From Chiloscyllium plagiosum (Eukaryota): DNA of 48,766 nucleotides. Positions 1 to 48,766 of this stretch are shown here, in pieces (the stretch's first letter is position 1; each line of letters opens with the position of its first letter). The translations under genes and the position numbers were made by a program. The notes under the pieces were generated by a model. It did no database searches. It was not told the DNA's origin and worked only from the letters and a program-made list of their open reading frames with translations. The DNA lies in NCBI RefSeq assembly GCF_004010195.1, contig NC_057760.1:3444117-3492882 (forward strand). Direction: 5' to 3'.

Positions 1-377
1 TCTCTTGTCTCCCTTTCTGTCCTTCCTGTAGCATTTGTATCCTGGAATATTAAGCTGCCAGTCCTGCCCATCCCTGAGCCATGTTTCTGTAATTGCTATG
101 ATATCCCAGTCCCATGTTCCTAACCATGCCCTGAGTTCATCTGCCTTCCCTGTTAGGCCCCTTGCATTGAAATAACTGCAGTCTAATTTATCAGTCTGAC
201 CTTGTTCTCTGCTTTGTCCCTGCCTGCCCTGACTGTTTGACTGGCTCCCTTTCCCAACTGTACCCGTCTCAGATTGATCTCATTCCTCACTATCTCCTTA
301 GGTCCCATTCCCCCGCCTTACAAGTTTAAATCTTCCTGAGCAGCTCTCGCAAATCTCCCTGCCAGTATATTCGTCCC
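1..377 (-). mobile_element. CR1-type LINE fragment (ORF1 end and inter-ORF region)
   Basis: The minus strand encodes GTNILAGRF, the same ORF1 C-terminal motif as at 18400-18440. Confidence 0.65.
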
Positions 378-1248
378 CTGTGGGCCGAAGGGCCTGTACT
401 GTGACGGGGGAAGTTGATGAAGGTGAAGCAGTGGATGTGCTGTACTTGGATATCAATAAGGCATTTGATAAGATTCCCCACGGTAGGCTCATTCAGAAAG
501 TTGGGAGGTACAGAATAGAGGGACATTTGGCTGTCTGGATACAGAATTGGCTGGTCGAATGAAGACAGTGAGTGGTAATGGATGGAAAGTATTCCGCCTG
601 GAGGTCAGTGACCTGTGGTGTCCTCCAGGATTCTGTTCTTGGGGGGTCTCTGCTCCTTGTAGTTTTTATAAACGACTTGGATGAGGAAGTAGAAGGGTGG
701 GTTACTAAGTTTGCTGATGACACAAAGGTCGATGTGTTATAGATAGCATTGAGGGCTGTTGCAGGATTCTACATGACATTGACAGGATGCAGAGCAGGGC
801 TAAAAAGTGGCAGATGGAGTTCAACCTTGATAGATACAAGGATTCTTGGCAGTCTGGAGAAAGGGAGGGATCTTGGGGTGCACGTACATAGATCCCTCAA
901 AGTTGCCACCCAAGTTGATAGGGTTGTTAAGAAGGCATATGGTGTTTTGGTTTTCATTAACAGGCGAATTGAGTTTAAGAGCCGTGAAGTTATGCTGCAG
1001 CTCCATAGAGTCCTGGGTAGACCACACTTGGAATATTGTATTCAGTTCTGGTTGCCTCATTATTGAAAGGACATAGATGCTTTAGAGAGGGTGCAGAGGA
1101 GATTTACCAGGATGCTGCCTGGATTGGAGGGCTTGTCTTACGAAGCCAGGTTGAGTGAACTTGTGCTTTTCACAAGGACAGAAGGAGGAAGAGAGGTGAC
1201 TTGATAGAGGTGTACAAGGTAATGAGAGGCAGAGATAGAGAAGATAGC

Positions 1249-1684
1249 CAGAGAAGTAGTTCATACTGACCGCAAATAAAAATCATTCAAGTAACACCAC
1301 TAGAATAAGCACTGACCATTCACAAGATGTAACAGCAGTTGCTGTTCGCATTACTAAGACAGAGCATATTGTTCAGACTGCGATAGCTCGAGTTGATAGG
1401 TTAGAGACCTTTACAGTAGCTGAGTGGACATTCTGATTAACTCACAACTCAGCGCTGGTTAATGACTGTGAGTTCTCAACCAATTCGAAAAGCTAGTTCA
1501 ACTAAGAAATGTGAAAGGCAAAAGATTAAACACATACTTGTGACCTGTTACACCATTAATTTAATTTTAATGTTGAATTCATTCACAGGATGAGGGTGTC
1601 ACTGGCCAGCCCAGCGTTTCTTGCCCAAGCCTAATTGCCCAGAGGGCAGTTAGGAGCCAATCACATTGCTGTGGGTCTGGAGTC
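1249..1684 (+). repeat. ~435-bp copy of 3789-4224 inserted into the CR1
   Basis: Direct visual alignment shows about 8 mismatches. The insert is flanked by a ~120-bp duplicated LINE segment (1135-1254 and 1682-1801). Confidence 0.9.
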
Positions 1685-2039
1685 TTACGAAGCCAGGTTG
1701 AGTGAACTTGTGCTTTTCACAAGGAGAGAAGAAGGAAGAGAGGTGACTTGATAGAGGTGTACAAGGTAATGAGAGGCAGAGATAGAGAAGATAGACAGAG
1801 ACTTTTCACCAGGGCACAAATGGCTGTCACGAGGGGGCATAACTTTAAAGTGATTGGAGGAAGGTATAGGGGAGATGTCAGAGGTAGGTTCTTTACACAG
1901 AGTGGTGGGTGCGTGGAAAGCATTCCAAGTGGTGGTAGTAGAGTCAGAGACATTTGAGTTATTTAAGCGACTGTTGGACAATTGAGGGGTGTGTGGGTTA
2001 AGTTGATCGCAGATTAAGATAAATGCTCAGCACAACATC

Positions 2040-2670
2040 ATGGGCCAAAGGGCCTGTACTGTACCGCTGTGGGCCGAAAGGCCTGTACTGTACTGCTGTG
2101 GGCCGAAGGGCCTGTACTGTACCACTGTGGGCCAAAGGGCCTGTACTGTACTGCTGTGGGCCGAAGGGCCTGTACTGGACTGCTGTGGGCCGAAGGGCCT
2201 GTACTGTACCACTGTGGGCCGAAGGGCCTGTACTGGACTGCTGTGGGCCGAAGGGCCTGTACTGTACTGCTGTGGGCAGAAGGGCCTGTACTGTACCGCT
2301 GTGGGCCGACGGGCCTGTACTGTACCGCTGTGGGCAGAAGGGCCTGTACTGTACCGCTGTGGGCAGAAGGGCCTGTACTGTACTGCTGTGGGCAGAAGGC
2401 CCTGTACTGTACCGCTGTGGGCCGAAGGGCCTGTACTGTACCACTGTGGGCCGAAGGGCCTGTACTGTACTGCTGTGGGCCGAAGGGCCTGTACTGTGCT
2501 GCTGTGGGCAGAAGGGCCTGTACTGTACCGCTGTGGGCCGAAGGGCCTGTACTGTACCGCTGTGGGCCGAAGGGCCTGTACTGTACCACTGTGGGCTGAA
2601 GGGCCTGTACTGTACCACTGTGGGCCGAAGGGCCTGCACTGTACCACTGTGGGCCGAAGGGCCTGTACTG
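2040..2670. repeat. 29-bp minisatellite, ~21 copies (TGGGCCGAAGGGCCTGTACTGTACCGCTG)
   Basis: Head-to-tail near-identical units with no spacers. It explains the repetitive ORFs in all six frames. Confidence 0.97.
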
Positions 2671-2719
2671 TTCTATGTTCTAAATGGACAAATGATTCAA
2701 TGTCTGAAAGCTCCAAGAT

Positions 2720-2950
2720 TAGTGTGATGCTGGAAAACCACAGCAGGTCAGGCAGCATCCGAGGAGCAGGGGGAGTCGATGTTTCGAGCATAAACTCTTC
2801 ATCAGGAACGATGAAGCCCATCCCTGATGAAGGGCTTATGCCCAAAACATCGATTTTCCTGCTCCTCGGATGCTGCCTGACCTGCTGTGCTTTTACAGCA
2901 ACACTCTGATCCTGACTCTGATCTCCAGCGTCTGCAGTCCTCAGTTTTGC
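2720..2950. mobile_element. Penelope-like terminal-repeat foldback with two degenerate hammerhead motifs
   Basis: Inverted arms cagcaggtcaggcagcatccgaggagcagg / cctgctcctcggatgctgcctgacctgctg. CTGATGA-stem-(G)AAA motifs lie on both strands. The flanks form an imperfect 16-bp direct repeat (2704-2719, 2951-2966). Confidence 0.7.
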
Positions 2951-3095
2951 CTGAAAAATCCAAGATCCAAGCTGCCAAGTATCCAATGAAAGTCATCTCC
3001 TTGAAATGCTATTTAAGTTCCTCTCTCCACACAAGCTGCCCAGCCGGAGTATTTTTTTGCCTGTCACCTTGCAGAGTACTAGAGGACACACTTAC

Positions 3096-3262
3096 CCAGG
3101 GTGCTGTTGCTCAGTCCGGGTGACTTTGCTCTTGTGGTGAAACAGACAGTGGCAGTAACACAGGTGACATCTCTGTCATTTCTCTGGCAGTTCCGTAGGA
3201 GCATATTGATGAAGGGAGGACTGAATGTAACTGAGGCATTCACCTGGACCACACGCAGTATC
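3096..3262 (-). CDS. ITGA10: Integrin alpha exon, start of thigh domain
   Basis: 167-nt exon (ctatag|G ... CTG G|gtaag) encoding (G)ILRVVQVNASVTFSPPFINMLLRNCQRNDRDVTCVTATVCFTTRAKSPGLSNSTL. It is phase-compatible with the 131-nt exon and has the C..C..CF pattern of alpha1/2/10/11. It is absent from the ORF track. Confidence 0.85.
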
Positions 3263-4118
3263 CTATAGTCAGAGTTTGAAAGGTGTGGTAAGAAAATGAT
3301 TGAGGAGAGTCAGTCTGCATTAGAGAGGGAGGGAGGGAGAAAGAGGTATTTTGGGGGAGAGAGAGTAATGTTGGAGAGGAGAGTGCAGTGAAGAGACAGT
3401 GAACATCCCAGAACAACAGAAGGCAAAGAGACTGGAACTGGAAAGAGAACAAGCAATAGATCTAACTGCACCACACAAGAGAAAACAGATGAGAGACAGA
3501 GATAATGGAAGCGAGGGCAGGAAACATGCAGGAGCCCACACCGTAAAGACAACAAGAAGCAGCCATAGTGCTGTGCACAACAGGAGTGTCTGACAGAGGT
3601 AGAAATTGTAACAGGTTTATTTTCTTCTTGGTCTTCTGGACCAGAAGTGCTGTCCATACGTAACGCCCTCACACACCCTGACTGGGCCTTGTAGATAATT
3701 AAAGAGAGCTTCCACAGTGTTTGGAGCCAGACAGGTTCTGCTGAATTCCCCAAAGATGTCCAGGTGATGGCTCAGTTACAGCATACTGCAGAGAAGCAGT
3801 TCATACTGACCGCAAATAAAAATCATTCAAGTAACACCACTAGAATAAGCACTGACCATTCACAAGATGTAACAGCAGTTGCTGTTCGCATTACTAAGAC
3901 AGAGCATATTGTTCAGACTGCGATAGCTCGAGTTGATAGGTTAGAGACCTTTACAGTAGCTGAGTGGACATTCTGATTAACTCACAACTCAGCGCTGGTT
4001 AATGACTGTGAGTTCTCAACCAATTCAAAAAGCTAGTTCAACTCAGAAATGTGAAAGGCAAAAGATTAAACACATACTTGTGACCTGTTACACCATTAAT
4101 TTAATTTTAATGTTGAAT

Positions 4119-4460
4119 TCATTCACAGGAGGAGGGTGTCACTGGCCAGCCCAGCATTTCTTGTCCATCCCTAATTGCCCAGAGGGCAGTTAGGAGCCAA
4201 TCACATTGCTGTGGGTCTGGAGTCACATGTCGGCCAGATCAGGTAAGGTTGTCAGTTTCCTTCCCTAAAGGACATTAGTGACCCAGATTGGGTTTTTTTC
4301 CCACAATCCACAGTGGTTTCATGGTCACCATAAGACTCTTAATTCCAGACTTTGTTTTTCATTGAATTCAAATTCCATTATCTGCTGTGGCAGGATTTGA
4401 CCCCATTATCTGGACCCCTGGATCAACAGTCCAGCAATAAAACCACTAGGTCATCACCTT
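4119..4460 (-). mobile_element. tRNA-derived SINE, family 2
   Basis: Similar sequence recurs at 16455-16755 (+), 30643-30895 (-) and 47880-48225 (-). It has a tRNA-like head, and its 3' end resembles the LINE tail at ~29480-29525. Confidence 0.6.
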
Positions 4461-4843
4461 CTTTAAAAAGACAAACTCTACTTCTCTTCTTTGGAATAGT
4501 GGGAATGTCAGTCTAGACTCTATAATTAATCTGAGCTCACAACCTTTGTCTTAGAGGGGAAGCTATTGGGCTGAGGCTGATAGAAGCCATTGGACAGGCT
4601 GCAGGAATCTAGTCTCCACCTCTTTCTCCTCCACTCACCCACCCTGTGTTTCAGCACAGAGCAGAGCAGAGATTCTGCTTACTTGTTGCATTTGGGGTCT
4701 TCTCAGTCTGAATTGATCAGTACCACCCCAGGAACAGCCCCTGTGTCACTTAGGTAACTGAGTGTTAACTAAGGCTCAGACCACAGGAGTCAGGTTTGTA
4801 ACACGTTATTCAGAAGCAGCCCGGAGCCATAACTGTGACTGAC

Positions 4844-4974
4844 CCAAAGATGACAGCCTTGCCGAAAGCTCCCACTGCCACATCGATCAATCCATCTCCG
4901 TCCACATCCATCTGGCCATCCGCACTGCGTCCAAAATACCAAAGTCCCAGGTCCACGGCCAAAGCAGCAATTCT
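4844..4974 (-). CDS. ITGA10: Integrin alpha exon, last FG-GAP repeat
   Basis: 131-nt exon (cag|AGA ... TTT GG|gtcagt) encoding RIAALAVDLGLWYFGRSADGQMDVDGDGLIDVAVGAFGKAVIF. Its phase-0 start matches the preceding exon. Confidence 0.9.
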
Positions 4975-5410
4975 CTGAGAGAACAGAAGGTTACAGTAAT
5001 CAATGCATGGGACATGTTCTGTTTCTGTCAGTAAAGACAACCACAGACAATAGAAAGAGCTTTCTCTCACCGCAGATCCAAATGTGGGGGCTCTTTCGAA
5101 CACAGTTCACAATCTACAAAACTATTCGATCTACTCAGATTCAACTGGGTTTTGGAAAGTGAATTCTAATTAGTCCTACACCTCTGTCTATCGTGGCTCT
5201 GTAAATTTCTCCTTTTCCAGGGTTTAATCCCATTTTCCTTCTGAAAGTTGCTACTCCACCTACTCCCACCACCCTTTCAGACATTCCAGATCAAAACATG
5301 CGCAAAGAGGAATTCACCTCATCCCACCCCATCTGCTTTCTCTGTCAAATATCTTAATCTCTGACTATCAACCCTCCCGCTGTTTCTCCATAACTTACTT
5401 CATCAAAAAC

Positions 5411-6077
5411 AAAGTTAAAAATCACACAACACCAGGTTATAGTCCAACAGGTTTAATTGGGAGCACACTAGCTTTTGGAGCAACGCTCCTTCATCAGGTG
5501 ATAGTGGAGGGCTCGATCGTAACACAGAATTTATAGCAAAAATTTGCAGTGTGATGTAACTGAAATTATACATTGAAAAACTGATTGTCTGTTAAACCTT
5601 TCATCTGTTAGAATACAGTGATAGTTTCACTTCTTTCATGTGTAAATCACAAAACCCTTTTTTTTAAAGTTGCATTCTCGGGTTAGCTGTTAACAATGGT
5701 GATAGCTAGATAATATGTTGAACTATCTTATACGTATTGTCTAGCTATCACCATTGTTAACAGCTAACCCAAGAATATACAACTTTAAAAAAAAGGGTTT
5801 TGTGATTTACACATGAAAGAAGTGAAACTATCACTGTATTCTAACAGATGAAAGGCTTAACAGATAATCAATTCTTCAATGTATAATTTCAGTTACATCA
5901 CACTGCAAATTTTTGCTATAAATTCTGTGTTACGATCGAGCCCTCCACAATCACCTGATGAAGGAGCGTCGCTCCGAAAGCTAGTGTGCTTCCAATTAAA
6001 CCTGTTGGACTATAACCTGCTGTTGTGTGATTTTTAACTTTGTACACACCCCCAGTGCAACACCGGCACCTCCGATC
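5411..6077. mobile_element. Penelope-like element remnant forming a ~635-bp inverted repeat, with a 10-bp TSD
   Basis: Arms 5409-5718 and 5732-6043 are near-perfect reverse complements. CATCAAAAAC occurs at 5401-5410 and 6078-6087. A hammerhead core is present in each arm. Confidence 0.8.
5952..5986 (+). ncRNA. Minimal type-I hammerhead ribozyme motif (Penelope-associated)
   Basis: cac-CTGATGA-a-GGAGC(gtc)GCTCC-GAAA-GCTA-gtg: intact core, stem II hairpin, palindromic AGCT stem III and cac/gtg stem I. Confidence 0.7.
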
Positions 6078-6179
6078 CATCAAAAACCTTTCTGATTTTG
6101 AACACCTTGAATAAGTCTCCCTTTAACTTTCTCTGCTCCAAGGAGAATATCCCAGCTCCTCCAGTCCCTGTACACTGAC

Positions 6180-6383
6180 CTGTTTATACGTTGGAAGAAT
6201 GGTGTCTTGATGTCCATGATAAATATACACTGCCCCACGATGATCATCCTCCAATGGGGCACCAACAACGACATCATTAAACGCATCGTAATTAAGGTCA
6301 GGAACAGCAATGAGGGTGAACCCGAACCGGGAATCCTGTGGTTTGTTGCTGATCTGTAGAGTATCGCTGAATGAAAGCGAAAA
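6180..6383 (-). CDS. ITGA10: Integrin alpha (ITGA10/ITGA11-like) internal exon, FG-GAP beta-propeller repeat
   Basis: 204-nt exon between cag| and |gtcagt. It encodes FSLSFSDTLQISNKPQDSRFGFTLIAVPDLNYDAFNDVVVGAPLEDDHRGAVYIYHGHQDTILPTYKQ, with an FG...GAP repeat and a DxNxDxxxD Ca-binding loop. QDSRFGF resembles ITGA10 as recalled; ITGA11 is not excluded. Confidence 0.9.
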
Positions 6384-7122
6384 CTGACAGGGACATGGAC
6401 CAGGGGAAAACAACGTCAGTTATATTTCCACATTGTTCTCCTATTGCTGCAATATTAATCGTTAATACTTGACCATTCTTCCAACAGACTCTTTCTGGAA
6501 AACAAGGTTAAGATGTTGCGATGCGTTGGCCCTTGATTTACCCAAACCTGTCAGCTGTTTTTGAGAACCATGTCCTGGCAGAGAAGACCCAGAGGCTATA
6601 TATATATTTATATATATATATCTCAGAAGGTGAGAACAGTTGTAAGACAGAGATGGAGCTTGGGAGATGAGAATAATATGTAAATAGCTCATTTTGTAGT
6701 TTAGTGAAACAATTCATGACCAGGGAAGTAAGGAGGGGCTATTTGCCGACAAGCAGTGAAGGTTAATCCAGCCAGTCACAGAGGCCAGCTCTGTCTGCAG
6801 GAAACAGCCTGTATTAACTGCTGGGCATTTAATGTGAGACTCTAGATCAGACATACAAGGAAAAGAAAACACTTAATTAATTAATGTATTAAAGATTTTT
6901 CTGCAAAACAATTTGTGCTTGAATCAGGTGGAAATTATTGTTGAAAGGTCTTACACTGCGACAGTAACTACTGGAGGAAATCTGAGAAACTGGGAAGACA
7001 ATGTCCAAACGGTATTTCACACAGCAGCTGTCCCACAGCACAGACCAATGAAACAAAAGTCTCCTCTTCATTCAAACTCAAATCCAACAAGTAAAATTAC
7101 ACCACTCAGTACTCCCAATGAC

Positions 7123-7440
7123 TGTGTGTGTGTGTGTGTGCGCGTGCGTGTGGGTGTCTGTGTGTGTGTGTGTTTGTATGTGTCTCTGTCTGTGTGCATG
7201 CCTCTGTGTGTGTGTGTCTGTCTGTCTGTCTGTGTGTGCTTGTATGTCTGTCTGTGTGCTTGTGCGTCTGTGCGTGTGTTTGTGTGTGTCTGTCTGTATG
7301 CATGTCTCTGTGTGTCTGTCTGTGTGCGTGCTTGTGTGTCTGTGTGTGATTATATGTGTGTCTGTCTGTATGCATGCTTCTGTATGTATGTATGTCTGTT
7401 TGTGTGCATGCTTTTTATCTGTGTGTGTGTGTGTCTGTGT
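7123..7440. repeat. Imperfect (TG)n microsatellite abutting the gap
   Basis: TG/TCTG-rich run; it is the source of the spurious CV/HT ORFs. Confidence 0.95.
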
Positions 7441-7940
7441 NNNNNNNNNNNNNNNNNNNNNNNNNNNNNNNNNNNNNNNNNNNNNNNNNNNNNNNNNNNN
7501 NNNNNNNNNNNNNNNNNNNNNNNNNNNNNNNNNNNNNNNNNNNNNNNNNNNNNNNNNNNNNNNNNNNNNNNNNNNNNNNNNNNNNNNNNNNNNNNNNNNN
7601 NNNNNNNNNNNNNNNNNNNNNNNNNNNNNNNNNNNNNNNNNNNNNNNNNNNNNNNNNNNNNNNNNNNNNNNNNNNNNNNNNNNNNNNNNNNNNNNNNNNN
7701 NNNNNNNNNNNNNNNNNNNNNNNNNNNNNNNNNNNNNNNNNNNNNNNNNNNNNNNNNNNNNNNNNNNNNNNNNNNNNNNNNNNNNNNNNNNNNNNNNNNN
7801 NNNNNNNNNNNNNNNNNNNNNNNNNNNNNNNNNNNNNNNNNNNNNNNNNNNNNNNNNNNNNNNNNNNNNNNNNNNNNNNNNNNNNNNNNNNNNNNNNNNN
7901 NNNNNNNNNNNNNNNNNNNNNNNNNNNNNNNNNNNNNNNN
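7441..7940. other. Assembly gap (500 N, probably unsized)
   Basis: Exactly 500 N. The other gaps are 9199-9546, 34679-34993, 35791-36290 (also 500 N) and 42412-42730. Confidence 0.99.
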
Positions 7941-8012
7941 GGTGATCATTTAAAGTAACTGCTCGGCTTATTGCGTCCTCTAAGGTAGTGTTGATGTTTT
8001 GTGTTGGTCCAG

Positions 8013-8111
8013 GAGAACAGAACAGCATTGCACTGGGCAGTTGCAGGTGGGAATGAAGATGCCGTGAAGCTTTTACTGTCTCATAACGCAAATGTTGACA
8101 TTGAGGACAAG
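8013..8111 (+). CDS. ANKDD1A: ANKDD1-family gene, ankyrin exon (first visible)
   Basis: 99-nt phase-0 exon, ag|...|gt, encoding ENRTALHWAVAGGNEDAVKLLLSHNANVDIEDK. Confidence 0.9.
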
Positions 8112-8442
8112 GTGTGTTTGTCAGGGAACTCGTGTAGAAAGTTAATCACCTTTATATCTTTGACTGAATGTTCTTGTTCAGTTGGCTTGGTGATTTACAG
8201 CCAGTTCTATGCTGTAAACATAACACAGTTACAGGAATAACGTATTTACCCTCTCAACCTGCTTTACTATTCGGTGAAATCATGACATTCTGTGATTGAA
8301 CTTCATGTACCAGCTGTTGAGACAGCACCTTTTAATGTTCCGTAATTTTGAACTGTCCCCTGAAAAAGATACTGCTTTAAACCAAAGTCACAAAATAATT
8401 GCAAGCTGTTTGCAGCACTGAGTTGGAAGTGTTGCTTCCCTC

Positions 8443-11336
8443 TGTTATGACACGGTCGTAAACCCTTCTGCTAATTAAACCAAACACACAGAAAAGCTCA
8501 CCTTGCCTTGTGATCTGTTAAAGTATTAGTGACGGAAAACTACCCAGATTCCACTATTTAAAGAAAAAAAATAACAATTTTATTCTTTAACTCCAGAAGT
8601 GAACATTAACCAACTATTTACAGCTCTAAGTCTCCTTTCTCCTAACTGATTGGTTAAATTCGAACTGCTGTGAAAACAACGAGGTATCTAGTTTACATCT
8701 TTAAATTATCCAGTACACTTAGTGCCTGCTGTCAGTCACATGACGGATGCGTGCCAGCTTTTCAGTTTTCACTCTCTCTTAAAGGTACAGTACACGCCTT
8801 CAGCTTCACAACACCTCCCCCCCTTAAGAAACGGCAAACCATCCTAATGAAAAGAGGGCTTCATTTTTTTCTCTCTATTTCTTAATCCCATAGGTATCTG
8901 TTCAATCTTGTCTATACATTATCCATTAAATCCGCGATAATGCATCTGCTATCACATTCTTACAACCTACAATATGCTAAATATCTGTTTGCCTATCCCA
9001 AATTACCACTGTCTCGGGTAACAGGTTAGAGTGCAAATATGTTCTATTTGAGACTGGTTAGATCCTGTAACCCTTCTCCCCCTGTTCCTTCTGAGTAAAC
9101 TTTACCCATAGAGGTGAATCCTTTGTACAGATCAGGTACTAACTCCATACCCAGCCCCTGCCTCGGCTGTGCACTCTCCTGCAGCTCCTCGGCTCCTCNN
9201 NNNNNNNNNNNNNNNNNNNNNNNNNNNNNNNNNNNNNNNNNNNNNNNNNNNNNNNNNNNNNNNNNNNNNNNNNNNNNNNNNNNNNNNNNNNNNNNNNNNN
9301 NNNNNNNNNNNNNNNNNNNNNNNNNNNNNNNNNNNNNNNNNNNNNNNNNNNNNNNNNNNNNNNNNNNNNNNNNNNNNNNNNNNNNNNNNNNNNNNNNNNN
9401 NNNNNNNNNNNNNNNNNNNNNNNNNNNNNNNNNNNNNNNNNNNNNNNNNNNNNNNNNNNNNNNNNNNNNNNNNNNNNNNNNNNNNNNNNNNNNNNNNNNN
9501 NNNNNNNNNNNNNNNNNNNNNNNNNNNNNNNNNNNNNNNNNNNNNNATAATCTCTTGCCCCCTCATCTGACAGCGCTGCAAATGCCTCACTAGCTTTGCC
9601 TACCAGTTTAGTCTGACCTAGCATTACCCGAAAGTCCTCTGACCACTCCATCTGCCGAGCCAGTTTTTCAAATGAAATAAAGAAGGCTTCGACATCTTTC
9701 TCATCAAATGTGGCATTATTTTAACATATTTGTGTAAATCACTACCTTCTCTCTTCATCTCCATCCTATTAACGACTTTGCTGACTAAGTTGCAACTTCT
9801 GAAGTTCAAATTCTCTCTCTTTCTCTCTCCCTTTCCTTTCCTCTCTCTCTCTCTCTCTTTATCTTCTAACTCCATTTTCTTCAATTGTAATTTAAGTTTT
9901 TCTAACACTACTGCACTTGTCTGTTTCTCTGACAGAGCTAAGTGTTTGAGTAACTCCCTTACAATTACAGCTTTCTTTTTGTCCTCGGTTAAGCCCAATT
10001 CTAACCTCTTTGCTAATTATAGAGTCATAGAGATGTACAGCATGGAAGCAGACCCTTCGGTCCAACCCGTCCATGCCGACCAGATATCCCAACCCAATCT
10101 AGTCCCACCTGCCAGCACCCGGCCCATATCCCTCCAAACCCTTCCTATTCATATACCCATCCAAATGCCTCTTAAATGTTGCAATTGTACCAGCCTCCAC
10201 CACTTCCTCTGGCAGCTCATTCCATACACGTACCACCCTCTGCGTGAAAAAGTTGCCCCTTGGGTCTCTTTTATATCTTTCCCCTCTCACCCTAAACCTA
10301 TCCCCTCTAGTTCTGGACTCCCCGACCCTCTAAAAGTCTGGTCTTTTTCTTTCTTTCTAAGCTTTCTTGGCAAATTAGGGAATCGTCTTCAAACTCCGAA
10401 CCTCTTTAGCAATTTTAAGAGCCATTTCTCTCACTTTTAAATTAACCAACCACAAGTCAGCAAAAATTAAACAAATTGTATCATCCATGTTTTATTTAAA
10501 GGTCTAGGAAAGTAATCGGCAAGTGTTTAAATCTGCTCGGATCGTTTGTATCTCAATCTGTTCAAATCTATCCAGATCTTAGACTAGATCTGTCTAACCT
10601 GTCCAAATCACAGACCTGAGCCCCCAAACTGTTAGGACACAACGATAAACCCTTCTGCTAATTAAACCAAACACACAGAAACACTCACCTTGCCTTGTGA
10701 TCTGTTAAAGTATGAGTGACAGAAAACTACCCAGATTCCACTATTTAAAGAAAAAAAATAACAATTTTATTCTTTAACTCCAGAAGTGAACATGAACCAA
10801 CTATTTACAGCTCTAAGTCTCCTTTCTCTAAAAAGTTTGTTATCTCCCTCCCACTCTATAACAGTCTACTGATCCAGCAAAGCCCCTATTAAACTTACAG
10901 CAACTCCAGACAGCAGCTATTGTCTCCGGAGTCAATCTTCCCCTGTAGATCTCTCTGGGACATATTCGGTCATCTACTTCAAAGATGTTTCATAGGAAAA
11001 AGGTACCTTTTGGGGAGTGTTTTGAATAGCAGTCTTTCAATGGCGGAAGGTGTTCTTTCTCTGCCTAACTGTCAAAATACCTGTTTTTTTATACCCCAAA
11101 CATCAGATTGTCTCATTGGTTCGATGTTGTCAAAACAGTAAAATCCAACTTCAATTGGGTTTTAGTATCTTGGGGCATAATTTAAACTGGTTAAATTCGA
11201 ACTGCTGCGAAAACAATGGGTATCTAGTTTACAGCCGAATGTTACATCTTTAAATTGTTCAGTACACTTTGTGTCTCCTCATCGGTCAGCTTCACGCTTT
11301 CTTAAAGGTACAGTACACGCCTTCAACTTCATAACA
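8443..11336 (-). mobile_element. Internally deleted Gypsy-type LTR retrotransposon (gag remnant, probably Gmr1-like)
   Basis: Direct repeats TGTTA...AACA at 8443-8813 and 10630-11336. On the minus strand, TGGGGGCTC (tRNA-Pro-like PBS) follows the 5' LTR and AAGGGGGGGAGG (PPT) precedes the 3' LTR. The frameshifted gag includes DEKDVEAFFISFEKLARQMEW...KLVGKASEAFAAL...DY. Confidence 0.8.
10019..10328 (-). mobile_element. CR1 3' fragment nested in the Gypsy gag
   Basis: Encodes RGNFFTQRVVRVWNELPEEVV; tail ctctatgactcta. Confidence 0.9.
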
Positions 11337-11461
11337 GAGTGTAAAAGCAGATCCCATAGAGTTGATGGGTTTTAAACTAATAATTATGTGCTTGAGGACA
11401 ATGTTTTAAGTGTCTACTGACCAGGAGACTTGGCTTATGTGGGAAATAGTCAAACAATCGC

Positions 11462-11570
11462 GCTCTCTCTCTTTCTCGGTGTTTTTCTCTTGCTTTCTTT
11501 CTCTCTTTTTCTTTCTGTCTGTCTTTCTCTTTCGTTTCCTCTCTCTTTCTTTCTCTCTCTCTCTTTTTCT
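11462..11570. repeat. (CT)/(CTTT) low-complexity pyrimidine tract
   Basis: Seen directly in the sequence. Confidence 0.85.
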
Positions 11571-11849
11571 CATGTGGTAGTGTCGGTCCAAAGCTAATCC
11601 TTGTGGCTGTACAGACTTCTGGCATCACCTGAACCAAAGGGAAGCTGCACATGATTGAAGTTTCCTCGAGTGCAATAAATTGACAAGCTCGCATTTGCCT
11701 TTAATTATTAAAATGCATTAGCTACAGTTTTGCTCATTCACTTGATCTTTGAAATTCTTTTTGTACGCAGTCCATCTACACTGCTTACAATGCTGCCTAG
11801 CTTGTGTCATGGACATATTTGGATCAGAGAATCATGGGATAGAATCACA

Positions 11850-12190
11850 GATTCCCTACATTGTGGAAACAGGCCCTTCGGCCCAACAAGTCCACACCGA
11901 CCCTCTGAAGAGTAACTCACAAAGATCCATTCCCCTGCCCTATTATTCTATATTTATCTCTGACTAATGCACACAAACCAATACATCCTTCAACATTACA
12001 GGCAATTTAACATGGCAATCCACCTGACCTGCACATCTTTGGATTGTGAGAGGAAATTGGAGCACCCGGAGGAAACCCACAGACAAGGGGTGAATGTACA
12101 GACTCCACACAGACAGTCGCCCGAGGTTGAAATCAAACCTGAGTCCCTGGTGCTGTGAGGCAGCTGTGCTAACCCCTGAGTCACCGTGCT
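11850..12190 (-). mobile_element. HE1-like tRNA-derived SINE (decayed)
   Basis: Reverse complement of the SINE at 19229-19537. Confidence 0.85.
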
Positions 12191-12816
12191 GGCCCACAGT
12201 GGGGGATATGGAGCTTTTGTCCCACCATCTAAACGATGAATAAACGAGTAACCGCCATTATCCTGTCTCTCTCTGCTGCTATTCATCCATTTCCTTATAT
12301 CCAGGTCAATGATTTGTCCTCAGTTTCATAGGCATCATCCTTAGCTAACACTTATGACAGCCATAAAAACAGACAGCATGCTTCATGAGCTGACTCAAGA
12401 AAGCAGTTTTTTGCCATCCAGTTCTGATATTGTAAATGTGTTAGTGATAAATGGTTGTAATACTCTCTGCTGTTAAACTGGTTTTAACTGTTATTTATAT
12501 GGGAAGACCTTTTGTTGCAGTGAGAGACTTTACCTCTTTCTCTTCTTTATCTGATATTGGAAAATGCAGGCTGTTCGATTTCTGGGCCCGTTGTAATTCG
12601 TGGCCGGATTTGGTTGCTGGTGAATAACCCATTGTGACCTTTTGTTTCCACATACTCCATATTACTCTAGTCACGGTCTGTTGAACAACTTTAATATTAA
12701 CAATGTTAAAAATCAAGGACTCATGATATAAAATATCTTTGATATAGTGCACCAGCTCTTCTATAACCTGAATAAATATTGCACATTTCAAGCAAAATAC
12801 TTTTCTTCATTTGTAG

Positions 12817-12945
<129 letters not shown>

Positions 12946-13863
12946 TGATGTGAGTATGGAGCAGCACTGGAATAGTTTCACAAGCAGCTTCTAAACAGCG
13001 TCTCAAAATTCAAATATTAAGCAGTTGCATCAGTCTCGTAGCACAAAATGGCCCTACTTTCTTAGCATTACAAGTGGAATAAATGAACTAGCTGTGATAA
13101 GTTACTGAGGCCAATCATGTGAGGGAACTGGATTGACGTCTGAGCCACAGTCAGTGACACACGGTGCTGGAGACAAATACTGAGTAGCATAATGAGGAAA
13201 CTGGATTAACATCAGCAGAAATAGTGACACGGTGAACTGAGAGAGTTGTTGTCAACTAATAGCATGAGAGAGCTGCTTTAACATCAGTAGAGATACATTT
13301 ATTGAAAATAGGACCTCTGGGTGCAGAGGTTACAAATGAAAATGTAAAAAAGGGAAACATAACAAAAATGAAAGCAGAAAGTACTGGGAAACCACAGGAG
13401 GTCTGGCAGCATCTATGGAGAAAGAAAGGGAGTTAATGTTTCAGCTCCAATACGGTGCAATGGAAGTGAAAAGAATTGAAAATGTGATGGGGTGTGGGGT
13501 GGTGGTGGGGGCAGATGTGGGGGGAGATGGTCACAATAAACGAAAGGGAAGGTCAGGAATAGGTCAGAGGTTGGGAAAGTTTAAATGACAATGATATCAT
13601 TGAACGAAAGGCAAAGATACTAGTGATGGAAGCCCTGGTCCACATGGAGTGTTAATGGCAAAATAAAGAATAACTCTCTCTGAAAGAAAGAGAAGCCATT
13701 GAAACAAATTACAGACGGCCAGCTGGTGAAACATGGAATCAGACTGGAGGGCAGAGTTTGTGGCCTGAAGTTAATGAGTCCAGAAGGCTGCAAAATGTCG
13801 AGCTGGAAGATGAGTTGTTTTATTTATTCATGAGATGCTGCCTTCTTGAACAGACAATCAAGG

Positions 13864-14008
13864 TATTTTTCAATGTATCATTTCAGTTACATCACACTGT
13901 AAATGTTTGTGCGTTAGGACTGAGCCCTCCACTACCACCTGACGAAGGAGCGACGCTCCGAAAGCTAGTGCTTCCAACACTAACCTGGTGTTGTGTGATT
14001 TTTAACTT
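13864..14008 (+). mobile_element. Penelope-like terminal repeat fragment with an intact hammerhead core (13936-13970)
   Basis: Similar to 5875-6040; contains cacCTGACGAaGGAGCgacGCTCCGAAAgctagtg. Confidence 0.7.
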
Positions 14009-14019
14009 CTTGAACTGCT

Positions 14020-15050
14020 GAAGGCCATGTGCTGTTAGGTAGGGAGTTCCAGAATTTTGAGCCAGCAACATTGAAGGAATAGTGACACAGTTTAAAGTCA
14101 GGATGGTGACTGGTTTGGAGGGGATCTTGCAGGTGGCGATTTTCCCAATGTATCTGCTGCCCGGGTCCTTCTAGATGGTAATGGTGTGGGTTTGAAATAT
14201 CTAAGGAAATTTAACAAAATTCTGTGCTGCACATTGTAAACGGTACACTTTGGTGCTATAGTGCATCAGTGGTGGTGGGAGTAAATGTTTGTGGATGTGA
14301 CAGGGTTCCCAATCTCTGACCTGTTCTGTCGGCACAGTATTTATATGGCTCGGCTAGTTCAGGTCCTGGTCAGTGGTATTGGATGTTGATAGTGGAGAGT
14401 TCAGCAATGGTAGTGCTAATTGAATGTCAATAGAGGTTAGTTAGATTTTCTGTTGTTTGGGATGGTCATTGCTCAGCACTTGTGTGGTGCAAATGTTACT
14501 TACCATTTGTCAGCCTAATACTGGATATTGTCTGGGTTTTGTCCCTGTTTGGACATGGACTGCTTCAGCATCTGAGGAGTTATGAATGGTGCTGAACATT
14601 GTGCAATCATCTGCAAACTTCCCCACTTCTGACCTAATGATGAAGGGAAGGTCATTGCTGAATCAGCTGAAGGTAGTTGGGCATGGGACACTGCTTTGAG
14701 GATCTCATGCAGAGGTGACCTAGAGCTGAAATGACTGACGCCCAACGACCACAACCATCCTGATACCACATGGAGTGATCGAATTGGTTGAAGTTGTGAT
14801 GGTGACAATCTCTGGAGAGGGCTGAGATGGCTGAAGATTGTATTTTACATTCATGGGCAGCCCTCTCCCCATATTATTGAGGATAGGAATATTTGTTGAG
14901 CCTCTTCCTCCAATGAGTTATTTAATTGTCCATCACTGTTCACAACTGCAAAGCTTAGATCTGATTCATTGGGTGTTCGATCACTTAATTCTGGCTGTCA
15001 CTTGATGCTTCTACTGTTTGGCATGGAAAGCATGTTGTTGCTTCACCAGG
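14020..15050 (-). mobile_element. Old LINE (CR1/L2 group) RT remnant
   Basis: Its 3' part is reverse-complement similar to 29270-29410; decayed FADD-region sequence lies near 14600. Confidence 0.6.
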
Positions 15051-15604
15051 AGTGACACTTCTTTTATGGATGTGTTTTTTCAAGCTTGCAGGACAGAAAT
15101 ATGAGCTTCAGAACAAATGGTGACTTCAAATGGCAATGCCCTTAACCCATTTTATCACACACCTACCGACCTTCAGATCTGAAAAACAAGTTATAATAGA
15201 TGCTGCCAGATCTGGGGGAGGGGATAGCACTTTCTGTTTTTATTTCCAGTTTCCAGCATCCCCAGTACTCTCCCAGTGTGAGGGATTTGGATGAGTATCT
15301 GTCAAGATACCATAAGTGAAACATGATGCTGGGGTGGAAGGTTATTGAGCTGGACTAACAGTAGCTACGAAGCAACATTGAATAATACGATGGATACTTT
15401 GAGAGACAGAATATTTGAATTAAATTTGAAGGTAATGACCAAATTATGTAAATAAAATTATTTTTGCTTTTCACCTGTTGCCCCCCATTCTGTTAAACAT
15501 TGTGTCTTATTCTGTGTTGATGATGGGACACAAAGTGCTATTGTGAAGATGTTATTGTGCCAAAATCTGAAGCTTTGGATAAAGGCCATTACAATACGTT
15601 ATAC

Positions 15605-15875
15605 AAGGGAAAGATATAAAAGAGACCTACGGGGTAACTATTTCACACAGAGGGGTGGTACGTGTATGGAATGAGCTGCCAGAGGATGTGGTGGAGGCTG
15701 GTACAATTACAACATTTAAGAGGCATTTGGATGGGTATATGAATAGGAAGGGTTTGGAGGGATATGGGCCGGGTGCTGGAAGCGGGACTAGATGGTGTTG
15801 GGATATCTGGTGGGTGTGGACGGGTTGGACCGAAGGGTCTGTTTCCGTGCTGTACATCTCTATGACTCTATGACA
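15605..15875 (+). mobile_element. CR1 3' end
   Basis: Encodes VRVWNELPEDVVEAGTITTFKRHLD; tail ctctatgactctatgac. Confidence 0.9.
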
Positions 15876-16053
15876 AGGTACTGGGAGGAGGTATTACTGA
15901 GTGACTGATGGAGATGAAATTTCTTTAGTAGGAATGCCGTCAGTAATACAGGGGTGTGACTGTGTGAGAGAGCTGGATTATCGAAATACAATCAGTAACA
16001 CAATCAAGTTGGAAAGAATTTATTATGCATTCATTCATTTGGATTCTATTCAG

Positions 16054-16158
16054 ATTGGACAGAGTATGCACCACTGTGCTGCTCACCAGGGACACCTGAA
16101 TATTATCTGCTACACAATGGAGGAGCTACAGGAGGTCCCACTGGACAAACCTGATGAG
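16054..16158 (+). CDS. ANKDD1A: ANKDD1-family ankyrin exon
   Basis: 105 nt, ttcag|...|gtgaga, encoding IGQSMHHCAAHQGHLNIICYTMEELQEVPLDKPDE. Confidence 0.88.
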
Positions 16159-17024
16159 GTGAGAGCTATTGCCAACCAGAGGTTCACTGCTGTGGTGCTC
16201 ATTAACTGTATTTCATATACTGTAATACTTGTACACTCTGTTGCTGTGTGTATGATCTGATGGTGTGAGTATTAAATAGGGATTTCCCCAGCTTACTGTT
16301 GGTTTCACTGACTGTGTCATCCCACAGTTCTCAATAAGGATCAGGAGAAAGTGAATGGGACCTGCTTATCTGCAACTATCCTTTGGTCCGGGCCCTCTGC
16401 TGTGATAAACGAGGAGGCATTTGTATCACTCTTCTGTTTTCAGAGGCTCTCGGAAGGTTGGGAGGCAATGGCTTTGTGGCATGGTCCAGGTCCCAATCCT
16501 GCCACGTCCGATGGTGGAATTGGAATTCAGCAAATATCTGGAATTAAGAGTCTCGTGATGACTACGAATCCATTGTTGATTATCAGAAAAACCCACCTGG
16601 CTCACGAAGGAAACTGCTGTCCTTACCTGGCCTGACCGACACGTGACTCCAGACCCACAGCAATGTGATTGACTCTTCACTGCCCTCTAGGCAATTAGAG
16701 ATGGGCTATAAATAGTGGTCTAGCCAGTAATGCCCTCATTCTGTGGATGAATAAAAATCTGAAATGTCCTCTCACTCTTGCGTACTTATGCCCTTCTCTC
16801 ACCTCCTGCAATTTTCTTGTTTTGTTGATACTGTCCTGGTAGTCAGTGTCTTTCTTTCTTGGTATTCTTCGTTTTCAGATACCTAGCTGTTCCCATTCCT
16901 ATCCACATGTGATGGTATTAAAGGGGGATGTGTGTTGTGTGGCTGGGATGCTTGAGCAATGCAATTCGATGCACAGAATGTCTGTGTTTCTGTCTCAATT
17001 ACTGGACCACATTTTGTTTTTTAG

Positions 17025-17123
17025 GCTGGAAAGACACCATTACTACTAGCTGCAGAAAATGGCCAGTTGGACGTAGTGATGCATCTTCATGCCCTAGGCT
17101 GTGACCACCAGTTTCAAGACAAG
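17025..17123 (+). CDS. ANKDD1A: ANKDD1-family ankyrin exon
   Basis: 99 nt, ttttag|...|gtattt, encoding AGKTPLLLAAENGQLDVVMHLHALGCDHQFQDK. Confidence 0.9.
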
Positions 17124-17238
17124 GTATTTTCGGTGTGGATGCCAGGCCCCTACCCATCACCGTACTAAATTCTTGCTGGTCTCAACATGATTTGTCCCAT
17201 GGTTAACATTAGGTCTCTAAAACTTCATTTCCACCCAG

Positions 17239-17334
17239 GAAGGAAATAGCAGTATTCATTTGGCAGCGGGACAGGGCCATGTGCATGTGCTGGAGAATCT
17301 GATCGAGGGGGTCTGCACTGAGGTCAAAAACAAG
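17239..17334 (+). CDS. ANKDD1A: ANKDD1-family ankyrin exon
   Basis: 96 nt, cccag|...|gttagt, encoding EGNSSIHLAAGQGHVHVLENLIEGVCTEVKNK. Confidence 0.88.
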
Positions 17335-18399
17335 GTTAGTGATGGACCAATGCACAGGTTTGTATGTGACCATTTGCCCTGCAAATTCAAGACAGTCAGA
17401 GATCCCAGTTGGATGGAGGTGTTTGGAGGTAGATTTGTACCTTGCAGTTTCCATCATTGAGAATTGGTGTTGCACTGTGCAGTATTGCATAGCTGTACTG
17501 GTCACAAACATTCTATTAGCTTCTCAAATTACTTCTTATACATTCATTTTACCCTGAAACTGTGGTTGTTTGATGTATGCTTTTAATGTCTAAACTCCTA
17601 ATTACATTTTTAAGAATGTAAAGATTGTTTCGGTTTCCAGATTGGATTTTCGGAGTGTATTACACTCTTGCTTCAGTGGGATTCGCACCATGCAGTGGGA
17701 TGCTCATTTACTCCGTGCGACTCAGTACTACATTAGATGGGGTTTTTTGCTCTGTGGGAATCGGTGCCAAATTAGGTGGAGTGTTCTTCCCTTTGGGATT
17801 CAGTGCCACATTGAGGTGCGGAGCTACCCATGTTCCTTGGGGAGCAGATGGTCAGTTCTGTAATTCTGTGGAAATTGTCAGCAGATGTCACCTTTCCAAG
17901 ATTCATTGCACAGAGCAAACTTAACAACCCTCTTGGGCAAACACATGAAGTTTCGAATAACCACACCCAATGATGCTGCTGACGCTGCTTCATGGTTTGG
18001 ATTGGGATTGCATAGAATCATTGAATTTTACAGTTTAGAATCAGGCCATTCCACCCATTGTGTCTGTGCCAGCTCCTGACAGAATTTGCCAGCTGGTCCC
18101 ACTTGCTAGCCCTATTTCTGCAGCCCTCAAATTTCATCCCTTTCAAACATACATTCAGCCGTCTTTGGAAACCTGTGGAATCTGCCTGCACCGATCTCCC
18201 AGGCTGTGCATTCCAAATCCTAACAAGTCTCTGAGTAACGAAGTTTCTCCTCATCTTACTCCTCACTTTATTGCTGACAATCTTGAAACTGTGATCCCCA
18301 GTTACTGGCATATCAGCTAGTGAAAACAGAACATCTTTCTTTACCCTGTCAAGTCTTTTCACAACTTTGACTGTCTCAATACGGTCACCTCTTAATTTT

Positions 18400-19760
18400 C
18401 TGTAGCAAATCTCCCTGCCAGTATGTTAGTCCCCTTCCAATTCAGGTGCAATCCGCCCTTCTTGTACAGGTCACTCCTACCCCAGAAGAGATTCCAATGA
18501 TCCAAAAATGCGAACTCTTCTCCCCTGCACCAGCTCCTCAGCCATGCATTCATCTGCTCTATCCTCCTATTACTGCCCTCACTCGCTCGTAGCACCGGGG
18601 GTAATCTAGAAATTACTACCCTTGAGGACCTCCTTTTAAATTCCTATCTAACTTTTCATATTCTCCCTTCAGAATCTCATCTTTGCCCTTCCAATGTAAT
18701 TAGTTTCAATGTGTATAATGACCTCTTGCTGGCCCCTCTCCCCCGTGAGAACATTCTGCACCCTCTCTGAGACATCCTTGATCCTGGCACCAGGGAAACA
18801 ACACACCATTCTGCTTTTTCTCTGCTGGCCACAGAAACGTGTGTCTGTGCCTCAGACTAGAGAGTCCCCTAACACAATCGATCTCTTGGAACCCGACGTA
18901 CCCCTCGTTGCATTAGAGTCAGTCTCGGTACCAGAAACTCAGCTGTTTGTGCTACATTCCCCTGAGAGTCCATCACCTCCTACATTTTGCAACACAATAT
19001 ACTAGTTTGAGGTGGGAATAGCCACAGGAGACACTTGCTCTACCTGTCTACCCCTCCTACCTTTCCTGGAGTTAATCCATCTACCTGACTGTATCTGTGG
19101 CTTTTCTCCCTTCCTATCACTGCCATCCATCACATCCCCTAGCTCCTGTAAATTCCTTATTGCCTCTAACTGCTGCTCCAAGCGATTCATGCGTTCTGAT
19201 AGGATTCGCAATCACTTCCTGCAGATATGGGCAGCACGGTGGCACAGTGGTTAGCACTGCTGCCTCACAGCGCCAGAGACCCGGGTTCAATTCCCGCCTC
19301 AGGCGACTGACTGTGTGGAGTTTGCACGTTCTCCCCACGTCTGCGTGGGTTTCCTCCGGGTGCTCCGGTTTCCTCCCACAGTCCAAAGATGTGCAGGTCA
19401 GGTGAATTGGCCATACTAAATTGCCTGTAGTGTTAGGTAAGGGGTAAATGTAGGGGTATGGGTGGGTTGCGCTTTGGCGGGTCGGTGTGGACTTGTTGGG
19501 CCGAAGGGCCTGTTTCCACACTGTAATGTAATCTAATATAATCATCAGTAACATGGAAATTGTCCCTAAACTCCGACATCTGATAGGAAGAGCACATCAC
19601 TCTACTAAAAACCATCTTTGCACCTTCACAATCTACAGACCTAGAAAATAGCACAGTTTTGTTGCCATTAAAAAAACATTGCTCCAGGCTAACTTAATCC
19701 AGGCTTATATTTTTAAAACTTAATCAAGAGACAGATCTCACTAAAACATATAATCAAGAA
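18400..19760 (-). mobile_element. CR1 5' region with ORF1 (SGNH esterase-like), split by a SINE
   Basis: Encodes NAWLRSWCRGEEFAFLDHWNLFWGRSDLYKKGGLHLNWKGTNILAGRF and coiled-coil RMNRLEQQLEAIRNLQE. A related piece lies at 33620-33915. Confidence 0.8.
19229..19537 (+). mobile_element. HE1-like tRNA-derived SINE (well preserved)
   Basis: A box GGTGGCACAGTGG and B box GGTTCAATTCC, a conserved central domain, and a CR1-like tail GGGCCGAAGGGCCTGTTTCC followed by a taatc-type tail. Confidence 0.9.
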
Positions 19761-20740
19761 AAGCTGAGCTGGGGAAACTGGCCATTCTCCTTTCATTGTG
19801 CAAATGCTTTTTAAAAAATGTAAAAGCCTTTGCCTGTTAGCTATAATCAAATGAGCCCTAAAACCCTTCGACCTCAGATGTTTCGGAGTCTGTGTCTTTC
19901 ATGACCTCTCTAAAAAAAGCCAAGGGCAACATAACCTTGTTAAAGGAGCAGCATCATCACATATTGAACCTTATTACATTAAGATCGCTATTTCCCAAAT
20001 GCTCCCCCACTCTGATATTCTTCACTTGGCTTTCCTCATTCCCTTGAACCGTATCCAGCACAGCTCCCTCCTTTGTAATACTGAAAATGTACTGTTCCAA
20101 AAAGTAGTCCTGCACACATTGCAGGAATTTCTCCCCTTCCGTGTTCCACAATCTATCTTTTTCTCAGTCTACCCTTGGGTAGTTGAAATTAGCAACTATC
20201 ACAACCCTGCCTGTCCTGTAGATGTCCATAGTCTGCCTGCAAATGCTCTCTCCTACTTCCTCTCGATTATTTTACACATAATTACCCAACAAGTCACTGC
20301 TCCTCTTCTGTTTCTTCCCTCCAAACATTTAGATTCTGCTTAAGGAGCTGCATCTCGTTCAAGGGCAATGAGACCATCTCTGACCATGATGGCTACACCT
20401 CCTCCCTTTGTACCCTTATAATGCAGTATGTTAGCTATCCAGGTCCTGTTCTGGCTTGAGTCATGTTTTTGTCAGTGCTACTATGTCATCTCCTCCAGAG
20501 CAATGTTTGCTTCTAGTTCCCCAGTTTTGTCCACAATACTCCATGCATTTATGTACATACAACAATTTAACCTTGGCCTTACCTCTTTCTTGCCTATTGA
20601 CCCTCCTGATCCCCTTCTCTGTCATGGTGAGCGAGTTGATTTCTCCCAGAATCCTCCTCAGTCGTTTCTCACTGTCGCCTGTATTTCAAATGGACCACTT
20701 TAAGGAATATCATTCCATGTCTGCCAATATTTTGTTTCAG

Positions 20741-20839
20741 GCTGGACAAACTGCCCTACATCTTGCAGCGGAAGGGGGTCACTTCAACTGTGTAAAATTG
20801 CTGCTTGACAATCAATGTCAGATCAACGTGTATTGCAGT
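20741..20839 (+). CDS. ANKDD1A: ANKDD1-family ankyrin exon
   Basis: 99 nt, tttcag|...|gtgagt, encoding AGQTALHLAAEGGHFNCVKLLLDNQCQINVYCS. Confidence 0.92.
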
Positions 20840-21419
20840 GTGAGTACAAATGTGAAGCAGTCTAAGTACAGGTCTAGAGCCTGAAGCACATAGTGTGGGT
20901 ATGTGGTGTAATCCTACAGAGCTGTTCCACATAACAGTGTAAACATTGACCACTTACATTTATACAACATCTTTAAAGCAGTGAAAATCCCAAGGCACAT
21001 CAATGGAACTTTATCAAACAAAATTTGACATCTAAGATATCTAATGATCACATTTGGTCAAAGAGGTCAACTTTCAGGAGCATCTTAAAAGAGGGAAGAC
21101 AGCCGCAGAGGATGAGGGAGTGAATTCCAGAACTTTGAAAGAGCTTGATAACAGAGGGTACAGTTGCCAGTTGTGGAGTGACTGAAATGGGGACGGCTGA
21201 AAGCATCAGAAATGTGACAGTGTAGAGATCTTGGTGAGATTTCAGGTGTGAAGAGATTACAAAAAATAGGGAGGGGCAATGTCACAAAGGGATTTAAAAC
21301 AAGGGTGGAAATCTTAAAAGTGAGGCATTGCTATCATTGGGATCAAGTATGATTTAGCAATCACAGACTAACAAATAATAGGAGTAGGAATTAGGTCATT
21401 CAGCTTTTCAGTCCCACCA

Positions 21420-21644
21420 TTCAGTATAATCCTGGCTGATCACCCAACTCAGTACCTGTCGCTGTTTTCTCCCCGTTCAGTATAATCCTGGCTGATCACC
21501 CAACTCAGTACCCTGTCGCTGTTTTCTCCCCGTTCAATATAATCCTGGCTGATCACCCAACTCAGTACCTGTCGCTGTTTTCTCCCCGTTCAGTATAATC
21601 CTGGCTGATCACCCAACTCAGTACCCTGTCGCTGTTTCCTCCCC
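21420..21644. repeat. 56/57-bp tandem repeat x4
   Basis: ttcagtataatcctggctgatcacccaactcagtacc(c)tgtcgctgttttctccccg repeated four times. Confidence 0.95.
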
Positions 21645-22509
21645 ATATCTTTGATACGTGTGGGCCCTAAGAATTATATCTAACTCCTCCTTGAAAACAC
21701 TTAATGCTTTGGTTTTAGCTGCTTTCTGTGGCATAGAGTTCCACAGGCTCACCAGCCTTTGGGTGAAGAAATTTCTCCTCATCTCAGTCTGAAATGGCCT
21801 GTCCTTAGCCTGTGACCCCTGGTTCAGGAATCCCTGGTCATTGGGAACATCCTTCTCTCGTCCTATTTACTCTAGTCCTATTAGAGTTTTATAGGTTTCT
21901 ATGACCTTCCCCCCTCATTTTTCTATTATTGAATGTAATTATAACTGATTGTCAGTCTTGCTATCCGTATTGTACTTTACCTGATATGCATTTGCCCACT
22001 CACTTAAGTTTTCAAAGTCACGTTGAAGTATCTCTTATCCTCCTCACAGTTCATTCTCCCGTCTAACTTTGTGTCATCTGCAAATTTGGAGATGTTCCAT
22101 TTAGTTTCCGCTCCTAAATCAATATATATTGTGAATATCTGGGTAAAGGCCCAGATCCCTGCAGTAGCCCACTAGTCACTGGATTCCATGCAGATAATGA
22201 CCTATTTATTCCTACTCTTTGCTTCTTTTTGCTAACATTTCTCCTAAAGCCATGTGCTTCAATCTTATATGCTAATCTCTCATGTGGGAGTTTATCAACA
22301 GCCTTCAGAAAAGCCAAGTAAACCCCATCCATTCACTTCCTCTGGTCAACTGTAAAAGTTATGTTCTTAAAAAATTCCAGTAGATTTGTCAAGTGTGATT
22401 TTCCTTTCATAAATCCTAATTCCATCCAATCTTGTCACCATTTCCAGTTAAATCTTATATAGTGGACTCTAGCATTTTCCCCATTACTGATGTCAGATTA
22501 ACCAGTCTA

Positions 22510-23214
22510 TAATTCTTGGCAGTGTGGAGGAACAGAGGGATCTGGGTGTGCAAGTACATAGATCCCTCAAAGTTCCACCCAAGTGGATAGGGTTGTAAAG
22601 AAAGCATATGATGTTTTGGCTTTCATTAACAGGGGGATCGAGTTTAAGAGCCACAAGGTTTTGCTGCAGCTCTACAAGTCCCGGGTGAGACCACACTTAG
22701 AATATTGTGTCCAGTTCTGGTCGCCCTACTATAGGAAAGATACAGAGGCTTTGGAGACGGTGCATAGAAGGTTTACCAGAATGCTGCCAGGACTGGAGGG
22801 CTTGCCTTATGAAGAGAGGTTGAATAAGCTCAGACTTCTCTCTCTGGAGAGAAGGAGGAAGAGAGAAGACCTGATCGTGATGTTCAAAATAATAAGAGGA
22901 ATAGATAGAGTCAATAGCCAGAGACTTTTCTCCAGGGCAGGACTGACTGGTCATAGTTTGAAGGTATTAGGAGGAAGGTATAAAGGAGACATCAGAGGTA
23001 GGTTCTTTATGCAGAGAGTTGTGAATGCGTTGCCAGCGGTGGTGGTGGAAGCAGAGTCATTAGGGACATTTAAGCGACTGCTGGACATACACATGGATAG
23101 CAATGAGTTGAGGGGTGTGTAGGTTAAGTTACTATATTTTACATTAGGATTAAATCTCGGCACAACATCGTGGGCCAAAGGGCCTGTCCTGTGCTGTACC
23201 TTTCTATGTTCTAT
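22510..23214 (+). mobile_element. 5'-truncated CR1 LINE
   Basis: ORF 22583-23122 (RPHLEYCVQFWSP...GRFFMQRVV) with an intact 3' tail. Confidence 0.92.
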
Positions 23215-23967
23215 AATGCCCCATTTTCTTTCTCTCCTTTTAAAATATCGAGGTTACATTACCTACCCTGCAATCCATAGAAATTGTTCTACAGTCTGTA
23301 GAATCTTGAAAGGTGACCACCGACCCATCTATTATTTCTAGGGCTACTACCTTATATACTCTGGGATGTGGATTATAAAGCAGGTGAAGTAGGTCATATC
23401 TGCCTTTAATCCAATCAATTTCCTCAACAGCATTTCCCGACTAATACTGATTTCCTTCAGTTCTTCCCTCTCACTGGACTCTGTTCTCCCCAACATTCTT
23501 TGTGATGTTATTTGTGTCCTTTATGAAGACAGAACCAGAATATGTATTTAATTGGCTTGCCATTTCTTTGATTCCCATCATAACTTCCCGTCTTTCTGAT
23601 TGTAAAGGATCTACATTCATCTTCATTAATCTTTTTTTCTCTTATCATACCTATAGAAGCTTTTACAATCAGCTTGTATATTCCCACAAGCTTTCTGTTG
23701 TACTCTGTTTTCCTTTTTGTAGTCAGTCCCTTTGTGCAATCCTGCTGCTGCTGCTTTTGACAAATTTGTGTTCACTTTCCTTGGATCTAATCCTATCACT
23801 AATTTCCCACATTAGCAATGGTCAGGCCATATTTCCTGCTTTATTTTTGTGCCAGAAATCAACCAACAATTGTGTCAGTTCCTCCATGCACTCTATGAAT
23901 GATTACCATTGCTCATCCACCATCACCCCTTTAAGAAACCTTCCTCCCCCCCCTCCCACTCCACCAG

Positions 23968-24215
23968 GACATGCAGATCCTGGGCCTCCTCCATCACCAA
24001 ACCCTAACCACCTGACACCTGGAGGAAGAACGCCTTCATTTTCTGTCTTGGGACCCTGCAACCACACAGGATCAACATGGAGTTTGCCGGTTTAATCATT
24101 TCCCCTCCCCCCCCACCTTATCCCAGTCCCAAGTCTCCAACTTGGCACCGCCCTTCTTTCCCAGCACCACACTCTCGACTCTGATCTTCAGCATCTGCAG
24201 TGCTCACTTTCTCCT
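23968..24215 (+). mobile_element. Penelope-like element ORF C-terminus (GIY-YIG region) plus terminal repeat
   Basis: Encodes DMQILGLLHHQTLTT*HLEEERL/IFCLGTLQPHRINMEF, followed by the same tail as 2895-2950. Confidence 0.65.
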
Positions 24216-24770
24216 CTTCAATTTATCATAGTCAGCTTGAGCCTCATACCATCGTACTTTCCTTTATGTAAATTTAGGAATTTTGTCTCAGAATCTACAG
24301 TGTTACTCTCCATCTTAATGAAGGATTCTACCATATTAGGTCACTCTTCCCAAGAGTCGCACACAGCTAGATTGCAAATCACTCCTTTCTAATTACACAA
24401 TAGCCAGTCTGGAATGGCTCTAGTTGGTTCCTTGGTTTATTAATCCAAAAAACAGTCTCCCTTCATACTCCAGGAATTCTTCCTTTACAGCATTGTTACT
24501 GATTTGAATTGTTACTGATTTGAATTGCCTGATCTATATGCAGAATAATAACAGCTGTACCAGTGTTACCTGCATCTTCAATTTCCAGTGACTAGTAGGA
24601 TACTGCAAGGATCAGTGCCATCTCTGATTTGTGGGTGTGGAAGAATTGCCATTTAAGTATTTTACCAATACAGAGCCAATGTTTGATGAACAGATATAGG
24701 GTATCACCGTGTAATTACCTGTAGATTTGCTGTGTTCAGGTAAAAGTCTAATTCCTGCTTCCTTAATCAG

Positions 24771-24869
24771 CAAAACCTCAATGCTCTGCACTACGCAGTA
24801 AAACAGGGACATCAAGATGTCTGTCATTTATTGGTGGAAAAAGGGATCGATGTGAATGCAGTGGGTCAG
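24771..24869 (+). CDS. ANKDD1A: ANKDD1-family ankyrin exon
   Basis: 99 nt, aatcag|...|gtaagg, encoding QNLNALHYAVKQGHQDVCHLLVEKGIDVNAVGQ. Confidence 0.92.
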
Positions 24870-25354
24870 GTAAGGATGAAACTTTCTGTGCCACTGTATA
24901 AACTCAGCTTTTGTCTCCAAATCTGCACTGAATAAACTAATCTCAGTCAAGCAAAAATTATCTAAAAAAAATGTCTAGAGAAGAATGAAATATAAATCAA
25001 CCTGAATTTCCACTTCTGATCAGATTCCAGGGACTATTATTGCTAAAGTGCATAGATGTGAGATGGTGACAGGGTTAGGCCCAGCTACTTCACTCCTGTA
25101 TATTAGGCGATGCTGACCCACGAAGAATAACAATTATGAACAGAAACTGCTGGAGAAACCCAGCAGGTCTGGCTGCATGGTGGAGATAGAAACAAGTCCA
25201 GTACTACTCTTCAGAAGAACAATTACCTTAAACTCAAAATGTTATTGCTGTTTCTCAATGAATGCTGCCCGGCCTGCTAAGTTTCAGATCTCCGGTATCT
25301 ATTGTATTTGGCTTTTGTGTACTTGAAGACTAGATGTTTAAACTAGATATGGCT

Positions 25355-28300
25355 ACAGGAGTGGTGCAGGAGAGAAGGATTCAGATACCTGGGTAATTGG
25401 GGCCCATTCTGGGGTAGGTGGGACCTCTCCAAGCGGGATGGTCTACACTAAATCAGAGGTGTGCCAATATCCTGGGGGGGATGGTTTGCTAATGCTTTTT
25501 AGGAAGATTTAAACTAATTCAGCAGAGGGAAGGTAACCGGAATTGTAGCTCCAGTGTCCAGGAGGTTGAGAGTAGTGAGGTCATGAATAAGGTTTCAAGG
25601 TCGCAGGAGTGTGGCGGCAGGCAGGAAGGTGGTTTGAAGTGTGTTTATTTCAACGCCACGAACATCCAGAATAAGGGGGTGAACTTGCAGCATGGCTTGG
25701 TACCTGGGACTTCAATGTTGTGGCCGTTTTGGAGACATGGATGGAGCAGGGATGGGAATGGTTGTTGCAGGTTCCAGGATTTAGATGTTTCAGTAGGAAC
25801 AGAGAAGGTGGTAAAAGAGGGGGAGGTGTGGCATTGTTGGTCAAGGTCAGTATTATGGTGGCAGAAAGGACGTTTGATGAAGACTCGTCTACTGAGGTAG
25901 TATGGGCTGAGGTTACAAACAGGAAAGGAGAGGTCATCCTGTTGGGAGTTTTCAAAAGGCCTCTGAAAAGTTCCGGAAATGTAGAGGAAAGGATAGCAAA
26001 GGTGATGCTGGATAGGAGTGAAAGTACCAGGGTAGTTGTTATGGGGGCTTTAACTTTCCTAACATTGACTGGAAATGTTATAGTTCGAGTACCTTTGAGG
26101 GTCAGTTTTTGATCAATGTGTGGAGGAGGGTTTCCTGACACAGTATGTAGACAAGGCCACACTAGATTTGGTACTGGGTAATGAGCCTGGCCAGGTACTG
26201 GATTTAGAGGTAGGTGACCACTTTGATAATAGTGAGCACAGTTCGGTTAAGCTTACTTTAGTGATGGAAATGGACAGGTATATACTGCAGGTCAAGATTT
26301 GTAGCTGGGGGGAAGACAATTATGATGCAATGAGGCAAGATTTAAGAAGCATAGGATGGAGAAGGAAACTGCAGGGGATGGGCACAATTGAAATACGTGC
26401 CCTTGATAAGTATGTACCTGTCAGGCAGGGAGGTAGTGTTCGAGCGAGGGAACTGTAGTTTACTAAAGACGTTGAATCTCTTGTCAAAAGGAAGAAGGAG
26501 GTTTACGTAAAGATGAGATGTGAAGGCTCAGTTAGGGCACTTGAGTGTTACAGGTTAGCCAGGAAGGACCAAAAGAGAGAGCTAAGAGGAGCCAGGAGGG
26601 ACATGAGAGGTCTTTGCCAGGTAGGATCAAGGATCTATAGGTATGTCAGTACTAAAAGAATGACTAAAGTAAGATTAGGGCCAATCAAAGATAGTAGTGG
26701 GAAGATGTGTGTGGAGTCCAAAGAGATAGGAGAGGTGCTAAATGAATGTCTTTTTCCTGTGTGAATACTGATGGAAAATAATGTTGTCGAGGAGAATATT
26801 GAGATACAGGCAAATAGACTCGATGGGATTGAGGTTAATAAGGAGGTGGTGTTAGCAATTGTGGAAATTGTGAAAATAGATAAGTCCCCTGGGCCGGATG
26901 GGATTTATCCTAGGATTGTCTGGGAAGCCAGGGAGGAGATTGCTGAGCCTTTGGCTTTGATCTTTATGTCATCATTGGCGACAGGAATAGTGCCAGAAGA
27001 CTGGAGGATGGCAAATGTGGTTCCCCTGTTCAAGAAGGGGAGTAGAGACAACTCTGGTCATTATAGACCAGTGAGCCTTACTTCAGCTGTTGGTAAAGTG
27101 TTGGAAAAGGTTATAAGCGATAGGATTTATAATCATCTCGATAAGAATAATTTGATTAGGGGATAGTCAACATGGTTTTGTGAAGGGTAGGTTGTGCCTC
27201 ACAAACCTTATTGAGTTGTTTGAGAAGGTGACCTAACAGGTAGATGAGGGTAAAGCAGTTAATGTGGTGTAAAGTGTTTGATAAGGTTCCCCAAGGTAGG
27301 CTACTGCAGAAAATATGGAGGCATGGGATTGAGGGTGATTTAGTGGTTTGGATCAGATATTGGCTAGATGAAAGAAGGCAGACGGTGGTGTTTGATGGGA
27401 AATGTTCATCCTGGAGCTCAGTTATTAGTGGTGTAGTGCAAGGATTTGTTTTGGGTCCACTGCTGTTTGTCATTTTTATAAATGCCCTGGATGAGGGCAT
27501 AGAAGGATGGATTAATAAATTTGTGGATGACACTAAAGTTGGTGGAGTTGTGGACAGTGCGGAAGGATGTTGCAGGTTACATATGGGCATAGATAAGCTG
27601 CAGAGCTGGGCTGAGAGGTGGTAATTGGAGTTTAATGCAGAAAAGTGTGAGGTGATTCACTTTGGAAGGAGAAACAGGAATAAAGAGTATTGGGCTATTG
27701 GTAAGATTCTTGGTTGTGTGGTTGAGCAGAGAGGTCTTGGTGTACATGGACAAAGATCCACGAAAGTTGCCACTCAGCTTGACAGGGTTGTTAAGAAGGC
27801 ATATGGCGTGTTAGCTTTTGTTAGTAGAGGGATTGAGTTTCAGAGCCATGGGGTCATGCTGCAGCTGTACAAAACTCTAGTGCGGCCGCACTTGGAATAT
27901 TACATCCAGTTCTGGTTGCCGCGTTATAGGGAGGACGTGGAAGCTTTGGAAAAATTTCAGAGGAGATTTACTAGGATCTTGCCTGGTATAGAGGGAAGGT
28001 CTTAGGAGGAAAGGCTGAGGGACTTGAAGCAGTTTTCGTTAGAGAGAAGGTTGAGAGGTGACTTAATAGAGACATACAAGATGATCAGAGGGTTAGACAG
28101 GGTGGACAGTGACAGCATTTTTCCTCAGATGGTGATGGCTAGCACAAGGGGACACAGCTTTAAACTGAGGGATGATAGATATAGGACAAATGTCAGATGT
28201 AGATTCTTTACTCAGTGAGTAAGGGTGTGGAATGCCCTGCCTGCAACAGTGGTAGACTCGCCAACTTTAAGGGCATTTAAATGGGCATTGGACGTACACA

Positions 28301-28405
28301 TGGATGAAAATGGAAGAGTGCGGGATAGGTGGGCTTCAAATCGGTTTCACAGGTCGTGCAACATCGAGGGCTGAAGGGCCTGTACTGCACTGTATTGTTC
28401 TATTG
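25355..28405 (+). mobile_element. CR1 LINE spanning the ORF1 end and ORF2 (APE endonuclease + RT), pseudogenised
   Basis: Motifs LKCVYFNA, ETW, GGGVALLVK, LDLVLGNE, KSPGPDGIYP, ANVVPLFKKG, YRPVSLTS, QGFVLGPLLF and KFVDDTK; many stops and frameshifts; 3' tail present. Confidence 0.95.
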
Positions 28406-28720
28406 TCCATGAAGCATTAGAAGTTGACCAGTGCCACTTCTGAAAAGCAGTAAAAGGATTTGGGGATACGATGCAGGAGCTGCAGAATGGTCAACCTGCT
28501 CTATCCTGGACACTACCTGTGTCCAGTGACACCTTGTATTAATCCACGCGTCTTGAAGTTAGCCTGACACAGACTGTGGGTCCAGTTCCCATTGCTTGGA
28601 TATATGGATGTTTAAATGTGTCTGATTTGGTCTGACTTTCTGAGGGTAAGGTTAGAATATGAATAAAGAGGACTGTTCCACACACTGAGAATAACTGTCA
28701 TTTTATTTTGCAATTAACAG

Positions 28721-28813
28721 TATGCCTGCCTCCATCTTGCAGTGAAACACGGTTTTGCTCAGATTGTCAGGCTCCTGATAGCTGCTGGATGTGACATCAA
28801 CATCAGTGACCAC
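28721..28813 (+). CDS. ANKDD1A: ANKDD1-family ankyrin exon
   Basis: 93 nt, aacag|...|gtacgt, encoding YACLHLAVKHGFAQIVRLLIAAGCDINISDH. Confidence 0.85.
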
Positions 28814-28999
28814 GTACGTTTTTGTGAATATCGGATATTGTGCACCTTTAATTCATACACTAAAAGCCAACTGGAGAGAAATGGTTAATAACCGAGTTCA
28901 TTTTTTTAAAAATCCATTTAAATTCATTTTTTCTGTTTCAGTGAATGTCATAAAATGGGGAAGAAGGTGGATGAGAGGGCAATTAGGCTCACAAAAATA

Positions 29000-29545
29000 A
29001 ATCACTCCCTGACTCCCCAAAGCCTGTCCACAAGGCCCAGATCAGGAGTGTGGTGGAATACTCCCCACTTGCCTGGATGAGTACAGCTCCAATAACACTC
29101 AAGAAGCTTAATGCAATCCAGGACAAAGCAGCCGCGTGATTGGTATTGCATCCACAAGCATCCATTTCCCTCCACCTCCGACCCTCAGCAGCATCAGTGT
29201 GTAATATCCACAAAATGCACTACAGGAATTCACCAAAGATTCTTAGACAGTACCTTCAAAACCCACAACTACTTCCATCTAGAAGGACAAGGGCAGCAGA
29301 TACATGGGAACACCACCGTCTTCAAGTTCCCCTCCAAGCCACTCACCTTGCTGACTTGGAAACATATCACCATTCCTTCAATGTTGCTGGGTCAAAATCC
29401 CTCCCTAATGGCATTGTGGGTCAACCCACAGCAGATGGACTGCAGCAGTTTAAGGAGGCAGCTCACTACCATCTTCTCAAGGGGGCAACTAGGGGCGGGC
29501 AATAAATGCTGGGCCCAGTCAGCAATATCCCAAATGAGTTAAACA
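29000..29545 (+). mobile_element. LINE 3' end (CR1/L2 group, second family)
   Basis: Encodes KAQIRSVVEYSPLAW...KSLPNGIVG...LQQFKEAAHYHLLKG. Confidence 0.7.
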
Positions 29546-30193
29546 AAAAAGGTCAACAGGTGTAGGCTTGAGTATGGATTTAAGATCACAGCCATGAGGT
29601 TCATAAATAGCAGATCAGTCTCAAAGGGACTTATTGCCTATTCATAATCCTTGTTCCTATGTTTGTACGATTTGTTTAAACGATGTAATCATCCAGTTTC
29701 TAGGCCATGTTTGCTCCCCCAATTTGTTTTACAGTCATTTTTTTTGTAATGTTCATTGGTGTACCTGCATCAGTTGATAATAAGTGGTTAAGACACTGAT
29801 TTCTGGTTCTCATTCTTGGGTCAAGACTGCCCTGACATTTCTGTAATTATTGGACAGTTATCCTGAACAAAGCTATCAATCAGCAGGTTGTAGTTTAGAG
29901 ATCAGATCGTTTTTCAAAGACTGATCCTCTGTGTTCCAGCAGCACTTCAGTGAGTTCATCTCGACTTGATCTTAAGCTTCAGGATAGACATTGGTTATTT
30001 TATTTGAAGGGAATGTTGGGCTGGATTTGTACTGCTGCATTAAAGTTTGAAATATGTATCAGTGCTCTGCCAGATGAAGGCCATTAACTTGTTAGTTAAT
30101 CACTGAGAGAATCTAATAGAACTATCAGTACCTAACTCAGAACTTACCTCAATTTGTTTGTTAAATTGATGCTGAAAATTCATGATGTTGTCA

Positions 30194-30605
30194 TACAGTC
30201 ATAGAGATGTACGGTATGGAAGCAGACCCTTCAGTCTTACCCATCCGTGCCGACCAGATATCCTAACCTAATCGACTCCCATTTGTTCAACACTTGGCCC
30301 ATGCCCCTCTAAACCCTTCCTGTCCATCCAGATGTCTTTTTAAAGGTTGTAATAGTCCCAGCCTCGAGCTCATTCCATACACACATCACCCCCCCCCCCC
30401 TTAAAACCCTTTTAAAACCTACCCCTCTCACCCTAAACCTATGCCTTCTAGTTCTGGACTCACCCACCCCAGGGAAAAGACCTTATTTATTTATCCTTCC
30501 ATGCCCCTCATGATTTTGTAAACCTCTATACGGTCACCCCTCAGTCTCCGATGCTCCAGGGGAAACAGCCCCAGCCTGCTCAGCCTCTCCCTGTAGCTCA
30601 AACCC
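30194..30605 (-). mobile_element. CR1 3' fragment
   Basis: Similar to 34160-34620 and 41836-42280. Confidence 0.85.
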
Positions 30606-31329
30606 TTCTGTGTTACACTTGGCACATTATGTTTTTTTATATTTATTCATAGGATGTGGGCAATGTTGTCCCAGCCAGCATTTATTGCCCAGCCCTAATT
30701 AGCCCGAAGCCAGCTAAAATTGAGCCACATTGCTGTCATGCGTAGGCCAGACCTTCCCTGAAGGACATCGGTGAACAGAATTGATAGTGGTTACATGGTT
30801 GCCATTAGGCTATTTTTTTATACCAGTTTTTTTATTGAACTCAAATTTGACCATTTGATCTGCAGATCATTAGCCTATTCCAGTGACATTACCATTAATC
30901 TGTTCACATGCATCTCGCAACCATTGTTCATGAGAAGAGTGGAAGTATTACAGGGAGAATCTGGGTATTCTTTCACAAGAATAGTAAAAACTGACTTTTA
31001 ATAATGCAACAACCCAGAAATGGCTCGAGATTTATGCTCAGGTAGTTTCAAAAACCGTTACGATTCGTCAAAATTGTTTTCAATGCTGTCTGTATAAAGT
31101 GTATCATACAAGGTAATGGTGGCACACTGAAACTAGTACATCGTCAAAAGTTTGATTGACAGGGTTTGAACTCAGAGTTCAGGTAGGGAAATCCGCTATA
31201 ATGTGTGTTTATGCCTGTGTCTGTTGTCTGTAATAAGGTAATGCACATCTATTTTGCATAAAGCCACAATATACATGCTTGTCATTAGCCTCCCTCAAAT
31301 GAATGTCACTGTAATTCTTGTCCTGAATA

Positions 31330-31455
31330 TGTGTGAGTGTGTGCAATGGACAATCCTGCAATTTATGTACCTGTGTGAGTGTGTGTCATGGACAATCCTG
31401 CAATTTATGTACCTGTGTGAGTGTGTGTCATGGACAATCCTGCAATTTATGTACC
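31330..31455. repeat. 42-bp tandem repeat x3
   Basis: tgtgtgagtgtgtgtcatggacaatcctgcaatttatgtacc repeated three times. Confidence 0.95.
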
Positions 31456-31755
31456 TATAATAAATGTGCTTCAGTCCTCTGTTTCTATTCCATACATCCA
31501 GCTTTCCCATTTTCAGGCACATTAGGACTAATTCTCCCTCTATTTCTTTTGTTGTGTGCAGCCTAGTGATTCAAGCAGCCAGCATATTTTACACTTTGCA
31601 CAGTCTGCCTGTGCAGTACCTTAAACAGGGTAACTTGAGAGTGGCCTCTGTGGTAGCTGAGAGATGTGCTGCGCATGGCCATTGCATGCAGCTTTGCGGA
31701 AGCATTGCTTTGGATACTCTCTATGTCATGGGTGCTGTTTCTTTTCGATTTGCAG

Positions 31756-31854
31756 AGGCAGCAGAGTGCTTTACACCTGGCAGTGGAGAGGCGACAGCTC
31801 ACAATCATGGAGATGCTTCTCAAAGCCAACATTAATTTACAGCTTCAGGATAAG
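31756..31854 (+). CDS. ANKDD1A: ANKDD1-family ankyrin exon
   Basis: 99 nt, tgcag|...|gtgagg, encoding RQQSALHLAVERRQLTIMEMLLKANINLQLQDK. Confidence 0.92.
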
Positions 31855-32927
31855 GTGAGGAGGAGCAATACACTCCAAAACGTAACAGCGATTGGCAAAA
31901 CCAACATTTAACGTTCTGTCAGACTGTATGATACGTGAGCGCTGCAGGTACTCGGATAATTGGTCGAGTTTTTAACACTGTGAACAAAGGCCCTCCAGCC
32001 GATCATGTCTGCATTGGTCATGAATCATGCATCTATTTGAATCCCATCTTGCTGCACTTGGCCCATAGCCTTGTATGCTGTGTTGGGTCAAATTCTCATC
32101 TGAATACTCCTTAAAAACCTCGAGGGTTCTGCCTCTACTGCCCTTACAAGCAATGAATTCCAGATTGCCACTACCCTATGGTATCTGATTTTTGTCCCTT
32201 TAAACCTCCCTTGCCATACATTAAGACTGTGTCAAACACTAAAAAAGCTGGAGACACTCAGCAGATCTGGCAACAAGAGTTAATGTTTCAAGTCTGGTAT
32301 GACTCTTAATACTTACAAAGACAGAAATGTGCTCCCTGAGTATTGACCCTTCTATTAAAGGGAAAGATTTCTCCCTATCCATTTGATCTATGTCCCTCAT
32401 ATCATTAAGCACCTCCTCGCTCTTGTCTTCAGTGCCTGGATTAATAAAAGCAAGTATCTTGTATGCCTTCTGCACTGCCTTATGTACTTGTTCTGCTGCC
32501 TTCAAAGATCTTTGGACATACAAACTAAGCTCCATAAGATACAGGAGCAGAATTAGTTCATTTGGCCCATCAAATCTCCTACACCATTCAATCAACCCCC
32601 ATTCTCCTGCCCTCCCTCCCTCCACTCACTCATCAAGAACCTCTCTCTCTCTCTCTGTCTTAAATACACTCAATGACCTGGCCTCCACAGACCTCTGTAG
32701 CAATGAGTATCACAGGCTGACCATCCCCATCGGCTCCTCTTCTCAGTTCTAAGGGCTCTTCCTTCATTCTGAGGCTGTGCTCTTTTGTTCCACTGTTTCT
32801 TACTACAGCCATAGGGTCAAAGAGATATACAGCACCGAAACAGACCCTCTGACCTAACTCGTCCATAACAACCACATACCATCAATAAATCTAGTACCAT
32901 TTGCCAGCATTTGCCCATATCTCTCGA

Positions 32928-33143
32928 AGAGAAAGGGAGGACTGCAGATGCTGGAGAGTCTGAGTTGAAAAGTGTGGAACTGGAGAAAGCACAGCAGATC
33001 AGGCAGCATCTGTAGAGCAGGAGAGTTGACAATTCGAGGATCAGTCCTTCATTCTGATAAAGCACTTATGCCTGAATTGTTGACTGTCCTGCTCTTTGGA
33101 TGCTGCCTGACTTGCTGTGCTTTTACCAACATCATGTTTTTGA
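32928..33143. mobile_element. Degenerate Penelope-like foldback inserted in a CR1 3' end (32813-33590, minus)
   Basis: Same inverted arms as 2720-2950; the hammerhead cores are decayed. Confidence 0.6.
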
Positions 33144-34159
33144 CCCATTCCCTTCTAAACCATTCATACCCATCCAGTGCCTTTTAAATGCTGTAATTGT
33201 AGCAGCCTCCATCACTTCCTCTGGCAGCTCATTCTATACATGCAAAATGTTGCCCTTTAGGTCCCTTTTAAATCTTTCCCCTCTCACTTTAAACCTATGC
33301 CCTCTAGTTTTGGACTCCCGCACCCCAGGGGAACGACCTTGTCTATTCACCCTATCATGTCATCATGATTTAATAAATCTATATAAGATCACCCCTCAGC
33401 CTCCACTGCTCCAAGGAAAATAGCCCCAGTCTGTCTCTCCCTATAGCTTGGGTAATATGCTTGTAAATATTTTTTGAACCCTTTCACGTTTTACAACATC
33501 CTTCCTGTAGCTGGGAGACCAGAATTGCACAGAGTATTCCAAAAGTGGCTTAACCAATCTCCGATCCAGCTGCAACATGACCTCCCAACTCTGTGTCAAA
33601 TGTACTGCCATCCATTGCACCGCCTAACTCCTGCAAATTTCTCATTGTCTCTAACTGCCACTCGAACTGATCCACGTGATCCGATAGGATTGCAACCAAA
33701 CACAGTTCCTGCAGACATAATCATCAGTAACGTGGAATCTTTCCTTAATCTTCCACATCCAACAAGAAGAGCACATCACTCTACTAACAATCTACTGAAC
33801 CAGAAAATAGCAGAGTCGTACTGCTCTGAAAAGACTGCTCCAGGCTAGCTTAGTACCTATGCTTTTATATGTTTAAACTTTAATCAAGAGACAGATCTCA
33901 ATAAAAACATATAATAACCCCCCCCCCCCCCCACTCTACTCACTTGCAGATATACAAAATGGAAATAGTAAGGTTATATTTCAAACTGGTCAGTTAGCTG
34001 TCCCCTGCTGTGAGCTTCCCCACACAGTTTCCTCGAAGGTCAGCTGTGAATTTCACTGATAGTTTGTTTTCCTTAGAACAAACTCCAATGTCCAGAGATG
34101 CTTGCAGACAAACAGCAAAGGCAGCAGCTATGCAGGTTACAGCTGGGTCAGACAACATC

Positions 34160-35425
34160 GAGTCAGAGAGATGTACAGCATGGGAACAGACCCTACGGTC
34201 CAACCTGTCCATGCCGACCAGATATCCCAACCCAATCTAGTCCCACCTGCCAGCACCCGGCCCAGATCTCTCCAAACCCTTCCTATTCATACACCCATCC
34301 AAATGCCTCTTAAATGTTGCGATTGTACCAACCTCCACCACTTCCTCTGGCAGCTCATTCCATACACGTACCACCCTAGAGGTTAAAAAGTTGCCCCTTA
34401 GGTCCCTTTTATATCTTTCCCCTCTCACCCTAAACCTATGCCCTCTAGTTCTGGACTCCCCGACCCCAAGGAAAAGACTTTGTCTATTTATCCTATCCAT
34501 GCTCCTCGTGATTTTGTAAACCTCTATAAGGTCACTCCTCAGCCTCCGACGCTCCAGGGAAAACAGCCCCAGTCTGTTCAGCCTCTCCCTGGAGCTCAGA
34601 TCCTCGAACCCTGGCAACATCCTTGTAAATCTTTTCTGAACCCTTTCAAGTTTCACAACATCTTTCCAATAGGAAGGANNNNNNNNNNNNNNNNNNNNNN
34701 NNNNNNNNNNNNNNNNNNNNNNNNNNNNNNNNNNNNNNNNNNNNNNNNNNNNNNNNNNNNNNNNNNNNNNNNNNNNNNNNNNNNNNNNNNNNNNNNNNNN
34801 NNNNNNNNNNNNNNNNNNNNNNNNNNNNNNNNNNNNNNNNNNNNNNNNNNNNNNNNNNNNNNNNNNNNNNNNNNNNNNNNNNNNNNNNNNNNNNNNNNNN
34901 NNNNNNNNNNNNNNNNNNNNNNNNNNNNNNNNNNNNNNNNNNNNNNNNNNNNNNNNNNNNNNNNNNNNNNNNNNNNNNNNNNNNNNNNNNNNNAACCTTG
35001 CTAACCAGTCTCCCATGGGGAACCTTGTCGAACACCTTACTGAAGTCTATATAGATCACATCTACTGCTCTGCCCTCATCAATCTTCTTCATTACTTCTT
35101 TAAAAACTCAAATTTGTGAGACATGGTTTCCCATGTACAAAGCCATGCTAACTATCCCTAATCAGTCCTTGCCTTTCCAAATATATGTACATCCTGTCCC
35201 TCAGGATTCCCTCCAACAACTCACCCACCACCGAGGTCAGGCTCACTGGTCTATAGTTCCCTGGCTTGTCCTTACCACCCTTCTTAAACAGTGGCACCAT
35301 GTTTGCCAACCTCCAGTCTTCCGGCACCTCACCTGTGACTATCGATGATACAAATATCTCAGCAAGAGGCCCAGCAATCACTTCTCTAGCTCCCCACAGA
35401 GTTCAAGGGTACACCTGATCAGGTT
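34160..35425 (-). mobile_element. CR1 LINE RT and 3' end spanning a gap
   Basis: Motifs PGNYRPVSLTS, DFSKVFDKVPH and LERVQKRFTRMLPG. Confidence 0.9.
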
Positions 35426-36504
35426 CCAAAACAACAACACAGCTTATAAAACATTAATTACTGCTCCTAGAATTTGAGGAAATCAGCTCCAACACTGAAA
35501 AATACCTTAAAAAAAGAGCAGCTTTTCCGCTCACAACTTTTTCCAGTCCTCCGTCTTAAACATCTTCTCCAAGTCCACTCTATCCAGGCCCCTTGGTATT
35601 CTGTGAGTTTTAATCAAATCCCCTCGTGTCCTTCTAAACACCACTGTGTACAGACCAGAGTCCTCTACTGCTCCTCATGTCACAAGCTCTTCATCCCCAG
35701 GATCACTTTTGTAAACCTCCACTGGACCAGCTCCAATGCCAGCACATTCTTCCTTAGAAACAGAGCCCAAAACTGCTCACAGTATTCCAANNNNNNNNNN
35801 NNNNNNNNNNNNNNNNNNNNNNNNNNNNNNNNNNNNNNNNNNNNNNNNNNNNNNNNNNNNNNNNNNNNNNNNNNNNNNNNNNNNNNNNNNNNNNNNNNNN
35901 NNNNNNNNNNNNNNNNNNNNNNNNNNNNNNNNNNNNNNNNNNNNNNNNNNNNNNNNNNNNNNNNNNNNNNNNNNNNNNNNNNNNNNNNNNNNNNNNNNNN
36001 NNNNNNNNNNNNNNNNNNNNNNNNNNNNNNNNNNNNNNNNNNNNNNNNNNNNNNNNNNNNNNNNNNNNNNNNNNNNNNNNNNNNNNNNNNNNNNNNNNNN
36101 NNNNNNNNNNNNNNNNNNNNNNNNNNNNNNNNNNNNNNNNNNNNNNNNNNNNNNNNNNNNNNNNNNNNNNNNNNNNNNNNNNNNNNNNNNNNNNNNNNNN
36201 NNNNNNNNNNNNNNNNNNNNNNNNNNNNNNNNNNNNNNNNNNNNNNNNNNNNNNNNNNNNNNNNNNNNNNNNNNNNNNNNNNNNNNNNNNCAATTATCCA
36301 TCGTGAATGAGTTCCCACACAATGATCTGTAAATCCACACCTTGCCTTTATATGCTCCTGCCCTCAGCCATCAGTCTTGGAGACATGCAAAATTATTTTA
36401 CCCTTTATTTCTTCATTGTAAAGAGCCCCCAAGCATTTACTTACCTGCTGTGTTCTAGGGGGTGTCTCAAAGACCTGCTGGTATAACTCTAGTGGTGTTC
36501 CTTG

Positions 36505-37752
36505 AACTGAACTGAATTGATTGTCCCGTGTACCGGGGCCCAGTGAAAAGCTTTGTCTTGTGAGCAATACAGGCAGATCACATGGTTAATTAGCATAGAG
36601 AGTAAATAACAGGTAAACAGCTGCAAAAACTAAAACACAGGGACAGGCAAATGTCAAGGGTTTGAGAGTCCATTCAGTACTCTAACAACAGCAGGGTAGA
36701 AACTGTTATGAAACCGGCTGGTGTGTGTGTTCACGCTTCTGTACCTTCCCCCCGATGGTAGAGGTTGTAGAAAAACATTGCCAGAGTGGGATGTATCTTT
36801 GAGAATGCTGGCAGCCTTTCCTTGACAGCGGGCCTGGTTAATGGCTCCTATAGATGGGAGGTTGGCCTTTGTGATTGTCCAGGCCGAGTTCACTACTCTC
36901 TGTAACCGTCTCTGATCTTGAATGGTACAGTTGCCACACCAGGTAGTGATACATCCAGACAGAATGCTCTCGATGGCGCACCTATAAAAGTTGGCCAGGG
37001 TATTTGCCATTATGCCAAATTTCCTCAGCTGCCTGAGGAAGAAGAGACATTGTTGGGCCTTTGTAACCAGTGCGTCCACATGGAGAGTCCAAGAAAGCTT
37101 GTTGTGGATGACCACTCTCAGGAGCTTGACACTCTCCACTCGTTCCACCTCTGTGCTGTTAATGTGCAGGGGGGGCATATGTAACATCCCGCCGAAAGTC
37201 AATAATGAGTTCCTTGGTTTTGCCGACATTCAGAGCTAGGTTATTCTCAGTGCGCCATTTTTCCAGGTCTTCCACCTCCTGTCTGTAGTCTCTTTCGTCG
37301 CCATCTGAGATTTGACCGACTATGGTGGTGTCATCAGCGAACTTGTAAATGGCATTAGTCTGGTATTTGGCGACGCAGTCATGGGTATACAGTGAGTACA
37401 GTAGGGGGCTGAGTACGCACCCCTGGGTTGCTCCAGTGTTGAGGGTTAGTGAGGATGAAATATTGTCCCCAACCTTCACTGATTGTGGCCTGTGGGTCAG
37501 GAAACTGAGGATCCAGTTGCAGAGAGTGGGGCTTAGTCTGAGATCACTAAGTTTAGTGATGAGTCTCGAGGGGATAATAGTGTTGGAGGCTGAACTGTAG
37601 TCAATGAGTAGGATTCTTGGTGTCAAGATGTTCTAGGGCAGAGTGAAGGGCGAGTGATATGGCATCTGACGTGGATCTGTTGGTCCGATAGGCAAACTGG
37701 AGTGGGTCAAGAGTAGTGGGGAGGCTGGAGTTGATTTAATGCCATGACCAGG
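36505..37752 (-). mobile_element. Rex1/Babar-type LINE, RT region and 3' end
   Basis: Encodes [17 protein letters not shown]...[11 protein letters not shown]...[19 protein letters not shown] and FYRCAIESILSGCITTW. Confidence 0.85.
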
Positions 37753-38293
37753 CTTACTGGTTACCCGGGACTGTTGTCTGAATGACCTTAACTACAGGCA
37801 ATGGAAGTGATAAAATGTGCAAAATGAGTTTGCCATATTTTCACTTGGACAGGTGATTGTGTGTGAAACCAATCATAAAATGAGAGTCAAAACAGTATTG
37901 ATAAATTAAACTTGAAGTGAATCGCTCTAAAAATCCAAGCTGCTGGCCAAGTTTAATGATGAGTTCCTGCCATTTACCCCTTATCAGCTTCCCACCATTG
38001 GAACTATCCAAGGGGCCTGATCTTTCATGTATGCTGCCGTTTCAGTAACATTACCCTCTTATGTTTGTTGTCATAATTTTTTGTCACTTCTGTGGATATT
38101 GCCAAATGTAATTTCATGTAATTTTGTAACTGCCAAATGTAACTGCATCCAGTTAACTCAGCGCAGGTGAGAGGGGAGGTGGAACTTTTGACCTGCTGTT
38201 CCTTGTAACTCAGCACCATTTACCACTGGGCTGACGAAAGGTGGAGAACCATATGTCACAATGAAATGGAGTGACTTCTGACTTCATCTATAG

Positions 38294-38389
38294 CAGGGGA
38301 AGACAGCACTGGATCTCGCTGTGCGGAGCCAACATGCTGTTCTGATTGACATGATTATAAAAATGGAGAGGTTCAACGCAAGGAATCTG
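38294..38389 (+). CDS. ANKDD1A: ANKDD1-family last ankyrin exon
   Basis: 96 nt, tag|CAG...|gtaagt, encoding QGKTALDLAVRSQHAVLIDMIIKMERFNARNL. QGKTAL..A.RS.H...DMIIK is family-diagnostic. Confidence 0.9.
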
Positions 38390-40194
38390 GTAAGTTTTCT
38401 TGAGGTGCAGTGTGCTGTGAATTTTCTAACGTGAGGCAGCAACTGAGGAGAGGATGGCGGGTGTGGAACAGACACTCCGGCTCATTGAGTATACCAAGAA
38501 ATAAATTAGGGTCGAATCTGGGTGATTGTTTAGAAGGGGAGAAAAAGGACTTAAATTGTACAACTTATGATCTCTGGACAATAAAGTCAATTTTAATACA
38601 GCAGTATCTAGTATCATGATTCGCTGGCATGGTGCTCTGGAAGTCAAGCCCGGAATCATGTCAAATATGAAAATTGGATTAAACCACTAAATTGCCCAAT
38701 TCCACCTGACTGTTTAATTCAGAATAAAAGAAAATGCATACCTACTTTTTGTTTCATTTACAAGAAAATATCTATTTGGCATAATTAAACCGGTTTTGAC
38801 CAAATGCAAAAAAAAATTGAATTGCTAATTTATAACTCCACAACTTAAACTTTTTATATATTGATACTTCTCATATAAACGGATGTTCGAAGAGGAAAAG
38901 GTGTCATAAGTGGAGAAGGAAAACAAAAATCAGGGAATCGTGGTTCTGAATGGGAATACAGATAATGGTGAGTCCTGCAGGGATCTGTGATGGACACTCA
39001 ACATTTTATCAATGACTTCCATGAGGGATTTGAAGGTTTGGGAGCTAAATTTTCAGATGACACAAAAATAGGTAGGAAGGTTTGTTGTTAAGTTAACGTA
39101 ACAAGGATGCTGACCAATATAGACAAAGGGGGATGGGCAAAAATCCAGCAGAAGGAATATCATTTTATTTTAGATTAGATTACATTAGATTCTCTATAGT
39201 GTGGAAACAGGCCCTTCGGCCCAACAAGTCCACATCGACCCTCTTTGGTAGGAAGAATAAACAAACAGTATTATTTACATGGGGAACAACTGCAGAAATG
39301 TGAGGTGCAGAGGGGATCTGTGTGTTCTGGTTGTATGAGTTCCAAAACTTTAGTATGCAGGTACAGCAAGCGATTACAAAGCCGCATGGAATGCTCTCCT
39401 CTATTATGAGAGGAATTGAACATAAAAATGAGGAGGTTATGTTTAAGTTATACAGGGCACTTGTGAGACCACATTTTGAATACTGTGTGCAGTTTTGGTC
39501 AGATGGATGTAAGTGCATTGGAGAATGTTCAAGATGGTTTTCTTTAATTAGTCCATAGAATGTGGGCTTACTGAGTGCACCAGAACTATTGCATGCTTGT
39601 TTGATAGAATCATATAATTTTACAGTATTGAAAGAAGCCATTCGACTGATTGTGTCTGTATGGCTCCCAAAACAACCACCAAGCTAGTCTCCTTAGCCCA
39701 GTCTCATCCCTCTAAATTCATCCCTTTCAAACATATATCCAGCTCTCTTGAACCCTCCTCTGAAATCTCCCAGGAAGTACATTCCAAATCCTGACAACTC
39801 TCTCAGTAAAGAAGTTTCTCATCATCTCATTCCTTGCTGTCTTACTGACAAACTTTAAGTTGTGTCCCCTAGTTACTGACATACCAATTAATGGGAAACC
39901 GAATATCCTTCTTTACCCTGTTAACACTGTTCATAATTTTGAGCATCTCAGTAAGGTCACCTCCTGATTTTCTCTGCACCCAGGAGAATAAACCCAATCT
40001 CGCTAATCTTTCCTTGTATTTAAAATCCCTCATTCCTGGTGTAATTCCAGTAAATCTCCTTTGAACTCTCTCCAGAGTATTAACATCCTTCCTTAAATAA
40101 GGTGACCAGAACTGAACACAGTCCTCCGAATGTGGTCTGACCAATGATTTGCTTTTATACTCTATACCTTTATTTATAAATCCAAAGATCATAG

Positions 40195-40556
40195 AACTAT
40201 CATAGAATCCCTACAGTGTGGAAACAGGCCATTTTCACCCCAAAAAGTCCACACTGATGCTCCAAAGAGTAACCTACCCAGACCCATTCCCCTACCCTAT
40301 TACTCCACATTTACTCCTGGCTAATGCACCTAACCTACACATCCCTGAACACTATGGGCAATTTAGCATGACCAATTCACCTAACCTACACATCTTTGTG
40401 ACTGTGGGAGTAAACTGGAGCTCTCGGAGGAAGCGTACGCAGATACAGGGAGAATGTGCAAACTCCACGCAAACAGTTGCCTGAGGCTGGAATCGAACCT
40501 GGGGTCCCTGACTCTGTGAGGCAGCAGTGCTAACCACTGAACCACCATGCCGCCCA
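40195..40556 (-). mobile_element. HE1-like SINE nested in an old CR1 (39690-41830, minus)
   Basis: Reverse complement of the 19229-19537 SINE type. Confidence 0.85.
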
Positions 40557-41172
40557 TCATATAAAGCTTTCTTTACAACTATTTCAATTTCCCTGGCCAC
40601 CTTCAGAGAATCATCCACTTGAACCCTGAGGTCCCTCTGCTCCTGTATTCTCCTCAAAGTTGTCCCATTGAGCCTGTGTTGTCTCTCCATGTTACAGCTA
40701 CCAAAACACAATAACCTTATGTTTCTCTGCATTGAAATTCATCTGCCAGGTGTCTGCCCATTTGGCCAACTTAGCAATGTCCGTCTGAAGTCACTCAGCA
40801 TCATCCTCACAATTCACTATTCTCCCCTAGCTTAGGATCATCAGCAAATTTAGAGATTTTGTCCTAAACATCTAAATCCAAATCATTTATATGAATCAGA
40901 AAAACACTGATCACTGGGGAACACCACTTTCAACTCGTCTCCAATCTGAGAAATGACCGTCTATGCCTACCCTCTGTTTCCTATCTTGGAGCTGTCTTTT
41001 AATCGATGTTGTCAAGGACCCATTAATCCCAAATATGTTTAACTTGCTAACCAACCTGCCACGTGGCTCGGTATCAAGTGCTGTCTGAAAGTTCAAATAT
41101 ACAACATCCACAGCACTACCTTCATTCATTGCCTGTGTTACCTCATCAAAGAACTCGGTGGCTCAGTGGTAT

Positions 41173-41488
41173 GGGCGGCATGGTGGCTCAGTGGTTAGCA
41201 CTGCTGCCTCACAGCACCAGGGTCCCAGGTTCAATTCCAGCCTCAGGCGACTGTCTGTGTGGAGTTTGCACATTCTCCCCGTGTCTGTGTGGGTTTCCTC
41301 TGGGTGCTCCGGTTTCCTCCCACATTCCAAAGATGTGCAGGTCAGGTGAATTGGCCATGCTAAATTGCCCGTAGTGGGAGGTGCATTAGTCAGAGGGAAA
41401 TGGGTCTGGGTGGGTTACTCTTCGGCGGGTCAGTGTGGACTGGTTGGGCCGAAGGGCCTGTTTCCACACTGTAGGGAGTTTGATCTAA
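41173..41488 (+). mobile_element. HE1-like SINE
   Basis: A and B boxes, conserved body and CR1-type tail. Confidence 0.9.
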
Positions 41489-41835
41489 AGCTATTACATT
41501 TGTCAGATGTGACTTGCCCTTGACAAAGCCACGTTTAATATCTCGTATTAAGTTAATTTTCTCTAAGAATATATTTACCTTATCCCGTATAATGGCCTTC
41601 ATGTGTTTTCCCACTACTAATGTCAGGCTGTAGTTTCCTGAGTTATCCTTTGCCCCTTCCTTAAACAATGGTGTCACATTTGCAATCCTCCAGTCCCAGA
41701 GGACTAATTCTGTGTTCAGAAAGGACTGGAAAATTTCTGATAGCTCTCGTGACTCTGTCTGCAACCTAGGATCCATCCCATCCAGGCCTGGCGATTTCTC
41801 TACCTGAAATGCTGCCAGTCCTATTAGCACCTCTT

Positions 41836-43420
41836 AGAGTCATAGAGATGTACAGCATGGAAACAGACCCTTCAGTCTAACCCATCCATGCCAACCAGAT
41901 ATCACAACCCAATGGAATCCCACCTGCCAGCACCCAGCCAATATCCCTCCAAACCCCTCTGATTCATATACCCGTCCAGATGCCTTTTAAATGTTGCAAT
42001 TGTACCAGCCTCCACCACTTCCTCTGGCAGCTCATTCCGTACATGTACCACCCTCTGTGTGAAAAAGTTGCCCCTTAGGTCCATTTTATATCTTTCCCCT
42101 CTCACCCTAAACCTATGCCCTTTAATTCTGGACTCCCCCAACCCAGGGAAAATACTTTGTTTATTTATCCTATCCATGCCCCTCATGATTTTGTGAACCT
42201 CTATAAGGTCACCCCTCAGCCTCCGACGCTCCAGGGAAAACAGCCCCATCCTGTTCAGCCTCTCCCTATAGCTCAAACCCTCCAACCCTGGCAACACCCT
42301 TGTAAATCTTTTCTGAACCCTTTCAAGTTTCACAACATCTTTCCAATAGGAAGGAGACCAGAATTGCACGCAATATTCCAACAGTGGCCTAACCAATGTC
42401 CTGTACAGCCGNNNNNNNNNNNNNNNNNNNNNNNNNNNNNNNNNNNNNNNNNNNNNNNNNNNNNNNNNNNNNNNNNNNNNNNNNNNNNNNNNNNNNNNNN
42501 NNNNNNNNNNNNNNNNNNNNNNNNNNNNNNNNNNNNNNNNNNNNNNNNNNNNNNNNNNNNNNNNNNNNNNNNNNNNNNNNNNNNNNNNNNNNNNNNNNNN
42601 NNNNNNNNNNNNNNNNNNNNNNNNNNNNNNNNNNNNNNNNNNNNNNNNNNNNNNNNNNNNNNNNNNNNNNNNNNNNNNNNNNNNNNNNNNNNNNNNNNNN
42701 NNNNNNNNNNNNNNNNNNNNNNNNNNNNNNTCTTTGTTACTTCTTCAAAAAACTCAATCAAGTTTGTGAGACATGATTTCCCACGCACAAAGCCATGTTG
42801 ACTATCCCTAATCAGTCCTTGCCTTTCCAAGTACATGTACATCCTGTCCCTCAGGGTTCCCTCCAACAAATTGCCCACCATCGACGTCAGGTTCACTGGT
42901 CTATAGTTCCCTGGTTTGTCTTTACCGCCCTTCTTAAAGAGTGGCACCACGTTTGCCAACCTCCGATCTTCTGGCACCTCACCTGTGACTATCGACGATA
43001 CAAATATCTCAGCAAGAGGCCCAGCAATCACTTCTCTAGCTCCCCACAGAGTTCTCGGGTACACCTGATCAGGTCCTGGGGATTTATCCACCTTTATGTG
43101 TTTCAAGACATCCAGCACTTCCTCCTCCATAATCTGGACATTTTTCAAGATGTCACCATCTATTTCCCTACAGTCTATATCTTCCATATCCTTTTTCACA
43201 GTAAATACTGATGCAAAATATTCATTTAGTATCACCCCCATTTTCTACGGCTCCATACAAAGGCCGCATTGCTGATCTTTGAGGGGCCCTATTCTCTCCC
43301 TAGTTACCCTTTTGTCCTTAATGTATTTATAAAAACCCTTTGGATTCCCCTTAGCTCTATTTGCCAAAGCTCTCTCATGTCCCCGTTTTGCCCTCCTGAT
43401 TTCTCTCTTCTTTCCTACTC
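41836..43420 (-). mobile_element. Young CR1 LINE ORF2 (RT) spanning a gap
   Basis: Long open frames 42330-43241 and 41902-42396 with KSPGPD, NYRPVNLTS and QHGFVRGKSCLTNL. Confidence 0.93.
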
Positions 43421-44164
43421 TCCTACTCTTCTTTATCGATATCACTCAGTTGCTCAACACTCACATTTTTAACTGGGCCATTGTCACCATTTTCTAATTT
43501 GGTAAAGACAGAAGCAAAATATCCATTTAGTACCTCGAACATATCCTTTGCCTCAGTAAGCAGCTCTCCTTCCTTACGAGCCCCACTCTATCCTTCACTA
43601 ATGTTCTATTATTAATATGTTTGAAGAACATTTCACTTTTTGTTTTAGCACATCCTGTCACCCTTTCCTCTTGCTTTTAGTTTTCCTTATTCTAGCCTTA
43701 GCCTTTTCCCTACAATTGAGAGACTCTTTCTGGTTTTTATTGCTATTATTATTATCATCCCAGCATGCATCACATGCCTCCTCTTTCTTATATTTTCTCA
43801 CCAACATCCTTCGTCATCCAGGGTCCTCTAGTTTTGGATACCCAATGTTTATTTCTCATGGGTCTATACTCTGTTTCTACTAACGTTAAGTGTCCAGTCC
43901 TATTCTGTCAGTGTTATTATGTCGTATTGACCCACAGCGAGTTCTGCTTCCAGCCCCCAGTTTTGATCACTATACTCTGTGCATTTAAAAACATTCAATT
44001 TAATGCTGCCCTTGTCTCTTTCTAGCCCAATGGAAGACGATCATTTCTTTGTTCACCGTCAGCACTAAAGTCTTCCTTCATTTCCTTTTCCTCCATTCAC
44101 CATCTTCTCTCTTTTGCCCTCTCTGGTATATTCAAAACTACCTCCATTTGACAAGCCACTGGGT

Positions 44165-44480
44165 CTTTTCCCTGGTGTGGGGAGTCCAGAACTGGAGGGC
44201 ATGGGTTCGGGGTGAGGGGGAAAAGATATGGGAGGGGGGACCTGGGGGGGGGCAGCTTTTTCATGCAGGGGGTGGTGCGTGTGTGGAGTGGGCTGCTAGA
44301 GGAAGTGGTGGAGGCTGCTACAATTCCAGCATTTAAAAGGCATCTGGATGGGTATGTGGGTGGGCTGGGTGCTGGCAGATGGGACTAGATTGGGTTGGGA
44401 TGTCTGGTCGGCGTGGACATGGAGGGGATGGACCGAAGGGTCTGTTTCCATGTGGTACATCTCTATGACTAAGACTATGA
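44165..44480 (+). mobile_element. CR1 3' end (G-rich, diverged)
   Basis: Similar to 15605-15875. Confidence 0.8.
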
Positions 44481-45753
44481 CCGCCCTGGCTTAAAAGTTT
44501 AAATCTACCCTGACTACAGTATTTCCTCTCTCTTCCAGGAGATTTGCTCAGGTGAAGCCATCTCTGCTGAAGAACATTGTCCTTTCCCAAAATTGGTCAC
44601 AATGTCCCAAATATCTAAGACCCTCCCCTCTACACCACCCCTCATGCTTTCTTCTCTCTGGTCTGCCTTTGGTTAAATGGTGGAGCTCATGGTGTGCTAC
44701 CTGAAATGTGTGGTTATCTTATACAGAAAGACTGGATAGCCCAGGCTTGTTTGGATGAGAATTCAGAAGAGTGGACGATAATTTGTTTTGAAGTTGATAA
44801 GATCCTGAATGATCTTGACAGGTTGAATGTGGAGAAGATGTTTCCACTTGTATGTGAGTCCAGAACTAGGGCACATTTAAAATTAAAGATCTTCCTTTTA
44901 AGACAGGGATGACAGGAGTTCTTTTATCTCAAAGAATGGTGCAACTTTGGAACTCTGTATCAGAAGGTAGGGGAGGTGGGATCATGAGTATGTTTAAGGC
45001 AGAGACAGGTAGTTTCCTTTTGGTAAAGGAGTCAATGATTGTCCAGGTTAGCTGAGAATGTGGAATTCAGAACACAAACCAATCAGCCATGATCTTATTG
45101 AATGGCAGAGCACACAGGAGGGCCTGAATAATTTATTTCTGTTCCCAATTCATATGTTTGTAATTGCTTGGTTGATGGATAATATTGGCCAGGATCTGGG
45201 TAAAATCTCCCTGACTCTGAATAGTGCATGGGATTGCTTATGTCCAGCTAAGAAAGCAGACAGGATCTCCAATTTATCTCAAAAGACAGCACTTCCAACA
45301 GTGCAATGCTCCTTTTCCAAGAAGAAAATATATATTTTTTTTAAAAACTAATACTTGAAAATTAATGTACTGCTCATACTGGTCCTCCATACTGAAGTAT
45401 ACAAGATGAGTTTGTCTTTTGCAAGTTTTACTGGGTTTTCCCTCTGGCTCAGCATCACACTAGAACGCTAGTTTAGATTTTGTATTCAGGTCTAACAAGT
45501 GGGGATTGAAATCATGACCTATTGACTGATGCAAAGCTTGTACCCATTGGGCTGTAGCAGACAGTATTTCCTTCTCATTCGAGGAGACCAGTATCTGTCT
45601 GTCAAATCCTGTGTTTCCCCGGCTAAATCTAGGCCAATCCTGATAGTGGAGCCGAGAGTAAATGCAGAAAGTTTGAACTAAACCAGCTCTTGTTTTCAGT
45701 TCAGGTTGAAATGTGGTGGTTCATGAGTTTTGTTTTGGCCACGAATCTGTCAA

Positions 45754-46067
45754 GGGGCGGCACAGTAGCTCAGTGGTTAGCACTGCTGCCTCACAGCACC
45801 AGGGTCCCAGGTTCGATTCCAGCCTCAGGCGACTGACTGTGTGGAGTTTGCACATTCTCCCTGTGTCTGCGTGGGTTTCCTCCAGGTGCTCCGGTTTCCT
45901 CCCACAGTCCAAAGATGTGTGGGTCAGGTGAATTGGCCATGCTAAATTACCCGTAGTGTTAGGTGCATTAGGAAATGGGTCTGGGTGGGTTACTCTTCAG
46001 AGGGTCGGTGTGGACTTGTTGGGCTGAAGGGCCTGTTTCCACACTGTAGGGTATCTATTCTAATCTA
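45754..46067 (+). mobile_element. HE1-like SINE
   Basis: B box GGTTCGATTCC; same body as the other copies. Confidence 0.9.
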
Positions 46068-46364
46068 AAAACTGAGAAAGGGTACTGATAAATACAAATG
46101 GATGTGAGGTTATGTCCAGTATTTCAGTTGATTTATGTGACATGAGATAGGAAATAATTTGAAGAGAACACGCACCCAGTCATGATATTGGACACATCAT
46201 AATGGACAGCTTTTGTCAATTCGAGTGTGCATAAGCCCTGCATTAACTTAGGATGCAGCCCAGTCCCATTAACCTCCATATAAACCTTTCACCAGTTCCA
46301 GTAACTGTCATCTCTCTGACTGTGCCAGACTGTGATTGAAATGTCCTCCTGCTCTTTTCCCTAG

Positions 46365-46566
46365 GATACTTCAGAAGTTACAGCTGAAGGTCAGGGGGAC
46401 TCTGTACCGGACCTCACATTCAACCATGTGCAGAATCTGGATCATGTCCGCTCTGTGCTTTGGAACTTGGCCACAAAGCACCTGAAGCCAGGTGATTGGA
46501 AGAAGTTGGCAGAGCACTGGGATTTCTCCAAGAAACACATCAAAGCTGTGGAGACTCAGTGGACAG
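46365..46566 (+). CDS. ANKDD1A: ANKDD1-family exon: linker and N-terminal half of the death domain
   Basis: 202 nt, cctag|...ACA G|gtatat, encoding DTSEVTAEGQGDSVPDLTFNHVQNLDHVRSVLWNLATKHLKPGDWKKLAEHWDFSKKHIKAVETQWT. Confidence 0.92.
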
Positions 46567-46902
46567 GTATATGAAGCAAAGAGCCGAAAATTACAACTGA
46601 ATAGTGGGGGATGTCAGGCAAATTTGGAACAAACATTGGGACAATTGAGAAAGAAAATAATGCCTTCAATACTAATTGAGAACTGACCTGCTTTAGTTTA
46701 AAACAACCTGAGACTGACGGTCTGTGTCAAGGATGGGTATCAGTGGCTGTTCAGGTAATCACTATCTTGAACATTACCCTGTTGATGTATTTGAAGTCAC
46801 ATTTGATGACAGCCAATTTTCCAGCTTGGTTGCTTATTTGCTGTTCTTTCTGCTTCACCACGAAAAAGACAGAAACGATTTAAACATATGATCTTACAAT
46901 AC

Positions 46903-47162
46903 CCCAATCAAACTCTCCCAGGTACAGCATGGTGTTTGATACAGAATAAAGCTTCCCCTACACTCTGTGCCTGAAACTTTCCCAGGATAGGTACAGTATT
47001 GGGTTAGATACAGTGTAAAGCTCCTTCTGTATTGTTTCCATTAAGCATTCCTGGAACAATATAGCATTAGATTAGGTATAGAGTAAACCTTCCTCCTAGC
47101 TGTCCCCATCAAACACTCCCAGCGCAGAGACAGTACAGATTAGATTCAGAGTGAAAATACCT
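46903..47162. repeat. Degenerate ~65-70-bp tandem repeat (~4 units)
   Basis: Recurring ccccatcaaacactccc..ggtacag..ttagatacagagtaaagctcc motifs. Confidence 0.6.
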
Positions 47163-47310
47163 TTTGCAATGTTGGTTTGTGCATTCCTGAGCATAAAGTG
47201 AGGAGGAATAACGATGCTCAATGAATTTAAAAGTTTCAAATTTGTGTTAACATTAATCTGAATTATCCTGAGGTGAGCCCTCCTCTGTCTGATTTTCATT
47301 TTGTATGCAG

Positions 47311-47442
47311 GAAGGAACAGTTATAAGGAGCATGGTTACCGAATGCTGCTGATCTGGCTTCATGGGATTATCACCTTGGGCAAGAATCCCATCAAGGAGC
47401 TGTATGAAAGTCTGGTGAAAATTGAAAAAGCTAAAGTAGCAG
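47311..47442 (+). CDS. ANKDD1A: ANKDD1-family exon: C-terminal half of the death domain
   Basis: 132 nt, phase 1, tgcag|...G|gtgact, encoding (G)RNSYKEHGYRMLLIWLHGIITLGKNPIKELYESLVKIEKAKVA. EHG.RMLLIWLHG is the ANKDD1 death-domain signature. Confidence 0.93.
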
Positions 47443-48231
47443 GTGACTATGACCTCCAGCTGGTTTAAAGCTACAGGGCTGAAGTATATTCATTAGAATG
47501 GCCTAAATGAATTATGAGTCCTCACAATTCATACTAGTCCACATTTTAGTTAATCTAGTTAACTATAAACTTAGTGTAATCAATCCCAAAGTTTTATTCA
47601 TCGTGGTTAACGTTTATCTTCCTTAGTGGGAACATTTCGATGTCCTTGAAGCCACTGATTCTCATTGGGTCCTCGTGTTTTTGATTACAGTTGTTCTGTG
47701 TTAACTTGTGTCTTGAAATCCCTATCAGTGTTCCAGGGAACTAGTGATCCATTGAAATTCTACACAAGAAGGGTGAATGGAAAATGATTTAAAACAGTTT
47801 GACTGGGATCCTAAGTGATGAGGGTGACATGGAAGGGATCTGATCCACTTAGATTCTGTATTTTTTTCTTTAATCTTTCTTGAGATTTTGACGTTGCTGG
47901 AAAGGCCAGCATTTGTTGCCCATCCTAACATTGTCCTCGAGCTAAGTAACTTGCATAACCATTTCAGAAGGCAATTAAGAGCCAACCACGTTGTTGTAGG
48001 TTTGGTGTCACATGTTGGACAAGCCAGGTTACTTTAGGCAGATTTCAATCTCAAAAGGGCATTGATGAACAAGATGGATTTTTACGACGATTGGTGACAG
48101 ATTACTGAGACTGTCTTTATACGACAGAATTACTATTTGCAATCAAATTTCTCCAGCTGTTGTGGTGTGATTGAACCAATGACCCAGAACATTAGCCTGG
48201 GCCTCTGGATTATTAATCACGTGATTTATTG

Positions 48232-48402
48232 AAAAGGGCGGGTGCTGGAAAAGGACAGCAGGTCATGCTGCATCCTGGTAAGGGCTTATGCCTGAAACGT
48301 CAACTCTCCTGCTACTCAGCTGCTGCCTGACTTGCTACGCTTTTCCAGCACCACCCTTTTTGACTTTGACTTTTCCAGCATCTGCAGTTCCTGCTTTCTC
48401 CT
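48232..48402. mobile_element. Penelope-like foldback remnant
   Basis: gggcttatgcctgaaacgtc plus inverted arms gctggaaaag/cttttccagc, as at 2720-2950. Confidence 0.65.
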
Positions 48403-48766
48403 GGATTCTTTATGATGGATCACAGAATTACAGAATTGTTATGGTGCAGCGAGAGGTAATTTATATAGCCATAATCCCCTCCCTTTTACCCATATCCCTG
48501 CCCACCATTCTATCAAAATAATCATCCAATGTCCACTTGATTACCTCAGTTGATGCTTCCAGGAAATGCATTTCATTCCTTAAATACTTGCTGTGAAAAA
48601 GGATGTTCTTGAATTATCCTTCATCTGTTTGCACATCACTTTAAATCTACACCCCTCTCATTGTTGTTCATTTTATAAATGGGAATAGCTTCTCCCTATC
48701 TACTGTATTGGGCTTGCTCATGATTTTGAAAACTTCAATCAAATAGAGTCATAGAGATGTACAGCA

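Follow-up and report, generated by a model that had tools for sequence, protein, structure and literature searches.

An intron of an integrin alpha-10 gene in Chiloscyllium plagiosum carries what is, with high probability, a dead insertion of a Penelope-like element (PLE). Two truncated ends of the element lie head-to-head, the mirror half probably arose in the course of integration, and the hammerhead ribozyme of the element is predicted to be inert. This architecture has already been published for PLE insertions, and the insert is one of very many such stubs. All positions given here refer to the window, which is the whole analyzed stretch of 48,766 nucleotides.

The left arm of the fold-back is an inverted, 5'-truncated and tail-less copy of the 3' end of the element on the minus strand (5409-5722), and it tracks the family sequence up to 5722. 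The right arm is a direct, 5'-truncated copy of the same end on the plus strand (5732-6043), which terminates where many family copies terminate too. Between them lies a junction filler of 9 nt (5723-5731), or of up to 12 nt if it is extended to 5734, without a match to the upstream sequence of the family. No nearby template was found for this filler, and a lone 10-mer match 39 kb off was taken as chance. An 8-nt palindrome is located at the junction (5730-5737). In the arm alignment 5409-5718 paired with 5732-6043, with 12 substitutions at 309 aligned positions, one 2-base indel and 13 unpaired nt separating the two arms. This agrees with the near-perfect inverted arms of about 310 bp around a loop of about 13 nt described in the first-pass annotation of the sequence. 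The head-to-head orientation was read from the hammerhead and the tail. A long direct repeat was not found at the element, which leaves a single head-to-head pair and no tandem array. The arm is non-coding, as none of the six frames checked held a notable open frame. At 3.9%, divergence between the arms exceeds the 2% divergence of the flank to relatives (8 of about 402 letters), which counts against the reading as a PLE insertion, although exon makes up half of this flank.

The unit is bracketed by a target-site duplication (TSD). The perfect 10-mer CATCAAAAAC is found at 5401-5410 and 6078-6087 on the plus strand, the only two occurrences in the whole window, and is missing from the minus strand of the window. 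The flanking 10-bp direct repeat claimed earlier was therefore exact. The last 2 bases of the left copy are common with the arm end, and the duplication may extend to 12 bp with one mismatch. Among 20,000 random flank pairs, 7 gave a comparable match. An unpaired tail of 34 nt with 76% A+C (6044-6077, plus strand) follows the right arm and has no counterpart on the left, and part of the family has the same tail. Since these 34 bases lie between arm and duplication on the right, the ends are asymmetric and the terminal inverted repeats do not abut the TSD on both sides. The tail had been missed when the insertion was given as 635 bp, a value which holds for the hairpin alone, whereas the insert between the duplications measures 667 bp (5411-6077).

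The insert-bearing intron spans 1,205 nt (4975-6179) and has GT/AG ends. Its upstream exon, an FG-GAP repeat of integrin alpha-10 on the minus strand (6180-6383), has the donor GT at 6179-6178, 92 nt from the insert, and its downstream exon (4844-4974, minus strand) has the acceptor AG at 4976-4975. Three consecutive exons were placed on the minus strand by tblastn. The flanking exon was 100% identical to a Chiloscyllium punctatum integrin alpha-10-like protein over 98% of 60 residues and 95% identical to that of Stegostoma. Protein matches, tblastn exons and splice ends together confirm the earlier assignment to an integrin intron with the gene on the minus strand. Upstream of 6386, tblastn detected no integrin alpha-10 exons across 42 kb (6387-48766); the missing exons may be hidden in N gaps, or the assembly may be interrupted at this place. 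The exon encodes IAALAV at 4955-4974, in contrast to IAASAV in the closest named protein (P0004), a change that is an allele, a species difference or a sequence error. Besides, the window holds tandem repeats of about 58 bp each (2041-2674) and, on the plus strand, an open frame (20435-20884) with a putative ankyrin-repeat-like stretch, probably an exon of another gene.

To describe the family, the right half of the element and its flank (5722-6480) was aligned to 4 of 24 runs, namely three contig sets of DNA type and one run of RNA. The three sets gave 44,102, 45,210 and 35,390 aligned contig pieces, which are not copy numbers. The family is very abundant. Its depth peaked at 5982-6033 and dropped upstream, the profile expected from 5' truncation. 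At 6038 and 6041, loose ends entered unrelated AT-rich flank (agreement 0.34-0.37), while those at 6043 and 6047 entered a shared tail resembling that of this copy. Therefore, the family has two 3' ends, one with and one without the tail. Further loose ends before 5735 (33, 35 and 60 records) showed that the family extends upstream of this fold. Strand-switch joints were found at 5946-6009, around the hammerhead, among the 15 of 92 joints listed, and these positions indicate that other family copies fold elsewhere. Most of the listed joints had one end at 5946-5953, which is 2-9 bases before the hammerhead core begins. The fold of this copy is situated about 220 bases upstream of there, and none of the 15 joints lay at it. 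Only 5, 5 and 7 records in the three sets ran over either end of the aligned stretch. Among the aligned contigs none spanned the whole element, the right half only having served as the query. A further copy of the family in the window (13846-14008; 75% identical) is solo, truncated and tail-less, with intact core boxes on the plus strand.

One contig each in the related organisms B and C (X13 record 8 and X14 record 16) matched only from 6076 rightwards. Another 980 and 986 letters of these contigs lie off the element, which is the length that an empty site predicts. With an empty site the contigs would start at 4419 and 4413, beside a repeat that ends at 4397, a place at which contigs would be expected to break. 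From the start of the match and the off-element length we infer that the insert is absent from the contigs of both relatives. A contig of organism A (X4 record 24) carries the tail, the duplication and the flank; this run is possibly not independent of the assembly. As the family continues upstream and the insert is missing from the contigs of two relatives, it is best described as a one-off truncated insertion and not as a MITE or retrozyme.

Similar structures have been described for PLEs. Insertions reported in PMC8557442 are 5'-truncated, often with an adjoining inverted truncated copy, and have a tail of 30-40 bp at one end; inverted pLTRs arranged head-to-head with 8-10-bp duplications are described in PMC3846280. 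The shark insert resembles the endonuclease-bearing units of these two reports in the inverted truncated copy, the optional tail at one end and the short TSD, but differs from them in retaining no coding sequence. The PLEs of PMC4209133 were described as having two minimal hammerheads 100-700 bp apart on opposite strands, and the shark insert has dual motifs of this kind. Likewise, the Poseidon element PAc of Anolis has, as described by Frangieh et al. 2024 (PMC11167929), two 3' ends with an AC-rich tail between them and AT-rich flanks at the tail-less ends, as found for the shark family. The PLE tail is explained there as the gap between two reverse transcription start sites within an AC-rich stretch. 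In the same account the ORF of PAc begins inside the hammerhead, whereas the ATG in the shark core meets a stop after 8 codons. Accordingly, the Penelope origin proposed in the first-pass annotation is supported by an architecture of published type, the tail, the TSD and the paired minimal hammerheads.

The right arm holds an intact motif of the minimal type-I hammerhead on the plus strand (5952-5986). Its core lies at 5955-5961 with an extra A at 5962, helix II is formed by 5963-5967 and 5971-5975, the GAAA box occupies 5976-5979, the palindrome is AGCU, helix I has 3 bp and the predicted cut is 3' of A5983 at a UH site. The motif thus combines all features of the class, namely the CUGAUGA and GAAA boxes, G10.1-C11.1, an extra base after A9, a palindromic helix III and the UH site. 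Its mirror copy on the integrin sense strand (5466-5500, minus strand) departs from this consensus at G12, through G12>A at 5476. The earlier description of an intact right-arm motif and a left-arm change from GAAA to AAAA therefore holds, and a second CpG change was found in the loop at 5482. The core boxes, the extra base between 9 and 10.1, G10.1-C11.1 and the palindromic 15.2-16.2 are shared with the minimal PLE hammerheads described in PMC4209133, so that these consensus features support the minimal type-I class and the cut predicted after CUA. In comparison with the Schistosoma motifs of that report, which have 4-5 bp in helix I and 7-8 bp in helix II, the shark motif is shorter (3 and 5 bp).

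The search with hammerhead models and patterns that had been suggested as a check gave a divided result. Rfam returned 13 matches at E<=5 and none of them to a hammerhead family, and for this reason the hammerhead call rests on consensus features and not on a model match. The microRNA matches in Rfam mirror the hairpin, with scores under the gathering thresholds. A loose hammerhead pattern matched three times in the window at 1.6 expected, which is chance level, and was replaced by a stem-checked scan, which did find the motif. Folded in isolation, the motif was no better than shuffles (z -0.7 to -1.4). For minimal hammerheads PMC4209133 reports no cleavage of the monomer and low cleavage of dimers in vitro, and the dimer model is restated in PMC6765202. 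In our two-copy co-fold the lowest energy (-32.7 kcal/mol) belonged to a non-catalytic pairing, and helices II and III alone reached -18.9 in this model without tertiary terms. A best predicted dimer fold that is non-catalytic would weaken the notion of a functional ribozyme and lends the dimer model no positive support.

A connection of the motif to Penelope-type genes came from other sequence collections. The hammerhead pattern had no matches in viral contigs but was detected at two marine loci in the metagenome (L001 and L002), with a motif identity of 34 of 36 nt, and coding pieces of reverse transcriptase (RT) or GIY-YIG type adjoin the hammerhead in both. One locus encodes an RT fragment (RVT_1, E 1.4e-5, 25.3 bits, under the cut-off of 29.6). 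The other has a frame of 177 residues with 47% identity to the C-terminal region of P0123, a protein that contains RT; a second relative, P0122, gave only a weak GIY-YIG match (E 0.0086), and Pfam assigned the L002 frame to no family. The two loci share the hammerhead-bearing segment and differ in the upstream PLE-type coding pieces, and in L002 the first 109 bases are repeated inverted at 983-1091. When two PLE fragments were compared with the window by tblastn nothing convincing was found (best E 0.01). The hammerhead motif is thus tied to PLE-type genes in another organism by way of 36 nt, which is no proof for the shark family.

Within the fold-back the ribozyme would hardly be able to form. 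Pairing of helix II was 0.89-0.90 for the isolated intact motif and 0.44 for the isolated left motif, but fell to 0.0000 on either strand once the full element was folded, and likewise in five truncated transcripts of the minus strand; all of these are equilibrium predictions only. The long double-stranded RNA hairpin that the first-pass annotation expected in the intron RNA is thus supported by prediction. The ribozyme is predicted to be captured by the 310-bp hairpin on either strand and hence to be inert. In either direction of transcription the arm with the sense ribozyme is the second to be made, by which time the complement exists, and the hairpin is predicted to capture the ribozyme. 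The hairpin fills more than half of the 1,205-nt intron and could be a candidate substrate for RNA editing. From about 6% of one RNA run (X22) no reads aligned to 5722-6480, a result that bears on neither expression, cleavage nor editing.

The broken core does sit on the integrin sense (minus) strand and the intact core on the antisense strand, as noted in the first pass, which had offered two explanations, selection against self-cleavage of the integrin pre-mRNA or ordinary CpG decay. The strand position is what selection predicts, and a depletion of retrozymes from introns in Xenopus, reported in bioRxiv 10.64898/2026.07.22.740005, points in the same direction. Nevertheless, we consider it highly improbable that selection broke this core. 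G12>A is a CpG transition seen at 9.2, 11.8 and 11.2% of family depth in the three DNA-type sets, within the range of five neighbouring CpG positions, which change at 3.8-34.9% of depth (three at 3.8-18.1%, another at 23-35%); the percentages are weighted by depth and take no account of gene orientation. Of the 12 CpG copies present in the arms, 3 have decayed, two of them on the left side and one on the right. Moreover, on either strand the ribozyme is predicted to lie buried within the hairpin, and the in vitro behaviour of single and dimeric minimal hammerheads in PMC4209133 speaks against selection as well. As the sense ribozyme always lies in the second-made arm, little would be left for selection to remove. 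The opposite pattern was observed at a second fold-back (2714-2914) of a different hammerhead-bearing family, just past an exon at about 3097-3267. Here the minus strand, which is gene-sense, carries the intact GAAA and the plus strand the broken one; the helix III palindrome is lacking in both copies. A third, strongly decayed fold-back at 32986-33123 resembles this family. Selection is not needed, given that neither strand is predicted to fold into a ribozyme within the hairpin and that the nearby fold-back shows the reverse pattern; because of the predicted burial the one broken ribozyme likely reflects plain CpG wear. Of the two explanations, CpG decay is thus favoured by family depth, hairpin folding and the nearby fold-back. 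If the head-to-head geometry silences the ribozyme on both strands, fold-backs would be unsuited to testing selection on intronic self-cleavage, and solo copies would be suited.

The mirror arm could have been made in several ways. Twin priming is known for L1. For PLEs, the protein described in PMC11167929 cuts and extends both strands in vitro, the hammerhead being dispensable. In one route, a PLE endonuclease would cut the two strands 10 nt apart. Element RNA would then be reverse-transcribed from each free 3' end, with synthesis beginning at the tail start for the right end and, for the left end, at the tail-less start located 34 nt upstream. Both cDNAs would halt after about 310-345 nt and be joined via 9-12 nt of filler, gap filling would create the duplication, and the arms would afterwards decay neutrally, the CpG sites fastest. 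We give this route of two primers and two end-joined cDNAs roughly an even chance. It is favoured over a clean snap-back by the tail-less arm, which is longer inside, and by the non-family filler; however, cDNAs ending about 10-13 nt apart would need a shared stop. Such a stop is not required if the same element produced its mirror arm by self-priming, that is, if the cDNA or antisense template folded back and was copied, as argued in PMC3846280 for palindromes at the inverted junctions of rotifer Penelope elements. The near-equal arm lengths and the 8-nt palindrome at 5730-5737 suit such an event, which we regard as possible though not as the expected origin. A clean snap-back predicts a longer tailed arm and a loop of family sequence, whereas the tail-less left arm keeps to the family sequence 7 nt beyond the point up to which the tailed right arm follows it without a mismatch, and the filler between the arms is not of the family; this arm comparison comes from one locus only.

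Two further readings concern the unit as a whole. It is non-coding, has near-perfect inverted arms and a target duplication and belongs to a very abundant family, features that would also suit a non-autonomous mobile unit of MITE or retrozyme type that spreads as a hairpin of 635-670 bases. Non-LTR retrozymes, which resemble the insert in being non-coding, PLE-related and equipped with a type-I hammerhead (PMC7229834; bioRxiv 10.64898/2026.07.22.740005), have indeed been proposed as PLE derivatives in the latter report. However, retrozymes are head-to-tail tandem repeats in both reports, with canonical hammerheads in PMC7229834, and give circular RNA, whereas the insert is one head-to-head pair and never has two sense ribozymes per transcript. 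Its ends are asymmetric, the family passes the fold and folds elsewhere in other copies, very few aligned records overran the ends of the aligned stretch, and the copy at 13846-14008 is a solo tail-less fragment. The retrozyme- or MITE-like derivative suggested in the first pass is therefore not upheld, and we consider a mobile hairpin improbable. It is scarcely conceivable that the palindrome is an assembly artefact, as the assembly gaps (1,982 N) and the lack of a spanning contig among those aligned with the right half might suggest. The arms differ at 12 positions and by an indel and both carry changes derived from the family, the duplication on the two sides of the unit is perfect, and X4 record 24 carries the junction of tail, duplication and flank.

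The preferred reading thus remains a truncated PLE insertion with a mirror half made at integration. More specifically, we tentatively suggest that the fold-back may be a fossil of target-primed reverse transcription that a dimeric Penelope enzyme carried out twice, with one cDNA for each staggered nick and internal start site, end-joined head-to-head. The single locus matters little. Shark genomes, in turn, offer a large natural sample of Penelope junctions in which the origin of the inverted arm can be tested. If the double-priming reading is true, the asymmetry of arm lengths, the fillers and the subfamily bases at many shark junctions could settle how the inverted repeats and one-sided tails of Penelope elements are formed.
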